A DNA stretch of 64,000 nucleotides, taken from contig MVRA01000187.1 of NCBI GenBank assembly GCA_002067315.1, forward strand, positions 577-64,576. The letters run 5' to 3'. Below are positions 1-64,000 of this stretch, piece by piece. Both the position numbers and the translations under genes were made by a program. The DNA is from Methanocella sp. PtaU1.Bin125 (GTDB lineage: Archaea > Halobacteriota > Methanocellia > Methanocellales > Methanocellaceae). The notes beneath the pieces were generated by a model that worked only from the letters and a program-made list of their open reading frames with translations, did no database searches and was not told the origin of the DNA. Positions within the stretch are counted from its first letter, which is position 1. Each line of letters begins with the position of its first letter.

Positions 1-12
1 TTAAATGTGTCA

Positions 13-1536
13 TTATAGTGCCTGAACGACAGGCAGTTCCACGATAAATTTACTGCCTTTCGTATGGTCGCCGGGCACCCGGTCTTCCACCCATATCCGG
101 CCGCTGTAACTCTCCACGAGCGACTTGACCAGGTACAGGCCGATGCCGGAGCCTTTCGCGTCCTTCGTGCCCCGCAGGATGCGGTTGAAAATTTTTCCCT
201 TGAAATCGTCAGCGACACCCGGCCCGTTGTCCTCTACCGCCACCCGGCATAGTGAACGGCCGTTATCCTTCATCGTATCCATCTGAATCGAGATGACGGT
301 GTTCTCCCGGGTATGCTTGATCGCGTTACTGACCAGATTGGCAAAGACGTCGTACAACAATTCGTTTCCCCGGACCGTGCAGTTCACGGGCCCGTTCAGG
401 TTCAGCATGACGTTCTTACGGGGCACTGACCCGAACTCTCTTTGTACGTCCTGTAGTACGCTGGCCACATCCACCGGCTCGAACTTGAAAACACCGTTGT
501 TGAGCCTCTGCATCTTCCTCACGTTAGCGATCAGGCGGGCGCTCCGCTGCAGCACTTCGATGGGCCTGTCGAGCAGCTCCCGCTTGCTTTCGTCCTCCTG
601 CATGGCCTTTGCCAGTTCGAGATACCCCAGCGCGATCTGGTGCATGTTACTGATGTCGTGGCCCATCAGGTCGAGGTACAGCTCGGCCTGCTGCTTTGCC
701 TTGCTCAGCGCTTCCTCTGCCTGCTTGCGCTCCGTGATGTCGATGTCCATTTCGAGGATCATCGGCGTGCCGTCGACGTCGATGAACGGGAAGTCGTACG
801 CCTCGATCATACTGCCGCCGGGGCCGGTGACTTCCCACCGGTGGGGCTTGCCGGTCTTAAAAACTTCGAAAGCTTCGCAGAACTCACAGGGGGCTGTCAA
901 TCCGAAACAATATTCATAGCAGCGCCGTCCGCGGGACTCGCCAAACCGTTCCCGGAAGCTGCGGTTGGCGAAGGCGACGTGATGATCCCGGGTCAGCAGG
1001 CAGATCATCGCGGGCAGGTTCTCGAGGATATCCAGGAGCCGCCGCCGCTCCCGGTCTACGGCTTCGGTGACCTTGCGACGCGCTTCGATATCCCGCAGCG
1101 CTTCTTCCGCCTTCTTTCTCTCCGATATATCCGTAATGAACGAGTAGTAGAACAGGATCCTGCCGTCGGAATCGAACGCGGGGTGTACCAGAAGCTCGAT
1201 GGGGACCCGGGTGCCATCCTTGCGGTTGTATTCTTTCTCATACCTGTGCGGCTTTAAGGTTTTCCGGATGACTTCGAGCGCGCGGGCCTCGCCATCTCTC
1301 CACTCCTCAGGGGTCAGATCGGCAGACCATGAAACTCCTTTAAGAAGCTCGTCTTTAGTATAACCTGTTAAGTCACAATAAGCTTTATTACAGAGGGCCA
1401 GACGGCCGTCGGGATATCCGGCCGCGAAGGGCTGGGAAGTCGATTCCATCGAGTCGGAGAGGAATCTAACCTTCTCGATCCATATATCGAGCTCATTCGT
1501 CCCGGCGTTCCGGTCAGGCCTGACCTTTTTTACCAT
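13..1536 (-). CDS. PAS-domain sensor histidine kinase
   Basis: 507-aa ORF. Repeated PAS-like segments (e.g. DITERKKAEEAL, DITERKQAEEAL junctions), an H-box (LMGHDISNMHQ) and HATPase motifs (EDNGPGV, GSGIGLYLV). Confidence 0.85.
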   Translation of the reverse strand: MVKKVRPDRNAGTNELDIWIEKVRFLSDSMESTSQPFAAGYPDGRLALCNKAYCDLTGYTKDELLKGVSWSADLTPEEWRDGEARALEVIRKTLKPHRYEKEYNRKDGTRVPIELLVHPAFDSDGRILFYYSFITDISERKKAEEALRDIEARRKVTEAVDRERRRLLDILENLPAMICLLTRDHHVAFANRSFRERFGESRGRRCYEYCFGLTAPCEFCEAFEVFKTGKPHRWEVTGPGGSMIEAYDFPFIDVDGTPMILEMDIDITERKQAEEALSKAKQQAELYLDLMGHDISNMHQIALGYLELAKAMQEDESKRELLDRPIEVLQRSARLIANVRKMQRLNNGVFKFEPVDVASVLQDVQREFGSVPRKNVMLNLNGPVNCTVRGNELLYDVFANLVSNAIKHTRENTVISIQMDTMKDNGRSLCRVAVEDNGPGVADDFKGKIFNRILRGTKDAKGSGIGLYLVKSLVESYSGRIWVEDRVPGDHTKGSKFIVELPVVQAL

Positions 1537-1757
1537 ATGCCCTCGTCCGCGACTGATTACAGATAGTAAGCCCTTAGTCTTTATAGTATTTATGATAATA
1601 TTTATGAAATAAAACTCTGTGTTCCTTATAAAAATCTTTTCCGGGAATGTCTCCTTACCGGTTATCGCAGAAATAAGCTCTGCCGAAAATGGCCCGCCGC
1701 GTACAGGGCAAAGTATTTATCGCCCGCAGACGCCCCTTTCATACTGGTGGTCGCCCC

Positions 1758-2312
1758 ATGAGCCGTAAAATCCTGAGAATTTTTCTCATCATCTTTACGC
1801 TGTTCGCGTGCGCCGTAGCGCCTTTGCAGGCGCAGACACCGACGCCTCTACCGGGCGAGGTCGACCTGGGCAACGCGAAAGGCACTATAATGACGCTGTA
1901 TTACTATGACTTCGCGACGGGAGGGAAGGGTGACATCGTGCCGCTGCCGGATAACCAGAACCCCCAGGAGGTCCAGTGGGACTATAACAAAGCGGCCCCC
2001 GGGACGTACACGTTCTACAAGGTCCCGTTCGGCATCTACTACCTGGAGGCGGTGCACGGCAATAACTCCTTCTTCGCCATCGTCAACGTGACCGAAGGCA
2101 CGGCCACGGCCAACGTCGCGATACCGCCGAACGCCACGGACTGGAAGCCTGTCGCGACACCGACGCCGCAGCCGACACCGGCCCCGACGGCTTGGACCTC
2201 GCCCACGCCTCTCCCGACCTCGTTGCCGACGCCCTCCCCGGGCATGACCAGCCTCTGCGCGCTGGCCGGGCTGACGATTGTCGCTGTCTATGTCGTGACG
2301 AAAAAGAAATAG
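1758..2312 (+). CDS. Secreted Pro/Thr-rich surface protein with C-terminal membrane anchor (PGF-CTERM-like tail is possible)
   Basis: ATG at 1758 gives a signal peptide (MSRKILRIFLIIFTLFACAVAPLQA). PT-rich linker, then C-terminal PGM-hydrophobic-KKK tail. The upstream part of the track ORF (from 1689) looks like non-coding extension. Confidence 0.6.
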   Translation: MSRKILRIFLIIFTLFACAVAPLQAQTPTPLPGEVDLGNAKGTIMTLYYYDFATGGKGDIVPLPDNQNPQEVQWDYNKAAPGTYTFYKVPFGIYYLEAVHGNNSFFAIVNVTEGTATANVAIPPNATDWKPVATPTPQPTPAPTAWTSPTPLPTSLPTPSPGMTSLCALAGLTIVAVYVVTKKK

Positions 2313-2350
2313 GGGCAACGGGCAAGCGACATGTTGCCCGGTGTTTTACT

Positions 2351-4354
2351 TTATCTGTTCAGCCAGCTGATCGGGAACTGGAAGGGTAGCGTAATGTAGC
2401 CCAGCTTGTTCAGCGCGATCACGCCGACTGTCACGACCAGAATGACGAGGACCGCGATGATGATGTAGTCGACGAGGTGGGACCGCTTCGCCACCGGCTG
2501 CTCAATGACTGGCTCCACGACCGGCTTCGGCTCCTCGGGGGCCGGGGGTTTGAGGCTCTTCAGCATCTGGTCGACGACCGCCTCGATCTGCGGCAGGCCG
2601 TTCTTGCCGATCATCAGGATCTTGTAGTACAGGTCCGACTTTTCTTCGTCGGAGACCTTCATCCGGAGCGCGATGTTGCGCAGGCAGGACTCGGCGATAC
2701 GGTAATCGGCGTATGCCCCGGTGTCGATCTTCGCCATCTCGGTGGCGAGGCGCAGCGCCTGCGCGGTGGCGTCGTCGTCGCCGGAAGCCCCGAGCCGCTC
2801 GATCAGCGTGGTGACCCTGGCCTGCACGATCTCGACGTCGGAGTGCAGCTTTGCGATCTCCTTCTGGCTCAGCCGCTTGCCCTCTTCCTTCGGCAGCGTC
2901 TCTTCGGGCAGGAAGCGCTCGATGGACAGGCACAGCCCGGCATAGTCGCTGAACCTGCCGGCGAAGCTGAAGTTCCGGTCGCTGTAAGCGCTTCGGAGCA
3001 CGTTGAGGATGTCCTTGGTCACGAGCATGATCTCTTTCTTATGCTCCGCCTTCTCCGCGTCCTTCTTCAGGTCGGCGAAGTCCTTCTCGATGTAGTTCAT
3101 GATCTCCGGCGACTTGGAGGTCATCAGCTTCAGGTATGAGCTAAAGAAGAGCCGGTATGCGCGGGCCGCCATGTTGTCCTGCTCGATGAGCGACAGGTCG
3201 AAGCATTTCACGGCGATCGCGGCGTTCCCGGTGAACTGCTCTTTCGGCATCGCGAGCGACCGGGCGATGTAAATCTTGCCCAGGCCCAGCAGCGTTTCAC
3301 TATTCAGAAGCATGTGCGGCTTCAGCTGCTCGCCGAGCGAGTCCAGGAATTGCCCGACGTTCTTGCTATCAGCGATCTTATAGTAAACCCGGGGCACGAG
3401 GTTCGCCAGGCTGATGGTAGTCCAGGCCCGGACGCTGTCGTCCTTCGTCGTCCCGTAGATCGAGTACAGCGGGGCAAACGAGGCTTTAGTGCCCGCCATG
3501 CCGAGCGCGAAAATGACCTCTTCTGCCGATTTCTGGCCCCTCGACTCCAGGGTCTTCAGCAGCGGCACCTCGGCGTCCTCGCCGATGTTGCCCAGCGTGT
3601 AAGCAGCAATCCACCGGATGTCCCGGTCGTTGTTCTCCAGCAGCTTCAGCAGCTCGGGGATCGCCGGCCGGCCGATCTTGATCAGCGCGTCGCTGATCCG
3701 CGACCGTATCTCGACGTTCGCCGGCGCGATGTGGGCCGCCAGGGGTGGGACCGCCCGCTCGTCGCCGATCCGGCCCAGCGTGTAGATCGCGTTGACCTGC
3801 ACCCGGGCGTCCGGGTCGTCCAGGCTTTTGACCAGCGGCTCGACGGTGATGTTGCCGATCTCGTAGAGCGCGTTGATCGCCTGCACGTCCAGGTCGTTCC
3901 ACGTGTAGAGCTGCCGGCTCCGGAACCGCTGGATGAGGGCCTCGATCGCCTTCACGTCGGCCTTCTGCCGGATCTCGTTGGCCGCGAACCGGACCATGGC
4001 CAGGTTGTCGCTGGAGATCAGCAGCTCGACGAGCTGCGGAGAGGCTTTGGCGTAGTCTATCTGGCGGTAGCCCCAGAGCGCGTAAGACTGGACCTCGGCG
4101 TCGGTGTCCGAGACGGCGTGGCGGATCAGCGGGATGACGGCCAGCGGGCTCTTCGTCTTGCCCAGCGCGATGGCGGCGTTCGTGCGTACCAGCCGGTCCG
4201 GATCGTTCAGCGCCTCGCTCAGAGCCTGCACGTATTCGTCCTTCGGGGCCTCCTGCACGGCCCGGATGGCGCCGATCCTGGTCAACAGGTCGGTGCTCTT
4301 GAGCGCTTCGTTCAATCTCTGCTGGTTCCAGCTCGCACTTGGATATTCCGCCAC
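2351..4354 (-). CDS. HEAT/PBS-lyase-repeat protein with C-terminal transmembrane segment
   Basis: 667-aa ORF. Multiple D.D..VR..A..ALG-type HEAT-like repeats in the N-terminal half. Hydrophobic helix (IIIAVLVILVVTVGVIAL) near the C-terminus. Confidence 0.75.
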   Translation of the reverse strand: MAEYPSASWNQQRLNEALKSTDLLTRIGAIRAVQEAPKDEYVQALSEALNDPDRLVRTNAAIALGKTKSPLAVIPLIRHAVSDTDAEVQSYALWGYRQIDYAKASPQLVELLISSDNLAMVRFAANEIRQKADVKAIEALIQRFRSRQLYTWNDLDVQAINALYEIGNITVEPLVKSLDDPDARVQVNAIYTLGRIGDERAVPPLAAHIAPANVEIRSRISDALIKIGRPAIPELLKLLENNDRDIRWIAAYTLGNIGEDAEVPLLKTLESRGQKSAEEVIFALGMAGTKASFAPLYSIYGTTKDDSVRAWTTISLANLVPRVYYKIADSKNVGQFLDSLGEQLKPHMLLNSETLLGLGKIYIARSLAMPKEQFTGNAAIAVKCFDLSLIEQDNMAARAYRLFFSSYLKLMTSKSPEIMNYIEKDFADLKKDAEKAEHKKEIMLVTKDILNVLRSAYSDRNFSFAGRFSDYAGLCLSIERFLPEETLPKEEGKRLSQKEIAKLHSDVEIVQARVTTLIERLGASGDDDATAQALRLATEMAKIDTGAYADYRIAESCLRNIALRMKVSDEEKSDLYYKILMIGKNGLPQIEAVVDQMLKSLKPPAPEEPKPVVEPVIEQPVAKRSHLVDYIIIAVLVILVVTVGVIALNKLGYITLPFQFPISWLNR

Positions 4355-4599
4355 TTCATCACCACACTATGAACGCAAAGGCACAGCCGGCACGTCGCTA
4401 TCGGCTGACAGCTATACCGCTTTGTATAGTTGCTTTTATAAGTATTAATATTTGTTCTCCCCGGTAAATGCAAAATAACCACCGATCGCTCGATACAGGG
4501 CAGTAAAAATCGATTCCGGCCCGTTTGCCCGGGGAACGGATCATCCCGGCATCGAAAGCGGGCGGAAAATCCGCGTGAGCCGGGGCCATTCGAACCCGG

Positions 4600-6738
4600 T
4601 CATTGATCGGCGTCTGCCGGACCGGCGGCGTTTAGCTTTTTCATGACCTCGTCCAGCGATCGCTTTGCGCTTTCCAGTTCCCGGCTCAGGTGGTCGACAC
4701 GTTTCTGCAGCTCGACCGCTTCTTCGAATAACCCGTCGTTCGCTTTATTAGCTTCGGGCTTCGCGGTCGCCTGCCTGACCGCGGTCTCAAACGTGCGGAA
4801 TGCGCGCTCTTCCCGGCCGTTTCCTGCCATGACAGCGTCCAGCGAGGCCTGTGTCGCCTGCGCGGTATGCGAAGCCTGCAGGGCCGGCGAAGCCTGTGAT
4901 GCCGGCCGATCAGCCTTTTTAATCCCTTCGGCGTCGACATATTGCCTGATCGCGGCGATGAACTCCCCGCCGAAGCGCTCCAGCTTCGTCCGGCCGACGC
5001 CGGGGACCTTGGCGAAGTCCTCGTCGGAGCACGGGTATGTCCTCGCCATCTCCTTAAGCGCGGTGTCGTGGAATACGACGTATGGCGGCCAGCCGTTAGC
5101 GTCGGCGATGCGCTTCCGGGCGTCCCTCAAGATCTGGAACAGCCGGGTGTCGTATTTACCATCGGCCTTCACCGTCACAGTGACCTGCTCTTCGGCTGGC
5201 TTTGTCAGGAGTACTTGCGCGGTATTATCGACGATCTCCATGCATTTCTCGTTCAGCACGACGACCGGGTACTTGTCGCCCGCGATGGAGAGATATCCCA
5301 GCCGGACCAGCTCCTTGATAAACGTGATCCATTGCGTCTTCGAGTACGGCTTGCCGGTGTTGTAGGCCGGGTTCCGGTCGTGGTGGTGCTCCAGTATCTT
5401 CCTGCTCGCCGAGCCGCAGATGACGTCGGCGATGTGGCTGACGCCGAACCTGCCCTGCAGGCTCGAGACGCAGGTGACGATCTTTTTAGCGATCTCGCTG
5501 CCGTCGATAGTGTCCCGCGGGTTCAGGCAGTTGTCGCAGCCGCCGCACCCGTTGCTCCGGGCAACGGCCTCGTCGTACGCCTCCCCGAAATACCTGAGCA
5601 GAAAAGAACGCCGGCAGAGGCGGGTCTCGCAGTAGTCCATCATGGCCCGCCACTTTTTCACCGCCACGCTGTTGAGCCGCTCGTCGTCGTACTCGTGTTC
5701 GATCAGGCTCTTGAGCTTCATGGCATCGGCGGCAGAATAGAACAGGATGCAGTCGCTGGGCTCGCCGTCTCTCCCGGCCCGGCCGGTCTCCTGGTAGTAG
5801 GACTCCAGGTTCTTGGGCATGTCATAGTGGATGACGTACCGGACGTCCGGCTTGTCGATGCCCATGCCGAAGGCGACGGTGGCGCAGATCACGTCCACGT
5901 TGTCCTTGACGAACTTCTCCTGGGTGGACGACCGGACAGGGTCCGACAGGTCGGCATGGTAAGGGAGCGCGCGAATGCCGGCTTTCTGCAATTTATCGGC
6001 GATCTCTTCCGTGGTCCGCTTCTGCAGGCAGTAGATGATGCCCGACATCCCGCGGTGGCTACAGACGTAGCCGATGATCTGTGGCAGCGCGCCCTTTTTG
6101 TCCATGATCCGGTAGGACAGGTTTTTGCGGTTGAAGCTGCCGATGTATCGCTTCGGGGACGCCAGCTTGAGCTGGTTGACAATGTCCTCTCGCACCTCCG
6201 GAATCGCCGACGCGGTCAGGGCGATCATGGGGATGCCCGGGAAACGGGCCTTCAGCGTCGACAGCTTCCGGTACTCCGGCCGGAACTGGTGGCCCCACAT
6301 CGAGATGCAATGGGCCTCGTCCACGGCGATCAGCCTGACATCGAGCTTGCCGAGGAACTGTAAAAACGTCTCCTGTGTGACCTTTTCCGGGGATATGTAC
6401 AGGACGCGGATGACGCCGGCCAGCAGGTCCCGCTCGATGGACCGGATCTCGTGGATGCTCATCGAGCTGTTCAGCGTCGCCGCCGGTATCCCGTTGGCCA
6501 CCAGGTCGTCCACCTGATCTTTCATCAGCGAGATGAGCGGCGAAACGACGATGGTGACGCCGCCCGAGAGGAGCGCGGGCAGCTGGTAGCACAGGGACTT
6601 GCCTCCTCCGGTGGCGATGATGGCCAGTACGTCGTGCCCGCCGGCGATGTCGGTGATGATCTCTTCCTGGAACGGCCGGAACGTCCTGTAGCCAAAATGT
6701 TGCTCTAACGTGTCGTACAATAGCTTCCTGTCGATCAT
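4600..6738 (-). CDS. recQ: ATP-dependent DNA helicase RecQ
   Basis: Walker A (TGGGKSLCYQLPA), DEAH box (DEAHCISMWGHQFRPEY), RecQ-Ct Zn-binding Cys cluster and an HRDC-like region (LFQILRDARKRIADANGWPPYVVFHDTAL). Confidence 0.9.
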   Translation of the reverse strand: MIDRKLLYDTLEQHFGYRTFRPFQEEIITDIAGGHDVLAIIATGGGKSLCYQLPALLSGGVTIVVSPLISLMKDQVDDLVANGIPAATLNSSMSIHEIRSIERDLLAGVIRVLYISPEKVTQETFLQFLGKLDVRLIAVDEAHCISMWGHQFRPEYRKLSTLKARFPGIPMIALTASAIPEVREDIVNQLKLASPKRYIGSFNRKNLSYRIMDKKGALPQIIGYVCSHRGMSGIIYCLQKRTTEEIADKLQKAGIRALPYHADLSDPVRSSTQEKFVKDNVDVICATVAFGMGIDKPDVRYVIHYDMPKNLESYYQETGRAGRDGEPSDCILFYSAADAMKLKSLIEHEYDDERLNSVAVKKWRAMMDYCETRLCRRSFLLRYFGEAYDEAVARSNGCGGCDNCLNPRDTIDGSEIAKKIVTCVSSLQGRFGVSHIADVICGSASRKILEHHHDRNPAYNTGKPYSKTQWITFIKELVRLGYLSIAGDKYPVVVLNEKCMEIVDNTAQVLLTKPAEEQVTVTVKADGKYDTRLFQILRDARKRIADANGWPPYVVFHDTALKEMARTYPCSDEDFAKVPGVGRTKLERFGGEFIAAIRQYVDAEGIKKADRPASQASPALQASHTAQATQASLDAVMAGNGREERAFRTFETAVRQATAKPEANKANDGLFEEAVELQKRVDHLSRELESAKRSLDEVMKKLNAAGPADADQ

Positions 6739-6952
6739 TCCGGCGTGCCCCGCGCATTAGAGTATAGTCACGCATGTTATAAGCCATGATCGATAGCTGG
6801 TTGAAAGTATTATCCGGCGGCGCGGGACCGGCATCGTACCCAGCTCGTCCTGTGATGTCATGATACTGTCATGGCATGCCGGATTATAATCCGGCTTGTA
6901 TAATTAGCGCCCGCGCTTCCTGCCGACAAGTTTATTTTAGAACAGCGTTATT

Positions 6953-7213
6953 GTGTTGTTACTCGATCGCGGTGATCACTTGAAGAGCTTACGCATAAGC
7001 GAAAAAATCATCAGTTTTATCAAGGAGCAGAAGCGGGACTACCGGGTGTGCACGTCCTGCGGCGGCGCCATACTGCTGCCCACCGCCATCAAGCGCCCTA
7101 AGCCTAACGATATCAAGATACCCGTCGGAGACAACTTCCTCTATGTCTCGGCTACACAGGCCCGATATATCGACGAAGTCGACGATAGTATGCTGATGAC
7201 CTACATGTACTAA
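6953..7213 (+). CDS. Small conserved-looking hypothetical protein (CxxC motif)
   Basis: 86-aa ORF with GTG start. CTSCGG motif. Coding-like composition, no family recognised. Confidence 0.4.
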   Translation: MLLLDRGDHLKSLRISEKIISFIKEQKRDYRVCTSCGGAILLPTAIKRPKPNDIKIPVGDNFLYVSATQARYIDEVDDSMLMTYMY

Positions 7214-7254
7214 TTCTATATACTCGGTCATCGACATTAATGCAGGCATAATTC

Positions 7255-7674
7255 ATGGATTTCAAGTACCTCGAACACACGGCCGACGCGGAGTTCGTCG
7301 CGTACGGGCGCACGATGGACGAGGCCTTCGTCAACGCAGCGCGGGCCATGTGCGGGCTCATCGTGGACCCGGCGAAGGTCGGGGCTTCCGAAGCCAGGGA
7401 GATCAGCCTGACCGCCGGCGCGCCGGAAGACCTGCTGTACGACTGGCTTTCCGAGCTGCTGTACCTGGCGGAGGTCGATTACCTCGTGTTCTCGCAGTTC
7501 GAGGTAAAGATCACGAAGAGCGACGGGGAGTACTCTCTGCAGGGCCGGGCATCCGGCGAGAAAGTCCGCCCGGACCACGGGGTATCGCTGCACATCAAGG
7601 CGGTTACGTACCACGATCTCCGGGTGGAAAAAAGAGATAATTATTATGAGGCTCAAGTATTACTGGACATCTGA
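7255..7674 (+). CDS. Archease (RtcB activator)
   Basis: N-terminus MDFKYLEHTADAEFVAYG and C-terminal KAVTYH motif are typical archease signatures. Lies immediately upstream of rtcB. Confidence 0.9.
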   Translation: MDFKYLEHTADAEFVAYGRTMDEAFVNAARAMCGLIVDPAKVGASEAREISLTAGAPEDLLYDWLSELLYLAEVDYLVFSQFEVKITKSDGEYSLQGRASGEKVRPDHGVSLHIKAVTYHDLRVEKRDNYYEAQVLLDI

Positions 7675-7685
7675 GGCGGTCGATC

Positions 7686-9125
7686 ATGGCGAATCTTAAC
7701 GTTACGAAGGTCAGCGAGGACATCTACGAGGTGCCGCAGGCGGCGAAGCCGGGCATGAACGTGCCGGGGCGGATATTCCTGTCCGACCGGCTTATCCAGG
7801 GCCTGGAATCCGGCGCGGTCGAGCAGGTGGCGAACATGGCCACGCTGCCCGGCATACAGAAGTACGCCATGGCGATGCCGGACGTCCACATCGGCTACGG
7901 GTTCCCGATCGGCGGCGTGGGCGCCTTCGACATGGAGAAGGGCGTGATCAGCCCCGGCGGCGTGGGCTTCGACATCAACTGCGGCGTGCGGCTGCTGCGA
8001 TCGGAGCTGCGCCACGAGGATATCGCCGGGAAGACGAACGCGATCATCGACCTGCTGTATAAAGAGGTCCCCTCGGGCGTCGGCTCCGAGTCGTCCAAGC
8101 TGCGGGTGAACGACGCAGTCCTGACGGAAGTCTTCAACCACGGCGCCCGTTGGGCCGTGGAGAACGGCTACGGCGTGAAGGAAGACCTGGAGCACTGCGA
8201 GGAGAACGGCGACATGAAGGGCGCCGACGCCTCGAAGGTGAGCCAGAAAGCCCGGGCCCGGGGCAAGCCCCAGCTCGGCACGCTGGGCAGCGGCAACCAC
8301 TTCCTCGAGATCCAGGTCGTCGAGAAAATTTACGACTCTGTCGCCGCGAAGGCGTTCGGCCTGGAGGAAGGCCAGGTGACCGTCATGATCCACTGCGGCT
8401 CCCGCGGCGCCGGCCACCAGATCTGCACCGACTACGTCCGCGTCATGGAGCAGGCCGCCCGGAAGTACGGCATCAAGCTGTACGACAGGCAGCTCGCCTG
8501 CGCCCCCCTGACCTCGAAGGAGGCGCAGGACTACTACGGCGCGATGGCCGCCGGCGCCAACTACGCCTGGGCCAACCGCCACGTCATCGCCCACTGGGTC
8601 CGGCAGGCGTTCGGCAAGTTCTACGGCCGCGACCTGAAGATGGACCTGGTCTACGACGTCGCCCACAACGTGGCCAAGTACGAGGAGCACGACGTCGACG
8701 GCGAGAAGAAGACGCTGTGCGTCCACCGCAAGGGCGCCACGCGGGCGTTCGCCCCCGGCCGGAAGGAAGTCCCGGCGGCGTACCGCGACGCGGGCCAGCC
8801 GGTGATCATCCCCGGCAGCATGGGCAGCGCCTCGTACGTCCTCGTCGGCACGCAGAAAGCGATGGAGACCACGTTCGGCAGCACCTGCCACGGCGCCGGC
8901 CGCGTCATGAGCCGCAGCGCGGCGCTCAAGGACGTCCGCGGCGCCGAGATCCAGAAAGAGCTGGCGCAGCGCGGCATCACCGTCGTGGCCCCGAATCCAC
9001 GGGCTATAGCGGAAGAGGCCCCCGAGGTCTACAAGGACATCGACGCGGTGGTCGACGTGGTCGACCGGCTGGGTATCTCGAAGAAAGTGGCCCGGCTCGT
9101 GCCGCTCGCGGTGGCAAAAGGATAA
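7686..9125 (+). CDS. rtcB: RNA-splicing ligase RtcB (3'-phosphate/5'-hydroxyl RNA ligase)
   Basis: 479-aa ORF with RtcB hallmarks (PDVHIGYGFPIGGV, GFDINCGVR, GSGNHFLE, HCGSRGAGHQ, CHGAGR). Confidence 0.95.
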   Translation: MANLNVTKVSEDIYEVPQAAKPGMNVPGRIFLSDRLIQGLESGAVEQVANMATLPGIQKYAMAMPDVHIGYGFPIGGVGAFDMEKGVISPGGVGFDINCGVRLLRSELRHEDIAGKTNAIIDLLYKEVPSGVGSESSKLRVNDAVLTEVFNHGARWAVENGYGVKEDLEHCEENGDMKGADASKVSQKARARGKPQLGTLGSGNHFLEIQVVEKIYDSVAAKAFGLEEGQVTVMIHCGSRGAGHQICTDYVRVMEQAARKYGIKLYDRQLACAPLTSKEAQDYYGAMAAGANYAWANRHVIAHWVRQAFGKFYGRDLKMDLVYDVAHNVAKYEEHDVDGEKKTLCVHRKGATRAFAPGRKEVPAAYRDAGQPVIIPGSMGSASYVLVGTQKAMETTFGSTCHGAGRVMSRSAALKDVRGAEIQKELAQRGITVVAPNPRAIAEEAPEVYKDIDAVVDVVDRLGISKKVARLVPLAVAKG

Positions 9126-9165
9126 CTAATTATTTTTTTTAATCCAATGGATACTCTTTAATTTT

Positions 9166-9280
9166 CTTGGCGCTCCTGGCTACCTGGCGCTCTTGGCGGG
9201 CGTGACATGGGTCGCATTGACATGATAAGGGATGTATCGCTCTTGTTGTACCGGCTATGCGACTCCTGTCACGCTCAACG
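9166..9280. repeat. CCTTGGCGC-family palindromic intergenic repeat (right arm truncated)
   Basis: CTTGGCGCTCCTGGCTACCTGGCGCTCTTGGCGGGCGTGAC...GTCGCAT ... ATGCGACTCCTGTCACGCTC. Homologous to the elements at 11290, 14132 and 47336. Confidence 0.8.
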
Positions 9281-9284
9281 TCTA

Positions 9285-9950
9285 TTAACGCATGGCGTGA
9301 GGCCGGTACCGCTCGCGGTATTTCTTTTCAGTGCTCGCGCGCTGGCTGACGATCTCTTCCCGGGTGTACCGGCACAGGGCGGTCTCCAGTCTGATCAGGT
9401 CGATATCGTGTTCCCTGGCATACTCCTTTAAATCGTCGATATCCAGGGTGTTCATCAGCTCCCGGACCCTCGGCGCAGGCTCGGGGTTCGCCTTCGGCCA
9501 GACCGCGCGCATGTCCCGGAGGAAAACGAACGCGGCAACCGGGTCCAGGCCTTTTCCGAGGCTCCTGACCCGGCGTTCGAGGTCTTTGCTGTCCTCGGAC
9601 ATATCGTACAGCCTGCTGAGCTTCCCGTCGTAACGTTTCAACAGGTCGCCGAAGGCGTCGACGATCTCGCCGGCAACGGTGGAGCCATAGCGCGTGTACC
9701 CGTTCTTCTCGAGGACCCTCATGATCTGCTCCCGCCCCGCCTCCTCGATGGCTGCGGGACTGACCTGGCCGCGGTGCTCCAGCGTCTCAAAAGAACCGAG
9801 GGCCGCCTCCTCCGGCAACGGCCGCGAGTAAAGTATAGCGGCGAGCAGCCACTTCGCGTATGCCGAATCCCCCTTGCTCAGGTCGATGGATAGCATCTCA
9901 GAGAGGGGCTTGCCGTATTTCTTGACCAGATTGCCGACGTCAACGCTCAT
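9285..9950 (-). CDS. Helix-hairpin-helix (endonuclease III-related-like) protein, paralog A
   Basis: 221-aa ORF. Clear paralog of 10566..11198 (shared blocks DGKLSRLY, DSKDLERR.R.LGKG, FLRDMR.VWPKA, AREH.IDL.RLETAL). The LGKG..PV....FLRDMR segment resembles HhH-GPD-type motifs. The family assignment is tentative. Confidence 0.6.
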   Translation of the reverse strand: MSVDVGNLVKKYGKPLSEMLSIDLSKGDSAYAKWLLAAILYSRPLPEEAALGSFETLEHRGQVSPAAIEEAGREQIMRVLEKNGYTRYGSTVAGEIVDAFGDLLKRYDGKLSRLYDMSEDSKDLERRVRSLGKGLDPVAAFVFLRDMRAVWPKANPEPAPRVRELMNTLDIDDLKEYAREHDIDLIRLETALCRYTREEIVSQRASTEKKYRERYRPHAMR

Positions 9951-10040
9951 CGATACTGGATGTCCCCGCCGGGCTAAAACGGTTACCTGCGTAAACTGCG
10001 CATAATCGGCTCATCCCGCTCTGTAGTTACAAACGGTAAA

Positions 10041-10540
10041 TGTTCCGGTGTCTATTCAACAGGTTGCCATGGACAGCGCATGCGCGCCCGGGCGGACGGC
10101 CGCTATTCCACGAGACTCGCTTGATCAAGAACAGTTTTTCACATGCAGGCAATGAAATGGGCCTTGTTTCGGGAGCATAGCGACGGGTGCGACGAAACGC
10201 GACGGGTGCGACGTTTCTCGAAGAACGATTTACTGGTTATCGTTTAACAGACGTCGTGCCCGTCGCGTTTCGTCGCGTCGTCGCGGGTATACCGTCCGTC
10301 GAATTGCCTGTACGGGGCTGCGACGAATGCTCCGCTGTGGCCAGGCGCAGTACTGATTCCCGCAACGACCGCGACGAAACGCTACGAACGCGACGTTTCT
10401 CGAAGAATGATATGACAATCCGTTATCCTTTAACAGTCGTCGCGCCCGTCGCGATTCGTCGCGGGAATGCAGTCCTGCGCTAAGCCTCCGCAAAGGCTAT
10501 TCCGGAAGCCTGAACAGGACTTACAAGGAACACCTGAACA
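10041..10540. mobile_element. MITE-like non-autonomous element, copy 1 (TIRs plus two long internal hairpins)
   Basis: Ends TGTTCCGGTGTC ... GAACACCTGAACA are inverted repeats. The whole ~500 bp aligns with 40625..41109. Contains two ~25-bp GC-rich stems, e.g. 10189-10213 pairs with 10252-10276. Confidence 0.75.
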
Positions 10541-10565
10541 GTTCCACAAACGGCGGGCTCCGATA

Positions 10566-11198
10566 CTAATGCGCTTCCACGAGGTGGCTCCTTCTGACGT
10601 TTCTCGCGTACCTGTGTAGCGCTGTCTCCAGCCTCACCAGGTCAATGCCGTGCTCTCTGGCATACGCCTTCACGTCGCTAATGCCGAGGTCAGAAGCCGC
10701 CTGCTTAACGTCAGGCACGAGCGGCGGATCAGCCTTCGGCCAGACGTTCCGCATGTCGCGGAGGAAGATTTCGACAGTCACCGGCCCGATGCCCTTGCCC
10801 AGCTCCCGGATGCGACGCTCCAGGTCCCGGCTGTCGGCCGATGCCTCGTAGAGCCTGCTCAGCTTGCCGTCGTACTCTTTCAGAAGGTGCTCAGAAATGG
10901 CCAGCAGCCGGTCCGCCGTGCTCTCGTCATACCGCCGGTACCCGCCTTCGCCGAGCAGATTGACCAGCCGGTTCCAGCCCGCCTTTTCGATCGCCACGGG
11001 GCCCGTGAGGCCATGGGCCTCGAAAACCCGGTAGGTCTTCGTGGCCGACTCTTCACGGATGGGCTTCGCGTAGAGAAAAGCGGCCAGGAACCACTTGAAA
11101 TACGCCGGATCGCCTTCCAGCAGGTCGATGCCGAGCATCTCCGAGTACGGCTCGCCAAGCTCTTCGATAAGCTTCCGGATTTCATATCCTGTGGCCAT
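10566..11198 (-). CDS. Helix-hairpin-helix (endonuclease III-related-like) protein, paralog B
   Basis: 210-aa ORF, paralogous to 9285..9950 along its full length. Confidence 0.6.
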   Translation of the reverse strand: MATGYEIRKLIEELGEPYSEMLGIDLLEGDPAYFKWFLAAFLYAKPIREESATKTYRVFEAHGLTGPVAIEKAGWNRLVNLLGEGGYRRYDESTADRLLAISEHLLKEYDGKLSRLYEASADSRDLERRIRELGKGIGPVTVEIFLRDMRNVWPKADPPLVPDVKQAASDLGISDVKAYAREHGIDLVRLETALHRYARNVRRSHLVEAH

Positions 11199-11289
11199 TC
11201 AATTACATAAATGATAACCGGAAATAAAAATGAATCACACGATTTAATTTTTATGCGTACTTCGCTGTCTGGTGGTTATAGTTTTCCGT

Positions 11290-11432
11290 CTTGGCGCTCC
11301 TGGCTACCTGGCGCCCTTGGCGCGCGTGACAGGGGTCGCATAGCCTATACAACAATCCTGACGCAAGCCTTGTATAGGAATTCGACTACTGTCACGCTCG
11401 CCAAGGGCGCCAGGTAGCCAGGAGCGCCAAGG
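11290..11432. repeat. CCTTGGCGC-family palindromic intergenic repeat (complete, face-to-face arms)
   Basis: Left arm CTTGGCGCTCCTGGCTACCTGGCGCCCTTGGCGCGCGTGAC (11290-11330). Right arm GTCACGCTCGCCAAGGGCGCCAGGTAGCCAGGAGCGCCAAGG (11391-11432). The arms are near-perfect reverse complements. Confidence 0.85.
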
Positions 11433-11448
11433 ATTTTTTTTTAAATTT

Positions 11449-12360
11449 TTAATCAATCTTTACTCGTTTCTTCAGCTTGCACGCCTGGCAGGTGCTCTGT
11501 ATGCCCGGCTCGCCGCAGGTCTCGCATTTCGCGAGGGGCACCTGCGGGTACTTCGCGCGGAGGCAGTCGATCATGTTCTCGAAGCCGCTCAGGATGGCGT
11601 ATTTGGTGCCGGGGTGGCGGTACTCGAACTCGTTGAGCATGTCCTTGATCTCGCCGCGCAGCGACTCGCTGGTGTACGGGCACTCGCCCATGTAGAACGG
11701 GATTTTCTTGAGGAACGCGTAGAGCGCGATCTCTTTTTCAGGCACGTCCATCAGCGGCTTGATCCGCTTCACGAGCCCGTCCTGCTCCCGGACCGGCCGG
11801 AGCCGGGCCAGCCGTTCGGTGTCGCCGTTCATCACGTTGAGCATGACGGCCTGGGACTCGTCGTCTAAATTGTGGCCGGTGGCGAGCTTGTTCGCGCCGA
11901 TGGCCCGGGCCTTCTGGTTCAGCAGCGTCCGCCGGAACACGCCACAGTAGGTGCACGACGCCTCTTTGCGTTCCCGGCTGAGGATGTCGTCCAGCGTGTG
12001 GCCGATCTCGTCCTTGAACGACACCATGTAATGCGGCACGCCGAGCTGATCGCACAGCTCTTTCGCGTACGGGATCGAGAAGTTCCGGTAGCCCTCGATG
12101 CCCTCATCTATGGTGATGGCTGAAAACTTGATGTCCCGCCGCTTCGCGAAGGTCTCGACCATGATATTCAGCGTCACCGCGCTGTCCTTGCCGCCGCTCA
12201 TGGCCACGGCTATGTGATCGCCGGGCATGGCCATTTTCTCTTTTCTCATCCTCCGCTTAATCTTCCGCTCCACGTCGGCGATCTCGTGGGCGGCGCAGAG
12301 GTGCATGCCCGAGTACCTCTGCTGGATGACGGCTTCGCTACGGCATTTGTCGCACTTCAT
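11449..12360 (-). CDS. PP-loop ATPase, tRNA 2-thiolation protein (TtuA/Ncs6-like)
   Basis: ATG at 12360 (MKCDKC...). N-terminal CxxC...C..H zinc finger, PP-loop SGGKDS, C-terminal CETCGEP...CQAC finger. The upstream 20 codons of the track ORF are probably not translated. Confidence 0.8.
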   Translation of the reverse strand: MKCDKCRSEAVIQQRYSGMHLCAAHEIADVERKIKRRMRKEKMAMPGDHIAVAMSGGKDSAVTLNIMVETFAKRRDIKFSAITIDEGIEGYRNFSIPYAKELCDQLGVPHYMVSFKDEIGHTLDDILSRERKEASCTYCGVFRRTLLNQKARAIGANKLATGHNLDDESQAVMLNVMNGDTERLARLRPVREQDGLVKRIKPLMDVPEKEIALYAFLKKIPFYMGECPYTSESLRGEIKDMLNEFEYRHPGTKYAILSGFENMIDCLRAKYPQVPLAKCETCGEPGIQSTCQACKLKKRVKID

Positions 12361-12608
12361 TTCCGGTGCTTGAATGTAAATCCGAAGTATAAAACTATTG
12401 CTATGAACCGTAATCTGCAATGATCGTCAGGCGCGCCCGGTAGCAAGGAGTAGATAAATGGCCGGGGCCCTGGTCAGATAAAGGCGATGAAACGCCGGAT
12501 CAGGCTCTCGGCGCCTGCCCGCCCATGGCCACGCTTGCATGCATGACCGGCACGCAGGCGTTCCATGATAACGATACTCAATTCTTTTCCTGATGACACC
12601 GCTAACTT

Positions 12609-12618
12609 TTTATATTTA
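12609..12618 (+). promoter_or_regulatory. Putative TATA box for the (near) leaderless ATPase gene, followed by a TAGGAACA/TGTTCCTA palindrome
   Basis: TTTTATATTT lies about 25 nt upstream of the GTG start at 12639. The inverted repeat TAGGAACA...TGTTCCTA spans the start region (about 12619-12648). Confidence 0.3.
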
Positions 12619-12638
12619 GGAACATAATCCTTAGGAAT

Positions 12639-14030
12639 GTGTTCCTAAAATTCGTCGACAGGGTTTCCGAACTCGACATGCTTAATAGAGCCTATGCAGA
12701 AGACGGCTTCCATTTCATCGTGATATATGGCCGCCGGCGGGTGGGAAAGACTGAGCTCTTAAAACAATTCATCAAGGACAAAGACGCGATATATTTTCTT
12801 TGCGATAAGAGCGGTACTGCCAACAACATGGACCGGTTCAAAAGAATGGTGGCAGAGCATCTGGACGAGCCTGCCATTGAAACAGACGAGCCGGAAAAAA
12901 TTTTCTCATATATCGCTCGCAAGGCCAACCCCGGGACTGTACTAATCTTTGACGAGTTTGCATACTTGATGGAAAAAGACGATGCAATTGCCTCGATATT
13001 CCAGAGGGTGATTGACGAAGTATTAAAAAACACCAATATGATGCTGGTAGTCTGTGGCTCGAGCATGAGCATGATGCTCGACGGGGTGTTAGCCCATAAA
13101 AGCCCGCTATACGGCAGAAAGACGAATCACGCTTTAATTAATCCCATGCGGCTAACCGATATCAACGAGCTTCTCCCATCGAACACGCTGGAAGAGAATA
13201 TCCGGGCATATTCTGTTCTCGGAGGTATCCCGTATTATTTGAACAAATTCCGGGACGGCGTCGATACTATCGAAAACGTCCGGACGCAAATCCTGGATAA
13301 GAATGGGGCATTATACGAGGAGACGGATTTTCTCCTCAGGGAAGAGCTGCGAGAGCCCGACATTTACAAGACGATAGTGACGGCAGTGGCTTCCGGGACA
13401 ACGCGGGTCACCGAAATCGCGAATAAGTGCCGGATGAAACCACAGGATCTGGACCGTTATCTCAAAGTCCTGAGAAGGCTGGGCATCATAAAGCGAGAGT
13501 GCCCGATCACAGACAGGAAAAGCAAAAAAACAATTTATGTGATAGACGACAATTTTTTTGCATTCTGGTTCAGGTATTGCGAGCCCCGAAAGGCAGACCT
13601 CGAGATAGGAGACCCTACCGTCGTTATGCAGAGGCTGGAAAAAGATTTTCACGCGTTCGTCGGAAGGGGATTCGAAAAGATCGCGAGAGAGGAAATGCTC
13701 AGAAAACTATACCCCGGGGCGTATACAGATATCGGCCGATGGTGGGGGCATTACAGGGACGGTGACCAGAGGAAAGAGATCGAAATCGATATTTTAGGCC
13801 TTAACCCGGAAAAAATCGTTGCAGGATTCTTCGAGTGCAAATGGCAGGACCTTAGCGAAGCCGAAGCGAGGAAGATCCTCGATGACCTCAGGGAAAAGGC
13901 GAGATATGTCGAATGGCATAACGGGGATCGTAAAGAAACGTTTGGCATATTTGCTAGAAGCATCACAAAAAAAGAGAGTCTTCGCAGAGACGGTTTTCTC
14001 GCTTTCGACCTGAGGGATTTTCAAACATAG
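12639..14030 (+). CDS. Archaeal AAA-type ATPase (Arch_ATPase + DUF234-like C-terminal domain)
   Basis: 463-aa ORF. Walker A (GRRRVGKT), Walker B (LIFDEF). Overall architecture typical of the archaeal ATPase/DUF234 family. Confidence 0.8.
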   Translation: MFLKFVDRVSELDMLNRAYAEDGFHFIVIYGRRRVGKTELLKQFIKDKDAIYFLCDKSGTANNMDRFKRMVAEHLDEPAIETDEPEKIFSYIARKANPGTVLIFDEFAYLMEKDDAIASIFQRVIDEVLKNTNMMLVVCGSSMSMMLDGVLAHKSPLYGRKTNHALINPMRLTDINELLPSNTLEENIRAYSVLGGIPYYLNKFRDGVDTIENVRTQILDKNGALYEETDFLLREELREPDIYKTIVTAVASGTTRVTEIANKCRMKPQDLDRYLKVLRRLGIIKRECPITDRKSKKTIYVIDDNFFAFWFRYCEPRKADLEIGDPTVVMQRLEKDFHAFVGRGFEKIAREEMLRKLYPGAYTDIGRWWGHYRDGDQRKEIEIDILGLNPEKIVAGFFECKWQDLSEAEARKILDDLREKARYVEWHNGDRKETFGIFARSITKKESLRRDGFLAFDLRDFQT

Positions 14031-14034
14031 GAAA

Positions 14035-14091
14035 ATGATAAGCGATCGCGCGCATGATAAGCGATCGCGCGCATGATAATCGATCGCGCGC
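14035..14091. repeat. 19-bp tandem repeat x3 (ATGATAAGCGATCGCGCGC)
   Basis: Units at 14035-14053, 14054-14072 and 14073-14091 (one substitution). Each contains the palindrome GCGATCGC. Confidence 0.9.
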
Positions 14092-14131
14092 TCACGGGTG
14101 GCCTTGGGCAGGCAATCGTCGAGATTTTTGT

Positions 14132-14243
14132 GCGCGCGACAGGAGTCGCATTGCCTTTACAATAATTCTGCAGTAAACCTTGTCTGGTCAATTCGACTAC
14201 TGTCACGCTCGCTAGGGGCGCCGTGTAGCCAGGAGCGCCAAGG
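14132..14243. repeat. CCTTGGCGC-family palindromic intergenic repeat (left arm truncated)
   Basis: GCGCGCGACAGGAGTCGCATTGCC ... GTCACGCTCGCTAGGGGCGCCGTGTAGCCAGGAGCGCCAAGG. The right arm matches 11391-11432. Confidence 0.8.
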
Positions 14244-14403
14244 ATTTTTAAAATAAAATACTAATGAATTGCTATAAATTGGCCGGATAAAAAATTAAAA
14301 TATAGGCAACATCCGCATCGTTCTTTTTGTCTTCGGACCCTTCGTGTCTTTGTGGATCAGTCATAACTTTTATGTAGTAGTAATGCCTTTGTACAGGAAT
14401 GTT

Positions 14404-14504
14404 GGGCCCGTAGCTTAGCCAGGTCGGAACTGCTCAAACAAAAAGCAGCGACAAGCGCTCGGCTGATAACCGAGAGGCCCTGCGTTCAAATCGCAGCGGG
14501 CCCA
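14404..14504 (+). tRNA. tRNA-Ile (anticodon GAU) with a ~25-nt insertion (intron) in the D-arm
   Basis: Acceptor GGGCCCG/CGGGCCC. Anticodon arm CTCGG-CTGATAA-CCGAG. T arm CTGCG-TTCAAAT-CGCAG. Discriminator A. The D stem GCTT...AAGC is interrupted by a self-complementary insert (GTCG GAA CTGCT CAAACAAAA AGCAG CGAC). Total length 101 nt. Confidence 0.8.
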
Positions 14505-14514
14505 TCATACTTCT
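14501..14514. repeat. Left copy of 14-bp direct repeat CCCATCATACTTCT (att-like, overlaps the tRNA-Ile 3' end)
   Basis: An identical 14-mer recurs at 18416-18429. The AT-rich island lies between the two copies. Confidence 0.7.
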
Positions 14515-14581
14515 GGGGATATAGTTAACATCCCTGATTTTGCACTTTTCTCACAAGCTTGAAAACAAGTAATTTCAAATA

Positions 14582-15043
14582 TTATAATCCAAGCAGTTGT
14601 TTCTTTTTTGCTTCGAACTCTTCTTGTGTTACAATGCCAGCATCTTTTAATTCCGCTAATTTTTTAAGTTCGTCAAGAGCACTTATTTTATTATTGCTAC
14701 TTTGGTCATTAGAAGTCATTAATTCTTCAACTTTTGCTTTTAATGCAATGAAGTTAGCTGTATCTTGTACATTAAACGTAACTGTATTTTCATCTTTATT
14801 TGCTGCAAAAACATTACCTTTTGATTCTTGACTACCCATAATAACGAATTGTATGTATCCGACGGTTAATCCTGGTTGTTTTACTTGTATCCCAGTGATA
14901 CTTTTAATTTGGATCTCTTTCTCTCCTTTCGTGAATCCTTGAGTCATTTTTGCGATAATACCTTTTCGCATTATTTTAATTTTATTTTGATATAATTCGA
15001 TTTGTCCATTATATCCATTGACTGTCATTAAAACATCGCTCAT
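14582..15043 (-). CDS. PH-like (bPH/YokE-like) domain protein with C-terminal SHOCT domain
   Basis: 153-aa ORF in AT-rich DNA. The N-terminal G.I.L....I.I.RKG ... I.I..I.G.Q...PG...GYIQF pattern is typical of bacterial PH-like domains. The C-terminal ALDELKKLAELKDAGIVTQEEFEAKKKQLL is a textbook SHOCT motif. Confidence 0.75.
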   Translation of the reverse strand: MSDVLMTVNGYNGQIELYQNKIKIMRKGIIAKMTQGFTKGEKEIQIKSITGIQVKQPGLTVGYIQFVIMGSQESKGNVFAANKDENTVTFNVQDTANFIALKAKVEELMTSNDQSSNNKISALDELKKLAELKDAGIVTQEEFEAKKKQLLGL

Positions 15044-15192
15044 AGCCCAATCCCTAACGTTATACTATAAATCGAACTAAAAATAAAATTTTCTAAAAAA
15101 CTAACTTGATAGTTGTATCGTAGTCATTACCGATATGATTATATTATCAAGCGTTTATTCAAATAATATTTACTAAATATATAGGTGGTTTA

Positions 15193-16194
15193 ATGGATAA
15201 AGATAGTTTAGTAATTCCAATATACTTAGATACCAATATTTTAATGGATTTGCTGGCCTCAATAGAAGACGGTTTTAGCATGGTAGAAACTGTAAAGAAA
15301 CAATCTGCCAATAGTAGTAAAACAGAATTTTCTGGTAATGGAAATATTGGTACTGGATTAGCATTATTTGATTTATTAGATATAATTAAAATTGATCTAA
15401 AAGGAACTGCATCAAAGGCAGCACATCAAAAGACTGAAGAAGAACGGCAGGCTGAACGATATCATACGGCTGGATCACTTCTTAATAAATTACGAAGATT
15501 AATTTCTGATGAAAAAATAATTTTACAAATTAATAATGAAGAAACGTGGAACGCTGCCAACGTATCTGATTTTATTGAGACAAGTGGTCGATTTGTCCCT
15601 AATCCATTATATGATTCATTAATTACTATGAAAAAAATTATAGAATTTATTACGACTTCCACCGATATGGAATCAAAACAAAAAGAGCTCACTCCAATAT
15701 ATGATGATTTAATTAAGCGTTCAAAGACTAATACCCCTTCAAAAAAATTAAGTCAGGAGGAAGTAGAAAAGCTAAAGTCTATTACTCAAGAACTTGAGAC
15801 GATAAAAAATTTAAAATTCATTGATACATTATTGAATGGTTTTATTACAGATTTAGAGCGCTCCGGAAAACAAACGTATGTAGTAGAGCTTGATGGCCTT
15901 ACAGGGTTTAAAGGAATAATAACATTACATAACCAGTTTAACAAAGATAGTGTAGGTTTTGAACTCCCATATGGGAATTTTAAACTATTGGGTAAGGTTG
16001 TTAGAAAAGTTAACGAAGGTGAATCATATAACCTTCTGAGAGGCTCTGCGCTATCTGGTATTGATGATAGTATTTTAGGTCAATTGCTAGGGGGTTTTTC
16101 AAAAATAAGGGAAGGTGGTATTAATATTCCAGAATTAACCACCAAAGTTGATTCTCCTGCAATCCAGATTATACCAATAGCCATATTTGTTTGA
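15193..16194 (+). CDS. Hypothetical protein, 333 aa, no family recognised (island cargo)
   Basis: Long uninterrupted ORF in ~30% GC DNA, where random ORFs of this length are very unlikely. Divergently oriented to the SHOCT gene across a 149-bp AT-rich spacer. Confidence 0.7.
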   Translation: MDKDSLVIPIYLDTNILMDLLASIEDGFSMVETVKKQSANSSKTEFSGNGNIGTGLALFDLLDIIKIDLKGTASKAAHQKTEEERQAERYHTAGSLLNKLRRLISDEKIILQINNEETWNAANVSDFIETSGRFVPNPLYDSLITMKKIIEFITTSTDMESKQKELTPIYDDLIKRSKTNTPSKKLSQEEVEKLKSITQELETIKNLKFIDTLLNGFITDLERSGKQTYVVELDGLTGFKGIITLHNQFNKDSVGFELPYGNFKLLGKVVRKVNEGESYNLLRGSALSGIDDSILGQLLGGFSKIREGGINIPELTTKVDSPAIQIIPIAIFV

Positions 16195-16239
16195 AATTTA
16201 TTTTTACATACCTCTATTAATTTAAAATAATAAGGTAAA

Positions 16240-17187
16240 TTATTCAAAATAGCTATCCAACGTTCTCATACTTGAATCGGTAGTTACAGAGATATCAAAT
16301 CCTGTCATTTTTTCGATTATTGATTTTAGGTGATCGATACCTTTGGCATATCCTGCGTTTTCTTTCCTAGTTGTATATATAAGGTCATAATAGAAACCAG
16401 ACCCTGAAGATATTTTAATTACCTTCAGCGTTTTCACATTTTTGTACTGTTTTAATTTATTAATGTAGATTTCTTTGTAGCAATCAAGCCTTTTCGTTTG
16501 AGGTACTGACAAACACTTTTTATAACTCTCGTCACTAAAAAATTGAGGTAGATACTTTTCCCACGAGGTTTTTCGATTAATTCCAAACGAGTTAAAGTTG
16601 AAAAGCATGTCAAAATGCGGGTATCGCATAGATAGCAGCTTGTCCATCGTGCTCCAATGTATTTCTGTTGAAAATGGGTCAACAAATAATAAAAAGTGAG
16701 CTTCATCAAGGTCTCTTAGCTCGTTAATTAAACTATCTATACTCTCATTACAGTCTGAAGAATATACTTTACACGTTGAGGTCAATTTACCTTTTTCTTT
16801 TAATAATTGTAATCGCTTTGTAAGTAGCTCATGGCCATCGTTCTCAAAGAAGTAACAACGGTCAAACGGTGTTCTATCAAATGTAGACATTAAAACTGGA
16901 GACCCCAGTAAGTGCTGTTTTTTTCCACCATAGTCCTCGAATGTGTCTAAACCAGTTCCAGAGAACAAGTCTACATAACACATATTTTTATATCCGTTTT
17001 TCTTAATTATTGGGGCATATGTAAAATAGGCGTAACTAAACAAACAAGTTAATTTTAAGAAACTCCAAGGCTGTGAAGTCGTTCCTATTGAATCTAATTT
17101 AATAATGTCTATTAACTCTTCATTCTGCAGAAACTTTTGATGTTTTTCAATGGTTTCCCTTTCACTCATCTTCTTACCCAATACCAC
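16240..17187 (-). CDS. tcmP: TcmP-like protein (three-Cys-motif partner protein; methyltransferase-fold-like)
   Basis: 315-aa ORF. Block pattern W..LK......Y....Y..I... YVDLFSGTG ... GSPVL ... FFEND ... D.N..I ... LLFVDPF...I.W.T...LL ... D.L.NF...GI.R matches my recollection of the TcmP family (TIGR04474). Lies 13 nt downstream of a CxxxCxxC radical SAM gene. Alternative ATG start at 17169. Confidence 0.65.
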   Translation of the reverse strand: MVLGKKMSERETIEKHQKFLQNEELIDIIKLDSIGTTSQPWSFLKLTCLFSYAYFTYAPIIKKNGYKNMCYVDLFSGTGLDTFEDYGGKKQHLLGSPVLMSTFDRTPFDRCYFFENDGHELLTKRLQLLKEKGKLTSTCKVYSSDCNESIDSLINELRDLDEAHFLLFVDPFSTEIHWSTMDKLLSMRYPHFDMLFNFNSFGINRKTSWEKYLPQFFSDESYKKCLSVPQTKRLDCYKEIYINKLKQYKNVKTLKVIKISSGSGFYYDLIYTTRKENAGYAKGIDHLKSIIEKMTGFDISVTTDSSMRTLDSYFE

Positions 17188-17200
17188 GCCCCCTTAACAG

Positions 17201-18214
17201 TTAAAAGGTGCAATTACATTCAATTTTTTTATAATTCAATTTTAATCTACTCCAAACACCAAGTGTTTCTTTACACAGTGCTATTTTAGAAAATTTATGA
17301 TTATCATTTAGATAACTAATCAAGTAATTATACATGTTATAACGGGTCTCGTCATCGATTTTACGCCCCCAATTCGAACTCACTGAAAGATAGTCAACCC
17401 AGGACTTATCTTTCGAATTATTAATAGTTGATTGGAGCCCCCTTAATGAACCAATTGTTATTCGGTCAGGTACGAAACTTGAAAAGATATCATCTACAAG
17501 CCTAGAATAATGCTCTTTCCACTTCTCGATTGGAACCATAGGGTCGATACGTACCCTTGTCTGGTATCCGGCATCATAGACCTTTTTCGCAGCTTTGATA
17601 CGGTCTTTAATAGTAGGAGCCTTATGCTCCCATTTTTTTGATACAATATCAGCATTTAGGCTAAAGCCCATTACTATTCTGTCCGGTCTTTTAAGATCAA
17701 CGATGTTTTTAACAAGGGTCGATTTTGTTAGGAATAATACTCTATACTTGCCTTGAGGATCATAATCGTCGAGCACTCTTACTATAAATCTTGAGAACGG
17801 TTTGTTGCTACCTTCGCTTAGTAATGCATCAGATAATTCCCCTGCATTCAAAAGCTCATGCTCAGAAGAATTTTCAGCAATAAATCGCTTGATATGGGCT
17901 TCTATAGTTTTATAATCTTTAAATTTTGGGCTTCCATTCTTCCACTCTGGATGAAATCTATATGTGCCTTGCAGGAAACACCATGCACAATCAAATTTGC
18001 ATCCATTAGCCCATTTTAATTCTATAAAGTGCGGACAAACAACATCAGATTCATTTTTTGGTACTGGCGTTTTATTAAATAACGCGATGATGGTACCATC
18101 TAATATTTTATTAATCCTCATCTCAGTTGAACCATTGAGTGTAGGATAAGTTTTATTTGACAAAAGATTCTCCCCGCAATTTTCGATTAAACCGAATTCG
18201 GTTAATGTTGACAT
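17201..18214 (-). CDS. Radical SAM protein, spore-photoproduct-lyase/SplB-like (CxxxCxxC)
   Basis: 337-aa ORF. Motif NGCKFDCAWCFLQG (C-x3-C-x2-C). Size and layout resemble COG1533-type 'DNA repair photolyase' radical SAM enzymes. First gene of a two-gene operon with the TcmP-like gene. Confidence 0.7.
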   Translation of the reverse strand: MSTLTEFGLIENCGENLLSNKTYPTLNGSTEMRINKILDGTIIALFNKTPVPKNESDVVCPHFIELKWANGCKFDCAWCFLQGTYRFHPEWKNGSPKFKDYKTIEAHIKRFIAENSSEHELLNAGELSDALLSEGSNKPFSRFIVRVLDDYDPQGKYRVLFLTKSTLVKNIVDLKRPDRIVMGFSLNADIVSKKWEHKAPTIKDRIKAAKKVYDAGYQTRVRIDPMVPIEKWKEHYSRLVDDIFSSFVPDRITIGSLRGLQSTINNSKDKSWVDYLSVSSNWGRKIDDETRYNMYNYLISYLNDNHKFSKIALCKETLGVWSRLKLNYKKIECNCTF

Positions 18215-18415
18215 TATCTCTCTTGTCCTTTATTAATCCTTTCAATTAATTGCGATTAAGTATTAACTATTAATTAATACTTATAAATTTGTTCGTGTAT
18301 AAATTATTGTAGAATAAGCATACTGAAAATAATAAAATGTTTAAATGGTTGATATTATGAGCCATAGGTTACGTATCTACTGCAAAAAAAATTGGATGGA
18401 TTCTTCTCATATGAC

Positions 18416-18429
18416 CCCATCATACTTCT
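18416..18429. repeat. Right copy of 14-bp direct repeat CCCATCATACTTCT
   Basis: Identical to 14501-14514. The composition change back towards higher GC begins shortly after it. Confidence 0.7.
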
Positions 18430-18468
18430 CATGCTTTTATTAAACACTGCAGTCTATTCTGTATAAAA

Positions 18469-19530
18469 GGGACTGTTGCAAAATTAGGTAGCAAGTATAT
18501 TGGCATCTGAGCCGTCATCGTTTTTATGACTAGTAAAAACGGATGTGTTGGCTGGCAGATGCCGGTTTATTGTTTTGATTGTCAATGTAAAATACTTTCT
18601 GACCCTGTCATCGAGGTGCTGGAGTCGGTGGACTGGCGCCAGTTCTCGTTCCTAGAACGTTACAAGGGCAGGGGCAGGCGTCGTGTTCATAACCGGATCG
18701 GTTTGTTGCGGGCTCTTTTATACATGAAGCTCGCGGGGATTCCCAGCGTCCACGAGCTATTACGTGTGTTGGCGCGTGATCCGTATAAAATGAAGATTCT
18801 TGGCCTTGAACGTCTGCCCAGTGATAGCGTGTTCAGCAGATTCAAACGAGAACTGGGAAAGAGCATAGACCGGCTAGTATCATTGATAGCTGGCAAGCTC
18901 CATGAACTGGATCCGGACATGTTTGTCAAGCTGGGTGCCGACAGTACGAAGCTCGAGGCGTGCAAGAAAGATAGACAGTCCGGTTGGGGCTTTGACCATA
19001 TCGACCGGCGTTTCTATAAGGGATACAAGGTCCACTTGTTGTATGATACAAGGCTGCTGGTGCCCGTTTGTTTCGCGGTGACCAGTGCTAGTGTGCATGA
19101 TAACCTGGTGCTTCGCAGACTGGTAGGAAAGCTAGGAGCGGGGATATTGAAAGCAGCCGGACTCTTCCTTGATCGTGCTTACGATAGTCGGGCGAACGTC
19201 GAGGATTTCGCCCGTGCCGGAGTAACAGTGATCAACAGGAAGAATAAGCGAAATGCGAAGAATGTTAAGGGAAAATATCGTTTACAGGACTATTGCCAGG
19301 TCCACGGGAACAGGCTGAACCATTTATATAAAACCAGGAACGATTGCGAAGTGACAAACAGCCTTTTAAAAGAACGTCTCGGCCTTCAAAAGAAAAAGAC
19401 GAAAGGCATTATCAGAAACCGGGTGAAAGCCGGATTGAGCATACTGGCCAGACAAATCCAAGTACTACACCAGCTTTTACAAGAAGCCGACCCTCGGACG
19501 ACCATCATGAACTAATTATGCAACAGCCCC
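18469..19530 (+). mobile_element. Insertion sequence, IS4/IS5-type (DDE transposase), with 7-bp flanking direct repeat
   Basis: Imperfect terminal inverted repeats GGGACTGTTGCAAAATTAG (left) and CTAATTATGCAACAGCCCC (right). TATAAAA occurs directly outside both ends (18462-18468 and 19531-19537). Single transposase ORF inside. Confidence 0.85.
18526..19515 (+). CDS. IS4/IS5-family DDE transposase
   Basis: 329-aa ORF. DDE_Tnp_1-like blocks (GADSTKLEA, YKGYKVHLLYD, LDRAYDS) and the Y-x2-R-x3-E-x6-K signature (YKTRNDCEVTNSLLK). Confidence 0.85.
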   Translation: MTSKNGCVGWQMPVYCFDCQCKILSDPVIEVLESVDWRQFSFLERYKGRGRRRVHNRIGLLRALLYMKLAGIPSVHELLRVLARDPYKMKILGLERLPSDSVFSRFKRELGKSIDRLVSLIAGKLHELDPDMFVKLGADSTKLEACKKDRQSGWGFDHIDRRFYKGYKVHLLYDTRLLVPVCFAVTSASVHDNLVLRRLVGKLGAGILKAAGLFLDRAYDSRANVEDFARAGVTVINRKNKRNAKNVKGKYRLQDYCQVHGNRLNHLYKTRNDCEVTNSLLKERLGLQKKKTKGIIRNRVKAGLSILARQIQVLHQLLQEADPRTTIMN

Positions 19531-19614
19531 TATAAAACATAAAAGTTCGTGACCTGTTTGTCGAATCTGCCGGTCGGGCCCGTAATACCTTATTATCCTG
19601 CAGCTGGGGCCCGT

Positions 19615-19911
19615 TCACTCAAGCATCGAATTCTCGATGATTTCATTCCATGTTCTGTCCTTTAAAAACCGGGCCATGTACAATGTAAAAGGTATACAGA
19701 CTAACAATGCAAGAAACGTCGAGAATCCCAAAATTATAGTTCCACCGTCGTTGTACGTTTGCTGGTCTATGATCAGTGGCGTTACCAGTGAAATTACTCC
19801 TATCACCAGATCTAAAATAAAAGCGATCACGGCTGCTAAAAGAATAGCTAACGTAAATGTACATACAAGGCCCGCAATGATAGCGAATACGTATCTTTCC
19901 CACAACTTCAT
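19615..19911 (-). CDS. Small integral membrane protein
   Basis: 98-aa ORF with three hydrophobic helices. Low-GC context. Confidence 0.5.
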   Translation of the reverse strand: MKLWERYVFAIIAGLVCTFTLAILLAAVIAFILDLVIGVISLVTPLIIDQQTYNDGGTIILGFSTFLALLVCIPFTLYMARFLKDRTWNEIIENSMLE

Positions 19912-20088
19912 ATGCTACACCGTAAATAACGTAATCGTGCTACTGATCGGCTATCGCATGTTATTAATAGTAAAATTCGCGGGAAAGAGGATTAATCTTT
20001 CCCGTAAATACCGGCCCAGGGAATGACATTTTATATTATAGCTACCGATTAATGACTAATCCGGACTCTTTTTAAGCGGAATCCCTTG

Positions 20089-20997
20089 TTAAAAGACCTC
20101 ACAGTCTATCCGATCCAGAGTATAGTATTTCTGGCCAGTCGCACTGGTACTGACAGCAATATGATAATAGTCCAGCTGCTCTTGCATCAATGTCGTCGGG
20201 TCCGGCGGCAGGCGTATCCGGAGGCCGATTTCATTCCGGCTGCTGTGGAGCAGGCCCCAGGAAAAAATGGTCATATACCTGATCTCTTCCGGCCCGCCGG
20301 GGCCATAAATCGCGTAGGTATCGATGGCGTAAACGGCATCTGATTGATCGCCGCCGGACAGGTCGGTATACTGCCATTGATTGAGCGTGGTGGAAAAACG
20401 GTTTTTAACTTTATCGGTTCGAGTATCCGGGCTGTGCATGACGGGCTTACTGGAAGAGGCCAGGACGTCTTCCTGTGCATATTTCGGCCACGTATTATCG
20501 TGCAGGCTGTCGGTAGCTGTTGATAGCATGACCGCAAAATAGTCCTCTTCTCCGTGGAGATTCATAGTGGAGAAAGAACTAACGTCTAAGCTCTCGTCGA
20601 CCCTGAGTGTAATGGTTTTCAGGCCGTTCGCCGACAGTAATCCGTAACTCGATCTCGTGGCCCCGAAGCCGGCGATTTTTATCGGTATTCTCCAACCCGT
20701 TTCGAACGGGCCCTTGAACCAGAACGCGTGGGGAGCAATAGAAACAGACATGACGTTGTAACTATCGCTTTTCAGGGGAAAGATACCGCTCGACGTCTTG
20801 ACTACTTTTGTCCAGACGAAATAGGAAGCGTTTTCGCCTGGTATATTGGACGGATAATTTACCGGCGTTGTTATTACTGTTCCCGGGTCTTCCGATTTTA
20901 GCAGGACAGTGTACAATATGAACACTAATATTACGATAGCCAGCAGGGCAATGATTTGAAACACCAGCTTTTTACTGAAAAATTTCTTAATGTCCAT
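20089..20997 (-). CDS. Membrane-anchored extracellular hypothetical protein
   Basis: 302-aa ORF. N-terminal anchor helix (LVFQIIALLAIVILVFILYTVLL). No family recognised. Confidence 0.6.
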   Translation of the reverse strand: MDIKKFFSKKLVFQIIALLAIVILVFILYTVLLKSEDPGTVITTPVNYPSNIPGENASYFVWTKVVKTSSGIFPLKSDSYNVMSVSIAPHAFWFKGPFETGWRIPIKIAGFGATRSSYGLLSANGLKTITLRVDESLDVSSFSTMNLHGEEDYFAVMLSTATDSLHDNTWPKYAQEDVLASSSKPVMHSPDTRTDKVKNRFSTTLNQWQYTDLSGGDQSDAVYAIDTYAIYGPGGPEEIRYMTIFSWGLLHSSRNEIGLRIRLPPDPTTLMQEQLDYYHIAVSTSATGQKYYTLDRIDCEVF

Positions 20998-21120
20998 ACT
21001 ATCACGAGACGCCAGCAGTCTATCGGAAATTATTACTAAATATGGGCTTCTTGAGGTAAATATTATCCTCCGGGTGATTATTGGCCGACCTTATAACTTA
21101 TATGACAATCGCAGCCACAC

Positions 21121-21230
21121 GATCGGCAGGAACGGTTAATGCATTGTGCCGATCTGCAGGAACGGTTAATGCATTGTGCCGATCTGCAGGAACGGTTAAT
21201 ACAAGTATCGATTGGCAGGAAAGCTTAATG
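21121..21230. repeat. 30-bp tandem repeat (GATCKGCAGGAACGGTTAATGCATTGTGCC) x2.7 plus a degenerate fourth core
   Basis: Units at 21121-21150, 21151-21180 and 21181-~21202. Related core GATTGGCAGGAAAGCTTAATG at ~21210-21230. Confidence 0.85.
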
Positions 21231-21428
21231 AGTGGTGTCATCATTGAGCTTATTATGTCCCGGCGCAAGGAGCCTCGCGAAAAGAAACTCCGGCGAGTGA
21301 AGAGCAAGCGTTGCTACCTTTGTTCCAGGCCCATCCCCCCGGGCGAGGAGCTCTGCGTCGGGCCGGACCTGTGGATTTGCCCTAACTGTATCGTCAGAAT
21401 GGTGAAATGGGGAGTGGCGCATGTGTAG
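21228..21428 (+). CDS. Possible small basic zinc-finger protein
   Basis: ATG at 21228 (or 21258) gives ...RRKEPREKKLRRVKSKRCYLCSRPIPPGEELCVGPDLWICPNCIV..., with CxxC...CxxC. The part of the track ORF upstream of 21228 merely translates the tandem repeat. Confidence 0.35.
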   Translation: MSGVIIELIMSRRKEPREKKLRRVKSKRCYLCSRPIPPGEELCVGPDLWICPNCIVRMVKWGVAHV

Positions 21429-21628
21429 GCTGCCGCTTGTCCCTGTCTAATCATGTCGTGCAGGCCTGCCCGGTCACGCATGCGTTTCTTAAGGCCGCGC
21501 TCGCTGCGTCACATGAAAATGTTCTCCGTTTCTGCATGCGCAGAAGTAAAGCGCGCCCGGTTCGCCACGTACCGCCAGGTCCGCCAGGGTTTAGATGAAA
21601 GATGATTCACACCTGCCATAAAAGACGT

Positions 21629-21850
21629 GGCGAGCCTGGCGGTCCCTGCCGAGCCTGGCGCGCTGTAACGCTGCGCATAGCCTTGACAATGCCCAATTTT
21701 CATACGTCTTCACATGAAAACAATACGTTTTCATAACCGATCCTGGCGGAATCTACCCTGGCGCTCTTATCCCTCCCGGCGCTCCTGGCGAGCGTAACAG
21801 CAGTCGCATAGCCTGAACAAGGCCAATTTTCATCTGTCTTCTCATGAAAC
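21629..21850. repeat. Two tandem degenerate half-units of the CCTTGGCGC family ending in TTTTCAT...CATGAAA motifs
   Basis: ...CCTGGCGCGCTGTAACGCTGCGCATAGCCTTGACAATGCCCAATTTTCATACGTCTTCACATGAAAA and ...CCTGGCGAGCGTAACAGCAGTCGCATAGCCTGAACAAGGCCAATTTTCATCTGTCTTCTCATGAAA. Both resemble the arm at 47415-47510. Confidence 0.65.
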
Positions 21851-22281
21851 GCCGATGAGCTTGCTGCACAGGCATATACGATGAAAATCCCGAGAGTCTT
21901 TCATACGAAAAACTTATTCAAAGTCTGGCCCGATCGGCGATGGTGAAGCCCGCGCGCTGGCCTTCGTCGTATTCCCGCCTACAGCGGAGGCTGTGCGCTG
22001 CCCGCCCTCCCACCCCTGGCGCGCATGCGCGATGTTCTTATGACGATTGATGGGCCATGTTTTTCAGTCATTTATGCCTGACCAAAATCCCGGTCATAGA
22101 CGGACTCAGATGAAAACTCATTTTCATATACGAGTTCTCTACGTTCGCTCCGCTTGATGCAGCCTGTTTAATCGCGCCTTGCGTCACCAAATGCAATTCC
22201 GGCGAATGGCGAGGATCTTTCCTTCTTCAACGATTACACGATTAGTTTTATAGCCCGACAACCGGATACCTAGCTGTTAAC

Positions 22282-23313
22282 ATGGAAGATCCGTTAAAAA
22301 AGGTGGCCGAGCAGTCCATTAACGGAAAGCACGGGGCCCCGCGGTTTGATACTGGCGCGCTGAAGTTTACCGAGATCAACGACCGTTTCGTCACCTTCCA
22401 CCTGGATTCGCATGACGTGGCCGTCAGGATCGGTGACCTGACTTCTGAGGAGGCCGCACTAGCGAAATTGTATTACCGCGTGCCGGCCGGGCCGGGCCGT
22501 GCCCGGGACGTGGCTGGCGGCGACGACGCGCCGAAAGCGATCGGTGTGGGCCCGGGTCGGTCCGGCCTGTCGGAAAACCGTGAGCCGGCCGGGGCCGATA
22601 AGGTCGGCCTGACAGATGGCAGTCGGCCTGACGACCGGGAAAGGCTGGCCCGGCGGATTAGCGCGGCGAAAGACTGGCTGGGGGTTCCGCGGTTCAGCTA
22701 CAGCAAGCTGCGGGACGTGCGGATTCACGGCGACACGGTCACGTTCTACCTGGAGTCCGGCCCGCTGGCGGTCCCGATCGACGAGCTGAACCGGTCGGAA
22801 GCCTCTATCGCCTACGATCATTACCGCCCGAATGATCAGCCCCTGCGGGAGAAAAATATCGGCTTCATCAGGCGCCTCGACACGCCCCTGGTGTCTCCGT
22901 CCTATTACATCTATCACTCGCGGGGCATCATTTTAATGTTCGGTTTTTTGGCAGCCGTCTGGCTGCTCGTCATCGGAGTATCGGTACTGAACGGCATCGA
23001 AGCGGCCCCGTTCAATCACGACCGGGAGATCGCGATATCCCTCGCCCGGCAAAATGTCGATCTGCAAAACTATGCCGGCCAGAAAGACGTTACCATCGAC
23101 TACGAGGCCAGCTATTATAACCCGGAACGGCTCGCCACGACAGATCAGAAAAGCAATTACATGCGAGTACAGGCGCGGGTATGGATTCGCCACTGGACGG
23201 TCGGTTCCACGCCGGACCCGCACTCTCAGATATTGAGTGTCGAAATGTACTATATCGTCGTCGATCTCGTAAACAAGCGTGTCGTGTCAGCGCATCATAG
23301 TACTATCGTTTAA
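22282..23313 (+). CDS. Hypothetical membrane protein with duplicated N-terminal module
   Basis: 343-aa ORF. Two similar ~45-aa modules (F.....L.F.EI.D.FVTFHL.S..VAV.I..L...EA and F....LRDVRIHGDTVTFYLESGPLAVPIDELNRSEA). One TM helix (IILMFGFLAAVWLLVIGVSVL). Confidence 0.6.
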   Translation: MEDPLKKVAEQSINGKHGAPRFDTGALKFTEINDRFVTFHLDSHDVAVRIGDLTSEEAALAKLYYRVPAGPGRARDVAGGDDAPKAIGVGPGRSGLSENREPAGADKVGLTDGSRPDDRERLARRISAAKDWLGVPRFSYSKLRDVRIHGDTVTFYLESGPLAVPIDELNRSEASIAYDHYRPNDQPLREKNIGFIRRLDTPLVSPSYYIYHSRGIILMFGFLAAVWLLVIGVSVLNGIEAAPFNHDREIAISLARQNVDLQNYAGQKDVTIDYEASYYNPERLATTDQKSNYMRVQARVWIRHWTVGSTPDPHSQILSVEMYYIVVDLVNKRVVSAHHSTIV

Positions 23314-23353
23314 TCATTTAAGCGTATGAAAAAATGGTTCTACCGTTGAAAGG

Positions 23354-23686
23354 TCATACCACCCGCGGATCATACGGCTTGCCGTACGGTATCGGCTGCG
23401 GCGTCCCCGGATACCCGGGCGGCACCGGCACGCACTGCCGCGTGACCGGATCGAGGTAATAGCCGTACGGGCAGGCATACGGGCCTCGCGGCGGGAGCAG
23501 TCCCGCAGGCTGTTGCGTATAACTGCCCGGACTGCCCGGCATGATGCCCTGTGTTGCAGGGGCGCTCACATACTGTCCCCCGGCTGCCCATTGAGCTTCG
23601 ACCGCCGCTCCGATGGCCGGACCGGCGAGCAACGCCGCGATTGCCAGTATGAGTAAACTTTTCAAAGCTGCCTGAATTCCACTCAT
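23354..23686 (-). CDS. Small secreted Pro/Gly/Tyr-rich protein
   Basis: ATG at 23686 gives a signal peptide (MSGIQAALKSLLILAIAALLAGPAIGAAVEA). The mature part is P/G/Y-rich with two Cys. Confidence 0.5.
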   Translation of the reverse strand: MSGIQAALKSLLILAIAALLAGPAIGAAVEAQWAAGGQYVSAPATQGIMPGSPGSYTQQPAGLLPPRGPYACPYGYYLDPVTRQCVPVPPGYPGTPQPIPYGKPYDPRVV

Positions 23687-24073
23687 GATCTCACCATTAT
23701 ACCTGATATGCTGAAAATGGGCTCTGAATAAAAATGAGGGGCACAAACGGGCGATATATGCCGATATCTGGTTCAGTGCCCGGGTCGATCAACCGCTATC
23801 GTATCTATGGGTGCATGAATGACTGTATTCCGGCCACTTCGTGTGTTCACGGCCTCATCGAACGGCGAGATATTGCTACAGGCACATTGATCATAATGGG
23901 GACATAATGGGTACGCCCTGCGTTAACTTCCGAAACGTTATCTCATAATTGCTTCTATTAAATTACAGCCATATAAATTCAATATTGAACAAATAAACGT
24001 TATTTTAATATAGTACCTGAAACAAAAGCTTACAATTACAGAGATTATCCATGTGGGGGCAGAGTCACGGTGG

Positions 24074-24466
24074 ATGTCTATGTCCCAATCCAGACCCCTG
24101 ATCAGATCTATCCTAAAAGGTAAACGGCGGGGCAACGGCCAACCGGCCCCGGCGAGTGACGAGCTGACGGACGACGTCCGGCTGCTGGAAGAGATCTCGC
24201 TCCAGGTCGAGCGGGAAAAGTTTTCCGGGGGCTTCGATGCCAGGCACCCGGGAGAGCATAAAGCTTCCCTGCAGGCGAAAATGGACGACCTCCGTGCGGG
24301 CAGGAGGAAAAAGCCCGCCCCGAAGCATAACCGGGCGCTGAGAGAAGCCGAACGGGCCGCGCTGCAGAAGCGGATGACGCCGGGCAGGTACCGGCAGATG
24401 ATGAAGGAGCACCTGGAGATACTGCCGCTCGTTTATAAGAAAATGGATAACAACGCGCCACTTTAG
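24074..24466 (+). CDS. Basic hypothetical protein ending at an in-frame TAG
   Basis: High third-position GC and a coding-like sequence. Terminates at TAG 24464-24466. The same frame stays open for 84 further codons. Confidence 0.45.
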   Translation: MSMSQSRPLIRSILKGKRRGNGQPAPASDELTDDVRLLEEISLQVEREKFSGGFDARHPGEHKASLQAKMDDLRAGRRKKPAPKHNRALREAERAALQKRMTPGRYRQMMKEHLEILPLVYKKMDNNAPL

Positions 24467-24721
24467 CATCGGCTGTCATTTGACCATTTAAAAATTATCT
24501 ATTACGACGACCGGGAGCAAGGGGTCCGGGCAGAGATTTTCTTTTATTTGCCCGGAGACGTCAACTATACGTTCAACATCAGGCACCTGGCCGCCGGCGA
24601 ATCCAGCGTCTATCGACAGCGGAGCCCGTTGATCGTCAACTACTCGAAGGGGACCCCGACGATCTGGTACAACGACATCAGCCACCCGCTGCCCGAGCAG
24701 TGCTCGGCCCTTGATTATTAA
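24467..24721 (+). other. Coding-like open frame with no ATG/GTG/TTG start, in-frame continuation after TAG
   Basis: Translation ...KIIYYDDREQGVRAEIFFYLPGDVNYTFNIRHLAAGESSVYRQRSPLIVNYSKGTPTIWYNDISHPLPEQCSALDY*. Strongly GC3-biased like genuine genes here. The listed antisense ORF 24488..24685 looks like its shadow. Confidence 0.4.
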
Positions 24722-24779
24722 TACCCGGGGGCCCGGGAAGGTATCATATACCTGCTCATCATAATATTAATGGATAATT

Positions 24780-25196
24780 ATGTATACGAAATTCACCGGC
24801 GCTCTGGTCGCGGGCGTCGTCTTCGGGTTCCTGATCGGCATGACTGCCGCGCTCTTTTGCCTGTTGCCGGTCAGCTTCGTTCTCATGCTGATCGCCGGCG
24901 TCTTCGCTGTCCTCCTCGCGCGCAACGACATCCGGAACGCTACCGATGCGCTGATATCGTCCGGCACGGCAGGCGGAATCTCCGGCGTCGTCGGGACTGC
25001 CGTCGCCACCGTCGGCATAATACTGATCACTTACCTGTCCCGGTACATGAATTATCAGCCATACACGCTACGGGAACTGGCCGGCGGAGGCATCTACGCG
25101 CTGTTCTGCGCGCCCGTGCTCGTCGTCGCGGGCGTCATCCTCGCGGCTATCGGCGGGTACGTCTACTACGAGTTAGCTGTAAAAAGGGCCGTTTAG
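24780..25196 (+). CDS. Integral membrane protein (about 4 TM helices)
   Basis: 138-aa hydrophobic ORF. Helices are separated by short polar loops. Confidence 0.6.
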   Translation: MYTKFTGALVAGVVFGFLIGMTAALFCLLPVSFVLMLIAGVFAVLLARNDIRNATDALISSGTAGGISGVVGTAVATVGIILITYLSRYMNYQPYTLRELAGGGIYALFCAPVLVVAGVILAAIGGYVYYELAVKRAV

Positions 25197-25346
25197 GCCG
25201 ATAGGGCCGCAATTTTTGTTAGTTCCGGCCCGTGTACGGCCGCCCGGCTACTACACTGAAAGCCGTGGCAATAAATCTCGTCCCTGCATATGTATACTTG
25301 ACAACGGTTGAAGGTGCGATAATCGATAGGAGCAGGCAGGTTGCCC

Positions 25347-25697
25347 ATGAGTAAAGAGGTCGATGAGTTCGTAAAGGCGAAGGTCCGGCCGGAGCATCAG
25401 GATATTGTAGCCGCGCTACGGGCGCTGATGCGCGAGACCGCCCCGGACGCCCTCGAGACGATCAGCTATGGCATACCTGCCTGGCGAGGCAACCGGATAC
25501 TCGCCGTGATGAATCCGTCGAAATCCGGCATCACGTTCTCATTTTCCCGTGGCGCCGGGATCATTGACAAATATGGTCTGCTGGAAGGCGTCGGCAAGGT
25601 CTCGAAACACGTAAAGATGAAAAGTATGAAGGACGTCGACGAAGCCGCGCTAAAAGACTACATCTGGCAGGCTTTAGCGCTTGATGCAACCGGATGA
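25347..25697 (+). CDS. DUF1801 (YdhG-like) domain protein
   Basis: Sequence pattern V.EF......P....I...LR.L..E..P...E.ISYGIP.W..N..L......K..I.F.F is typical of DUF1801. Confidence 0.7.
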   Translation: MSKEVDEFVKAKVRPEHQDIVAALRALMRETAPDALETISYGIPAWRGNRILAVMNPSKSGITFSFSRGAGIIDKYGLLEGVGKVSKHVKMKSMKDVDEAALKDYIWQALALDATG

Positions 25698-25853
25698 GGC
25701 AGTCAGGGCCGGCAGCGGACAACGTCGAACACCCGGCTGCTGACGTTTTCAAATAAATAACAATAAGACTATAGGCAATTACTTTAAATAGTCTCTTTTG
25801 CCATAAAATCCTGGCTGCTTATTGATCGATACCCATAAAAAATCCGGAGCAAT

Positions 25854-26318
25854 GTGCGCATGCATTTGATAAAACACGCTGTCCTGATCGTTTTGCTGGC
25901 GCTGATTATGGCGGCCAGCGGCTGCTGTGCCTGCTGCGACTTCACGCCCACTCCCGCTCCCGGGAATGGCGATAAGGTGCCGGCCGGCTATACTTATGGT
26001 CAATATTATCAGAACGACCCGGGCCCCTCCTCTGAGGACGTCCGGCAAAGCGAGGCGACTCTCCGCAGGGCGGCAGAGGCGCTCGACGCCGTCGATAAGG
26101 CCGGTTTCCTCGAGTGCCTGACTGCCGAGGCACAGCAGGAGTACGCCTCGGCCGAGATGTCGGCCGACGGCGCGAAAGCCCTCGCCGCAGCCTTGAGGAA
26201 CGCTGAGATCGTGAAGCAGTACTCGGACGAGATCGTATACGAGACAGAAATCGACGGCGAATCGCTGTACTTTTCGACTACGAAGGAGGGCGGGGAATGG
26301 AAAATCGACAATATCTGA
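25854..26318 (+). CDS. Lipoprotein-like secreted protein
   Basis: Signal peptide followed by a Cys cluster (LIMAASGCCACC). 154 aa. Confidence 0.55.
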   Translation: MRMHLIKHAVLIVLLALIMAASGCCACCDFTPTPAPGNGDKVPAGYTYGQYYQNDPGPSSEDVRQSEATLRRAAEALDAVDKAGFLECLTAEAQQEYASAEMSADGAKALAAALRNAEIVKQYSDEIVYETEIDGESLYFSTTKEGGEWKIDNI

Positions 26319-28105
26319 TTCCGGTGGCCGTGCTGGTCATCGCGGTGCTCGTGATACCACAGAATGCGCTCGCATATAACAATGTGGACGCGCACCAGGC
26401 CGTTAACGCCCACGCGATCGAGTACTTCGAGAAATATATCATGCCGAAGGACCAGTACCTGAAGTCCGCCTCGCTCTCGGGATCGCCCTGCGTTGGCATT
26501 GCATGGGACATCGAGGACGGCGCCGATACCGGGAAAAAGACCGGCCCGGCGAGGACCGTGTCGATCAATAAGCGGAAGGCCCTGCAGGAATGGATCATCG
26601 ACGCGGGCTACTCCGCGGACGAGCCGGAGGCGCCCATGGCGCTCAGGCATTTCTACGACCCGGAGCGGCAGCCCCGGTACCTGACGGACCAGATCGTCGA
26701 CTGGAACGTCATGTCGTACGGGAACCCGCAGATGGACGCTTACACCTGGGCGTTCACCGCGCCGGATAATCCCTACACGTTCCAGATGGCGAAGACCTAT
26801 TACCGGAGAGCGCTCGAAAGTGTCGATCCGGAAAACGAGGACTACGGCAACGCCTGGCGGGCGGTGGGGGAGACGATGCACATGTTCGCGGACATGACCG
26901 TTCCCGCGCACGTCCGGAACGACGGCCACGTGCGGTATGACCTGTACGAGCGCTTCACCCGGGGCGACTCGGTGGACGACTACGCGTACAGGGCCGCGGT
27001 AAAGTCGCTCGACTACGATTGTGCCTACGCGAGCGACAGCCAGAGCCTGCAGAAACTATTCACAGACCTGGCCGCTTTCACGCACAATAACTTCTTCTCG
27101 GAGGATACGTTGCCGTTATGGAGCAGCACGACGACGACCAACGGTAACGCGCTGTACGCTTCGCCCGTGCTGAACATCGACCCGTCGTTCACCGGCTACT
27201 ATAAGCGCACGGTCGACGGGCGCGAGACGCTCATGGCGACCCAGAAGCTCTCCTCCCGGCTGGGGCTCTGGACGACGCCGGTGCTGGGCATGGACTGGAA
27301 AGTCCTGGACTCGCAGCAGCAGGTGCTGATCCCGACCGCGATCAGGGCCGATGCCGCCGTCCTCGACGCGTTCCTGCCCCGGTATGCGGTGACGATCGAC
27401 AGCGTGACTCCGGTGCTGACGCAGCCGGGTGTATACACGGTCGAGGGCCACATTACCCACGTCCCGACCAGGGAGTGGCCTTCGAGCCCGGAGATAAGGA
27501 ACGGCGCACACGTCGTCGTCAACGGCAAGGACTACGCCATAACGCCTTACGGTAACGCACAGAGCCTGAAGACCATCAGGGTCGACGTACCGGCTGCCGA
27601 CGGCGACGTCCTGTACATGTACTACGACCTCGGGGGCTACGTGATCAAGTCGGGCAGCGTCCGTATCAAAGGGCCAGCCCCGACCCCGTCGCCGACCCCC
27701 AAAGCCACGCCGAAGCCGACGCAGGCTCCCACGAAAAAGCCGACGTCCCCCTCTTCCGGCACCGCTTTTAAGAGCAACGACATCCTCTACCTTGAGATCA
27801 CCCCGGCGGTTGCGGAATATATCGTGAGCAACGAGCTGAAGATATCCTACAACGGGTATTATCTCGTGATGATCAGCCCGGGCCACGCGTTCGTCAGCGA
27901 CGACAAATACCTGATCAGCCGGGTGACTTCTTACACGAACCCGATTTCCGACCCGCCCTTCCTGGAGGTCACCGGCCGGTACTGGAGCAGCTACGGCAGT
28001 GACGATAACCAGTTCTGGGATAAGGACTTCGTCGAGTCGCACTTCCAGAAGGTCGGGACGCTCGACCTCAATAAGGCCAATTTCGGGTTTTCCGGGGACG
28101 GATAA
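26297..28105 (+). CDS. Secreted protein with zinc-dependent phospholipase C / P1-nuclease-like N-terminal domain
   Basis: Signal peptide. His-rich motifs (HQAVNAHAIEYF, RHFYDP, GETMHMFADMTVPAHVRNDGH) resemble the Zn-PLC/S1-P1 fold. PT-rich linker and a C-terminal domain of unknown function. Confidence 0.55.
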   Translation: MENRQYLIPVAVLVIAVLVIPQNALAYNNVDAHQAVNAHAIEYFEKYIMPKDQYLKSASLSGSPCVGIAWDIEDGADTGKKTGPARTVSINKRKALQEWIIDAGYSADEPEAPMALRHFYDPERQPRYLTDQIVDWNVMSYGNPQMDAYTWAFTAPDNPYTFQMAKTYYRRALESVDPENEDYGNAWRAVGETMHMFADMTVPAHVRNDGHVRYDLYERFTRGDSVDDYAYRAAVKSLDYDCAYASDSQSLQKLFTDLAAFTHNNFFSEDTLPLWSSTTTTNGNALYASPVLNIDPSFTGYYKRTVDGRETLMATQKLSSRLGLWTTPVLGMDWKVLDSQQQVLIPTAIRADAAVLDAFLPRYAVTIDSVTPVLTQPGVYTVEGHITHVPTREWPSSPEIRNGAHVVVNGKDYAITPYGNAQSLKTIRVDVPAADGDVLYMYYDLGGYVIKSGSVRIKGPAPTPSPTPKATPKPTQAPTKKPTSPSSGTAFKSNDILYLEITPAVAEYIVSNELKISYNGYYLVMISPGHAFVSDDKYLISRVTSYTNPISDPPFLEVTGRYWSSYGSDDNQFWDKDFVESHFQKVGTLDLNKANFGFSGDG

Positions 28106-28110
28106 AGGAA

Positions 28111-28170
28111 GCTGCTACCGCAGCTTCTTGGCTGCTACCGCAGCTTCTTGGCTGCTACCGCAGCTTCTTG
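28111..28170. terminator. Three tandem copies of a 20-bp hairpin unit followed by a T-run (bidirectional terminator candidate)
   Basis: (GCTGCTACCGCAGCTTCTTG)x3 at 28111-28130, 28131-28150 and 28151-28170. Each unit folds AAGCTGC-TACC-GCAGCTT. Followed by TTTTTTT. Lies between convergent genes. Confidence 0.45.
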
Positions 28171-28175
28171 TTTTT

Positions 28176-28763
28176 TTATTTCCTAAGCATGACCGAGCCG
28201 AGATAGGCCATGTATCCCAGGCAGGCGATACCGATAATCACGGCAAGGACGGTCCCGATGCTCGTGTCAGGCCCGGGCAGCTCCATACCGCTAACCAGCG
28301 GGGTGGGGAGGGCCCTGGTGCCCGACATGGGGGCCGGGGAAGGCGAAGCCGGGTCATTCCCGGAAATTTCTGCCTTCATCGTGACAAGGCCAGGTACGGG
28401 CGAAGGCGTCGCCGGCACGGTTGCAGGTTCCAGACCATAAGACGGCCTCTGGATTACCGTTGTCGGGGGCTGTACGGTCGGTTCCGGAACGGGCGGCTGT
28501 ATCGGTGCCTGCGTCGGTGTCGGTGCCGGCTTTTTAGCCGGTGTCGGCTTTAGTGTCGGCTTCGGTGTCAGTGTCGGCTTTAGTGTCGGGTAGCGTTTAT
28601 CTTTCTTCCAGTCATCGTCGCCATCGTCCTTGTCCCTGCCCGGGCGGTCTTTATTTTTTACGCTCCGGTCATCATCTGCAGTGACCACCGTCGATATGAA
28701 TGCCAGCATGATGAGCGCGATGATTAAAAACACTATGATGGTATCCGCTTTCATATGCATCAT
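28176..28763 (-). CDS. Pro/Thr-rich surface protein with N-terminal signal/anchor and C-terminal TM helix
   Basis: 195-aa ORF. KPTLxP repeats. C-terminal hydrophobic segment ending in LRK. Confidence 0.6.
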   Translation of the reverse strand: MMHMKADTIIVFLIIALIMLAFISTVVTADDDRSVKNKDRPGRDKDDGDDDWKKDKRYPTLKPTLTPKPTLKPTPAKKPAPTPTQAPIQPPVPEPTVQPPTTVIQRPSYGLEPATVPATPSPVPGLVTMKAEISGNDPASPSPAPMSGTRALPTPLVSGMELPGPDTSIGTVLAVIIGIACLGYMAYLGSVMLRK

Positions 28764-28977
28764 TATACCTCCGGGCTCCCGGGTCCGGCCAGTGCTCCGG
28801 GGAACAGGCTATCCTGTACCAATAACTCGACCTGTATGAATATATATCTTATTATTAAAATAATTAATTACTTATAAAATAACCGTTCGCGATACTGGCG
28901 AATCATACTTCGCTTAGAAATTTGAAACGGTTAATTTTATTATCGCAGGCACTATCAATGGATATGAGGCCAAACTT

Positions 28978-29745
28978 TTGTCCATCCTGAAAAAAATCGC
29001 CGGATTTACCATTATCATGGTATTCATGTCCGTCAGTGTTTTTCTCATTGGCCTTGGCTCCGGCAATATCGTCATAAGCGAAAATGGCGAGATCACTATC
29101 CCTGCATTGTCTAACCCGACGCCGCTGCCGCTGGATCCGAATGACCCGGTGATCGGGACGTATCGATCGATCGACGACACCCTAGTCTGCCGGTTCTACG
29201 GGAACGGGAGCTATGTTTTCATGAGCCTGATCCACCCGTCGGTTTCCTGTGGCAGCTGGGGCAACTACGGGGACGGCCATTATTCGCTTCATTTGCTTCA
29301 AACGGAGTCGGAAGGAAAAAAGTCGTTCGCCAACGCATTGCCGTTTAGCCAGGCCCAGGGGTATGATCTGAAGAACGGCGAACTGATCGGCCAGGGCCCG
29401 AACGACCGCTTCGAAAAGATCTCCGGCAATCCCGACGCGCCCGTACAGATGCACGTATATCCGAGCATATCCCCGGAAACCCCGATTAACCGCCAGGTGG
29501 GCGTCGAAGTAAAGCGGGCGGGCCCGGACAGCATCTTCGTAAAGGTGATAACCGGCCAGGATGTAGCCTCGCTGGTATCGATCAAGGTAACGGCCGACGG
29601 CCGTGAAGCCCCCATGACATCCGGAAAGATCGGCCCGCAAATAGGCTCCATGGCATATTATAACGTCAGGGAAAACTCGGACATCGTCGTCGTCGCCGAG
29701 TTCTACGACTATACCCACTTTACCGTGTGGGCCGGGAAAATATGA
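28978..29745 (+). CDS. Membrane-anchored extracellular hypothetical protein
   Basis: 255-aa ORF with an N-terminal hydrophobic anchor (IAGFTIIMVFMSVSVFLIGLG). Confidence 0.55.
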   Translation: MSILKKIAGFTIIMVFMSVSVFLIGLGSGNIVISENGEITIPALSNPTPLPLDPNDPVIGTYRSIDDTLVCRFYGNGSYVFMSLIHPSVSCGSWGNYGDGHYSLHLLQTESEGKKSFANALPFSQAQGYDLKNGELIGQGPNDRFEKISGNPDAPVQMHVYPSISPETPINRQVGVEVKRAGPDSIFVKVITGQDVASLVSIKVTADGREAPMTSGKIGPQIGSMAYYNVRENSDIVVVAEFYDYTHFTVWAGKI

Positions 29746-29835
29746 CGAACAGCCCTTCGGGCGCTAAAGAAACAAAAAGAGCGGATGCAAGAGACTTGTA
29801 TCTGCAAGCGGCCTGCATCCTTGTGTGAATTGCGG

Positions 29836-30291
29836 TTACCAGACTTCCACGAACGCCATGTTCGTGTAGATGTCCTCGAGCCGGGCCTTGTGGGTCTTCT
29901 CCATGTTGGCCAGCTGGCTGAACAGGAACTGGGTTTCAGTGTCCTTGGACGCGTTGGCGAGCTGGGTGTACATCTGCATGGCCTCGAGCTCCTTCTTGAT
30001 GGCGATGACCAGGCCGTCGAGCGGCTTGAGGTCCGTGGTCAGCTTCGGAGTCTTCTTGTCATCGACGACCTTGTAGTCGGCCTTGGCGTCGAACTTCATC
30101 GTCTTCGGGTCCCGGGTCAGGAACGACTGCAGGAACTCGCGGTGCTTCTTCTCTTCGCCCGCAAGCTCGGCGAACATGGACTTCAGCGCCTTGTCTTCTA
30201 CCTTGTCAGTGACTGACTTGTAGAACGCGTACGCTTCCACTTCTCTGTCAATAGCCTTCGATATGATTTTCTTTGCATCTTCAGCTTTCAT
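29836..30291 (-). CDS. Ferritin-like / rubrerythrin-family diiron protein (no rubredoxin domain)
   Basis: Two E..H-type helices (REVEAYAFY ... LAGEEKKHREFL ... KELEAMQMY ... ANMEKTHKARL). Confidence 0.75.
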   Translation of the reverse strand: MKAEDAKKIISKAIDREVEAYAFYKSVTDKVEDKALKSMFAELAGEEKKHREFLQSFLTRDPKTMKFDAKADYKVVDDKKTPKLTTDLKPLDGLVIAIKKELEAMQMYTQLANASKDTETQFLFSQLANMEKTHKARLEDIYTNMAFVEVW

Positions 30292-30524
30292 TGAGTCACC
30301 ATCCGTTTGATTAACCTACAATTGTATAACTAACTATTGTATATTATACTATTACTTATTAATTATAACTGTCATCCTATTTATAATGTTCGTGTATTAG
30401 CGAACAATATGGGGTTCCCGTCCTTAAAAAGCGTCAATCAATATGGCATTTCCGGCTTTTCGCCTGTTCGAGCGCGGGACACCTTCGAACGGACCGGGGC
30501 GGGCCATCGTTATGTCGGTCTTAG

Positions 30525-30788
30525 CTATTGTTTCCCGGTATACTGGTACCGTTGCCGGTTAAAAATCGTTCCGCCCCGGTAGTCGATCCGGTAGACACGA
30601 TGGTACGGGATGAACGAGCCGGAGTCCAGCTCGAACCCGAACGCCTCGATGCTCTTGATCTCGCCGCCTCCCGCGGATGCCGAGTCGTCCGGGCAGCCCC
30701 GGCTGACGTAATAGACCGTGGCGTCGGCGAGGCTCTCGCCTTCTTTCCACCTGAGCCTGTTGAGCACGTCCCTCGGGCTGACATACAT
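30525..30788 (-). CDS. DUF504 (UPF0248) family protein
   Basis: 87-aa ORF. The N-terminal P.DVLNRLRW motif and the C-terminal IPYHRV..I pattern are typical of DUF504. Confidence 0.7.
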   Translation of the reverse strand: MYVSPRDVLNRLRWKEGESLADATVYYVSRGCPDDSASAGGGEIKSIEAFGFELDSGSFIPYHRVYRIDYRGGTIFNRQRYQYTGKQ

Positions 30789-30879
30789 GGTCTACAGCCA
30801 ATAACAATGTACCGGTTCGCCGGTATTAAAGTCTGGCCTTGACAGTACCGGCATGTGACGGCGGCATCGCATGTCCGCG

Positions 30880-31578
30880 TTAAAATAACTTTTTACCCGC
30901 GGCTTCTGCAGCCTCGACCGACTTGACGAACCGGGCCACGTCCTCGTCCATCTCTTCTTCGGCTGCGCCGGCCTTCCCGGGATTACGCAGCCAGGCCATC
31001 TCCTTGTGGGCGAGATTGTCCACCAGCCGGGCATCGAACGCGTTGCCCGCCCTTTCGAAGTAGATTTGCATGGCCTGGACGCCGAATGCCAGTCGCATGT
31101 ACATGTCGGCGTCCGGCAAAATATATACGTCGTCATCCAGGTCGCGGAGAGCGCAACCCTCGTGCAGCTGCACGAAACTTTTCAATATGTCGCCACGGAA
31201 CGTCCTCATCACCATGTTAGGGTATGCCCGGCATATGATCGGCTTGAAGGCGTGGATACCGCATTTGTCGCCCGTAAGGAAGGGACAGCCGTTCCGGAGC
31301 TTGAGGCCGAAAGCCCTCGAATCATATTGCGTGTGGCCCTTACCGTCCCGGACAGCGCCGATGGTGACGATCCCGTCCAGATAGCGATCGTTGAACTCTG
31401 CCAGCGTTAAGCCGATGCCTTTACTGATCCGGAAAATGTCCGAAGGGAACAGCCCTATACAGGGCTCTTCTCTACAGCATCGCCCACAGCCCCGGCAGGG
31501 CATGTGGCCTGCTTTGATGAACGTGGATGCCCCCCGCGCCCTGAAAAAGCTCTCGTAGTCCATCGATAGTACTTCCAT
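30880..31578 (-). CDS. YkgJ-family cysteine-cluster (CxxCxxCC) protein
   Basis: CRGCGRCCREEPC motif plus later Cys residues (NGCPFL..DKCGIH). 232 aa. Confidence 0.7.
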   Translation of the reverse strand: MEVLSMDYESFFRARGASTFIKAGHMPCRGCGRCCREEPCIGLFPSDIFRISKGIGLTLAEFNDRYLDGIVTIGAVRDGKGHTQYDSRAFGLKLRNGCPFLTGDKCGIHAFKPIICRAYPNMVMRTFRGDILKSFVQLHEGCALRDLDDDVYILPDADMYMRLAFGVQAMQIYFERAGNAFDARLVDNLAHKEMAWLRNPGKAGAAEEEMDEDVARFVKSVEAAEAAGKKLF

Positions 31579-31652
31579 TAAAAGGTGATAAATAGTTATT
31601 GGGGACGGCGAAAAACACCGGACACCGATAATCCCCCGGCCCGGGAGCGTAT

Positions 31653-32099
31653 TCAGGTCCAGCTTAATCCATAGTGAATCTTATCCAGCAGGTACCGGTC
31701 GCCCCCGGACAGCTTCGCGTCCGAGCAGAGGATGTACAGGCAGATCGGGCTGCGCAATTCTCTCGGCAGCAGGCATCCCGTATTCTCCCGCCGGAAACCC
31801 CACCGCGGGTCGTAGGACTCAGCCATCGTCCTCACCGTGGCCTCGTCCAGCGCCCCGGGCTCCTTACGCCAGTACCCGAAGGTGCAGGCGCACTCCGAGC
31901 AGCAGTTCTTGTCTCCCGGGCCCCGGGCCCGGCAGCAGCCGTCCTTAAAATTACAGTCGTAGTCCACGTCTTCGGTCAGCCTCGCCAGGCCCCGGTAGAC
32001 GTCCAGCTCGAAGCCGCGTACCCTGGCGGCCTCTCGCGGCACGATGGAAACGCCCCACGAGGCCAGCAGCGCCCGGACGTCCTCGTATTTCAGCCTCAT
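31653..32099 (-). CDS. Cys-rich hypothetical protein (148 aa)
   Basis: Start ATG 32099 overlaps the upstream gene's TGA stop (ATGA). Cys cluster CNFKDGCCRARGPGDKNCCSECAC. The track ORF's upstream extension overlaps the DUF998 gene and is rejected. Confidence 0.55.
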   Translation of the reverse strand: MRLKYEDVRALLASWGVSIVPREAARVRGFELDVYRGLARLTEDVDYDCNFKDGCCRARGPGDKNCCSECACTFGYWRKEPGALDEATVRTMAESYDPRWGFRRENTGCLLPRELRSPICLYILCSDAKLSGGDRYLLDKIHYGLSWT

Positions 32100-32779
32100 C
32101 GCCCCTTGACGGCCGGACCCATGTTGCGCTTTGCCGACGACCGATAGAGGTCGATGCTGATTAGCGCCGCCCATAGCAGCATTAAGAACACAGATATCCA
32201 TTCGAGGATGGTGATCGACTCGATCGTGGGCCGCTGTATCGCGAACACGACGCCGACGGCGGCCGTCAGGTATCCGGCCCATGCCGTGGCCCGGCTGAAG
32301 CCCGGGTTTCCGCGGAGGGCGAGGGTGGCGAGCAGGATGGCGAGGGTGCTCGAGAGGAAGAACAGTACTGAGACGATGAAATGTTCCGGGTCGAACGACT
32401 CGTTGAAGTAGCCCACGCCCGCCAGGGCGATGCCCGAGAAGATGCCACAGGCCATGGCGGCTGCCAGTAGAGTCTTGTTGACGATGCCCAGGTGCAGCCA
32501 GCGGCTCAGCCCGAGGTAGAACCCGATGAGGAGCAGCCCCGTGACGCCGTCCGCCCAGTTGAAGTACGCATAGCCGGCAGGATTCAGCCCGGGGTTTCCG
32601 AGGTCGCTCATCCAGTTCTTGAGCGGGGAGAAGCCCGGGGGATAGCTGACGATCGACATGAGCAGGAATCCGCAGAAAAAGACGGTGGCGATCAGCGCGA
32701 TGACACTGCTGACCGGTATCTTCGACAGGATTGGTTTCACAGGCACACTTCCCGGTAAAAAAATGGCATGCAATGACAT
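32096..32779 (-). CDS. DUF998-like integral membrane protein
   Basis: ATG at 32779. Six or more TM helices. N-terminal motif YPPGFSPLKNWMSDLG is typical of DUF998. Confidence 0.6.
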   Translation of the reverse strand: MSLHAIFLPGSVPVKPILSKIPVSSVIALIATVFFCGFLLMSIVSYPPGFSPLKNWMSDLGNPGLNPAGYAYFNWADGVTGLLLIGFYLGLSRWLHLGIVNKTLLAAAMACGIFSGIALAGVGYFNESFDPEHFIVSVLFFLSSTLAILLATLALRGNPGFSRATAWAGYLTAAVGVVFAIQRPTIESITILEWISVFLMLLWAALISIDLYRSSAKRNMGPAVKGR

Positions 32780-33036
32780 AAAGGTTATCCGTCGGCCGGT
32801 ATGGTATCCCCGTGCGCAGGTCTGCATGGCAGGGCCGGGGCCAGCACGCCGGATTAGCGATTGCTTATACGACACGCGGAATGTCCGGCGGCCGGACTAT
32901 GGCATCGGCCATCGCTTAAACTGGCTGAGGTGCACCCGATTATCGATGAAACCGGCGGTAGCAGGCAGCGTTTTCAGACGTAACGGGCGGGCTTGTTTAT
33001 AAGCCGGTATATCTATCTCTGTTTCGAGGACCATTT

Positions 33037-33204
33037 ATGGCAGGCAATATAGGAGAATATGACTACCCCAGCACACAGGGCCAGGGTTGCGGGACAGAGA
33101 TGGAGAAGTGTAGTGAAAAATGCCCGGTCTGTGGCGGTGCCACGCGGCGCATGTACTTTTGCGAGAAGTGCGGTAAACCCGTAGCAGAGTGTGCCTGTAA
33201 ATAG
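33037..33204 (+). CDS. Possible small Cys-rich zinc-ribbon protein (55 aa; below the ORF-track cutoff)
   Basis: ATG 33037 to TAG 33204: MAGNIGEYDYPSTQGQGCGTEMEKCSEKCPVCGGATRRMYFCEKCGKPVAECACK. Contains CPVCG and CEKCG knuckles. Confidence 0.35.
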   Translation: MAGNIGEYDYPSTQGQGCGTEMEKCSEKCPVCGGATRRMYFCEKCGKPVAECACK

Positions 33205-33337
33205 CGGGAGTATCGGAGGCCCTGCGTCAGGAACGCAGCGGCCTGTTTAATTATTTGGCTATAACGGGAGTGCATAGAAACATTGCTTTTTGTAAGCCAA
33301 AATATTAATATTTAGACAAATAATCCATATTAATGTA

Positions 33338-33604
33338 ATGGCAAGCTCACAAAGCTCCCAATTGCTGGGCATTCTGACCGTATGCCTTGCAGTGTTGTTA
33401 GTCATCCTCATACTTCTCATTACCAGCACAGGCGATCGGTTTTTCATGAATACGATCACCGGCACGATCTTCAGCGCATTCCAGGTGGAACCCGGCACCT
33501 TCGGGGGCTGGATCGTCCTGCTGATCGTGGGTGGCATCGTACTGATATCGGCCATGGGCACGTTCTCGCTAATGAAATACGCGATCGGTCTCTTTAAGAT
33601 GTAA
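33338..33604 (+). CDS. Small membrane protein (2-3 TM)
   Basis: 88-aa hydrophobic ORF. Confidence 0.5.
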   Translation: MASSQSSQLLGILTVCLAVLLVILILLITSTGDRFFMNTITGTIFSAFQVEPGTFGGWIVLLIVGGIVLISAMGTFSLMKYAIGLFKM

Positions 33605-33755
33605 TTTAAAAGGAAATGCTGACCCGGAAGCTTCCGTGCATGCCGTCCATATGCGATATATGGGCCAAAAATGCGTTTTTCCGGCGTAAAGCCAGTTAAT
33701 ATGTGCGCTTGAACAGCAATAACTATTTACCATAGTACTCTGTCAACTAGCAGCA

Positions 33756-34445
33756 ATGGACGCAAAAATATTAAAACTGACCGTATTTTGTGCGTTTATA
33801 GTCGTAGCCGTGATCGTGGCAGGCTGCATATTCTCCAGCATTAACGACGTCGCCGAATCGACGCCTGAGCCGTGCCCCTCGCCATCGACTTCACCCGGGC
33901 AGACCGTACCGCCTTCTCAATCCGGCGGGTCGCCGACGCCGGTGCCGGGCGTATATATTCCGGGCACGATCGGCGGCGGTAACTCTGTCTACATACCGGT
34001 GCCCACGCAGGCACCCGGCACGGGTCCTTCCCAAGGCACGCCCACCCCGATGCCGACGCCGACTCCGGTCCCTGCTGTGACTCCCGTGCCCGTCATAAGC
34101 GCGACCACGAGCGACTGGGGCTCGGATAAAGACGTATATCCCCGGGGCAGCACGGCGACGGGATGGGTCTACGTGACGAACACCGGCAACGTCCCCATTG
34201 ACCGGGTCGACTTTATCATCCTGATCCAGAGGACGATCTTTTTCGTGCCCGTGTCGAAGACGTTCACCTATAATGCTACGGGCCTGAATATACAGCCGGG
34301 CTCGAAGCAGCAGGTAGCGTTCAGCCTGTCCATACCTGCGGACTACGAAGGCATATCGACCGCGGGTGACTACCGGCTGACTGCGACGGCTTATCTGGGC
34401 GGGAACCAGATCGGCAGCTATTCGAAGAACCTAAAAATTGTCTGA
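33756..34445 (+). CDS. Secreted Pro/Thr-rich protein with C-terminal beta-sandwich-like (CARDB/DUF11-like) domain
   Basis: Signal/anchor helix, PT-rich linker, then a ...GWVYVTNTGNVPIDRVDF... segment typical of adhesion-type Ig-like domains. Confidence 0.6.
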   Translation: MDAKILKLTVFCAFIVVAVIVAGCIFSSINDVAESTPEPCPSPSTSPGQTVPPSQSGGSPTPVPGVYIPGTIGGGNSVYIPVPTQAPGTGPSQGTPTPMPTPTPVPAVTPVPVISATTSDWGSDKDVYPRGSTATGWVYVTNTGNVPIDRVDFIILIQRTIFFVPVSKTFTYNATGLNIQPGSKQQVAFSLSIPADYEGISTAGDYRLTATAYLGGNQIGSYSKNLKIV

Positions 34446-34494
34446 CGCCAGGCGCCGGCCGCCAGGGATGGCCACACAGCGCTGGCGCGATTTC

Positions 34495-35157
34495 TTATTT
34501 CGCCCGGCGGGTGTAGTCGTTCAGGCCCGAGATGCCCGCGGACTTTTCCAGGTCCATGAGCATCGTGTAAGCCTTTTTCGTCGCGTCCTTCCCGAGCAGC
34601 TTCTTCTCGTGCTCTTCCTGCTTCTCCTTCAGCTCCTCCAGCTCGTCTTCCGACCAGGTGCCTGCCATGACCGGGAACAGGACCGTCTGCTCCCAGGCGG
34701 CGTGGGCCATGACCATGTCGTGGAAGTCCATGAACAGGCGCTTGAGCTCTTCCATCTCGGACTTGTCCCTGACCGCCCCCGTCTTGCTCAGGTTCTCCAT
34801 CCGCGCGACGATCTTGCGCATCTCGATGTGCTGGTTCCTGAGCACCTTCGCCAGGTCGGCCAGCTCGGTATCCTCGAACCGCGGGTATATGTGCTCTTCC
34901 TCGATCACCATGTGGTGCTGGTCGACGAGCTGCCTGATCATCCCGCACGCCGTGTTAATCACACCGAGGTCGGCCTTGCCGCCGGTGCCTGCCATCTTAA
35001 GCCTGTGATCCATCGCCAGCATAATCCGGTCGAGCATCCCGTGCTCGGATGCCAGCTCCTCCGTCGGGGATATCTCCTCTTTGCCGTCTTCCAGGCCTTC
35101 GGGTATGCGCCCCATTACCATCTGTGCCATGTCAATTTCTCCAGACAAGAGAAACAT
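34495..35157 (-). CDS. Hemerythrin-like (HHE cation-binding) domain protein
   Basis: Paired His/Glu helices (SEHGMLDRI, EEEHIYPRFE, HIEMRKI, HAAWEQTVLFP). Alternative start ATG at 35130. Confidence 0.65.
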   Translation of the reverse strand: MFLLSGEIDMAQMVMGRIPEGLEDGKEEISPTEELASEHGMLDRIMLAMDHRLKMAGTGGKADLGVINTACGMIRQLVDQHHMVIEEEHIYPRFEDTELADLAKVLRNQHIEMRKIVARMENLSKTGAVRDKSEMEELKRLFMDFHDMVMAHAAWEQTVLFPVMAGTWSEDELEELKEKQEEHEKKLLGKDATKKAYTMLMDLEKSAGISGLNDYTRRAK

Positions 35158-35319
35158 ACAAATTTATTAAACGGTATGCTCAGTTTAAAGCGATTCACGG
35201 CCCGCTGTCAGCCTGTTTCACCTTCATCGCTCCGGCCATCCGGCGCATAAAGGCCGGCCGTGAGATCGTGCGCCGTGCTAGCAAGTATTATGGTATCGCT
35301 CGTCCATATATCTCCGGGT

Positions 35320-35727
35320 ATGAGCATGGATATCAACGAGTTTTTCGACCGGGACCAGTTCGCAAAGCACTGCGGCATCGAGCTGCTGGAAATCACCCCG
35401 GGCGGGGCGAAGACGAAGATGGACGTCAGGGAACTGCACCTGAACGGCCTTCGTACCGTCCACGGCGGGGCGATTTTTACGCTTGCCGACTTCACCTTCG
35501 CCGCGGCGTGCAACTCGCACGGCACCGTGGCCGTCGCACTGAACGTGAACATTTCCTTCGTGAAGGCGACCGGGTCGGGTACGCTGTACGCCGAGGCACG
35601 GGAGGTCTCAGTCAGCCCGAAGATCGGGACGTACGAGATCAAGGTGACCAACGGCAGCGGCGACCTGATCGCCACGTTCCAGGGCCTGGCCTACCGGAAG
35701 AAAGAGAAACTGAGCGACCTCGCATAA
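35320..35727 (+). CDS. PaaI-family hotdog-fold thioesterase
   Basis: Motif NGLRTVHGGAIFTLADFTFAAA. About 135 aa from ATG 35320. Confidence 0.8.
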   Translation: MSMDINEFFDRDQFAKHCGIELLEITPGGAKTKMDVRELHLNGLRTVHGGAIFTLADFTFAAACNSHGTVAVALNVNISFVKATGSGTLYAEAREVSVSPKIGTYEIKVTNGSGDLIATFQGLAYRKKEKLSDLA

Positions 35728-35831
35728 TCGCCTAAAAGATAGCAGATAGCCCGGCAAGAATGCTCATCGTGCCCGGACTGTTATTGCCTGTCCGCGCGCG
35801 AGCGGATGCCGCCCGGCAACCGATAATTTTC

Positions 35832-36557
35832 TTAAAGCGACCAGACGCCTTTCCGTTTCAGGATCTCGATGCCGCCGGACGTGATGTCGAACGTATAGCT
35901 CTCGAGCGGGATGCTGGTGGAGCGCATCTTCGCCACCTCGAGGTGGCGCTCGCGCATGCTGGTGTACGGGTTCTCTTTGATGACCAGCCGGATCACGCCG
36001 TAGGCCGAGTAGGCGGCGACGCCCTCCGTGCGCTTGTTGGACGTGTCGTCCATGATGTATAAGGAGGTGTACGCCTGCTTGGCCAGCAGGAGGTTGAGCG
36101 TGTCGAGCTGCTTCCGGAACTCGTCCATGGACATGTTCAGGGTGAACACGCCCAGGTTATCGATCACCACGAGCTCCGCGTCCTTCGGGATTTTCTCGAC
36201 CAGGCTCACGATGTCCGACTGGAGGCTGTCGATCTTCTCGAAGCCCAGCGACATGGTCTGGATCGTCGTATAGGCCCGCTCTTCGTAGAGCTTGACGATC
36301 TTGAGCTGGCCGGAGTCGTAGAACTTACGCACGTCCTTGCCGATGCTCTCGGCCTGGTACAGGATGTCCTCGAGCTCTTCCTCGGTCGCGATGTAGACGC
36401 ATTTCTTGCCGTCCATGCAGCCGTTATAGATGAAGTGTATGGCGACGATCGTCTTGCCTGACCCGGCCGAGCCGGTGATCAGGACACTTTTACCCCGGGG
36501 ATAACCTCCGCCGATAAACCTGTCAAGCTCCTTGATACCCGTCGACACCCTTTCCAT
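35832..36557 (-). CDS. KaiC/RecA-superfamily ATPase (single KaiC-like domain)
   Basis: TGIKELDRFIGGGYPRG, Walker A GSAGSGKT, Walker B-like VVIDNL. Confidence 0.8.
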   Translation of the reverse strand: MERVSTGIKELDRFIGGGYPRGKSVLITGSAGSGKTIVAIHFIYNGCMDGKKCVYIATEEELEDILYQAESIGKDVRKFYDSGQLKIVKLYEERAYTTIQTMSLGFEKIDSLQSDIVSLVEKIPKDAELVVIDNLGVFTLNMSMDEFRKQLDTLNLLLAKQAYTSLYIMDDTSNKRTEGVAAYSAYGVIRLVIKENPYTSMRERHLEVAKMRSTSIPLESYTFDITSGGIEILKRKGVWSL

Positions 36558-36918
36558 AATCAGACCACTGCTTGTTTTTTAAATGGTTATCCTAACAAGC
36601 TATATTGATTCATGATATATAGCCATAATGGTGCTGCAGGACAAACATCGCCTATCCGTCATACGTTCGGCCAGCGTGCCGATGTGCGCGGATATTTTCT
36701 GTAATTACAATTGTATAAGGCCGGAAAAGGCTCCGCCGCCTCAATGGCCGCCGGTGGAAAATATTTAACCTTAAAAACAGTCAGTGTAATATGCCCGGGT
36801 TTATCATGGTTCGACCTATGTTCTTTTACCGTATCCGATGCCGGCTGCCATAGCAGCCGGATTGACATAATGTACGGTTAAGTATATATAGAAGTGCAAA
36901 CATTACTAAAACCCGTCT

Positions 36919-36930
36919 CATATATAATTG
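36919..36930 (+). promoter_or_regulatory. Putative TATA box of the grpE-dnaK-dnaJ operon
   Basis: CATATATAATTG lies about 30-40 nt upstream of the grpE ATG. A GGGGGTG Shine-Dalgarno-like motif sits 7 nt before the start. Confidence 0.3.
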
Positions 36931-36958
36931 CCCGATATACGCTTATGGGGGTGCACTA

Positions 36959-37531
36959 ATGGTCTCAGGCAAAGCACAGGCAGATGATGGCCAGGCTACG
37001 GGTACCGGAGTGATCGGCGAGCAGGCCGAAGAGGCACAGGCTACAGGCGGGCAGGCGCCGACGGCATCCGGCAGTGACAGCGAGATTGCCCGACTGACCG
37101 CGCTGGTCGAGGAATACCGGAACGAAAGCCTCCGGGCTCGTGCGGACTACGACAACCTCCGGAAACGGACGGAGCGGGAGAAGGCCGAGTTCAAGGCTTA
37201 CGCGAACGAGGGCCTGATCAAGGACCTGATCGACGTGTACGAGAACCTGGAGCGCGCGCTCGACGCGGCGAAAAAGCCCGACGTGCAGACCTCTCAGCTC
37301 ATCAGGGGGCTGGAGATGGTCTACGTCCAGATGAAAGTCGTCCTGGGGCAGTACGGGCTGAAGCCGATCGATTGCGTCGGCCAGAAGTTCGATCCCCGCA
37401 CCATGGAGGCCATGATGCAGGAAATATCGGATGATAAGGAAGAGGATACCGTACTGGAGGAGTTCCAGCGCGGCTACACGTTAAGCTCAAAAGTCATTCG
37501 CTGTTCAAAGGTGAAAGTATCCAAGAGGTGA
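36959..37531 (+). CDS. grpE: Nucleotide exchange factor GrpE
   Basis: [17 protein letters not shown] motif and a C-terminal beta domain. Lies upstream of dnaK. Confidence 0.9.
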
Positions 37532-37538
37532 TGAAAGC

Positions 37539-39413
37539 ATGTCTAAGATTCTCGGTATCGATTTAGGAACCAGCAACTCTGAAGCGGCTATCATGGAAGG
37601 CGGCAAGCCAGTCATTATCCCGAGCGCCGAAGGCGCCAGGCTTTTCCCGTCCTACGTGGCGTTCACGAAGACGGGCGAGCGGCTCATCGGCGAGGCCGCA
37701 CGGCGCCAGGCGGTCACGAACCCCGAGCGCACCATCCAGGCGATCAAGCGCAAGATGGGCACCGACTACAAGGTCGAGATCGACGGCAAGAAGTACACGC
37801 CGCAGGAGATCTCCGCCATGATCCTGCAGAAGATCAAGCAGGACGCGGAGGCATATCTCGGCGAGAAGATCACGAAGGCTGTCATCACGGTGCCGGCCTA
37901 CTTCAACGACAACCAGCGACAGGCGACCAAGGACGCGGGCACCATCGCGGGCCTCGAGGTCTTACGGGTCATCAACGAGCCCACGGCGGCGGCGCTGGCC
38001 TACGGCCTGGACAAGAAGGGCAGCCAGAAGATCCTGGTCTTCGACCTGGGCGGCGGCACGCTGGACGTCACCATCATGGAGATGGGCGACGGCGTGTTCG
38101 AGGTCCTGTCGACGTCGGGCGACACCCAGCTCGGCGGCACGGATATGGACAACCGGATCATCGACTTCATCGCCAACCAGTTCAAGAAAGACAATGGCAT
38201 CGACCTCCGGAACGACAAGATGGCGATGCAGCGGCTGCGGGACGCGGCCGAGAAGGCGAAGATCGAGCTGTCCAGCACCCTGCAGACGCAGATCAACCTC
38301 CCGTTCATTACGGCCGACGCCAACGGCCCCAAGCACCTCGACATGGTGCTCACCCGCGCGAAGCTTGAAGAGCTGGTCCGCGACGTGGTCGAGCGCTGCT
38401 ACCCGCCCATGCGGCAGGCCATCAGCGACGCCAAGCTGACCGCGGCCGCAGTCGACCGGATCATCCTGGTCGGCGGCCCGACGCGCATGCCGATCGTCAT
38501 CGAGATGATCAAAAAGTTCTTCGGCAAGGACCCGGAGCGGGGCATCGACCCGATGGAATGCGTCGCCATGGGCGCCGCCATCCAGGGCGGCGTGCTGGCC
38601 GGCGAGGTCAAGGACTTGCTATTGCTGGACGTCACCCCGCTGAGCCTGGGCATCGAGACCATGGGCAACGTGTTCACCCGGCTCATCGAGCGGAACACGA
38701 CCATCCCGACCCGGAAGAGCCAGGTGTTCTCCACCGCCGCGGACAACCAGACGTCGGTCGAGATCCACGTGCTGCAGGGCGAGCGGCCCATGGCCTACGA
38801 CAACACCACGCTGGGCCGGTTCCACCTGATCGGCATTCCCCCGGCGCCGCGGGGCATCCCGCAGATCGAGGTCACCTTCGACATCGACGCCAACGGCATC
38901 ATGAACGTCAAGGCCAAGGACCTGGGCACCGGCAAGGAGCAGCAGATCACGATCACGGCGTCGACCAAGCTGGACAAGAACGACATCGAGCGCATGGTCA
39001 AGGACGCGGAGAAGTTCGCCGCCGAGGACGCCGCGAAGAAGGAGAAGGCCGAGGTCATGAACCAGGCCGACACGCTGCTGTACTCGTCGGAGAAGACGCT
39101 GGCGGACGCGGGCGACAAGATCACCGCCGACCAGAAGGACCGCATCAGTAAGGACATGGAAGCCCTCAGGGAAGCCCAGAAGACTGGCGAGATCTCGAAG
39201 ATCAAGGCGGCCAATGAGACGCTCACGAAGACGATGAACGAGGTCGCGACGGTCCTCTACCAGCAGGCCCAGCAGCAGTACCAGGCCCAGCAGCAGGCCC
39301 AGCAGGCCGCCCAGCAGCAACAGCAGTCCGGTACCCAGGGCGGGCAGCAGGCGAGCGGTAAAGACCCGAACGTCGTGGACGCGGACTACGAAGTCGTCAA
39401 CGACAAGAAATAA
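37539..39413 (+). CDS. dnaK: Molecular chaperone DnaK (Hsp70)
   Basis: [26 protein letters not shown] motifs. 624 aa. Confidence 0.97.
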
Positions 39414-39440
39414 GTCGATTAAAAACGCGAGGGACTGGCA

Positions 39441-40571
39441 GTGGCGACTAACAAGAGAGACTACTACGAGGTGCTCGGCATCGAGAAGAGCGCCAGCGTA
39501 GACGACATCAAGAAGGCCTACCGCAAGCTGGCCCTCCAGTACCACCCGGACCGGAACAAGGCGGCGGACGCCGAGGAGAAGTTCAAAGAGATCTCCGAGG
39601 CGTACGCGATCCTGTCCGACGACCAGAAGCGGCAGAAGTACGACCAGTTCGGCCACGCCGGCATGGAAGGCTACTCGGCGTCGGACATCTACAACAACTT
39701 CGACATCTTCCGGGACATGGGCTTCGGCGACTACGACAACCTGTTCAACATGTTCTTCGGCCGGGGCGCCCGGGGCCAGAGCAACCGCGGGAACGACCTG
39801 CGGTACGACCTCGAGATCGACTTCAAGGATGCCGCGTTCGGCTGCGAGAAGGAGATCGTCGTCCCCCGCATGGAGACGTGCGACACCTGCCACGGTTCCG
39901 GGGCAAAGCCCGGCACGAAAGTGACGACCTGTCAGAACTGCAACGGGACCGGCCAGATCCGGCGGGCGACGCAGAGCCTGTTCGGCCAGATGGTCCAGGT
40001 CATGCCCTGTAACAAGTGCGGCGGCCGGGGCTCGACGTACGAGACCCCCTGCCCGACCTGCCGGGGCCAGACCAAGACGCGCAAGGTCCGCAAGGTGCTG
40101 GTCAAGGTGCCGCCCGGCGTGGACAACGGCCTGCAGCTCCGCATCCCGGGCGAGGGCGAATCGGGCCCCGCCGGAGGCACGGCGGGCGACCTGTACGTGT
40201 TCCTGCGGGTGAAGCCCCACCAGTTCTTCCAGCGCTACGGCGACGACGTGGCCGTCGTGATGCCGATCAGCTTCGGCCAGGCCGCGCTGGGCGACGAAGT
40301 GGAAGTCGAGACGCTCACGGGCAGGGCGAAACTGAAAATCCCGGCCGGCACGCAGACCGACACCACCTTCCGCCTCAAGGGCGAAGGCGTCCAGAGCCTC
40401 CGGTCAGGCCGGCGGGGCGACATGCACGTCAAGGTCGTCGTCCGTACCCCGCACAAGCTGTCGGACAAACAGAAAAAGCTCTTCGCCGAGCTCGTCGCCG
40501 AGGAGAAGGAAGAGCAGAAGAAGGGCAAGCCCCGGAATATTTTCGAGAAGATCGGCGAAGCGTTCAGGTGA
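39441..40571 (+). CDS. dnaJ: Co-chaperone DnaJ (Hsp40, type I)
   Basis: J domain with HPD (YHPDRN), a G/F region and four CxxCxGxG zinc motifs. Confidence 0.95.
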
Positions 40572-40624
40572 CCGCGCCGCCCGGCGGGGGCGCGATCCCG
40601 GGAGCGCGACTTTTTATTTGTAAT

Positions 40625-41109
40625 TGTTCAGGTGTCTCTTCAACAGGTGGCCATGGCCAGCGCACGCGTATGCGAGCGGACGGCCGCCAGTCCATGAGAC
40701 TTGCTTAATGAATAGTTTTTCACGTGCAGGCAATGAAGATGGGCCCTGTTTCGGGGCCTGTCATATTGATCCTCGCGACGAACGCGACGTTTCTCGAAGA
40801 ACGATTAACTGGTTATCCTTTAACAGTCGTCGCGCCCGTCGAATTGCCTGCACGAGACTGCCGACGAATGCTCTGCTATGGCCAAGCGCAGTACGTATTC
40901 TCGCGACGGGCGCGACGAAACGCGACGGGCGCGACGTTTCTCGAAGAATGATATGACAATCTGTTATCCTTTAAATGTCGTCGCGCCCGTCGCGATTCGT
41001 CGTCGGACATCAGCAGATGTCCGCGTCGTCGCGAGAATGCAGTCCTGCGCTAAGCCTCCGCAAAGGCTATTCCGGAAGCCTGAACAGGACTTTCAAGGAC
41101 ACCTGAACA
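40625..41109. mobile_element. MITE-like non-autonomous element, copy 2
   Basis: TIRs TGTTCAGGTGTC ... GACACCTGAACA. Aligns throughout with 10041..10540 and includes the same two hairpin modules. Confidence 0.75.
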
Positions 41110-41121
41110 GTTACTTTTATT

Positions 41122-41535
41122 TTACCCTTCCCAGACGATGCACATGCCCGGCCGGGCCTGCGACCGGGCCCGGAACCCGAACTGCTCGTAGAACGGCGCG
41201 ACGCCGCGGGCCGCCATCAGGCTGATCATGGTCCCCTTCCGGGCATGCGCAGCGACGTACGCCATGATCGCGCCCATTATCTTGCTGCCGATCCCCTGTC
41301 TCTGCATATCCGGCCGCACGATGACGTCCACGATCAGGAAATGGCAGCCGCCGTCCCCGACCACCCGCCCGAACCCGATCAGCTGCCCGTCGGCGTAAGC
41401 ACAGACGGAGTAGAGCGAGCGCGCCAGCCCGACCCGGGCCGCCCGCTCGTCGATGGCGTCCCACCCCGCTCCGGCCCGGAACGCCAGGTAGTCGTCCAGG
41501 TCCGGGACCCGGTCAACCAGTGTACAATCGGTCAT
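41122..41535 (-). CDS. GNAT-family N-acetyltransferase
   Basis: ATG at 41535. Acetyl-CoA motif VRPDMQRQGIGSKIM. Confidence 0.8.
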   Translation of the reverse strand: MTDCTLVDRVPDLDDYLAFRAGAGWDAIDERAARVGLARSLYSVCAYADGQLIGFGRVVGDGGCHFLIVDVIVRPDMQRQGIGSKIMGAIMAYVAAHARKGTMISLMAARGVAPFYEQFGFRARSQARPGMCIVWEG

Positions 41536-41853
41536 AAGCAATCTATCCCGGACTGATCGCGGGCCGGGGAAATAAGTATTATGGTGGTTCGGCCGGGAGA
41601 CGAGGCCGTGGCTCGCCCGGCTCTGCCCGGCCATGCGCACGCGCGCGACCGGCCTGGAGGGGCCTTGATCATACGGCCCGCCAGGGTCCTTTTAATCCTG
41701 CAGCCCGCCGGGTTTCAATACGACCGCCAGGTCCGCCGTTGTATTCCCTGCCCTGAGAATCTTTCGCCCGGCCTTCGGTGATCTTGATAGAAGCTTAATA
41801 TACTCTCCTGATAATTCCTCTCTAACCAATCCATAGGCCTGCGCGGGCTCTCT

Positions 41854-44800
41854 ATGGGGGAGCGAAACATGAGAAAGACAATATTGAGTATGCTATCGGC
41901 ACTGCTGCTGGCCGGCGTAATGGCGACGATCGCCTTTACGGGCACGGCGCAGTCGCGCATCGTCGACGTTTCGGCGAGCAACTACTTTAGCGCTACCGCG
42001 ATGGACGACAACGGCAGCTTGTGGAAATGGGGCGGCGACTTCTATAGTCCGATTGTCTCGGTCGTGCCGGGGATGACTGGCGTGAAGGAGACCTCTGGAA
42101 AGCTCTTTTACACGCTGGCATTGAAGGATGATGGTACCGTATGGTACATGGACCAGTATCCCCGATCAGGCGTTCCCGGAGCGTTCGATACAATCGACGA
42201 GCCGGTGAAGATTGATGGCGTCAGCAACATCCGTGCTATATCCTGCGGTGCCGATCGGTGGCTGGCTCTGAAGGACGATGGCACGGTGTGGGCCTTTGAT
42301 GAGCCGACCATGACACTTGTGCCGTTCATGGGACTGAGCGACGTCCGGCAAATTTCGCAGAGCCAGGACCATTCGGTCATCGTTCGTAACGATGGCTCTG
42401 TCGTTTGCTTTGGCGATAACACGTATGGTCAGCTGGGTAACGGATTCCGGCAGACCGCTCAGGGAGCCGTCCCGGACCCGGATAGCCAGGCGCTGAACTT
42501 TATCGCCGCCGACCTGCACAATGTCACTATGGCGGCTGCAGGCTGGGAATTTACTGTCGCGCTTACCGATGACGGCACAGTCTGGACCTGGGGCCGGAGT
42601 TCAGAAGGCCGGCTGGGCGATGGTGCATCCCTGTACAGTACGCAGTGCCGCGCATATCCGCAGCGTGTCCCGGGACTGGAGCACATCGTTTCTATCGCGG
42701 CCGGCGGCTGGTCTGCATACGCGCTGCGGGACGATGGCACGGTGTGGGCCTGGGGCGATAACCGGTACTACGGCATGCTGGGCGATGGCACGTTCTCTTC
42801 TCGTAGCAGACCTGTTCAGGTAACCGGGCTCTCGGGCATCGTCAAGATTTCTGTCACCGACATGTACGCGCTGGCGCTTGACAAGTACGGCAACGTCTGG
42901 GCCTGGGGCCGGGACAGCAACGGCACGTTGAACGTTCATGGCAGTTACGATTTCGGCTTTTCGGCTATCCCGGTCTTGATTGGATTCAGCCATGCGCTGT
43001 CCGGTCCTGCGATCGAGCCCGGATGGATGGTACCGGAATATACGGCGACGATTGTCCCGGAAGAAGACCGGGCGGATGCCACACAAAATGATGATAGCAT
43101 ACGCTACCTGACGATATCGGAGGACAACCTCATCTATGCTTTTAAGGAGCACGAGCTCCTGGCGTACCTCCCGGATGGTTCGCTCAAGTGGAGCGTTACA
43201 ATCCCCGGCCGGTGGTTGTACGCCGATGAATGCCGCCGGCTGATCTCCATGGATGAAACCGGCTACGGTACCATGCTTGAGACTTCCTTGCCGATCTTCG
43301 ACACGGCCGATGGCTATGTCTATCTGTATACGCTGGTTGGTCTCCCGGATGACTGTCCGGTCACCGTAGATCGCTGGGACGGTACCGACCCGACACAGAT
43401 GACGGTCAGGACCGTTGAAAAGTCGCTCGTCGCGGTATCCCCCGACGGCCGGATCGCATGGACCTACAACCTGACGGAAAAAATTGGGGTGGAAGATCTG
43501 GCAAGCGTGACCGTGGCCGGCGACAGGATTTACTTCTATCACTGCTATAACGACACCGTTCTCGACCGATCGGGTAACCTGGTCTTCAGCCTCGACAACA
43601 TAGCGGCACCACCCGCGGTCGGCAGCGATGGGACCGTATACGCGTTCCAGGCACGGAAAATCAATTGCATGCCATTCGCCGTGTACGTCGACCCGATAAC
43701 GGGTGATCCCATCGACTGTCTGGTCCCCGGCAGCGTGCTGGAAGCTTTCGACGGCAATGGCAGGCTGATCTGGAGCAAGGACCTCGGCATCGCTGCTGTG
43801 CATCCTTACTATACGCCGGAGGCCAGGCGGCTTTACGGCAGCCTCCCCCTGTGCTCTGAAGACTGTCTTTACATACCGCTGGAAGACGGAGTCATGGCAA
43901 TGGATGGCGAGGCTAACGTACTCTGGTCGGTCCCGTTCGACGGCGATGTGATCAAGCCGCTTATGATGATGCCCATGGACACAGATGGCAACCTGTACTA
44001 CACTGACCACAACCCTTACGGGATCAAGCTGATGGTCGTAAGCCCCGACGGCAATATAACGATGACGAGCGAGTCCAATTACGTTAACGTTACTGCCGGG
44101 TATGATGGAGTGCTGTACGAGGTTGCCGCGACACCCGCATCAGGTTCCGGCGATGGCGATATGTGCACGGTCACCATCCGGGCCTTCGACGTGTTGCAGG
44201 GCAGCTACCGGTGGGAATACACGTTGCCTCTCGGGGAGAACCACACGGTGCTCGTCGACAGTGACAACGTGGCGCTGTACTTCCGGGACACGATGGCCTT
44301 CCGTCCGATCAGGCAGGGGTCCGGCTACGTCTGGGCCGACGTCATTCCTTCAGACCGCTTTGCGTACGTCAACTTCCGGACAGCGGTATACGATTCACCT
44401 GTCGTCATCAACGAGACGAATATTACGTACGCGAGCGCCATCATCGCCATCGACAGCCAGTCGGGCATTGTCGCACAGCAGCCGCTCGAAGCGTACACGA
44501 CGGCCGTCGCTGCCAACAACAGCACGATCGTTTATGCCACGCAGGGCGGCGACGGACCGGGCATCATCGTAGTGGCCGCAGCGGCTGCGGGCATCGGCCT
44601 CATAGCGGCTGCGGTCCTGTTCGCGAAGTTCTTCATGCTCGGGACAGTTGCTAGGGCCCGGTCCCGGCTGGAGGACAATAAAAACCGGGGCCGGGTGCTG
44701 GACTTCGTCGCCGCTAACCCCGGCGCCACGCTGAGCGAGATATCCCGGGACACGGGCATGAACATGGGCACCGTCCGGTACCACGTGTTCATCCTGGAGC

Positions 44801-45159
44801 TGAACCATAAAGTGAAGCCTTTCAGGGAGGGGAAGTTCATCCGGTACTTCCCCAACTCCAATTTTTACAGCCAGGAGGAACAGCTCGTCATCGCGATGAT
44901 GCGGCGCGAGCCGATCAGGGCGATCATCAATACGCTGACCTGGTCCCCCGGGCAGACGAACTCCGACCTGTCGAAGGTGCTGGGCCAGTCGGAAAGCGCT
45001 GTGAGCGAGCACATGAAAATCCTCTGCGACCGGGGCATTACGGTGAAGGAAAAAAGCGAGGACGGCCGCATTCATTTCTCGGTCAGCGGCGAGGTGCAGG
45101 CTACGTTAGGTCGCCTGCACGAGCGCCTCGATCAAAAGGGCATCAAGCCCGGCCTTTGA
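41854..45159 (+). CDS. Membrane-tethered multidomain protein: signal peptide, RCC1 repeats, beta-propeller-like region, TM helix, two C-terminal winged-helix (ArsR-like) domains
   Basis: RCC1 signatures (YGQLGNG, GRLGDG, GMLGDG, repeated DDGTVW). Repeated 'DG.i.W' strands further on. TM IIVVAAAAAGIGLIAAAVLFAKFF. HTH segments ATLSEISRDTGMNMGTVRYHV and NSDLSKVLGQSESAVSEHMKIL. Confidence 0.8.
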   Translation: MGERNMRKTILSMLSALLLAGVMATIAFTGTAQSRIVDVSASNYFSATAMDDNGSLWKWGGDFYSPIVSVVPGMTGVKETSGKLFYTLALKDDGTVWYMDQYPRSGVPGAFDTIDEPVKIDGVSNIRAISCGADRWLALKDDGTVWAFDEPTMTLVPFMGLSDVRQISQSQDHSVIVRNDGSVVCFGDNTYGQLGNGFRQTAQGAVPDPDSQALNFIAADLHNVTMAAAGWEFTVALTDDGTVWTWGRSSEGRLGDGASLYSTQCRAYPQRVPGLEHIVSIAAGGWSAYALRDDGTVWAWGDNRYYGMLGDGTFSSRSRPVQVTGLSGIVKISVTDMYALALDKYGNVWAWGRDSNGTLNVHGSYDFGFSAIPVLIGFSHALSGPAIEPGWMVPEYTATIVPEEDRADATQNDDSIRYLTISEDNLIYAFKEHELLAYLPDGSLKWSVTIPGRWLYADECRRLISMDETGYGTMLETSLPIFDTADGYVYLYTLVGLPDDCPVTVDRWDGTDPTQMTVRTVEKSLVAVSPDGRIAWTYNLTEKIGVEDLASVTVAGDRIYFYHCYNDTVLDRSGNLVFSLDNIAAPPAVGSDGTVYAFQARKINCMPFAVYVDPITGDPIDCLVPGSVLEAFDGNGRLIWSKDLGIAAVHPYYTPEARRLYGSLPLCSEDCLYIPLEDGVMAMDGEANVLWSVPFDGDVIKPLMMMPMDTDGNLYYTDHNPYGIKLMVVSPDGNITMTSESNYVNVTAGYDGVLYEVAATPASGSGDGDMCTVTIRAFDVLQGSYRWEYTLPLGENHTVLVDSDNVALYFRDTMAFRPIRQGSGYVWADVIPSDRFAYVNFRTAVYDSPVVINETNITYASAIIAIDSQSGIVAQQPLEAYTTAVAANNSTIVYATQGGDGPGIIVVAAAAAGIGLIAAAVLFAKFFMLGTVARARSRLEDNKNRGRVLDFVAANPGATLSEISRDTGMNMGTVRYHVFILELNHKVKPFREGKFIRYFPNSNFYSQEEQLVIAMMRREPIRAIINTLTWSPGQTNSDLSKVLGQSESAVSEHMKILCDRGITVKEKSEDGRIHFSVSGEVQATLGRLHERLDQKGIKPGL

Positions 45160-45263
45160 TGCTCATTATCGCTGGCAATGATATCCGCCTGCCCCGCAAT
45201 CCCGGAAAACATGTATATACGATTCCGGCCCTACGATTTATCATATAACGACGGAGCCATTTT

Positions 45264-45572
45264 ATGCCGACCAAGCAGGAAGTGCTTGAGCACACCACGG
45301 GCAACATCAACGCGATCATCGCCAAGATGCTGGCGGACGAGGAGCAGCTTGAAAAAGACGTGCGATACCTGGAGCACTACTCCGACGTGTTCCTGATCAT
45401 GATGAAGATGGACGAGGACACGCGGGAGAAGACCTCGGCTATGTGGAAGAAGGAAATCCACGACATCTACGAGCCGCTGATGGATTTGCGGCGGCGCGTA
45501 CTTATTGTAAAGGACCGGTTCTGGGTCTCGGGCGAGAAAGCCCACGATTATACTAAGGATAAAGCCGACTGA
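45264..45572 (+). CDS. Hypothetical protein (102 aa)
   Basis: ATG-initiated ORF with coding-like codon bias. No family recognised. Confidence 0.45.
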   Translation: MPTKQEVLEHTTGNINAIIAKMLADEEQLEKDVRYLEHYSDVFLIMMKMDEDTREKTSAMWKKEIHDIYEPLMDLRRRVLIVKDRFWVSGEKAHDYTKDKAD

Positions 45573-45643
45573 TAGTCGGAAACGAGTGATGCCCGACCAG
45601 GAACTTCACGCGCGCGCGAGCGGCTGCCGCCCGGCACGCCTTA

Positions 45644-47125
45644 TTACGCGGCCGGGACTATCTCCGTGCTCTTCCCGACCATCAAATTGTAAGAATCGTG
45701 CTCCTTATTATACCGTACGATGACGTTGTGGAACTCGAGCACGGCGCCGTACTTCGCTTTTGCGAGGGCTTCGTTTCCCGGTACGATGTTGTAGTCGGGA
45801 ATGATGGCGTAGACCTGCTGCCCGGTCGTGCCGTCGCAGATCTTAAAGACGTGCTCCTTCTTGCTGCCCAGGTCGCCGGACATCTTCGACGCGACGACGT
45901 TGATGCGCTTGCCCGTGTGCAACTTCAGTTTAGAGAGGCGGGCGAACTTCGCCTTCGGGGGCACGCGGTACTTCTCCCGGGTCAGGTCATCCTTGCGGAG
46001 AATGGCGTACGAGTACTTGATGTCCGTGTTCATGTACCTGAACGGCTCCTCCGTCTCGGCCACCTTCTTCATGAGCCCGGTCGGCGCTACGTCCTCCTTC
46101 TCTTCGAAGCTCCAGCACGACTCCGGCCTGCAACGGGCGCACCAGATGAAGGAGCACGGGCTGTACACGCCCAGGCCCCGGTCCATCAGCGCGGCGGCCA
46201 GCCGGCGCATCTCCATGGAGTTGTCTTTATCCGCGGGCTCGATGATCACGAGGCTGCCGTCCTGTGCCATGCTCTCGACATAACGCATGACCATGTCCGC
46301 CTTCTCGTCCAGGCCCATGGCGATCTCGTTAAGCACGTTGGAGAAGACGATCATGTCCAGGCCGCCCGGGATTTTAGGCTTCTCCGCCAGGTCGGCCCGG
46401 AACGGCTTCGCGATCTTTACGTTCCCCCCGGCCGAGGCGAACTCCGGCACCAGCGCGGTGTAGGCCTCGAGGTTCTCCTCGTACTTCTCGATGGCGTAAA
46501 CCTCGACCTCGTGATTTTCGAGCCGCCGGTAGAAGTCGATGATCGCCAGCGGCACCACGCCGGGCCCGGTGCCCGCGTCGAGCACCTTCATCCGGTCCTT
46601 GAGCAATCCCTCGCGGGCCATGTCGTAGAGGATGTGCTCGAACTGGGCGAAGTAGACGGGGAACTGGTACGCGAGATACCCCAAAACGCTATAGCCGCTC
46701 CGGTAGTCGATCTTCCGGGCCTGGCCCGCCTTCCAGTACTGCGCCTTCTGGCTGACGATCGCTTTACGGATCTTATCGAGCACCGCCGGGTCGTCCCACG
46801 ATTTCGCCGTCTTCTTATCCACGTACTTCTCGATCAGCCGCTCCAGCTTCCGGGGCACCCGGGGCGCGCTGAAAAAGGCGTCCTGTTGCTCTATCTCCTT
46901 CTCGCTGAGCGTCAGCTTCCCGGCCGGCGGAAGCTGCTCGATGCGATAGTCGCCGCCCTCCGGCACGGCCCTGAGCCCGAGCCCGTCGAACAGCGGCTGC
47001 ACGGCCTGATAGATCCCGGCCGTGCTCTTTTCCTCTTTGATATACTGCCGCAGCTCGGACAGCATGAACGACTTCCTGAACCGCGACACGTACTTCAGCG
47101 CGGAGACGATCTCCCGGTTGCTCAT
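45644..47125 (-). CDS. Class I SAM-dependent methyltransferase (Rsm22-like)
   Basis: SAM motif I VLDAGTGPGV. Later Cys cluster (CSFIWCARCRPESC) and overall length resemble Rsm22-type methyltransferases. Confidence 0.65.
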   Translation of the reverse strand: MSNREIVSALKYVSRFRKSFMLSELRQYIKEEKSTAGIYQAVQPLFDGLGLRAVPEGGDYRIEQLPPAGKLTLSEKEIEQQDAFFSAPRVPRKLERLIEKYVDKKTAKSWDDPAVLDKIRKAIVSQKAQYWKAGQARKIDYRSGYSVLGYLAYQFPVYFAQFEHILYDMAREGLLKDRMKVLDAGTGPGVVPLAIIDFYRRLENHEVEVYAIEKYEENLEAYTALVPEFASAGGNVKIAKPFRADLAEKPKIPGGLDMIVFSNVLNEIAMGLDEKADMVMRYVESMAQDGSLVIIEPADKDNSMEMRRLAAALMDRGLGVYSPCSFIWCARCRPESCWSFEEKEDVAPTGLMKKVAETEEPFRYMNTDIKYSYAILRKDDLTREKYRVPPKAKFARLSKLKLHTGKRINVVASKMSGDLGSKKEHVFKICDGTTGQQVYAIIPDYNIVPGNEALAKAKYGAVLEFHNVIVRYNKEHDSYNLMVGKSTEIVPAA

Positions 47126-47335
47126 CGGTGAGCCTCATTGTCGGGCGAGGATAAAAGTGTTTTCAAAGCGAGGACCATGCCGGTACATGGGACTACGAAC
47201 GAACGAAATAGTAAAAGGCCGCAGAGAGCGCAGAGAGCCGCAAAGACCGCAGTTTCTTATTAGTTTTACTTATACGATATCTAAAAGAAAAACTGCATTC
47301 CATGAAAATATCCTTGTATAGGCAATGTGACTCCT

Positions 47336-47456
47336 GTCACGCTCGCCAAGGGCGCCAGGTAGCCAAGGGCGCCAAGCCTTTATAGATATTGTGATATGGC
47401 CTTAACTAATCAGTCCTTGGCGCTCTTGGCTCCCTGGCGCCCTTGGCGAGCGTGAC
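47336..47456. repeat. CCTTGGCGC-family repeat, two arms in back-to-back orientation
   Basis: GTCACGCTCGCCAAGGGCGCCAGGTAGCCAAGGGCGCCAAG (47336-47376), a ~38-bp spacer, then CCTTGGCGCTCTTGGCTCCCTGGCGCCCTTGGCGAGCGTGAC (47415-47456). Wider imperfect dyad spans about 47215-47545. Confidence 0.8.
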
Positions 47457-47631
47457 CGGGGCGCATTGCATTGATAAGGCCTGATTTTCATAAGCCTATA
47501 CATGAAAATACCCGTTTTTCATCCATCGAGTTCTCTGCGGCCTTTAACCGCGCCCTGTGTACCTGTACACACAGCCCGGAAACGCTCCTGTGCCATAAGC
47601 GCTGCGTGGTATGTGCTATTGTAGTGTTGCA

Positions 47632-49299
47632 CTAACGGCGCATGAGCAGGTTGCGGATGCCGGGGTGCCGGCGGGCGATGTCGCGGTAGATGCCGTCCTC
47701 GTCGCCGTGGCGGCCCTGGAGCGCGAGGGCCTGGCCGATCTGGTCGCGGGCGTAGATGACGCCTTCGAGGTAGTCGATGGTATACGCGTAGTTCAGGGCG
47801 GAAATAAAGTGGGTGGCCGCGGACGCGAAGTCACCGCAGGCCTTGTGCGCCAGCCCGATGTTCATCAGCTGGTCGGCGATGCCCCGGGCGTTGCCCGTCT
47901 GCCGGGCGTCGCGCAGCGCTTTCGTGAAATGCTCCTTCGCGAGATCGTATTCCCGCATGCTCATGTAAACGATGCCCGCGTTGCCGTATGCCACCGAGCG
48001 GGCGTACTTCACCGAGCCTCTTCCCGTATACGTCCCCCGCGACGCTGCTTCCTCGAACGCCTTCAGCGCCTGGCCCAGGTCGCCCAGCAGCATGAGGCAG
48101 GTGCCCATGTTGCAGTACGTGGACATGACGTCGGTATCGCCTGCGGCGCCGGGCCGGGCGTCGCGGAAACAGTTGAGCGCCAGCCCGATGTCGCCGGCAT
48201 CGAAGCGCACCAGGCCCAGGTAGAACCCGACAAGCGACCGCTGTCTCCTGTCGTCGGCCATATCCATCGCGTCCTCCAGCGTGCCGATCGCCCCGGCGTG
48301 GTCCTGTCGCTCCAGCGCGATACAGCCTTTCAGCACCAGCGAATAGACTTTCATGTCTTTACAGGGCGCGACTTCGAGGGCGCGGGCACAGTAGCCTGTC
48401 GCCAGAGCAATCTTGCCCATGAGAAAAAAATTGAGCGCCAGCAGGGCGTAATGCTCGTACAGCAGGTACCTGTTGCCCGTGCCCGGCCGGTGTACGGCGA
48501 GGAACTTCAGCAGCCCGGCGGACGGGAAGAGGCTGAACAGCAGGATGCCCAGCGCCGCGATCAGGTCCGTCTTTTCCTGGTCCACGGCACCGCCAGCCCG
48601 GAGCGCTGAGATCGCCGCGACCAGGGGGCGTGCCAGCTCGACCCTGCGCTCGCGCTCCACGAGCCGGTAGTACCCGGGATAGGCCGACACCCGGTCCATG
48701 ATCTCCATGATCTTCCCGCATTCGTCGGCACTGATTAGACCTTTGCCCTGGCGCTCCAGCAGCCCCTGCACGTACCGGGCCAGCGACATGGAAAAACGGC
48801 TCCTTTGCGTCTCCCCCTGGCTTATCTCTCCGAACGACCGGCACGGGAGCCGGCCGATCTCGACGATCGTCTGCCGGATCGCCGGGTGTTCCAGGCTGAT
48901 GATCTCCTTTCGGACGCCGGTCACATAGAGCATGGCCCTGACGGACGTGGAAAACCGGCGCAGGTATTCCCGGAAGTACAGGTCGAAGGTCTCGAACCCG
49001 GGCCAGGCGTCCGGGCAGGCTGATGCGGCCGTATAACGACGATAAATGTCTGCCGAGAGTACCCCGTAGCGGTCGCCGCCCTGTCCTGTCAGGCCCTCAT
49101 AGTCCGTACCGGCCAGCGTGTGCAGCAGCAGGTCGATCTCACCGGCCGAGAGCCTTTCGCCCAGAAATCCGGCCGCACTGCGTATCGCCGCTAACAGGCG
49201 GCTGCTGCCCGGGCAGCTATGCCCGCGGGCCGCCAGGCTGCCGGCATCCGCGATGCCCAGGTATGCTCCCAGTGCCGCGACGCTGTCCCAGTCCCGCAA
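47632..49299 (-). CDS. Tetratricopeptide (TPR) repeat protein
   Basis: The C-terminal half has multiple 34-aa TPR-like units (e.g. YGNAGIVYMSMREYDLAKEHFTKAL, LMNIGLAHKACGDFASAATHFISAL). Confidence 0.7.
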   Translation of the reverse strand: MRDWDSVAALGAYLGIADAGSLAARGHSCPGSSRLLAAIRSAAGFLGERLSAGEIDLLLHTLAGTDYEGLTGQGGDRYGVLSADIYRRYTAASACPDAWPGFETFDLYFREYLRRFSTSVRAMLYVTGVRKEIISLEHPAIRQTIVEIGRLPCRSFGEISQGETQRSRFSMSLARYVQGLLERQGKGLISADECGKIMEIMDRVSAYPGYYRLVERERRVELARPLVAAISALRAGGAVDQEKTDLIAALGILLFSLFPSAGLLKFLAVHRPGTGNRYLLYEHYALLALNFFLMGKIALATGYCARALEVAPCKDMKVYSLVLKGCIALERQDHAGAIGTLEDAMDMADDRRQRSLVGFYLGLVRFDAGDIGLALNCFRDARPGAAGDTDVMSTYCNMGTCLMLLGDLGQALKAFEEAASRGTYTGRGSVKYARSVAYGNAGIVYMSMREYDLAKEHFTKALRDARQTGNARGIADQLMNIGLAHKACGDFASAATHFISALNYAYTIDYLEGVIYARDQIGQALALQGRHGDEDGIYRDIARRHPGIRNLLMRR

Positions 49300-49462
49300 A
49301 CGCTATCCCTCCCTGCCCGTTTTGTCCCGTGCCGATCTTGGACGCGCGCGGCTTTATACATTCACCGGCGATCGACGGTCACCGTGGCGCGTTCATAGCT
49401 TAATCTGCGGCTCGCAGAAAACGTGAATTGCATTTATTCATTCGGACACGGATAGTAGAGTA

Positions 49463-49993
49463 ATGTCAGACGGCCCGGACCGCGATGAGAAAGAAACGAT
49501 ATCTGACCGGGCAATGGACTGGTTCTCCGTCCTGTTCTTTTACGTGATAACGCTGCTCTTCATCCTCATCTCGCTGGTGCTTATCGGCCTGGCCTTCGAT
49601 CGTCTTTACGCTACCGCGACCGCGTTCCCGCAGATCGCGCTCGATTCGCTGTTCGAGACGATCGGCTTTACCACCATCGCGGCCGCCGTGTTCGAGCTGG
49701 CGCGCACCATGTACGAAGAGGAAATCCGCAGTGAGGTCAAAATGACCGCGCCGATCAAAATACGCCACTTTATCTCCCGGTTCCTGACGGTGATCGTGAT
49801 CTCCCTCTCTATCGAGTTTCTCACGATGGTCTTTCGGTACAGCCATAAGCCCACCGAGTTCGCATACCTCTTCGAAGCGGCAGCCGTCGCCGTCGGGATC
49901 GCGCTGCTGTTCATCGCATGGGCGTTCTATAACCGGACCTCCGTGCCGGTCGAGCAGTTTGAGCGGAATACCGGTGGCAAGCGCAACGGCTGA
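49463..49993 (+). CDS. Integral membrane protein (4 TM)
   Basis: 176-aa ORF with four hydrophobic helices. Confidence 0.55.
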   Translation: MSDGPDRDEKETISDRAMDWFSVLFFYVITLLFILISLVLIGLAFDRLYATATAFPQIALDSLFETIGFTTIAAAVFELARTMYEEEIRSEVKMTAPIKIRHFISRFLTVIVISLSIEFLTMVFRYSHKPTEFAYLFEAAAVAVGIALLFIAWAFYNRTSVPVEQFERNTGGKRNG

Positions 49994-50130
49994 TGGATCA
50001 GCTTTTGCACTCCATATTTACTTGATTTAACCGGAAACGCGACATTTATCATAGTTTTTAACGAAATATGCCTGCATAGCATGCGCATTTGACGAGAAAC
50101 TCTTTAAACCCCCGGCAGATATAGTAATCC

Positions 50131-51078
50131 ATGCGCGGGACTGCCAGTAATGTCGGTACCGGAAAAATCGATGCGATCGTGTATCGCGCCGGTAAATCGC
50201 ACCCCTTTTATGTCTCTGAACACGAGGCCTCGTTTGCGAGAGGCCCGGACCTACGCTCCTGTCTGGCCAACCTGTCCCGTCAGGTACAGGAAGACGTGAC
50301 CACGGGCATGTACCCGCCAGCGAACAGGGCGATTCTTCACACGTTTATCACCACTGCCGGCGTCACGCTTGACCTGCGTGACGGGCGCCGGAAACAGCCG
50401 TTCATCTGCCGCATCGACGAGGTCGCGGACCGTTACGGCCGCCAGTCATTCGAGGCCCAGTGCCCGACCAACTACATGCGCGAAAGCGGCCGCACAGTCG
50501 CGGACGCCATGGCCCGGCTGGGCGACATCATCGCGGCCCGCTACGAAGGCGAGAGCGTCACCGACCTGATGCGCGAACTCCCGAAACGGCCCATGCTTAC
50601 CTCGATCTATCCCGGCAAGGCGAAGGCCGAACGCCTGGTCAGCGCGCTCATCCGCCGCGAGAACGGCGGCTACGAGGCGCAGTCGCTGGAATCTGACGAG
50701 CGGGCGAAGGGACACAATCCGCTGTCAGCCCTCCAGAACCTCGAAAAGTCCTTATCGGAGGCCGACTTACGCCATGCCCCTGTCATGCAGGGCGAGCCGG
50801 TATATTGTACGCTCGACGTCCCCCTGCACCTCAAAGAACACGTCTCCATTCGCCGCTTTTTTGTCCCTGTTTCTCGCTACAATGGCCACGCGCCTGCTTT
50901 CTATGCTTCCTGCCTGCCGCAGGCCGGCATCTCGATCCGCGCAAAGACCTTCGACGAGGCCGTCGAAGCGGCCCGCGACGCCATCGCCCTGGAGTTCAGG
51001 GAAAAGTCCGCGGAAGAGGTTGCAGATACGCTGAAAAAGCCGATTATGCTGACCGCTGCGCGCGTCTCAGTGAACTAA
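50131..51078 (+). CDS. Hypothetical protein with repeated HicB/UPF0150-like modules
   Basis: The C-terminal module FYASCLPQAGISIRAKTFDEAVEAARDAIALEF matches the HicB-like pattern (F.A.....G....G.T.eEA...a.eAI). Weaker similar modules occur upstream. Confidence 0.55.
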   Translation: MRGTASNVGTGKIDAIVYRAGKSHPFYVSEHEASFARGPDLRSCLANLSRQVQEDVTTGMYPPANRAILHTFITTAGVTLDLRDGRRKQPFICRIDEVADRYGRQSFEAQCPTNYMRESGRTVADAMARLGDIIAARYEGESVTDLMRELPKRPMLTSIYPGKAKAERLVSALIRRENGGYEAQSLESDERAKGHNPLSALQNLEKSLSEADLRHAPVMQGEPVYCTLDVPLHLKEHVSIRRFFVPVSRYNGHAPAFYASCLPQAGISIRAKTFDEAVEAARDAIALEFREKSAEEVADTLKKPIMLTAARVSVN

Positions 51079-51132
51079 AGCCCGTCTGCAGATCGCGCGC
51101 ATGCGAGCACCTGCCGTCCTGCCGGTCCTTAT

Positions 51133-51582
51133 CTAGAGTTCCACATCGCCGCGGACGACCAGCACGGGGAACGGCGCTTTTCGCATGATGGACTCCGAGA
51201 CGCTGCCCATGAGCATGTGTGCGACATTCGACTTGCCCAGGCTGCCCACGACGATCATGGCGGGCTTTTCCTTTTCCGCGATCTTGATGATCTCGTCCGC
51301 CGGGTATCCCCGGGCTATGAGAGTGGAACACTTCACATCCGCCTGCTTACATTGAGAGGCCAGGTATTCCAGCGCCTCTTCGCCTTCCCTCCGGTGCTTC
51401 GCGTTCTCTTCCTCGTAGCCCGTAATGCTGTCGTGGTGGGCGAGGGCAAAAAGTTCGAGGCTTTTCAGGTTGATCACGTAGACACCAAGGACTTCCGCGC
51501 CCATCTTTGCGGCTACCCGGGTGCCATAATCAACCGCCTTGCCGGCGTTTTTAGACCCGTCCGTCGCGATGAGGATTTTCAT
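51133..51582 (-). CDS. Universal stress protein (UspA family)
   Basis: MKILIATDGS start and C-terminal GSLGKS....MGSVSE....A..PVLVV motif. Confidence 0.85.
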   Translation of the reverse strand: MKILIATDGSKNAGKAVDYGTRVAAKMGAEVLGVYVINLKSLELFALAHHDSITGYEEENAKHRREGEEALEYLASQCKQADVKCSTLIARGYPADEIIKIAEKEKPAMIVVGSLGKSNVAHMLMGSVSESIMRKAPFPVLVVRGDVEL

Positions 51583-51666
51583 ATGGACTCTCAAATAACG
51601 TAAGAGCTTTTAAAATAAAAGCCTGTTGAGCCTATCAGGGGGCTTATGTGCCTGTCGCTCGTCCGG

Positions 51667-52293
51667 TCAGGGTAAGAACAACGAGATGAAACCGTAGCCC
51701 AGGTTGAGGCCGTAGATGATGATGACGAGGCCGCAGAGCACGTTGATGAACCGCAGCACCCCTCCGTCCAGCGCTTTCTTGAACACGCCGGTGGCCGTCG
51801 CGAGCCCGGTGAACCAGGTGACCGACGCCGCCATGACGCCGAGTATGAACAACATGGACGCGTCAGGTGGCAGCGTGGCCCGCATGCCGCCGAGCAGCAT
51901 CGTCCCGTCCAGGACTGCCTGGGGGTTCAGCCAGGTGACCGCGAAGCAGGCGACGATGATCTCGCGGAGCGGCTTCTCGACGTCCGTCGTGCCGGGGGCC
52001 GGCTTCGCGAGGAGCATCTTTACGCCGAAGTAGACGACCAGTACGCAGCCGATAAGCAGCATGGCCCCCCGGAGGGCGGGCACCAGCTCCAGCAGCAGCC
52101 CGATGCCGAAAAAGCAGCTCAGCGCCAGCGAGATGTCGAAGGCCGTGGTCGCGGCCACGACCTGGCAGGTGCGCACCCGGCCCATGCGCAGCGCCGTGTT
52201 GATCACGTACATGTTCTGCATGCCGATCGGGGCCAGATAGGCCAGCCCGAGCAGCAGCCCTTGCAGCAGGTATGCGATCGCTCCGGAATCCAT
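51667..52293 (-). CDS. LysE/ArgO-family amino-acid exporter
   Basis: 208-aa protein with 6 TM helices. N-terminal PIG.QN motif (LAPIGMQNMYV). Confidence 0.8.
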   Translation of the reverse strand: MDSGAIAYLLQGLLLGLAYLAPIGMQNMYVINTALRMGRVRTCQVVAATTAFDISLALSCFFGIGLLLELVPALRGAMLLIGCVLVVYFGVKMLLAKPAPGTTDVEKPLREIIVACFAVTWLNPQAVLDGTMLLGGMRATLPPDASMLFILGVMAASVTWFTGLATATGVFKKALDGGVLRFINVLCGLVIIIYGLNLGYGFISLFLP

Positions 52294-52373
52294 GCAGAGC
52301 CACTGTGAACTGAATACATTTATACCTTATTCAAACGACAGCGTTAAACAGAGGGTACGCATAATGTTCCCCG

Positions 52374-52754
52374 ATGAAGCAGTGCCATTTCTGGGGCCGG
52401 GACCCGTACGACGACCGCCTCGTCGAGCAGGTGTTGCGGGGCGAGAAGACCGTCACCTGCGCGCTGGCGGCTTTTTACTATGACGACCCGGAGGACGAGC
52501 CGGTCGAGCCGGGCGACCTTGTCGAGGTGATCGACGGCCGGGGCAACCGCCGTTGCGTCATCCGCATCGACCGGGTCTACGAGATACCCTTCGGCGGCGT
52601 CACCGACGAAATCTTAAAAGGCGAATGCATCGGGTCGATAGAGGAGTTTAAGGCGTGCCACCACCTGTGCTGGGACGCCGATATGGCGAAAATCGGGCAG
52701 GTCATCGACGATCGCACCCCGCTGGTCGTCGAACATTTCACCCTGGTGAAATAG
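52374..52754 (+). CDS. ASCH domain protein
   Basis: 126 aa. The pattern L...VL.GEKT.T ... GD...V.D..G.....I.I..V is typical of the ASCH/PUA-like fold. Confidence 0.65.
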   Translation: MKQCHFWGRDPYDDRLVEQVLRGEKTVTCALAAFYYDDPEDEPVEPGDLVEVIDGRGNRRCVIRIDRVYEIPFGGVTDEILKGECIGSIEEFKACHHLCWDADMAKIGQVIDDRTPLVVEHFTLVK

Positions 52755-52825
52755 TCGTCCCGCAAGACGTATTGATACGCCCGGACAGTAACCCAGTACG
52801 CCGATACCGGATGATTAAAGTCCGC

Positions 52826-53341
52826 TTATTCCATTACTTTCTTCCTGAACGTCAAATAGGCGTCCAGGAGCGCCATCGCCCATACCAGCACGGCGAGCAC
52901 GCCGATCTCGACGCTGTAGATGATGGCCAGCGCCCAGAAAACGATGTAGGTGAGAAGCAGCATAACGCCGAACTTCTTTTCGGCCACGGCGATCTGGAAC
53001 AGGCCGGGCACGATCAGGGATACCAGCAGCGTCCTTTCCAGCCTCACCTGTGCCGGCGAGGCGCGGCCGGCGCCCGCATCACTGTTGCCTGCCGGTCTCT
53101 TCTTCGTATAGCCGTGATGCCCTCCATGGGCGTCATACTCGGCGCGGAGCTTCGGGTCGGACAGGACTTCGTACGCCTCCGTGACCGCGTTGAAAATTTC
53201 CGTGGCGTTGGCCGCCCGGTTCACGTCGGGGTGATACTGCTTGGCGAGGACGCGGTAGGTCCGCTTGATCTCGTCCGGCGTGGCCGTATTCTCCAGACCC
53301 AGGATGGCGTAGTAGTCTTTCTCGAAGTCCACATTAACCAT
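52826..53341 (-). CDS. J-domain protein with C-terminal membrane helices
   Basis: DYYAILGL...YR.LAKQYHPDVN J domain, followed by two or three hydrophobic helices. Confidence 0.8.
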   Translation of the reverse strand: MVNVDFEKDYYAILGLENTATPDEIKRTYRVLAKQYHPDVNRAANATEIFNAVTEAYEVLSDPKLRAEYDAHGGHHGYTKKRPAGNSDAGAGRASPAQVRLERTLLVSLIVPGLFQIAVAEKKFGVMLLLTYIVFWALAIIYSVEIGVLAVLVWAMALLDAYLTFRKKVME

Positions 53342-53442
53342 AAAGGCCGGTACTGTGTTATAATTTTTTCTGGTTGCGCCGTACTCGATTTACATAAAAA
53401 GCTTAATATAAATGGCACTGCGGCACGGACCGTACGTTCGTT

Positions 53443-54138
53443 CTACCGGCCCGGACGCCGGGCGAGGCACTCCTCGATGTCCGCAAACGATCCCGTGACG
53501 TCGTCGGCATCCTTCAGGTACTGTTCCGGCAGCGTCGTGGTCACGGCGATCACATAGCCGGCGCCGGCGGCCTTTGCCGCCTGTATCCCGAGGGGCGCGT
53601 TCTCTACCACCACGCAATGTTCCGGCGGGATGCCAAGCCGCTCCATCCCTTTCCGGTACGGGTCCGGGTACGGCTTGCCCCTTGCGGTATCGTCGCCTGC
53701 CACGACGGCGTCGAACGCGTCATCGAGGCCGACCTTCCTGATCACGCCGGCCACGGACTTCGCGTTGCTCCCGGTGATCAGCGCCAGCCGGATGCCGTTC
53801 TCCCGGAGCATCCGCAGCGTCTCCGGTACGCCGGGGAACGTCTTCGCGTCCTTCGCTGCCAGCGCACGGTAGATCTCGCGCTTATCCTCGATCAGTACTC
53901 GCAGCTGATCGTCGGCGATACGGGCGCCTTTTTCCTTGACGATGGCCCTGCCCACCTCCATGGATGGCATCCCTTCCGTCAGGTATACCTCCAGCGGTGT
54001 GACGTGGATATCATGTTTCTCGAACGCCTGACGGTAGGCCTCGTAATGCAGGCCCATAGTGTCGGTGATCACGCCGTCGAGGTCGAACAGGACGGCCCGG
54101 TATTTTTCTGTGTCAATGCGGCAGGTGGCAGGCATCAA
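53443..54138 (-). CDS. HAD-superfamily hydrolase (beta-phosphoglucomutase-like subfamily IA)
   Basis: Motif I FDLDGVITDT, motif II LITGS, motif IV-like VVENAPLGIQAA. Confidence 0.85.
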   Translation of the reverse strand: MMPATCRIDTEKYRAVLFDLDGVITDTMGLHYEAYRQAFEKHDIHVTPLEVYLTEGMPSMEVGRAIVKEKGARIADDQLRVLIEDKREIYRALAAKDAKTFPGVPETLRMLRENGIRLALITGSNAKSVAGVIRKVGLDDAFDAVVAGDDTARGKPYPDPYRKGMERLGIPPEHCVVVENAPLGIQAAKAAGAGYVIAVTTTLPEQYLKDADDVTGSFADIEECLARRPGR

Positions 54139-54299
54139 TCAATAGTTGGCTTTATCGGGTTTATAGTTACTGCGGGGAAAAGGCAGGGGCATTGTACCTG
54201 TGCGTATGGCCGCGGGGGCGTTCGCGCGCGGGGCGAGGAGAGGGATGACATGCGACACGATGGCCCGGGGGTGCTCTTCGCGATATACTAATTGATTAT

Positions 54300-54445
54300 A
54301 AAAAGCGTACAGGGGAACCTTTTGGTAAAAGGTTCCCCTTGCACCCTTCCAAAACGTTTCTAAAAATGGTGCCTTCGGCACGTGTGTTTGGTGTCGCGAG
54401 TCAGGGGGCTTTTGAAAAAGCCCCCGACAGCCCGCAAAACTTTTT
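54300..54445 (-). terminator. Three consecutive perfect hairpins with T-runs downstream of the tRNA-Tyr/tRNA-Asp pair
   Basis: GGGGAACCTTTTGGTAAAAGGTTCCCC, GTGCCTTCGGCAC and GGGGGCTTTTGAAAAAGCCCCC (plus-strand spelling). On the minus strand each is followed by a T-run. Confidence 0.35.
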
Positions 54446-54447
54446 AG

Positions 54448-54520
54448 CGCTCGGATCGGGATTTGAACCCGAGTCGGAGCCTCGACAGGGCCCCATGATA
54501 GGCCTCTACACTATCCGAGC
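54448..54520 (-). tRNA. tRNA-Asp (anticodon GUC)
   Basis: The reverse complement folds as GCTCGGA-TA-GTGTAGAGGCCTATCAT-G-GGGCC-CTGTCGA-GGCTC-...-CTCGGGTTCAAATCCCGA-TCCGAGC-G. Confidence 0.85.
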
Positions 54521-54528
54521 ATTTGATG

Positions 54529-54620
54529 TCCCGCCCCCCGAATTCGAATCGGGGACCTGTCGGTTTCCGCAGTCGTAAGGTCTACAGCCGACCGCTCTGA
54601 CCAGGCTGAGCTAGGGCGGG
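54529..54620 (-). tRNA. tRNA-Tyr (anticodon GUA) with canonical-position ~17-nt intron
   Basis: Reverse complement: CCCGCCC-TA-GCTCAGCCTGGTCAGAGC-G-GTCGG-CTGTAG[intron]A-CCGAC-AGGTC-CCCGATTCGAATTCGGG-GGGCGGG-A. Confidence 0.85.
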
Positions 54621-54701
54621 ATTATTGACACCCGCTCTGGTGCAGCATCACTCATATACTTCAACGTACTTAAACGTTTCGGGCTTGTGGTAAGCCTGCC
54701 G

Positions 54702-55841
54702 TTATCGGTTAATAGCGGCCATGAACTCGCGTTTGATCTGCACGGGCGGCTTCGGGATGTCGGGGACGGCTGCGTTCTGTGCAAGGACGGGGACGTGGAT
54801 GAACCGCGGGCCCCTGCCGTTCGCCTCCAGAGCCTTCAGCAGTTCCTGCGGAGTGGCAGCTACCGACGTGTTCCTGATGCCGTAAGCCCTGGCCAGGAGG
54901 CCGAGGTCCATCTCGGAGGAGTACGTAGGCTGGTTGCCGGTGGACCCGTGGGCGCTGTTGTCGAAGGCCACGATGGTCAGGTTGGGGTTGCGCTCCTGCG
55001 CCGTCATGCCGAGGCTGTTCGGCTCGAATAGCAGGCTGCCGTCGCCGTCGAGGACGACGACTTCCCGGTCCGGCTTTCCATGGGCGAGGCCGATGCCGAT
55101 CGGGGTCGCCAGGCCCCAGCTGCCGAGCATGTAGAAGTTCGTCGGCTGGTCCAGGGCGGCGTAAAGCTCCTTGCTGGGCACGCCGATGTTGGACACGACG
55201 ATCTTGCCGCGCAGGCAGGGCGCGATCCCCTTGATCATGTCGAACCTCGAGGCCGTCGCATCCGGGACGGCGGACCGGCCGTCGATGTCGAAGCGCCGGG
55301 GCGCGGTCTTGACGGCCGGCCGGTATTCCTGCGCGGTCGAGCCTTCCCAGACCTTTGGGGAGAACAGGACGACATAAGGCGTATTTTCCTCGTATGCGGT
55401 GAAGATCGCGCTCCGGACCGCGGGCAGCTCGGACGGCCGTTCGACGACGACGTAGGGGATGCCTGTGTTGTCGAGGACGCCGGGCAGGCTTTTGCCCCAG
55501 TGCACCTGCGCCGGGATGTTTTCCTTGTAGACGCCGCGCCAGCTGGCCAGGATGGGCAGGGGGATCTCGAAGGTCTTATGCAGCGAAGACAACACGTTAA
55601 GCGAGTTGCCGATCCCGGTACTCTGGATGACCATCGCCGGCTTGCGGCCCGCCAGGCAGAGGCCCGCCGCGATGCCGACGCCTCCCTCCTCTCGCATCAG
55701 GCGGATCTCGCGAAAGTTTTGCGATACCAGCGGCAGCAGGTTCTTCATCCGGTCGCACGGCAGCGTCAGCGCCGTGTCGATGCCGGAAGCTTTCATGATG
55801 TCGATGACGCCCTGCTCGACGTTCATTCCCTGTCGCATCAT
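54702..55841 (-). CDS. comDE: Sulfopyruvate decarboxylase, fused alpha/beta subunits (ComDE)
   Basis: ATG at 55841 (MMRQGMNVEQGVIDIMKASGID...). Thiamine-diphosphate enzyme blocks (GSWGLATPIGIGLA, LDGDGSLL). The start overlaps the upstream stop (ATGA). The track's 53-codon N-terminal extension is rejected. Confidence 0.85.
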   Translation of the reverse strand: MMRQGMNVEQGVIDIMKASGIDTALTLPCDRMKNLLPLVSQNFREIRLMREEGGVGIAAGLCLAGRKPAMVIQSTGIGNSLNVLSSLHKTFEIPLPILASWRGVYKENIPAQVHWGKSLPGVLDNTGIPYVVVERPSELPAVRSAIFTAYEENTPYVVLFSPKVWEGSTAQEYRPAVKTAPRRFDIDGRSAVPDATASRFDMIKGIAPCLRGKIVVSNIGVPSKELYAALDQPTNFYMLGSWGLATPIGIGLAHGKPDREVVVLDGDGSLLFEPNSLGMTAQERNPNLTIVAFDNSAHGSTGNQPTYSSEMDLGLLARAYGIRNTSVAATPQELLKALEANGRGPRFIHVPVLAQNAAVPDIPKPPVQIKREFMAAINR

Positions 55842-57154
55842 AGTAACACTTCCATAATTTGCTCTACGGGCGCGTCCGGCCCCGGGACTTCCTGTGCCGG
55901 CTCGATCCGGTAGACCGGCATCTCTTTCTCCAGCCGCTCCTGTCCTCCGCCAGTGATGTTCAGCAGCACGCGGCGGCCCTCCAGTATGCCGCGCTCGCAA
56001 GCCTGCAGCAGCGCGGCCACGGCCACGGCCGCGGGCGGGAGGATGTCGATGCCCTCGCGCTCCTCGAAGAGCCGCTTCGCCCGCTCGGCCTCGGCCCTCG
56101 TCACGCCGTAGACGATGCCGCCCGTATCTTTCAGCGCGTCGTACACGCCGCCGCGGATGCTATAGGGCGGGCTGCGGTTCGACAGGACGTCGCTGTACAT
56201 TTCGGCGATCGCCCTCTTTGCGTCGGGCATGTCCATGTCGGGCCGGATGTCACGGCGGCCGGCCTCCCAGGCGTGCAGCATGGGCACAAACGGCCGGTTT
56301 TGCGCGAGGTGCAGCCGCGGCAGCCCCGCGCCGAAGCGGCCGTCGTCCCGGAGGCGCAGGGCGGCTTCCCACGCGGCGATGCCCCCGGTGCCGCTGCCGA
56401 TGGCCTGGAAGTAGTCGTCCGGCATCGCTTTCATGGCCACGGCCGCGTCCAGCATCACGGTGCCCATGCCATCCCGCCGCGCCACGTTCTTCGCCCCGCC
56501 TTCCGGCATGATTCCCGGCAGCGCGGCGATACGGTCTGCGAGAGCGATGGCGTCGCTGTAATCCGCGTCCCGGACGGCGATGAGCCGGACTGACGGGCCG
56601 GGCTCCCGCCCGGGAATCCAGAGCCGCTCGACGTTCCGCTCCGGCACCACGACGATCAGCGGGAAGCCGGTAACGGTCGAAAGATACGCGAACGCCCGCC
56701 CCGTGTTGCCGGCCGATGCCAGTACCATCGCCTTTCCCCCGTGCTCCCGCGCGCGGACGATGGTGGGCGGAGCCTCCAGCTCCTTGAAGCTGCAGGTCAG
56801 CATCTCTGCGCCCCTCTCCGGCCAGTAGCCGTTGAACGCGACGTAGAGGTCGATATCCAGCTCACGGGACAGGCTGTCGCTCCGGTAAGTGACCGTCGCG
56901 CCGCGCGATTCCGTGTGGCTCCGGGCCGGCAGCCAGTCGTAAAACTTCCACATGCCCGGCAACTCGCGTATCGTTAACCGCTTTGTATAATATTTTGTCC
57001 TGATAAGCGAACCACACGGACAACTAAGGGTATAATGGTCGGCCATCGTGCGGTTGCACCATGGGCAGATTAGCTCGTAGGCTCCCACCTGTCTCTCTCC
57101 TGTCTCGTACAGATTAAAATTCGACCTGTCTGCTATTATATGTTTTGCCGGCAT
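55838..57154 (-). CDS. Cysteate synthase (threonine-synthase-like PLP enzyme, coenzyme M pathway)
   Basis: N-terminal Cys ribbon (CPWCNRT...CPCG). Blocks FNGYWPERGAEMLTCSFKELEA, LASAGNTGRAFA, PEGGAKNVARRDGMGTVMLDAA and GSGTGGIAAWEA match what I recall of Methanosarcina cysteate synthase. Translationally coupled to comDE. Confidence 0.75.
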   Translation of the reverse strand: MPAKHIIADRSNFNLYETGERQVGAYELICPWCNRTMADHYTLSCPCGSLIRTKYYTKRLTIRELPGMWKFYDWLPARSHTESRGATVTYRSDSLSRELDIDLYVAFNGYWPERGAEMLTCSFKELEAPPTIVRAREHGGKAMVLASAGNTGRAFAYLSTVTGFPLIVVVPERNVERLWIPGREPGPSVRLIAVRDADYSDAIALADRIAALPGIMPEGGAKNVARRDGMGTVMLDAAVAMKAMPDDYFQAIGSGTGGIAAWEAALRLRDDGRFGAGLPRLHLAQNRPFVPMLHAWEAGRRDIRPDMDMPDAKRAIAEMYSDVLSNRSPPYSIRGGVYDALKDTGGIVYGVTRAEAERAKRLFEEREGIDILPPAAVAVAALLQACERGILEGRRVLLNITGGGQERLEKEMPVYRIEPAQEVPGPDAPVEQIMEVLL

Positions 57155-57448
57155 CGTCGGCCGATGGCATTTCCGGGGTAACGCAGGTATTCATTATCCT
57201 TGTTGTGATAAATTATTGCCTTTAGTGATTACCGGCGAAGACTATAGTGTGAGTGTTTGTGATGACTCTACACCTGCCAGGCTCACATACCGGCCTCATT
57301 ACGGGCATTACCCCTGCCTGCGCAGAAAAAATGGGCGGAGGCAGGGCCTTTTTACGGGTAGAAGAAAATTTTTATGGTTATAGGATTTATAGCATAACAC
57401 ATCCTGCTGATCATTTCTATAATGTTCACCAAGGTCTGGAGATAACAC

Positions 57449-57895
57449 ATGACCGATCCCAACGTCACGATCACTCTCATCGGCAGCAGGCTCGCTTCCG
57501 TGGGCAACGAGTTCATCTACCGCGGGCTGGCAGGCGAGTGCGAAAAGTGCAAGCTAAAAAACACCTGCCTGAACCTGGACAAGAACAAGAAATATCGTAT
57601 CGTAGGTCTGCGTAACGGCATGGATCACGACTGCCTGCTCCACGACGTCAGCGTCCGCGCCGTCGAGGTGGTCGCCTGCCCGATCATCGTGGCCATCGAG
57701 TCCCGCAAAGCCTTCAACGGCTCGAAGCTGCTCTACGAGGCGCCCGAGTGTGACAGGGAGTGCGAACATTACGAAGTCTGCCACCCGCAGGGCATCGCCA
57801 CCGGCGAAAAGTACACCATCGCGGCCGTGATGGGCGACGGGCCCGCGCCGTGCCCGAAGGGGCTGACGCTCAAGATCGTCGAGCTCCGGCCCTAG
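57449..57895 (+). CDS. UPF0179-family protein
   Basis: 148 aa. The pattern TL.G...A..G.EF.Y.G....C..C.LK..C.NL...K.Y.IV..R...H.C..H is characteristic of archaeal UPF0179. Confidence 0.75.
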   Translation: MTDPNVTITLIGSRLASVGNEFIYRGLAGECEKCKLKNTCLNLDKNKKYRIVGLRNGMDHDCLLHDVSVRAVEVVACPIIVAIESRKAFNGSKLLYEAPECDRECEHYEVCHPQGIATGEKYTIAAVMGDGPAPCPKGLTLKIVELRP

Positions 57896-58071
57896 CCCTT
57901 TTCTCATGGAAAAACCGGCAACCGCCAGCAATGAGGGCAGTCACGCGTGCGCGCGGGCGGCCCCGGTCTGCGACGATTGACCCGATCTGTTTTATTATCT
58001 TTTATCCCGGCCCGGGCCGGGCACGGCTAAAGTTTAAAATGATACGCACCGTTACGGTGCGTGTAAAACAG

Positions 58072-58758
58072 TTATTTCTCTTCTTCCTCTTCCCTGAAGT
58101 CCTCGGCTTTGAAGGTCTCCTTAAAGACGATCTTCTTCATGCCGGCCGAGTTCACCAGGAACCGGGCGATGAGCAGCTTGCCCACTGCCCACGACTCGTC
58201 GATGGCCAGCTCCTTCGGCACGTCGATCTTGATGGTGTCGTCCTTCAGCTCGAACTCCGCGTCCTCGCTTACGTAGCCGTGCAGCAACGCTTCTATCTTT
58301 TCCTTGCGGTCCCGGATGACGCTCTCGATCTTGTACTCGTAGACTAACGTCTTTCCGGCGAGTGGCTCGTTGTAGTCCACCTTGACCCGTCCGCCGGAGA
58401 CGCTCTCGATCACGCCGATCCGGCCGTTGTACTCGACCATCTCGCCGGGCTCGGCTTTGCCTTCAAACTTCTTGACCGGCACGATCTCGATGGCGTCGAG
58501 GCTGCGTTCGCCGAAGCCCTTCGCCGGCTCGACCTTCACCTTGCCGCCGTAGCCTTCGCTTTTGCCGATCAGGTCCTCCTCCAACCCCTCCACGAGGAAC
58601 CCGGAGCCCACGATAACCACCATGGGCTTATACTTCTTTTCCTCGTCGTAGATGCCGCTCTCTTTCGCGATCTTCTCATCGGTCGTGTCGAACACGGTGC
58701 CGTCGGCCAGCCTGCCGGTGAACGACAGCCTGATAAAATCCCCTTTCTTTATGGGCAT
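58072..58758 (-). CDS. FKBP-type peptidyl-prolyl cis-trans isomerase (long archaeal type with IF/chaperone insert)
   Basis: N-terminus MPIKKGDFIRLSFTGRLADGTVFDTT. Paralog of 59163..59894. Confidence 0.85.
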   Translation of the reverse strand: MPIKKGDFIRLSFTGRLADGTVFDTTDEKIAKESGIYDEEKKYKPMVVIVGSGFLVEGLEEDLIGKSEGYGGKVKVEPAKGFGERSLDAIEIVPVKKFEGKAEPGEMVEYNGRIGVIESVSGGRVKVDYNEPLAGKTLVYEYKIESVIRDRKEKIEALLHGYVSEDAEFELKDDTIKIDVPKELAIDESWAVGKLLIARFLVNSAGMKKIVFKETFKAEDFREEEEEK

Positions 58759-59162
58759 AGCGATTCCTGCTGTTGCCTAATTTCTTGCTGGTGCTATAAT
58801 AAGTCTTCTACCGCGTCCGTTAAAATAACGTGAAGATCGGCAATAAAAACAACATATCTTCAAACAATTGAAATCGGTAATTTTTTTGCCATCGATAATC
58901 GAAAGGTTTATTGCTTAAAATGTAATTACATTTTCATAACAAGGCGTTGCTACCTGACCGTGTGGAAGAGCCGTGTCATGCCTTGTATGGGGGTATCATG
59001 TTATCGGGGTTTGCCATGCTGGGCGCCATCGCGCTGGGCGCCATCTTCTGCTCGCTCCAGGGTAAGGTATAACAGGCCATTATGCCCTGACAGGCATCTT
59101 TTTATTGGCCTGGCGATAGAAACTACAGGATACTGTCAAAAAATGTAAAAGAAGAAAGGAGC

Positions 59163-59894
59163 TTACTCCTTCTTCTCTTCGCCCTTTTCTTCGCCCGCGG
59201 CCGGGGCTTCAACCGGCTCGAAGGCTTCCTTCTTCTCTTCCTTCTCGTAGGTCTCCTGGAAGACGACCTTTTCGATGCCCTCGAGTTCCATCAGCTCGGA
59301 CGCGATGGCGCCCTTGGCCAGCAGCCAGCGCTGGTTGAACGCGAAGTCCTTGGGGACCTCGACCTTGACCTTGTCTTCCTTGACCTTGTGATCCATGTCC
59401 TTGCCAGAGAACATCCGGAGGATGGCGGCGATCTTCTCGTCGCGTTCCTCGATCTGGGCCTCGATCGTGTACTCGTAGGTCAGCGTCTCGCCAGCGAGCG
59501 GGGAGTTGAAGTTGATCCTCGCGCGGCCTCCCGCGATGTTCTCGACCGTGCCGGTCCGCCCGCCCACGTTGACCCTCATGCCGGGCCGGATGGGCTCCTT
59601 GAACTTCTTGACCGGGATCGTCTCGATCTGGTCGATGCGGCGCAGGCCGAAGCCCTTCTCCGGGGGCACGGTCAGGGTGCCGTGGTACCCGACTTCCTTG
59701 CCGATGAGGTCCTCGTCCAGCCCCGATACGACAAAGCCCTTGCCGACGACGACCGTCTCCGGGCCGTAGCTGGCCTGCTCGTTGTAGACGCCGAATTCCC
59801 TGGCCACGTTAGCGTCTGTGGTGTCAAACACCGTACCGTTCTCGAGCTTCCCGGTGTATGAGAGCTTGATGTAATCTCCTTTCTGGATAACCAT
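59163..59894 (-). CDS. FKBP-type peptidyl-prolyl cis-trans isomerase, paralog with acidic C-terminal tail
   Basis: N-terminus MVIQKGDYIKLSYTGKLENGTVFDTT. Colinear with the neighbouring FKBP gene. Confidence 0.85.
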   Translation of the reverse strand: MVIQKGDYIKLSYTGKLENGTVFDTTDANVAREFGVYNEQASYGPETVVVGKGFVVSGLDEDLIGKEVGYHGTLTVPPEKGFGLRRIDQIETIPVKKFKEPIRPGMRVNVGGRTGTVENIAGGRARINFNSPLAGETLTYEYTIEAQIEERDEKIAAILRMFSGKDMDHKVKEDKVKVEVPKDFAFNQRWLLAKGAIASELMELEGIEKVVFQETYEKEEKKEAFEPVEAPAAGEEKGEEKKE

Positions 59895-60012
59895 AATGAT
59901 ACACCAACTAAAATCTGGTATCCTTAATATCGTTTTGCCTGATAATTGTTACGGTAACGGGAGGCCCCGGAGGTTTCAGGCTGCCCGCGGGATAGCCGAA
60001 ACCCTGGTGGCC

Positions 60013-60630
60013 TCACAGGATGCCGGACTCGACGAGCGCCTTCACGTCGCCCCAGTTCTCGACGATCATGTCCGCGAAGTGGAAGCGTACCGGGGAATAG
60101 CTCGTGGTGATGCCCACGGTGAAGATGCCCGAGAGCCTGGATACCCACAGGCTGCGGGGCGTGTCGTCGATAGCCCAGCGGATATCGTGGGCGTGCCGGA
60201 GGCGGACGATCGCGTCTCGCTTGAAGTCGAAGTCGTGGACGTCCGCAGACGGCTTGAAGATCGCCGCGTCGCCCTCCCGGTACAGGCCGTTCTTTCGCAT
60301 GAACTCGAGCGTGACCCGGCCCTTGTCGACCGGGCTCCGGAACCGGCCGGAGAGGTAAATAATCCTGACGCCTCTGGCGCGTAAAAGGTCCAGCGTCTCG
60401 ATGGCCAGCGGGTAGGGCTGATCGAGGAACATCAGCTTCGTGGACAGAAAATCCCGGAAGTACTGCTCCTGCAGGGGTCCTGACAATAGCCGCGAGCAGT
60501 ACAGGTCGCGCCAGACCTCGTCGGCGGACACCGGCCTCCCCAGGATGTCCGAGCAGAGCGCCGCCCTGCGCTGGTCGCAGGACATGACCGTATTGTCGAT
60601 ATCTACGATGACAGCCTCACGCTCTTGCAT
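60013..60630 (-). CDS. HAD-like hydrolase (205 aa)
   Basis: ATG at 60630 gives MQEREAVIVDIDNTV (DxDxT motif I). Later YLSGR and a C-terminal IDD motif. The upstream 138 codons of the track ORF overlap the CYTH gene antisense and are rejected. Confidence 0.55.
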   Translation of the reverse strand: MQEREAVIVDIDNTVMSCDQRRAALCSDILGRPVSADEVWRDLYCSRLLSGPLQEQYFRDFLSTKLMFLDQPYPLAIETLDLLRARGVRIIYLSGRFRSPVDKGRVTLEFMRKNGLYREGDAAIFKPSADVHDFDFKRDAIVRLRHAHDIRWAIDDTPRSLWVSRLSGIFTVGITTSYSPVRFHFADMIVENWGDVKALVESGIL

Positions 60631-60708
60631 ATACGATAGTACGTCGTCTTTCCTCAAAAACAGTTGCGCATAGCAATTATTATGCCGATCGCCCGCGATG
60701 TGGTAGCG

Positions 60709-61245
60709 ATGATAGAGGTCGAGATTAAGGCGCGGGCATCGACAGACGCGCTGGCGGATGTGTTGAAGCGACGTGGCGCGGAATTCGAGAAGACTGTAGT
60801 GCAGTCCGATACGTACTACAACGCCCCGCACCGGGACTTTGCCGAGACGGATGAGGCGGTTCGCATCCGGGAGCAGGACGGCAGGGCCTACCTGACCTAT
60901 AAGGGGAAAAAGATCGACGCGCAGAGCAAGACCCGGAAAGAGGTCGAGGTCGCCGTTGAGAATAAAGCCCGGATGGAAGACATCCTGCTCTCGCTGGGCT
61001 TCCGCAAGACGCTCGACGTGATCAAGACGCGCAGCATCTATCATTACGGCGGCGTCGAGATCTGCCTCGATCGCATCGAGGGCCTCGGCGAGTTCGTGGA
61101 GCTGGAGTCGATGGCGGAGAACGCCTCTGAGATACCGCAGAAGCGGGACGGGCTCATCGCGCTCATGCGCGAGCTTGGCGTGGAGGGCGGGCAGATCCGG
61201 GAGTCGTACCTCGAGATGCTGATGGCTAAAAAATTTTTTATCTAA
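60709..61245 (+). CDS. CYTH-domain protein (class IV adenylyl cyclase CyaB / triphosphatase-like)
   Basis: ATG at 60709 gives MIEVEIKA (the ExExK signature). Later VRIRE, YLTYKG and LGEFVELE blocks. Confidence 0.8.
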   Translation: MIEVEIKARASTDALADVLKRRGAEFEKTVVQSDTYYNAPHRDFAETDEAVRIREQDGRAYLTYKGKKIDAQSKTRKEVEVAVENKARMEDILLSLGFRKTLDVIKTRSIYHYGGVEICLDRIEGLGEFVELESMAENASEIPQKRDGLIALMRELGVEGGQIRESYLEMLMAKKFFI

Positions 61246-61277
61246 GCGTTTTCATGGTATGCGGGCGCCCGCGCGCG

Positions 61278-61829
61278 TTACCAACGCTCGTGATGCTCGA
61301 TCTGTTTCCCTAACCTGGGCGGTGCCTCCGGCGCCTCGTCCGGCACGCCGAGGGGCATGATCGCCACTGGCCGAACCTCTGCCGGGAGGCCCAGGGCCCG
61401 GGCGACGGCGTTCTCGTCGAACGCCCCGACCCAGCAGGTGCCGAGCCCGAGCGCGAAGGCCTGCAGCATCATGCTCATCACGGACGCCGCCGCGTCCTGG
61501 ACGACATACAGGTCTGCGCGTTTGCCGTATTTCCGCTTCGTCCGCGGCAGGTTGGTACAGGTGACGATACACACGGGGGCTTCCTCGATGAACCGCTGCT
61601 TGAGCGCGGCATCCGAGATCATCCTCTTCGTCTGCGGGTCCCGGACTACGATGAATTCCCGGCCCTGCAGGTTGCCCGCTGAGGGCGCCATCTGGGCAGC
61701 GTACAGTATTTTTGCCAGGGCATCGTCGGGCACTGCGTCGCCCCGGTAGCTGCGAATGGAGCGACGTCCTTCGATCGCTGTCGATACGTCCATTTCGTTC
61801 ACCAATAACCTTATATTCGGCTCAGCCAC
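61278..61829 (-). CDS. Nitroreductase-family (FMN-dependent) protein
   Basis: RRSIRSY motif, APSAGNLQ, and a C-terminal GLGTCWVG block. Confidence 0.85.
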   Translation of the reverse strand: MAEPNIRLLVNEMDVSTAIEGRRSIRSYRGDAVPDDALAKILYAAQMAPSAGNLQGREFIVVRDPQTKRMISDAALKQRFIEEAPVCIVTCTNLPRTKRKYGKRADLYVVQDAAASVMSMMLQAFALGLGTCWVGAFDENAVARALGLPAEVRPVAIMPLGVPDEAPEAPPRLGKQIEHHERW

Positions 61830-61858
61830 TATTATTATATCGTCTTAATGGTGAGCGA

Positions 61859-62365
61859 ATGCGAATTACTATGGATCTCGAGCTGAAGGACATACCGGGG
61901 CAGCTGGTCAACGCGCTGGTCCCGATCTCAGACGCAGGCGGCAACATCGTCAGCGTGGTGCATCACCACGCCAAGCGGACGCCGCGGGGCACTATCCCCA
62001 TCCAGGTTACCTTCGACTTCGAGGGGGACCTGGAAGCGCTTAAGTTCTCCCTCGAGTCCCGGGACATCAAGATCGGGCGGGTGAACGAGGCCAAGCTGCT
62101 GGAACACCGCACGGTCCTCATCGTCGGCCACATCATTCATTCGGATATCCGCGACACTATCGACCAGATCGACCAGACCGGGTACGCCGAGGTCGTCGAC
62201 CTGGCCATGAGCATGCCGGGCATCAACCTGAAGTCGTCCGCCCGGATCGGCATCAGCGCCGAGGGTAAAGAAGAGGCCCGTAAGGCCATGAGCCTGATGC
62301 GGCAGATCGCCCGGAAGAAGGACCTGCTGGTCATCGAGCCGATCAACTCGGAGGACACGCAATGA
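61859..62365 (+). CDS. ACT-domain regulatory protein associated with homoserine dehydrogenase
   Basis: ATG at 61859 (or 61871). LELKDIPGQLVNALVPISDAGGNIVSVVH is ACT-like. The stop overlaps the hom start (ATGA). Confidence 0.65.
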   Translation: MRITMDLELKDIPGQLVNALVPISDAGGNIVSVVHHHAKRTPRGTIPIQVTFDFEGDLEALKFSLESRDIKIGRVNEAKLLEHRTVLIVGHIIHSDIRDTIDQIDQTGYAEVVDLAMSMPGINLKSSARIGISAEGKEEARKAMSLMRQIARKKDLLVIEPINSEDTQ

Positions 62366-63369
62366 AAACGCTGAGCGTCGCCATCATAGGCATGGGCAGC
62401 GTGGGCCAGGGCGTCCTCAAGGTGCTCGCCGGGAGCAAGGGCCAGTACCCGGCGCAAAGGACTGTCATCAAAGTCGTGGCCGTCGCCGACTCGAAGGGTG
62501 TCGCCGTGGACGATAAAGGCCTGGATCCCGGCCGGGTGCTGAAAGAAAAGCTCAACGGCGACCTGAAGCGATCGGGACAGTCCGCCCTCGACTATATCCG
62601 GACCGGCAACTACGACGTGCTGGTGGAAGTCACCCCCACGGACGCGAAGACCGGCGAGCCGGGGCTGTCGTACATTACGGCGGCGTTGAGCCGGGGCAAG
62701 AGCGTGGTCACTTCCAACAAAGGCCCGGTCGCGCTCCAGTATAAGGCGCTCACAGGCATGGCCCGCGAGAAGGGCGTGCACTTCCTCTACGAGGCGACCG
62801 TGGGCGGCGCGATGCCGGTGTTCAACCTGCTGCGGACGCCGCTCGCAGGCAACAAGGTGCTCGGCATCAAGGGCATCTTTAATGGCACCTGCAACTACAT
62901 CCTGACCCGGATGGCCAGCGAGGGCCTGCCCTATGACATGGTGCTCTCCGAGGCGAAGGAGCTCGGGTACGCCGAAGCGGACCCCACCTACGACGTCGAG
63001 GGTATCGACACGGCCCTGAAGGTCGTCATCCTGGCGAACACCGCCTTCGGCATGAACGTCAGCCTCAAGGACGTCAGCGTCGTGGGCATCTCCAGCATCA
63101 CGCCCGACGCCCTCAAGCTCGCGGCGGACGACGGCTACGTGATCAAGCTGATCGGCGAGGTCCGGCCCAACGGCGCCGAGCGGGTATTGAAGGTCAGCCC
63201 GCGGCTGGTGCCGAAGATGCACCCGCTCTCCGTGCAGGGCACGCTCAACGCGGCGCTCATCGAGACCGCGCTGGCCGGGGACATCGCCGTCGTCGGCAAA
63301 GGCGCCGGGTCCGTCGAGACCGCCAGCGCCATCCTGAGCGACCTCCTCTACATCGCGACCACATCGTAA
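62362..63369 (+). CDS. hom: Homoserine dehydrogenase
   Basis: N-terminal Rossmann GMGSVGQG. Catalytic-domain blocks (EATVGGAMPV, GIFNGTCNYIL, EADPTYDVEG.D). Confidence 0.9.
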   Translation: MKTLSVAIIGMGSVGQGVLKVLAGSKGQYPAQRTVIKVVAVADSKGVAVDDKGLDPGRVLKEKLNGDLKRSGQSALDYIRTGNYDVLVEVTPTDAKTGEPGLSYITAALSRGKSVVTSNKGPVALQYKALTGMAREKGVHFLYEATVGGAMPVFNLLRTPLAGNKVLGIKGIFNGTCNYILTRMASEGLPYDMVLSEAKELGYAEADPTYDVEGIDTALKVVILANTAFGMNVSLKDVSVVGISSITPDALKLAADDGYVIKLIGEVRPNGAERVLKVSPRLVPKMHPLSVQGTLNAALIETALAGDIAVVGKGAGSVETASAILSDLLYIATTS

Positions 63370-63371
63370 AA

Positions 63372-63688
63372 GTCGCCAAGCGTCCAAGATGAGCCGCCAA
63401 GACGCCACTGTAGAAAATAAGAGGCGCCAAGGCGCCAAGTCTTTTTTTATGTTTAAGACGCCAAGCGTCCAAGAGGAGGGGCCAAGACGCCACTGTAGGA
63501 AAAAAGAGGCGCCAAGGCGCCAAGTGTTTTTTAGTAAAAAGATACCAGATAGCTAAGTTGCCGTATAAGGGACACATGCGTAGCATCTTGGAGTCTTAGA
63601 TACTTGAACATAAAAATTACACTTGGCGCCTTGGTGTCTCTTATTTTCTATAGTGGCGTCTTGGTACCTCTTCTTGGACGCTTGGCCC
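63372..63688. repeat. GCCAAG-rich repeat cluster: two direct ~70-bp copies plus one inverted copy
   Basis: Copy 1 at 63372-63440 and copy 2 at 63456-63526 (…GCCAAGCGTCCAAGA…GCCAAGACGCCACTGTAG…AGAGGCGCCAAGGCGCCAAGT). Inverted copy at 63620-63688 (CACTTGGCGCCTTGG…CTATAGTGGCGTCTTGG…CTTGGACGCTTGGC). Confidence 0.85.
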
Positions 63689-63739
63689 CTTGCCGCGGTC
63701 GAAAGGTTTTATAGGTCGGGCATGCATGTTATCGCAGCT

Positions 63740-64000
63740 ATGTTGAAGATCGGAGTCATCGCCATCCAGGGTAACGTCGAGGAGCACGTCGAGGCCACCC
63801 GGCGCGCGCTGGGCGGCCGCGGCGAAGTGGTGAAGATCAAGCACGCGGGCATCGTGCCGTCCTGCGACGGCATCGTCATCCCCGGGGGCGAGAGCACCAC
63901 GCTGTGCCGGCTCGCCTGGTCCGAGGGCATCGCGCAGGAGATCATCGATCTCGCGAAGGCCGGCCGGCCGATCATGGGCACCTGCGCCGGGCTCATCCTC
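63740..64000 (+). CDS. pdxT: Pyridoxal 5'-phosphate synthase glutaminase subunit PdxT (5' part; runs off the window)
   Basis: ATG 63740. Translation MLKIGVIAIQGNVEEHVEA...DGIVIPGGESTT...IMGTCAGLIL shows the PdxT/SNO signatures, including the catalytic Cys. Absent from the ORF track because no stop codon lies inside the window. Confidence 0.85.
   Translation, partial: MLKIGVIAIQGNVEEHVEATRRALGGRGEVVKIKHAGIVPSCDGIVIPGGESTTLCRLAWSEGIAQEIIDLAKAGRPIMGTCAGLIL

Follow-up and report, generated by a model that had tools for sequence, protein, structure and literature searches.

The window analyzed here, a 64-kb stretch of DNA (contig C187:577-64576), belongs to a 3.24-Mb genome that was assembled in 219 contigs and has a G+C content of 59.8%. 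It contains two copies of a repeat, copy A at 10036..10545 (plus strand, 510 bp; G000:C187:10612-11121) and copy B at 40620..41114 (plus strand, 495 bp; G000:C187:41196-41690). An earlier note on this DNA had described two stretches that align over their full length, and this was borne out, as the copies could be aligned from end to end with a mean column identity of 86%, interrupted by two large indels, one 36 and the other 29 columns long. This match is far beyond chance. Both copies are real, and an alignment of 17 copies with their flanks placed the true ends 5 bp farther out on each side than the coordinates first given for them. Terminal inverted repeats (TIRs) had likewise been noticed and are present, with an actual length of 17 bp and a start 5 bp outside the ends reported before. 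No ORF was shared by copies A and B, as had been claimed. Copy A separates a tandem pair of paralogous genes on the minus strand (9285-9950 and 10566-11198), lying 20 bp after one of them and 86 bp before the other, and copy B occupies the site between the convergent dnaJ and GNAT genes. The placement of both copies between these genes had been described correctly; a Pfam search of both paralogous genes flanking copy A, which had been called HhH-like, recognized no family.

The left TIRs of the two copies can be written together as GTAA(A/T)TGTTC(C/A)GGTGTC. In copy A, which according to the 17-copy alignment and the module map has the two-hairpin architecture L-H-S-H-R, the left TIR GTAAATGTTCCGGTGTC (10036..10052, plus strand) carries two mismatches to the consensus GTAATTGTTCAGGTGTC, and the right TIR (10529..10545, minus strand) reads GGAACTGTTCAGGTGTT when reverse-complemented in the TIR comparison. 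The left target-site duplication, TACAAACG (10028..10035), matches positions 10545-10552 (CACAAACG) at 7 of 8 bases; the duplication is thus recognizable with a one-base offset from the right copy ACAAACGG (10546..10553), at the mutated right end of the element. The first hairpin, H1 (10180..10284, plus strand), is made up of a 5' arm with GCGACG words (10180-10214), a loop (10215-10250), and a 3' arm (10251-10284), and when folded as DNA it formed 26 perfect pairs and 6 outer pairs (-45.1 kcal/mol; z, -7.6). A spacer module, S, located by an nhmmer profile search (10285..10344, plus strand), lies between this hairpin and the second one, H2 (10345..10480, plus strand), which has a long, interrupted stem (-39 kcal/mol; z, -4.9).

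Copy B is of the same two-hairpin form, with its first hairpin truncated. Its left TIR, GTAATTGTTCAGGTGTC (40620..40636, plus strand), shows no mismatch to the consensus, and its right TIR (41098..41114, minus strand), GTAACTGTTCAGGTGTC when reverse-complemented, is identical to the terminus of an IS66-family element of Methanocella paludicola. The two target-site duplications, TTTTATTT at 40612..40619 and TTTTATTT at 41115..41122, match perfectly, and the right one reaches into the GNAT stop codon (41122-41124, minus strand). H1 (40776..40841, plus strand) has lost most of its 3' arm to a deletion, as seen in the 36-column alignment gap, leaving about 12 pairs (z, -2.3). Accordingly, the earlier description of two hairpins with 25-bp stems per copy holds for copy A and fails for copy B. 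The H2 hairpin of copy B (40901..41034, plus strand) is long and stable (-53.1 kcal/mol; z, -7.7) and includes a mini-hairpin, GGACATCAGCAGATGTCC, at 41004-41023. This 18-nt mini-hairpin was observed at the same spot of the 3' arm in many hairpin modules, in both of the MITE families described below, and other modules were without it.

With copy A as the query, 82 matches were obtained in the whole genome, which were resolved by BLAST and nhmmer into approximately 77 to 84 loci, many of them at contig ends. The family to which the window copies belong, here called F1, was dispersed about 28 times in the genome, as 18 complete copies inside contigs and as fragments at many contig ends. Where the earlier note had named, as grounds for dismissing its own reading, just two copies derived from a segmental duplication, or ends not conserved among further copies, this check revealed many more than two copies, with differing flanks and conserved ends. 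The 17-bp TIR GTAAYTGTTCAGGTGT was present at both ends of the 18 complete copies; in the 17-copy alignment, the left end GTAATTGTTCAGGTGTC and the right end GACACCTGAACAGTTAC defined it, and 56 termini with no more than 2 mismatches were found in the genome versus 0 for a reversed control pattern. The target-site duplications are 8 bp long, perfect in 12 of the 18 complete copies and with at most 1 mismatch in 14 of them, and the target was different at every site, AT rich, and mostly intergenic (flanks, 38% G+C versus 59.8% for the genome). TIRs, 8-bp duplications, a lack of coding capacity, and 18 dispersed copies with different flanks substantiate the earlier proposal of a non-autonomous transposable element, and further support came from four near-identical deletion derivatives with different duplications and from an autonomous IS with the same ends in a relative. 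That the element had not been described before also seems right for F1, as a full-text literature search for Methanocella together with miniature inverted-repeat found nothing.

F1 copies range from 282 to 510 bp, carry no gene, and are assembled from the modules L (~135 bp), H (~113 bp, one or two), S (53 bp, between two hairpins), and R (72 bp). The spacer S gave 22 profile matches in the genome (nhmmer), always between hairpin modules. The commonest form is L-H-R (~340 to 370 bp); both window copies belong to the L-H-S-H-R form (~500 bp), two copies have the form L-R, and a 310-bp form is without nearly all of L, just ~14 bp of the left end being retained. Since the hairpin-less L-R copies keep stumps of the arms, they arose by internal deletion rather than representing an empty ancestor. 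These subfamilies also differed in divergence: pairwise identities were 87.5 to 93% among four compared copies of the two-hairpin form, 88 to 96% among six copies of L-H-R group a, 96.5 to 98% among three copies of L-H-R group b, and 99.4 to 100% among four copies of the 310-bp form, which have four different perfect duplications. The near identity of the 310-bp copies at four sites indicates that they moved recently and that little beyond the termini was needed. Taken together, the subfamily identities and the duplications of the 310-bp copies indicate that F1 was active over a long period, until very recently, and we read the two-hairpin form of the window as the oldest and most diverged F1 form. 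F1 itself was not found in 40 relatives, seven of the same genus among them, and is confined to one Methanocella species. A scan for its terminus across 400 genomes of the phylum was mostly at chance level, with only M. paludicola (G010) and a methanogen of another family (G327) being informative. In a search of relatives for an empty site with the joined flanks of copy B, alignment was obtained in dnaJ only, and the GNAT side was not conserved.

The search for an autonomous IS with the same TIRs, which the earlier note had proposed, led to IS66-family elements in these two genomes. In M. paludicola, an exact 17/17 match to the terminus, GTAACTGTTCAGGTGTC, heads an element with DUF6444 (E, 5e-12) and DDE_Tnp_IS66 (E, 4e-25) domains that is disrupted by an IS256-type insertion. 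The IS256-type insertion was itself rejected, its ends being unrelated. In G327, a 1646-bp IS with the termini GTAATTATTCAGGTATC and GTAATTATTCAGCTACC, a 14/17 match, is flanked by the 8-bp duplication AAAAAATT and encodes DUF6444 and DDE_Tnp_IS66 (E, 6e-53). Two features are typical of the IS66 family (ISfinder), an 8-bp duplication and inverted repeats starting with GTAA; both are present in F1 and were seen directly in the autonomous IS66-family elements, among them that of G327. Because IS66-family elements in other methanogens bear the F1 terminus, F1 was filed as an IS66-type MITE. Beyond this 17-bp terminus, F1 had no sequence in common with the IS66 elements found; it is the shared termini only that suggest movement of F1 by an IS66-family DDE transposase. 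In the genome of F1 itself, PF03050, the DDE domain of IS66, had no match, and no long multicopy IS emerged when the genome was compared with itself; tblastn detected as the only IS66-family relic the last 58 residues of a transposase, followed by the degenerate right end ...GGCTGAACAGTTAC (C168:9298-9513). The IS4/IS5-type IS in the window (18462-19537) was rejected, its termini GGGACTGTTGCAAAATT being unrelated. There is no intact IS66 gene in the assembly, and yet a very young subfamily exists; the enzyme behind the young 310-bp copies could have been encoded by an unassembled copy, could have been lost very recently, or could have been another enzyme acting by cross-mobilization.

The hairpins of F1 recur in a second MITE family of the same genome, F2, which has about 33 copies and ISL3-type ends. 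The F2 ends, GGTTCTTCTGCGTTTTTCGGATC and GATCCCAACAATGCAGAAGAGTC, accounted for 66 termini in the genome and are accompanied by 8-bp AT-rich duplications. What F1 and F2 have in common, and what was seen at about 30 loci besides those of F1, is a block comprising the hairpin, a leader of ~35 nt (AATGAAATGGGCYTTGTTTCGG...), and the trailer GCAGTCCYGCGC. Each F2 end differs by one mismatch from the corresponding end of a 1292-bp ISL3-family IS of a congener (G003), which encodes a 416-aa transposase (PF01610; E, 3e-73) and is flanked by the duplication ATTATAAT. An apparently intact ISL3-family IS is also found in the genome of F1 and F2 (C127:1-1318); its protein is 57% identical to that of the G003 element and its termini, GACTCTTCTCCACTTTTGGGATC and CCTGCTTCTCCGGTTTTCGGATT, are similar to the F2 ends, making it a candidate mobilizer of F2. 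A derivation of F2 from the IS6 family, suggested by its GGTTCT start, was discarded, as PF13610 was absent and the ends match the ISL3 element. M. paludicola has about 25 ISL3-type MITEs of 423 to 452 bp, the hairpins of which are ~80% identical to the arms of its own PDDEXK_3 cassettes. Together with F1 and F2, these MITEs, which have another type of hairpin, show that DDE-type ends enclosing a nuclease-cassette hairpin recur as a design in the Methanocellaceae.

Several further loci with features of these elements were observed. F2 copies or the ISL3 IS lie in or beside the AT-rich loops of GCCAAG-type hairpins at C185:~5400, C139:~2777, and C127:~1318, and so hairpin loops seem to be favored targets of ISL3-type insertion. 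An 1844-bp element of M. paludicola (L099; G010:C1:1215339-1217182) combines ISL3-type termini and the 8-bp duplication AAAACAAT with a DDE_Tnp_1 (IS4/IS5-like) ORF of 387 aa and may have arisen by nested insertion or represent a chimeric IS. In a repeat of a congener (L032 and L034; G004), CGCAGAG word arrays lie on both sides of a leader (ATGAAAATYGGCCCTGTTTCGG) that shows homology to the F1 left module, in its 3' half. The short motif match in that genome was rejected as an F1 copy because it is a different repeat, with CGCAGAG words around the homologous leader; the occurrence of the leader there indicates that it is older than the F1 family.

The arms of the H modules follow the pattern GCGACG-nnn-GCGACG-AAAC-GCGACG-nnC-GCGACG opposite its complement, and arms of this type were also found around a gene. 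At C175:152-565 (minus strand), a 137-aa PDDEXK_3/GxxExxY gene (PF13366; E, 1e-39; TIGR04256; E, 5e-38) lies between H-type arms, in an F2-type locus with an ISL3-type terminus in which the ~37-nt loop of H is replaced by ~600 bp holding the nuclease gene. A TATA-like sequence, CTATATAAAAA, was noted inside this loop about 45 nt before the ATG. The sole other PDDEXK_3 homologue of the genome (C40:10853-11266) is located inside a long inverted repeat of GCCAAG words, and about 49 gene-less hairpin loci of this GCCAAG/CTTGGC palindromic family stand alone in the genome, without DDE-type ends. Five hairpins of the GCCAAG type, with arms that match the C40 cassette, lie in the window (9166-9280, 11290-11432, 14132-14243, 47336-47456, and 63370-63686), and two of them lie on either side of the paralogous genes between which copy A is inserted. 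Among the Methanocellaceae PDDEXK_3 genes examined, 17 of 22 lie between inverted arms of phased words (30 to 254 bp), versus 1 of 400 random windows of the genome of F1; the words in these arms include GCCAAG, GCGAAG, GGAGGT, CACAGAT, and GTACAC. The gene-plus-arm units form discrete repeats whose boundary is the outer edge of the arm, as exemplified by a 644-bp unit with 98.6% identity at two sites, and in the PDDEXK_3 tree the proteins group by the word class of their arms. One clade of the tree (L084, L089, and L096, from G005, G007, and G001) lacks the flanking inverted repeat, and two of its three genes have a host-like G+C content of 0.54, compared to 0.32 to 0.45 for most others; these are possibly domesticated copies. 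The function of the PDDEXK_3/GxxExxY family is listed as unknown (PMC3424549), and no paper describing repeat-armed GxxExxY nuclease cassettes was found in the literature. The H modules represent, without the gene, the inverted arms found around a PDDEXK_3/GxxExxY gene, and we conclude that F1 is a new MITE family, unusual for its nuclease-cassette hairpins.

The explanation that we favor, and that we consider distinctly probable as a whole, is that F1 is an IS66-type MITE that was moved in trans, captured a hairpin once, and spread it as a passenger. F1 would have been mobilized by a single-gene IS66-family transposase (DUF6444 plus DDE_Tnp_IS66), presumably by the usual DDE cut or copy followed by staggered strand transfer. 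As only a C-terminal relic of such an enzyme remains in the genome, the source would be either a copy missing from the fragmented assembly or one lost very recently. The body of F1, with one or two hairpin modules and their arms of phased GCGACG words, is not derived from an IS. We infer that the hairpin was captured into the MITE body once, probably from the ISL3-type family, and would then have traveled as a passenger of DDE transposases. The variation in length and form, with zero, one, or two hairpins, inverted loops, and truncated arms, would be attributable to the instability of long palindromes and to recombination between repeated modules. In this regard, 10 of 29 F2 copies and 0 of 12 F1 copies had the loop in the opposite orientation with respect to the element ends, as scored from the end motifs of the loop, the strand assigned by nhmmer being unreliable here; recombination of one arm with the other would yield such an inversion.

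In an alternative reading, the hairpin modules are independent mobile units that were moved by the PDDEXK_3/GxxExxY nuclease and entered the IS66- and ISL3-type MITEs separately as nested insertions. Such a history would fit the finding of one and the same module in two MITE families whose ends are unrelated, the parallel design in M. paludicola with its different hairpin, the discreteness of the gene-plus-arm units up to the outer arm edge (the 644-bp unit with 98.6% identity at two sites), and the occurrence of the GCCAAG family at ~49 loci without DDE-type ends. However, F1 and F2 have in common not just the hairpin but also the ~35-nt leader and the trailer GCAGTCCYGCGC, which points to the transfer of a larger block. 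Furthermore, neither a duplication nor an insertion scar was found beside the H modules inside the MITEs, the hairpin-less copies are deletions, every H module found is in a MITE-type context, and every movement that can be dated has the 8-bp duplication of DDE-type ends. We consider it improbable that the nuclease moved the hairpins into these MITEs. A related view, which we hold to be possible although on the unlikely side, keeps the transposition by DDE enzymes and treats the phased-word GxxExxY hairpins as a portable module that was repeatedly picked up and amplified by unrelated DDE-type MITEs. Under it, the putative nuclease would act in trans on ~95 hairpins and yield loop inversions, deletions, and duplications. 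Pick-up of hairpins by DDE-type MITEs is seen with different hairpin types in two Methanocella species, and one of the two PDDEXK_3 genes of the genome is GCGACG armed. If true, this would amount to a system with three partners, the nuclease, the hairpin, and a borrowed transposase, and would explain the spread of gene-less GxxExxY arms without the nuclease being a transposase. Least credible of all, and in our view close to excluded, is the reading of the window copies as a segmental duplication or as REP/REPIN sequences that depend on a Y1 (RAYT) transposase. The repeats are palindromic and the genome does have one Y1_Tnp gene (C218), but there are no GCGACG words near it, and the flanks of all copies differ, each copy having its own duplications. 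Moreover, the 8-bp duplications and 17-bp TIRs of F1 are foreign to REP/RAYT systems; REPINs are not known to have either.

Retention of the hairpins as RNA, whether as stable small RNAs, processing sites, or intergenic terminators, with the transposon features being secondary, was also considered; a structured intergenic RNA family had been the second possibility raised in the earlier note. Folded as single strands, the intact hairpins are indeed of very high stability (z, -4.9 to -7.7), and the insertions adjoin gene ends, copy B at the GNAT stop codon and copy A 20 bp and 86 bp from its neighbors. Against this, an Rfam search gave no family match, with a best score of 22.6 bits versus a threshold of 70, and the covariance check of the stems across 32 aligned hairpins revealed no pairing above that of shuffled controls beyond a difference of 90.8% versus 90.1% of stem cells. 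Changes on both sides of the stem were observed in just 6 of 796 cells. The variable stem positions are the triplets of the 5' arm between the GCGACG words, and these were unpaired in 13 to 15 of the 32 copies and were not compensated. With no compensatory stem change, a structured RNA is not supported; since the words are conserved rather than the pairing, the pattern is better explained by recognition of DNA by a protein, or simply by common descent, than by selection for an RNA fold. The hairpins are, moreover, freely lost, truncated, duplicated, or inverted among copies, and we judge it very unlikely that they are kept for an RNA function.

As a MITE, F1 is mostly ordinary and extends the known range of archaeal mobile DNA in a routine way. 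Its copies and those of F2 are found at many contig ends of the assembly, and those beside gene ends can alter termination or expression. Of more general significance is the PDDEXK_3/GxxExxY family, which is very large, has no known function, and has genes that are typically framed by inverted word arrays. F1 and F2 provide a clean case in which gene-less arrays have demonstrably moved, because each insertion has an 8-bp duplication. Since the H hairpins carry the duplications of the MITEs, their documented spread is due to IS66- and ISL3-type transposition and not to the nuclease, and this bounds the idea of the nuclease as a transposase. One nuclease gene and ~95 cognate hairpins, with loop inversions as a possible read-out, also offer a test system.

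The architecture of F1 is reminiscent of the pneumococcal BOX elements, which are modular (boxA-boxB(n)-boxC). Both have conserved end modules around a variable number of internal modules; F1 is set apart by clear TIRs and duplications, by a transposase family that can be identified, and by palindromes of much greater length. A small enzyme gene framed by its presumed substrate repeat, with the repeat dispersed in tens to hundreds of copies, is likewise known from the Ssn nucleases with their NTS repeats (PMC11893778) and from REP/REPIN sequences with RAYT. The folds of those enzymes are GIY-YIG or HUH, in contrast to PD-(D/E)XK, their repeats are short single motifs and not phased arrays, and any action of PDDEXK_3 on the arms is, by comparison, putative. 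Also close to F1 are IS66-derived MITEs (of the single-transposase, ISBst12-like group), which resemble it in being short and without a gene, in having 17-bp TIRs that start with GTAA and an 8-bp duplication, and in occurring as many dispersed copies with AT-rich intergenic targets. F1 departs from these in that its body did not arise by internal deletion of an IS: the match is limited to the 17-bp termini, hairpin modules of other origin make up the interior, and the cognate transposase is represented in the assembly by a relic only. The ISL3-family MITEs, that is, F2 and the 423- to 452-bp elements of M. paludicola, share with F1 the hairpin module, the leader, the 8-bp duplication, the target preference, and the arrangement of DDE-type ends flanking a nuclease-cassette hairpin, and they differ in their termini (GGTTCTTCTGCGTTTTTCGGATC) and in having an intact-looking ISL3 transposase in the genome of F1 and F2. 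Finally, with the repeat-armed GxxExxY (PDDEXK_3; PF13366) cassettes, F1 and F2 have in common inverted arrays of short words phased at 9 to 10 nt and the coexistence of a gene-bearing copy with many gene-less hairpins, the protein tree following the word type; what sets F1 and F2 apart is that their gene-less hairpins are embedded in DDE-type MITEs and carry the duplications of these elements.

Follow-up and report, generated by a model that had tools for sequence, protein, structure and literature searches.

A foreign, AT-rich segment of ~3.9 kb lies directly 3' of a tRNA-Ile gene in a Methanocella genome, with a 14-bp repeat on each side. We consider it fairly likely (a probability of roughly 0.7) that positions 14515-18415 of the window, the 64-kb stretch of DNA analysed here, are a casposon-derived element without transposition machinery of its own. 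The 14-bp repeat is most likely a target-site duplication (TSD) of the casposon type and not an attB/attP core. The features that define the site and its boundaries are as follows.

14404-14504, + strand: tRNA-Ile(GAT) (Rfam RF00005, 60.3 bits)
14501-14514, + strand: left 14-bp repeat CCCATCATACTTCT, whose initial 4 nt (CCCA) are the final 4 nt of tRNA-Ile
14515-14529, + strand: left terminal inverted repeat (TIR) GGGGATATAGTTAAC, matching the consensus GGGGATATAGTTAGC at 14 of 15 positions
14536-14543, + strand: conserved subterminal box GATTTTGC, part of the left end 14515-14545
18401-18416, + strand: right end with a vestigial right TIR (...TCTTCTCATATGACC), a partial match to the TIR consensus
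18416-18429, + strand: right 14-bp repeat CCCATCATACTTCT, the counterpart of the single copy CCCATCAAACTTCT after tRNA-Ile at the empty site of L001
18454-19545, + strand: IS5/IS4-like insertion sequence outside the element (DDE_Tnp_1 E 1.8e-18; 34-nt imperfect inverted repeats)

The anticodon loop of the tRNA is CTGATAA, giving the anticodon GAT, and a hairpin of ~30 nt inserted in the D-loop explains why ARAGORN made no call here. NcsA adjoins this same tRNA-Ile in all relatives. Both copies of the 14-mer, which the first-pass annotation had noticed along with the 4-nt overlap, are exact. The repeat is AT-rich in its 3' half, and far from being the common genomic word that it might have proved to be, it has exactly two exact copies in 64 kb (14501 and 18416); no further copy with up to two mismatches was found in the window. 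When 500 random 46-nt anchors were each searched for an exact repeat of at least 14 nt within 20 kb downstream, 10 gave one. Chance alone is therefore an unlikely origin of the repeat, and less likely still given that its copies coincide with both composition boundaries.

The compositional switch between the copies is equally clear, with a G+C content of 32.5% for 14515-18415 versus 59.3% for the host backbone and third-position values (GC3) of 0.21-0.34 in the four island genes versus 0.73-0.90 in host genes. By tetranucleotide usage, the most deviant 3.9-kb intervals of the contig are those starting at 14001 and 15001. The earlier statement that composition recovers after the second copy holds only eventually. 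The insertion sequence, which begins 24 bp past the right repeat and shows no visible target duplication at its flanks, has a GC of 0.48 and is followed by 1.5 kb at 0.46, and host-like values are back only near 21.2 kb. None of the related loci examined has the segment, and homologues of its four genes were sought in 12 Methanocellaceae loci without a match. In L001, the closest relative, the site is empty and has one repeat copy, identical to the 14-mer at 13 of 14 positions; L002 and L003 are also empty, and all three lack the TIR motif and have host-like G+C. Foreign composition and absence from relatives bear out the proposal that the segment was acquired horizontally and inserted site-specifically at the tRNA-Ile 3' end.

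The left TIR forms the first 15 bp of the island, and its offset agrees with that in L017, L018, L022, L006 and L004. About nine other Methanocellaceae loci have this motif too, again exactly 10 bp past tRNA-Ile; some of them were recovered by searching for the motif, so that its frequency is not unbiased. The consensus GGGGATATAGTTAGC itself begins exactly 10 nt past the tRNA in L017, L018, L019/L021, L020, L022 and L006. At least eight other junctions have a 14-nt spacer, starting CCCATCA, between tRNA and TIR, and all six matches in a metagenome pattern search that permitted spacers of 3-17 nt had 14-nt spacing. Locus L018 has the layout tRNA-CCCATCAAATTTTT-GGGGATATAGTTAGC ... GCTAACTATATCCCC-CCCATCAAATTTTT-AAGGATATAGTTAGC, a 2.05-kb element whose 15-bp TIRs are perfect and whose 14-bp TSDs are identical, joined in tandem to a second element in the order TSD14-TIR...TIR-TSD14-TIR. 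Its perfect inverted pair is the same 15-mer as the left TIR of the window, and L004 has a similar TIR-TSD-TIR junction. L018 is thus proof that this family includes small elements bounded by TIRs and TSDs that lack core genes. Furthermore, a truncated Cas1 (PF01867, E 1.9e-25) lies 0.8 kb from tRNA-Ile in L017; its best PDB match is the Methanosarcina mazei casposase 6OPM (84.6 bits, versus 31.5 bits for CRISPR Cas1), and a search for a right TIR in this locus found none. The units of L004 and L006 are bounded by long partial tRNA-Ile copies, a layout that simple casposition leaves unexplained.

With the boundary shifted by 1 nt, the right end of the island agrees with the TIR consensus at 8 of 15 positions overall and at 6 of 8 at the terminus (background rates per position of 1.5% and 0.3%, respectively), a weak match whose significance hangs on a shift picked post hoc. 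We count this partial agreement as tentatively favoring a casposon origin. The right-end subterminal box GGACTGTTTTC, present in L018, L004 and L022, is absent from the right end of the island. Neither a Cas1 nor a PolB gene was found in the island, the 64-kb window or L001-L006. Because Cas1 and PolB are lacking and the right TIR is only vestigial, the element is a non-autonomous or decayed casposon derivative, and it cannot be self-synthesizing or autonomous. No autonomous casposon with these Methanocellaceae ends was recovered.

Perhaps a complete self-synthesizing casposon (Cas1, PolB, HNH) integrated here, and its core genes and most of the right TIR were later deleted or swapped for AT-rich cassettes, so that the 3.9 kb seen today never transposed as one piece. 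We regard this course of events as unlikely but worth weighing. Decayed casposons and solo-TIRs are on record for M. mazei target sites (PMC4779613), L017 decayed at the very same site, and decay would account for the weak right TIR in the window element. Yet the TSD copies are still identical at all 14 positions, whereas the adjacent right TIR would have lost 7 of 15 positions. Moreover, the four genes are all intact, no Cas1 or PolB pseudogene fragment is detectable, and the deletion would need to end within 1-8 bp of the TSD; the coreless element of L018 likewise speaks against decay in place. An artefact, with an AT-rich segment misjoined in metagenome assembly or binning and a coincidental repeat, is highly improbable. 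The source is a contig of a metagenome-assembled genome (Methanocella sp. PtaU1.Bin125) and the G+C contrast is extreme, but the left junction repeats the tRNA-TSD-TIR order of independent assemblies base for base, and AT-rich segments also trail tRNA-Ile in L004, L005, L006, L017, L018 and L022. A k-mer assembler would also not be misled by a repeat of only 14 bp, and this one has no other copies in 64 kb.

The first-pass annotation had taken the tRNA 3' end to be an attB site. On that view a tyrosine recombinase would have recombined attP with attB to insert an integrative plasmid or provirus, with the 14-mer as crossover core, and the island would be what was left once its integrase and replication genes had gone. 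Such elements (archaeal pNOB8/SSV-type, bacterial genomic islands and cis-mobilizable elements) resemble the island in several respects: they are AT-rich foreign DNA beside a tRNA, end in direct repeats, carry defence-type cargo, are matched by an empty site in relatives and may be mobilised in trans. The 3' ends of tRNA genes are among the classical targets of integrases, and in M. mazei casposons and integrase-type elements use the same tRNA (PMC4779613). In addition, the closest relative of the radical SAM-TcmP gene pair described below is on a plasmid-like contig with a XerA-like integrase, and the long tRNA copies in L004 and L006 are typical of attL/attR pairs. We nevertheless find this origin quite improbable. 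The repeat is exactly 14 bp and covers only 4 nt of the tRNA, whereas tRNA att sites usually overlap the gene by tens of nucleotides. The island contains neither an integrase nor a fragment of a split one, and its non-coding ends (67 bp and 201 bp) are too small to hold one; nor do the window and related loci contain a homologue of the L008 integrase. The absence of an integrase, correctly reported earlier, is beside the point; the missing piece is a casposase. The sequence inside the left repeat acts as an inverted-repeat terminus in relatives, with a duplication of the transposon type and not an att-core identity, and a casposase fragment sits at the L017 site. Together, the 14-bp TSD, the TIR and the casposase fragment form the published family-2 casposon signature, which speaks against an integrase-type core.

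In family-2 casposons (M. mazei tRNA-Leu/IR1 sites; Aciduliprofundum boonei tRNA-Pro), which carry the same signature, the repeat arises when a Cas1-type transposase duplicates its target site (PMC6977970, PMC4779613, PMC4046053). They and the island are alike in being inserted at the tRNA 3' extremity with the gene undamaged, and in a 14-bp TSD that opens with the final 4 nt of the tRNA and continues into AT-rich sequence. TIRs lie directly inside the duplication in both families, and the Methanocellaceae loci likewise include tandem arrays with a common TSD, ends that are solo or decayed, and elements in either orientation. The differences are the target (tRNA-Ile with CCCA here versus CGCA), the host (Methanocellaceae here) and the TIRs, which are short here (~15 bp) and unlike those of family 2 in sequence. 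Genes for casposase, PolB, HNH and HTH proteins are all missing from the window element, and only a vestige of its right TIR is left. Casposons are roughly 8-20 kb in size, and this element is only 3.9 kb.

The island encloses four genes, none of them housekeeping, as domain assignments confirm.

14582-15043, - strand: DUF4429 (bacterial PH-like) and SHOCT protein, 153 aa (PF14472 E 4.5e-11; PF09851 E 2.2e-10)
15193-16194, + strand: DUF6414 protein, 333 aa (PF19952 E 5e-31)
16240-17187, - strand: TcmP-family protein (three-Cys-motif partner), 315 aa, operon gene 2 (TIGR04474, 90.5 bits; cut-off 53 bits)
17201-18214, - strand: SPL-family radical SAM enzyme, 337 aa, operon gene 1 (PF20903 E 9.5e-19)

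The radical SAM enzyme has a CX3CX2C motif at C73/C77/C80, and its best PDB sequence match is spore photoproduct lyase 4FHG (E 1e-7). Among its 1474 homologues, a TcmP-family gene adjoins in all five contexts read; PADLOC models gave no match to the enzyme itself. The TcmP-family protein, with the invariant motifs YVDLFsGsG and FVDPF, matches PADLOC PDC-M41A (E 1e-16) and is predicted to have an RlmJ-like SAM-methyltransferase fold, its AF2 model (pLDDT 89.6) having the m6A methyltransferase RlmJ as its top PDB fold matches. The nearest homologue of the pair (66% identity) is on a 9.6-kb plasmid-like contig that also encodes the XerA-like integrase and a RepB-primase/AAA_25 gene. A known TcmP/three-Cys-motif pair (TIGR04474 plus DUF5131 Gp37/Gp68; PADLOC candidates PDC-M41/PDC-M30) is likewise a compact mobile two-gene module that sets a TcmP-family gene beside a radical-SAM-superfamily gene. 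Its partner is DUF5131, whereas that of the island is an SPL-family enzyme (PF20903), and the island TcmP is of a short subtype (~315 aa). RadicalSAM.org places the SPL family and DUF5131 in sibling subgroups, Megacluster-5-3 and 5-2 (PMC9477430). Judged by gene neighbourhoods, the conserved operon most likely serves nucleic-acid modification or repair within defence or counter-defence.

The DUF4429-SHOCT protein matches PHROG 2700 and 888, both function-unknown groups. DUF6414 has been assigned to a Dodola protein in a bioRxiv survey (10.1101/2024.10.26.620412), and the corresponding PADLOC model is named DolA. The 333-aa protein shares this Pfam domain with Dodola (DolA DUF6414 plus a ClpB-like DolB) but has no DolB beside it and does not match the PADLOC DolA model. 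A search with its AF2 model found no fold relatives. Its homologues are likewise encoded singly, in defence neighbourhoods of various kinds (beside ThsB-TIR, ParE, type I R-M and Pycsar genes), which makes the stand-alone gene a candidate single-gene defence or abortive-infection module. The suggestion that the cargo is of the defence or modification kind is thus borne out at the level of candidate functions.

We infer that a casposase (Cas1-family transposase) acted on this particular element, and we assume that it did so in trans. The 3' part of tRNA-Ile is the casposase target 'leader'. An enzyme from a related autonomous casposon would have recognised the tRNA-Ile 3' end and cut there with a stagger of 14 bp that starts 4 nt short of the end of the tRNA gene. 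It would have attached both ends of the incoming DNA at the cut, and gap repair would have left an identical copy of CCCATCATACTTCT on either side. Since the duplication regenerates the last 4 nt of the tRNA, the gene stays intact. At the right, either an end with little TIR was accepted at insertion or the TIR has decayed since. Artificial mini-casposons, in which TIRs flank a marker and the casposase is purified or expressed, are likewise casposon-end-bounded cargo without transposition genes, integrated in trans at a tRNA-proximal target with a TSD. They are laboratory constructs, whereas the window element is natural, and the literature searched held no natural gene-carrying counterpart. 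In vitro, casposases integrate such TIR-flanked constructs (PMC5137440, PMC10359463) and even TIR-less DNA, a whole gene included (PMC7786333), which makes action in trans plausible. The cargo delivered would be two independent AT-rich modules, the lone DUF6414 gene with its DUF4429-SHOCT neighbour and the radical SAM-TcmP operon, which in other genomes behave like self-contained mobile cassettes within defence-type neighbourhoods.

Within the 64-kb window, the 14-mer CCCATCATACTTCT has exactly two copies (14501-14514 and 18416-18429), and no additional ones are found when up to two mismatches are allowed. As the first-pass annotation had indicated, the first copy begins with CCCA, which constitutes the last 4 nt of tRNA-Ile. 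In a control for chance, 10 of 500 random 46-nt anchors were followed by an exact repeat of at least 14 nt within the 20 kb downstream. The DNA between the copies has a G+C content of 0.325 versus 0.593 for the backbone, and its four genes have GC3 values of 0.21-0.34 versus 0.73-0.90 for host genes. The island is also the strongest tetranucleotide outlier of the contig, and so the compositional deviation that had been judged by eye stands when it is computed. The accompanying claim that composition recovers after the second repeat copy is correct only in part, since an insertion sequence (IS) and then 1.5 kb with a G+C content of 0.46 follow. The window comes from a metagenome-assembled genome, and both element junctions were read from the assembled contig. 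Island proteins are identical to A4E28_02733-02735 of Methanocella sp. PtaU1.Bin125. The features relevant to this analysis are as follows.

14404-14504, + strand: tRNA-Ile(GAT), Rfam 60.3 bits; anticodon loop CTGATAA, giving anticodon GAT
14582-15043, - strand: DUF4429-SHOCT, a PH-like protein by domain search
15193-16194, + strand: DUF6414 protein, Pfam DUF6414 E 5e-31
16240-17187, - strand: TcmP-family protein, operon gene 2, TIGR04474 90.5 bits (cut-off 53)
17201-18214, - strand: SPL-family radical SAM protein (rSAM), operon gene 1, PF20903, with a CX3CX2C motif
18454-19545: IS5/IS4-like IS with 34-nt imperfect inverted repeats and a DDE transposase, 24 bp past the right repeat copy

The locus was compared with 12 tRNA-Ile loci of related Methanocellaceae. 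Six of these (L001-L006) came from a protein scan for NcsA, which is encoded by the neighboring host gene, with one genome taken per species. The other six (L017-L022) came from a metagenome pattern scan for the left-end motif described below, and thus the motif loci are partly ascertained by the motif itself. Gene order is kept on the NcsA side of tRNA-Ile and is variable on the opposite side. The distance between tRNA-Ile and NcsA is 100-300 bp in L001-L004, L006, and five NcsA-bearing metagenome contigs, and ~5 kb in L005. No homologue of the four island genes is present in any of the 12 loci, which, together with the shift in composition and the two 14-mer copies, bears out the earlier proposal that the island is foreign DNA at a tRNA. 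An empty site, which that proposal had suggested seeking in close relatives, exists in L001, the closest relative (NcsA 90% identical to that of the window). There, tRNA-Ile is followed by a single CCCATCAAACTTCT, which is identical to the window 14-mer at 13 of 14 positions, and by host-like sequence with a homologue of the window ORF at 21081-21428 lying ~150 bp on. In window terms, the unoccupied allele would be tRNA-Ile joined directly to CATGCTTTTATT, and the target region would be the 3′ portion of tRNA-Ile (last ~35 bp) followed by CATCATACTTCT.

The island starts with GGGGATATAGTTAAC, followed ~20 nt in by GATTTTGC, and the motif also occurs in other genomes. Its left-end consensus, GGGGATATAGTTAGC, is found after tRNA-Ile in L006, L017, L018, L019/L021, L020, and L022. 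In the related loci, a 14-nt word starting CCCATCA always sits between the end of the acceptor stem and this motif, and the spacing is identical in all six metagenome matches even though the search pattern permitted a spacer of 3-17 nt. The motif is absent from L001, L002, and L003, where the composition downstream of tRNA-Ile is host-like, and therefore it belongs to the inserted DNA. The layout in L018 is tRNA - CCCATCAAATTTTT - GGGGATATAGTTAGC, then 2.05 kb, then GCTAACTATATCCCC - CCCATCAAATTTTT - AAGGATATAGTTAGC, such that a perfect pair of 15-bp terminal inverted repeats (TIRs) lies within identical 14-bp direct repeats and the left end of a next element follows in tandem. Acetoacetate decarboxylase and one small ORF are encoded in this 2-kb element, which lacks transposition genes. 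A junction resembling that of L018, in which two TIRs flank a target-site duplication (TSD), is present in L004. The left end of the window element matches the family TIR at 14 of 15 positions. In L017, a truncated Cas1 gene (PF01867, E 1.9e-25) lies 0.8 kb from tRNA-Ile and the motif, and among proteins of solved structure its product matches best the casposase of Methanosarcina mazei (6OPM), at 84.6 bits versus 31.5 bits for a CRISPR Cas1.

Casposons are large self-synthesizing transposons that have been proposed as the ancestors of the CRISPR adaptation module. Published TSDs of family-2 casposons are 14 bp long, with four invariant 5′ positions and an AT-rich 3′ end. The targets of this family overlap the final 4-7 nt of a tRNA gene, which stays intact (PMC4046053, PMC6977970). 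Tandem insertions with a shared TSD, solo-TIR remnants, and insertions in both orientations are likewise known (PMC4779613). The window element has in common with casposons a TSD of about 14-15 bp (the exact 14-bp repeat at 14501 and 18416), which, as in family 2, begins in the last 4 nt of an intact tRNA. Published family-2 casposons have CGCA at the start of the TSD, whereas the window repeat has CCCA. Because the repeat geometry matches that of published casposons, with CCCA replacing CGCA, we take the 14-mer to be a casposon-type TSD and positions 14515-14529 to be the left TIR belonging to a family of Methanocellaceae casposons with tRNA-Ile as target.

The right end of the window element, TCTTCTCATATGACC, is less clear. 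Local alignment of the left and right ends of the island scores no better than alignment of shuffled sequences, and the subterminal box of the right end seen in L018, L004, and L022 is absent from the window element. If the boundary is shifted by 1 nt within the run of C at the junction, then 6 of the final 8 nt (ATATGACC) agree with the TIR terminus and 8 of the final 15 nt agree with the TIR, for which the background frequencies per position in the island are 0.3% and 1.5%, respectively. This match, for which the shift was chosen after the fact, is suggestive of a right TIR. No improved right TIR or second TSD is found downstream to 24 kb. Domain searches of the four island ORFs reveal no Cas1 domain, and the casposase fragment from L017, a related element at the same target, has no tblastn match in the window. 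Family B DNA polymerase is missing as well, given that all four ORFs fall in other families, and the 3.9-kb element contains no other casposon core genes and no further ORF of at least 60 aa with coding potential in 14515-18415. The window element is therefore not a casposon proper, because it has neither casposase nor polymerase and its right TIR is uncertain; its insertion signature is casposon-like. The analysis recovered no autonomous casposon of this family; among viral contigs, the TSD-plus-TIR pattern gave two chance matches inside genes, the 15-mer TIR gave 28 chance matches with neither TSD nor subterminal boxes, and the casposase fragment gave none.

The first-pass annotation had held that the tRNA 3′ end served as attB for an integrative element. 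In tyrosine-integrase elements, the att repeats comprise a substantial 3′ segment of the tRNA, whereas the window repeat includes only 4 nt, and no tRNA similarity precedes its right copy. Domain searches found no integrase, intact or split, at the element ends, in agreement with that annotation, and a split integrase of the SSV type is ruled out by the lack of coding space there. Given so short a repeated tRNA segment, a sequence just inside the left repeat that is a TIR in relatives, and a casposase fragment in L017, the attB/attP mechanism gives way, and the insertion is better explained by Cas1-type transposition.

Three readings remain of how Cas1-type transposition could have produced an element without its own casposase. 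The island might be a non-autonomous element whose ends are unequal, one good and the other poor, and that was mobilized in trans, or it might be DNA captured by a promiscuous casposase. Both are mechanistically plausible because casposases in vitro integrate TIR-flanked mini-casposons and also TIR-less DNA, including a whole gene (PMC7786333). Alternatively, a complete casposon might have decayed in situ, a process that L017 shows happening at the tRNA-Ile site; however, the window TSD copies are identical at 14 of 14 positions, the island genes are intact, and the small L018 element exists, all of which argue against long decay.

Related loci exhibit further arrangements of these ends. Partial copies of tRNA-Ile, as long as 93 nt, are arrayed across 4000-9900 of L004 and 400-9900 of L006 (locus coordinates), with the unit order tRNA fragment, TSD-like word, left TIR, and AT-rich cargo, and L004 carries a duplicated 208-aa ORF. 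Simple casposition does not explain these units, which are suggestive of unequal recombination or of an interplay with elements of the integrase type. In L017 (5084-5210) and L022 (2136-2290), a second TIR-like motif lies ~100 bp past the first and after a CCCA-type word of 13-14 nt; the L022 copy has the right-end form and is oriented forward. These second motifs resemble solo ends accompanied by nested or inverted insertions.

ARAGORN did not call tRNA-Ile in the window because its D-loop contains an insertion of ~30 nt that forms a hairpin (AACTGC...GCAGCGAC) and lies at a non-canonical position for an intron. The insertion is present in most of the Methanocellaceae loci, with varying loop and stem sequences, and is absent from L001 and L002. 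A second intron-bearing tRNA (54529-54620, - strand; Rfam 49.9 bits), for which ARAGORN gives a 4-nt 'anticodon', adjoins tRNA-Asp. In relatives, NcsA and tRNA-Ile are mostly 100-300 bp apart, and only in this genome does an ATPase_2 + DUF234 gene (12639-14030; G+C 0.48) lie between them, in the interval 12421-14355. This gene scores 179 bits as PADLOC candidate PDC-S27 and constitutes another insertion, distinct from the island and on the opposite flank of tRNA-Ile. Directly after this gene are three tandem copies (14035-14091) of the 19-bp unit ATGATAAGCGATCGCGCGC. Beyond the island, the IS has CAGT on one flank and TTCG on the other, and the lack of a target duplication is a hint of rearrangement associated with the IS; an IS-mediated composite transposon is ruled out, as the IS is single-copy and outside the repeat. 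The following segment (19546-21080; G+C 0.46) encodes a 98-aa membrane ORF and a 302-aa ORF without family matches. Both are absent from L001, and the segment may represent an earlier insertion at this hot spot. Farther on, at 21120-21238, a 30-bp unit is repeated four times in tandem, either ahead of a small zinc-ribbon ORF or overlapping its annotated start. A bacterial promoter/terminator scan, which is ill-suited to an archaeon, showed no enrichment.

The island genes were found linked together in none of the contexts read, and DUF6414 and the rSAM-TcmP pair travel separately. In a distant blastn search of a plasmid collection, the sole match was a 122-bp stretch of the DUF4429 gene, to Bacillus plasmids. 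The Pfam DUF6414 family is assigned to one of the two Dodola proteins in a bioRxiv survey (10.1101/2024.10.26.620412), and the PADLOC model for that protein bears the name DolA. The window has a member of this Pfam family, with no match to the DolA model at E <= 1. The locus differs from Dodola in that the neighbors of the DUF6414 gene are DUF4429-SHOCT and TcmP rather than DolB, a ClpB-like ATPase. Homologues of the DUF6414 protein are single-gene and without DolB in all five contexts, where they neighbor a ThsB-type TIR gene, a ParE toxin, Pycsar, or housekeeping genes, or reside inside a type I R-M operon. The DUF6414 sequence has no match in the PDB, and neither the PDB nor BFVD holds a fold significantly similar to its AlphaFold model (pLDDT 77).

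The rSAM sequence GCKFDCAWC (residues 72-80) aligns to the CX3CX2C motif of SPL. Although it shares this cluster motif with spore photoproduct lyase, the protein scores 75.6 bits on TIGR04070 (SplB), far under the cut-off of 400, and it lacks the conserved H-donor cysteine (C140/C141), with no Cys between residues 81 and 310. For TcmP, a sequence search of the PDB gave no match and the fold search alone was informative: the closest fold to the model (pLDDT 89.6) is the N6-adenine methyltransferase RlmJ, and the invariant motifs are YVDLFsGsG and FVDPF. DUF5131 (Gp37/Gp68) is the canonical partner of TcmP. The window pair shares the TcmP family with this three-Cys-motif pair but has as its partner a PF20903 SPL protein with no DUF5131 match, and in RadicalSAM.org the SPL subgroup and DUF5131 are adjacent (PMC9477430).

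Detected homologues of the rSAM protein number 1474, and a TcmP-family gene adjoins the homologue in all five contexts read, with the partner identified by TIGR04474 in four (partners score 84-219 bits) and by size and position in the fifth. The settings include a plasmid-like contig that also encodes an integrase and a RepB primase, sites beside DUF1156/DUF499 or a gene with a Schlafen/AlbA_2 domain, and sites among housekeeping genes. The plasmid-like locus L008 (a 9.6-kb Logan contig) encodes a XerA-like integrase, to which nothing in the window is homologous, together with the closest rSAM homologue (66%), a TcmP of 367 aa (PADLOC PDC-M30A, 203 bits), and a RepB-primase/AAA_25 protein, and its rSAM-TcmP pair is AT-rich relative to its carrier, as in the window. 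In L010, an ATPase of the ATPase_2 + DUF234 type is near the pair. TcmP-like proteins are also components of the PADLOC candidates PDC-M41 and PDC-M30. We infer that rSAM-TcmP might be a nucleic-acid modification or repair module with a defense or counter-defense role. The pairing of an SPL-family rSAM with a TcmP protein of methyltransferase fold is flagged here as a widespread, uncharacterized two-gene module, with more than 1400 rSAM homologues.

A further reading, at a probability of roughly 0.3, is that the tRNA-Ile 3′ end of Methanocellaceae might be a casposase-fed cassette array. In such an array, a casposase acting in trans would capture small elements without transposition genes, and even DNA with a single good TIR, and they would be stacked in the order leader (tRNA), repeat (14-bp TSD), insert, repeat, insert. 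The array would represent a naturally occurring intermediate that links casposon transposition to the CRISPR leader-repeat-spacer array, and an undescribed route of archaeal defense-gene acquisition. The open-access papers and bioRxiv preprints searched cover full casposons, solo-TIRs, and laboratory mini-casposons, and natural cargo-bearing elements with casposon ends and a TSD in the absence of Cas1 and PolB were not found among them. When a 14-bp repeat shares 4 nt with a tRNA, annotators have reason to look for Cas1 rather than an integrase. If this reading of the tRNA-Ile site is true, then casposases acting in trans would bring foreign cargo to one fixed site resembling a leader and would there form tandem arrays separated by TSDs. 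The casposon-to-CRISPR scenario would thereby be testable in a natural system, and methanogens would have an added mechanism for the spread of defense islands.

Follow-up and report, generated by a model that had tools for sequence, protein, structure and literature searches.

A TcmP-family protein and an SPL-family radical SAM enzyme encoded as a mobile gene pair in a tRNA-linked cassette of Methanocella, with a possible role in nucleic-acid modification

The window, that is, the whole 64,000-nt stretch of contig MVRA01000187.1 of Methanocella sp. PtaU1.Bin125 that was analysed, carries on its minus strand two co-directional ORFs. The upstream one (17201..18214), with an ATG start, encodes an SPL-family radical SAM enzyme of 337 aa, annotated from the ORF list, the Pfam model PF20903, and a fold match; the downstream one (16240..17187), with a GTG start, encodes TcmP, the three-Cys-motif partner protein, of 315 aa, annotated from TIGR04474, PDC-M41A, and a fold match. 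They are separated by a 13-nt intergenic spacer (17188..17200, minus strand) of the sequence ctgttAAGGGGGc, and within it a Shine-Dalgarno-like AAGGGGG can be read just before the GTG of the TcmP gene; the spacer is an operon junction. The original prediction had described this layout and had also pointed to a C-x3-C-x2-C cluster, GCKFDCAWCF, in the upstream product and to a YVDLFSGTG block in the downstream one, and both are indeed present, at C72/C76/C79 and at TcmP residues 71-79, respectively.

The pair belongs to a 3.9-kb cassette (14515..18415) recognized by its composition profile and ORFs, which contains four genes and no integrase, and whose GC content of ~0.27-0.38 is low against the ~0.55-0.63 of the surrounding genome. 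The cassette is bordered by two att-like copies of an exact 14-nt direct repeat, CCCATCATACTTCT, on the plus strand. The left copy (14501..14514) covers the last 4 nt of a tRNA gene, while at the right one (18416..18429) the GC content climbs from 0.28 to 0.49. Two matches to the repeat were observed and 0 were expected (100 shuffles), and the GC content steps sharply at the repeat from ~0.47 to ~0.30, and then back. The tRNA gene (14404..14504, plus strand; Rfam RF00005, 60.3 bits) is that of tRNA-Ile(GAU), with the anticodon loop CUGAUAA identified by Rfam; it has a ~29-nt insertion in the D-loop and is described as intron-containing. ARAGORN missed this tRNA, and Rfam recovered it. The cassette is foreign DNA inserted at the 3' end of tRNA-Ile, its integration target, in agreement with the tRNA-linked island proposed earlier. 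The two remaining genes are co-cargo. One (14582..15043, minus strand) encodes a 153-aa protein with DUF4429 (PH-like) and SHOCT domains according to Pfam, matching phrog_2700 and phrog_888, and was not found at the other TcmP loci examined; the other (15193..16194, plus strand), convergent with the TcmP gene, encodes a 333-aa DUF6414 protein (PF19952, 108.9 bits), which is not among the recurrent neighbours in the set of 150 neighbour proteins from 40 TcmP loci.

The radical SAM protein is a canonical CX3CX2C member of the SPL family, though not a true SPL. Its cluster motif, C72-KFD-C76-AW-C79, as well as G125-E126, are invariant across 33 homologs, and alignment of the homologs reveals four further invariant cysteines, C60, C314, C333, and C335, which may hold a second metal site (Fe-S or Zn). 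The assignment to the SPL/COG1533 type, made initially from the size and layout of the protein, was upheld by the Pfam SPL model PF20903, matched with 67.9 bits (gathering score 27), whereas the match to PF04055, 26.1 bits, falls under the gathering score of 29.5. PF20903 describes SPL, which is a radical SAM enzyme too, and is comfortably over its threshold despite the PF04055 shortfall; the fold of the window protein also agrees with radical SAM barrels. The AlphaFold (AF2) model is confident (pLDDT 84.7), and its best PDB matches in Foldseek are SPL structures 4fhf/4fhc (E 8e-12 to ~1e-11, TM ~0.6). SPL is also found with the profile of the radical SAM protein searched against PDB (E 5e-15) and with phmmer (E 1e-7), the homology being detected over residues ~59-243 only. 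A fold search of BFVD returned exclusively generic phage radical SAM proteins, all weaker than SPL.

SPL (SplB; PDB 4FHC) is therefore the best relative of the protein in both sequence and fold, sharing with it the CX3CX2C motif and a partial TIM barrel; unlike SPL, the family of the window protein has the four additional invariant cysteines, a KCNC C-terminus, and an obligatory TcmP partner. In the phmmer alignment the H-donor Cys140 of the SPL of G. thermodenitrificans faces the family-invariant E126, and the relay residues Tyr96 and Tyr98 face W78 and F80. The scores obtained with the two SPL equivalog models are 75.6 against a cutoff of 400 (TIGR04070) and 47.9 against 437.55 (TIGR03886). 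True SPL identity and function were rejected, since the H-donor Cys and the Tyr relay are absent and the equivalog scores are far too low.

The downstream protein matches the NCBIfam model TIGR04474 (TcmP) with 90.5 bits over a cutoff of 53 (residues 40-278, profile positions 1-251 of 263), and so the predicted family membership holds. Among PADLOC models it matches PDC-M41A (1.2e-16) and PDC-M30A (2.3e-6); a Pfam scan gave no match, RlmJ included. Its motifs comprise K45, YVDLFSGTG (71-79, the motif I analogue), GSP (95-97), and FVDPF (168-172), in which D170-P171 is the motif IV analogue. Among 23 diverse TcmPs of 14-55% identity, K45, G77, and D170 are invariant and Y71, D73, F75, G79, and P171 nearly so (≥90%), all of these residues being present in the window TcmP. 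The position after the D-P of motif IV varies across TcmPs, and in the window protein this stretch reads DPFS. The FVDPF block, originally likened to the (D/N)PP(Y/F) motif IV of nucleic-acid N-methyltransferases, is thus found where predicted, but consists of DP and a variable residue and not of DPPY; methyl transfer by TcmP to an exocyclic amine is for this reason not assured.

An AlphaFold (AF2) model of TcmP is also confident (pLDDT 90.1). The top nine Foldseek matches are RlmJ chains (E 4.6e-6 to 7.5e-5), with TM values of only 0.41-0.54; TcmP probably adopts a Rossmann-type methyltransferase fold similar to that of RlmJ. Of the RlmJ-like layout proposed earlier, a resemblance in fold is what the model supports, while a sequence-profile relationship was not found: the TcmP profile gave nothing under E 0.1 against PDB, and hhalign aligned it with E. 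coli RlmJ at a probability of 0.3, with the GSP loop alone aligned. The likeness between the TcmP model and RlmJ is structural only, the two being linked solely by fold comparison. By eye, the Y-x-D-x-(H/F)-x-G-x-G motif, the GSP loop, and (I/V)-D-P are colinear in TcmP and E. coli RlmJ (PDB 4BLV, 6QE5), as is the lysine of the N-terminal helix, K18 in RlmJ and K45 in TcmP. RlmJ differs in having DPPY in place of DPFS and, unlike TcmP, it works alone, on 23S rRNA (m6A2030), and is encoded by a vertically inherited housekeeping gene.

The partnership of TcmP with a three-Cys radical-SAM-type protein is obligate. A three-Cys ORF lies ≤400 nt from TcmP at 37 of the 41 assessable non-redundant TcmP loci, in every orientation, against a background rate of 5 in 448 ORFs, as expected of a family said to be marked by adjacency to a radical SAM protein. 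The partners fall into three classes: the SPL type, DUF5131, and a class of small-genome (DPANN) archaea. DUF5131 (Gp37/Gp68 family, CX6CX2C) is the canonical, database-modelled partner, and the SPL type is a distinct variant; a PDB search with a DUF5131 protein revealed no solved relative. Natural fusions of TcmP and its partner are known in both gene orders, including three intact DUF5131-like-TcmP proteins (P0227, P0242, and P0275) and TcmP-wHTH-SPL-type fusion genes.

PADLOC lists TcmP with DUF5131 as the untested candidate systems PDC-M41 and PDC-M30. The window pair has in common with them the family of the A component, the two-gene architecture, and the mobile or defence-island context. 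Its partner, however, is a 337-aa CX3CX2C protein of the SPL family and not a CX6CX2C DUF5131 protein of ~250 aa, and it does not match the B component of these systems, for which DUF5131 partners score 1e-100 or better. No PADLOC model matched the radical SAM protein of the window, the SPL-type partner having no model there. In the subfamily to which the window TcmP belongs, the N-terminus is extended by ~40 aa, and there is no C-terminal wHTH such as the long forms from bacteria and phages possess.

The pair is horizontally mobile and occurs in variable contexts, which agrees with the mobile or restriction-modification-like settings ascribed to the family in the original prediction. The neighbours of TcmP loci include BREX, MmeI-type restriction-modification, TIR, Schlafen, helicase, integrase, ResIII, HNH, and PIN genes and a serine recombinase. 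Homologs are present on 104 plasmids, the closest relative of the window pair is located between an integrase and a RepB-primase, and in Gordonia temperate phages the homolog directly follows the immunity repressor. In Methanoperedens the pair resides among housekeeping genes, adjoining translation genes. A scan of IMG/VR with TcmP patterns gave no confirmed relative. The 150 neighbour proteins scanned, drawn from 40 loci, revealed no third conserved gene, be it a nuclease or other effector, a regulator, a sensor, or an integrase. As no nuclease or effector is conserved beside the pair, there is no clear sign of a restriction-like mechanism of defence.

Methyltransferases and radical SAM enzymes are known to act in sequence on one nucleoside: in wyosine/wybutosine synthesis the methyltransferase acts first; the methyl group then loses hydrogen to a radical SAM enzyme equipped with an auxiliary cluster, and a larger modification is built. 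The likeness of the window pair to TYW1 and Trm5 is conceptual, accompanied by weak fold matches of TcmP to TYW4 and Trm5a; TYW1 and Trm5 are tRNA-directed housekeeping enzymes of other families, and so the parallel is an analogy only. For DNA, phage M6 gp53, an SPL-like radical SAM isomerase of thymidine hypermodification (PMC8989533), provides a precedent for an enzyme of this kind installing, and not repairing, a base modification in a conflict setting. It acts on 5-hmdU in phage DNA together with a kinase, an aGPT-Pplase, and a PLP decarboxylase (PMC8989533). gp53 functions without TcmP and differs from the window protein in the context of its cluster motif, CTVGCAFC.

Taken with somewhat less than even confidence, the window pair is a self-contained mobile module of two enzymes acting jointly on a nucleic-acid base, most probably of DNA, in genetic conflict; DNA as the substrate, which of the enzymes acts first, a second metal site, and the role in biology are all presumptive. 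TcmP would bind SAM in its Rossmann fold of the RlmJ kind and would offer K45 and D170-P171 to a flipped-out base, as amino-methyltransferases do. The [4Fe-4S] cluster held by the CX3CX2C motif of the radical SAM partner would cleave SAM to yield a 5'-deoxyadenosyl radical, and this would abstract hydrogen from the base or nucleotide on which TcmP acts. The outcome could be a modification beyond the reach of ordinary methyltransferases, or the product of TcmP might be processed further. The module would be retained on integrative elements, plasmids, and prophages for the sake of the mark or lesion that it makes, which would be of use in genetic conflict, with self-marking, anti-restriction, and interference with incoming phage DNA as candidate roles. 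The contextual evidence as a whole agrees with the base modification and the conflict-related roles suggested in the original prediction. DNA is favoured as the substrate since SPL acts on DNA, gp53 modifies DNA, and some TcmPs carry a wHTH domain. A more specific version, in which the pair uses radical chemistry to furnish the DNA of cells (archaea) with a hypermodified base not described before, is doubtful; a methyl group placed by TcmP might then be activated by the radical SAM enzyme, possibly aided by a second Fe-S cluster. In keeping with the statement that TcmP has no experimentally defined function, no experiments on any member of a TcmP pair were found in the searchable literature, the full text of which names TcmP in annotation tables only.

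The TcmP family is large, with ~4,500 clusters at 50% identity, 2,035 with E ≤1e-10, and has been named for years, entering PADLOC only as a candidate. The window presents a compact two-gene operon with an unambiguous canonical radical SAM partner whose nearest relative is DNA-acting, and therefore allows a sharper testable hypothesis, that of radical DNA chemistry coupled to an enzyme of methyltransferase fold. If true, this would be the second radical SAM enzyme that writes on DNA rather than repairs it, after phage M6 gp53, and the first such DNA writer in cellular mobile elements and archaea. In the hypermodified-base version it would represent a new epigenetic or immune chemistry, extending via the DUF5131 variants to thousands of bacterial and archaeal plasmids, prophages, and islands, and a new DNA-modifying tool is a possible spin-off.

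RNA is a conceivable substrate as well, since RlmJ is an rRNA enzyme. The pair might modify rRNA or tRNA and be carried by mobile elements as a protection against a toxin or antibiotic directed at ribosomes or tRNA, or against an anticodon nuclease; this explanation is unlikely. The 23S rRNA m6A methyltransferase RlmJ is the best fold match of TcmP, and its weaker matches are to tRNA enzymes, MnmM and fibrillarin beside TYW4 and Trm5a, all in line with an RNA target, as is the proximity of the Methanoperedens pair to translation genes. Of the radical SAM enzymes directed at nucleic acids, many work on RNA; the mobile rRNA methylases Cfr and Erm set a precedent, and parallels can be drawn with RlmJ, Cfr/RlmN, and TYW1 with Trm5. 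Against this, the only significant characterised relative of the radical SAM partner is the DNA enzyme SPL, wHTH domains are found in some TcmPs, and the neighbours are mostly DNA-directed (restriction-modification, BREX, HNH, and ResIII).

Quite unlikely is a defence that works through damage or a small molecule and not through a heritable mark, i.e., radical attack on the strands or bases of phage DNA upon infection, or a modified nucleotide that poisons replication in the manner of viperin, with TcmP as a sensor, a targeting subunit, or a second tailoring enzyme. Prokaryotic viperins are a precedent for radical SAM enzymes in defence. Ophion is another (10.1101/2025.09.30.679545). The listing of TcmP with DUF5131 among the PADLOC defence candidates, the defence-island neighbourhoods, and the lysogeny-expressed slot beside the repressor in the Gordonia prophages all fit such a role. 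The radical SAM enzyme of the window, however, is not viperin-like but belongs to the SPL branch, whose substrate is polymeric DNA; the neighbourhoods (150 neighbour proteins, 40 loci) contain no conserved regulator or sensor gene, and radical damage, if constitutive, would be toxic to the host.

A DNA-repair module, in which the SPL-like enzyme reverses a specific lesion and TcmP is an accessory or lesion-recognition subunit, is very unlikely, the replacement of Cys140, Tyr96, and Tyr98 of SPL by E126, W78, and F80, the score of 75.6 against the equivalog cutoff of 400, the patchy, mobile phyletic pattern (plasmids, prophages, and the low-GC island), and the functioning of SPL without a methyltransferase-like partner all speaking against it. 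In its favour are SPL as the closest characterised relative, LexA (3), SRAP, and RecG among the 150 neighbour proteins scanned, and the one chromosomal housekeeping location, in Methanoperedens. Least probable of all is a non-nucleic-acid substrate, such as a protein, peptide, or metabolite in RiPP-like or cofactor tailoring: natural-product tailoring often pairs a radical SAM enzyme with a methyltransferase, and TcmP has weaker fold matches to the small-molecule O-methyltransferases SafC and COMT, but the TcmP loci examined show no conservation of a precursor peptide, a transporter, or biosynthetic genes near the pair, consistent embedding in a metabolic pathway was looked for among the homolog loci and not encountered, and the best fold matches of both proteins are nucleic-acid enzymes.

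The pair consists of two co-directional ORFs on the minus strand, as had been read from the sequence: that of the SPL-type radical SAM enzyme (337 aa; 17201-18214) and, downstream of it, that of TcmP (315 aa; 16240-17187). The ORF calls leave a spacer of 13 nt, and the junction TAA-ctgttAAGGGGGc-GTG carries a Shine-Dalgarno-like run directly ahead of the TcmP GTG start, so the arrangement fits the expectation for an operon. The window derives from the MAG Methanocella sp. PtaU1.Bin125, to whose records both encoded proteins are 100% identical. The motifs quoted earlier, GCKFDCAWCF, YVDLFSGTG and FVDPF, were each found in the encoded proteins, the first providing C72, C76 and C79 of a CX3CX2C cluster. 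The assignment of the upstream protein as an SPL-like radical SAM enzyme holds: it matches the Pfam SPL family PF20903 with 67.9 bits (threshold 27), and PDB SPL chains are matched by its sequence (E 1e-7) and by the family profile (E 5e-15). In a structure search with its AlphaFold model (pLDDT 84.7), SPL structures rank first (E ~1e-11, TM ~0.6), the next fold family, lipoyl synthase, being about five orders of magnitude weaker. Identity with SPL proper was rejected, as the scores against the NCBIfam SPL equivalogs (75.6 and 47.9) fall far short of the cutoffs (400 and 437, respectively), the hydrogen-donor Cys140 of SPL aligns to an invariant glutamate, E126 (GELSD), and the relay tyrosines Y96/Y98 align to W78/F80. 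The subfamily has four extra invariant cysteines, C60, C314, C333 and C335, the last two within a C-terminal KCNC; even the TcmP-linked member that diverges most retains them, as do the fusion proteins, and other radical SAM partner types lack them. They probably constitute a second metal site, an auxiliary Fe-S cluster or Zn.

The downstream protein is TcmP, the three-Cys-motif partner protein: it scores 90.5 bits against TIGR04474 (cutoff 53), lies next to a three-Cys partner and has the family-invariant residues. It has no match in Pfam and no relative in a PDB sequence search. The top nine structural matches of its AlphaFold model (pLDDT 90.1) are all E. coli RlmJ (E 5e-6 to 8e-5, TM 0.41-0.54). 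The RlmJ-like layout proposed previously thus finds some support in the fold matches and, by eye, in the colinear motifs Y-x-D-x-H/F-x-G-x-G, GSP and I/V-D-P, but hhalign against RlmJ is not significant and membership of the RlmJ family at the sequence level was rejected. Similarly, the motif I analogue YVDLFSGTG is present (residues 71-79), whereas the suggested motif IV, FVDPF (residues 168-172), is an Asp-Pro loop and not DPPY. Over 23 TcmPs sharing 14-55% identity, K45, G77, L122 and D170 are invariant, and Y71, D73, F75, G79, P171 and Y267 nearly so, a conservation pattern that fits an active enzyme binding SAM, its catalytic loop having Asp-Pro in place of the canonical DPPY. The family is large, with 4,499 clusters at 50% identity at E<=1e-3, 2,035 of them at E<=1e-10.

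TcmP loci were sampled from metagenomes, GTDB genomes, plasmids and phages, and a partner was defined as an ORF of at least 180 aa with CX3CX2C or CX6CX2-3C, at most 400 nt from TcmP. Such an ORF is present at 37 of the 41 assessable non-redundant loci, whereas only 5 of 448 ORFs located more than 1.5 kb from TcmP contain the motif; the predicted conserved adjacency to a radical SAM gene, and with it the partnership, is real. The partner may lie upstream, downstream, divergent or convergent, and three classes can be distinguished. The SPL type (C-x-F/Y-D/N/S-C-A/D-W/Y-C, 294-374 aa as called) occurs in the window and at 13 other loci, mostly in Methanocellales, Methanobacterium, Methanoperedens and other archaea. 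The DUF5131 (Gp37/Gp68 family) type (C-x-K-I/V-S-x-G-C-x-N/H-C, ~250 aa) is found in Nitrosopumilaceae, many bacteria, plasmids and Gordonia phages, and the third (CLNHVEGCSHGC, 280-295 aa) in small-genome (DPANN) archaea. At RadicalSAM.org DUF5131 (Megacluster-5-2) adjoins SPL (5-3) (PMC9477430). Fusions are known in either gene order: DUF5131-like-TcmP proteins (578-629 aa) are intact, and TcmP-(wHTH)-SPL-type genes have a frameshift inside TcmP in both independent cases. In the former (P0227, P0242 and P0275) the DUF5131-like N-terminal domain has a canonical CX3CX2C (e.g., GCKHLCKYCW) and not the usual CX6CX2C of DUF5131, and these proteins bridge DUF5131 and classical radical SAM enzymes. 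The frameshifts of the latter (loci L051:357-2460, L052, L053:515-2409 and L054) lie near the motif IV region, and each of the two is shared by a pair of separate assemblies; selected inactivation of a toxic enzyme, phase variation or programmed frameshifting could explain them.

The closest relative of the radical SAM enzyme (66% identity) is flanked by a tyrosine integrase and a RepB-primase/AAA_25 replication gene, and one fusion variant adjoins a large serine recombinase and a HinfI-like gene. Other pairs neighbour BREX (PglZ, BrxL), MmeI-type IIG enzymes, a TIR protein, Schlafen/AlbA, HNH, NucS and SNase; TcmP is also carried by 104 plasmids. Temperate phages of Gordonia encode it immediately downstream of their immunity repressor, with a convergent DUF5131 gene and a nearby integrase; this slot in actinophages often houses prophage-expressed defence genes. 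The mobile, restriction-modification-like context described for the family is therefore borne out, with one exception, a Methanoperedens pair among housekeeping genes. Among 150 neighbour proteins of 40 loci there is no conserved third gene; ResIII helicases (7), HNH (3) and LexA-like proteins (3) are the most frequent families, along with IIG restriction-modification, PIN and ATPase_2-DUF234. No metabolic pathway recurs in this set, so the constant embedding in a pathway that the original prediction named as counter-evidence is not what these loci present. The Rhodococcus plasmid pUSK13_1 has two divergent TcmP paralogs of 447 and 361 aa (L012:3409-4752, minus strand; 4983-6068, plus strand), adjoining one DUF5131 gene and a zeta-toxin gene.

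The module thus comprises two enzymes whose cofactor-binding signatures are intact. Their linkage is obligate and sometimes takes the form of a fusion, and the pair is horizontally mobile and located in DNA-conflict neighbourhoods. The likeliest reading, put forward tentatively and at slightly less than even chances, is that both act jointly on a flipped-out DNA base. TcmP would bind SAM and use K45 and D170-P171 in the manner of amino-methyltransferases; the radical SAM enzyme would generate 5'-dA• and abstract a hydrogen atom from the same nucleotide, either introducing a modification beyond polar chemistry or further processing the TcmP product, while the four-Cys site may serve as electron relay or atom donor. 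Phage M6 gp53 is a precedent for SPL-like enzymes able to write DNA modifications (PMC8989533). Such a module could provide self-marking or anti-restriction for its element, or interfere with incoming DNA. An RNA modification conferring resistance, RNA being the substrate of RlmJ, is unlikely, and defence via damage or a small molecule marginally more so. Lesion repair, by an enzyme differing from SPL at the donor and relay positions, is improbable, and a substrate other than nucleic acid the least probable of all.

The original prediction is real and correct at the level of family and context. The window pair is not the discovery of a new gene family and represents a variant of an already known, uncharacterised kind: its TcmP matches the A components of the PADLOC candidates PDC-M41 and PDC-M30 (PDC-M41A and PDC-M30A), but the B component is unmatched and the SPL-type partner has no PADLOC model. 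As noted originally, no experimentally defined function is known; in the searchable literature TcmP, DUF5131 and the present pairing are without characterisation, and TcmP appears in annotation tables only, e.g., as a neighbour of Hna in S. meliloti (PMC12445080) and among the genes of phiLM21-like prophages (PMC12429752). The pair is a clean and attractive example of a widespread but uncharacterised system, and the hypothesis on it is now sharper and open to test.

Within the window, the pair occupies a low-GC segment (0.27-0.38, versus 0.55-0.63 for the genome). An intron-containing tRNA-Ile(GAU) with a ~29-nt insertion in the D-loop (14404-14504, plus strand; Rfam 60.3 bits, missed by ARAGORN) borders it, and an exact 14-nt repeat, CCCATCATACTTCT, is present at 14501-14514, overlapping the tRNA 3' end, and at 18416-18429; both copies fall exactly at GC steps, and by chance no copy would be expected. 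It follows that a 3.9-kb cassette has integrated at the tRNA and carries the pair as cargo, in agreement with the proposed tRNA-linked island. No integrase is present within the cassette. Its other genes, DUF4429 (PH-like)-SHOCT (14582-15043, minus strand) and DUF6414 (15193-16194, plus strand), have no PADLOC match, do not recur near TcmP elsewhere and may make up a two-gene cargo module of their own. An IS5/IS1182-like DDE transposase (PF01609, DUF772; 18526-19515, plus strand) lies about 100 nt beyond the right repeat, outside the cassette, and GC remains intermediate (0.40-0.52) as far as ~21000. Directly upstream of the tRNA, an archaeal ATPase_2-DUF234 protein (12639-14030, plus strand) matches the PADLOC candidate PDC-S27 (3.6e-53); at another locus, L009, a homolog lies 3.4 kb from the pair, possibly by chance given how common the family is in archaea.

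The ATPase gene is flanked by copies of a GC-rich, MITE-like palindromic intergenic repeat with arms of ~50-75 nt (CTTGGCGCTCCTGGC...GTGACAGG...), spread through the window (9157-9230, 11289-11439, 14178-14251, 21757-21820, 47312-47483 and 63370-63691) and never inside the low-GC cassette. Just past the gene are three tandem copies of a 19-nt unit, ATGATAAGCGATCGCGCGC (14035-14091), and four of a 30-nt unit, CGATCGGCAGGAACGGTTAATGCATTGTGC, lie at 21120-21238. A non-coding-looking duplication of ~500 nt links 10036-10529 with 40620-41099, 30.6 kb apart (82-97% identity). A second tRNA beside tRNA-Asp (54529-54620, minus strand; Rfam 49.9 bits), reported by ARAGORN as 'tRNA-???' of 92-93 nt with a 4-base anticodon (gtag), is probably also intron-containing.
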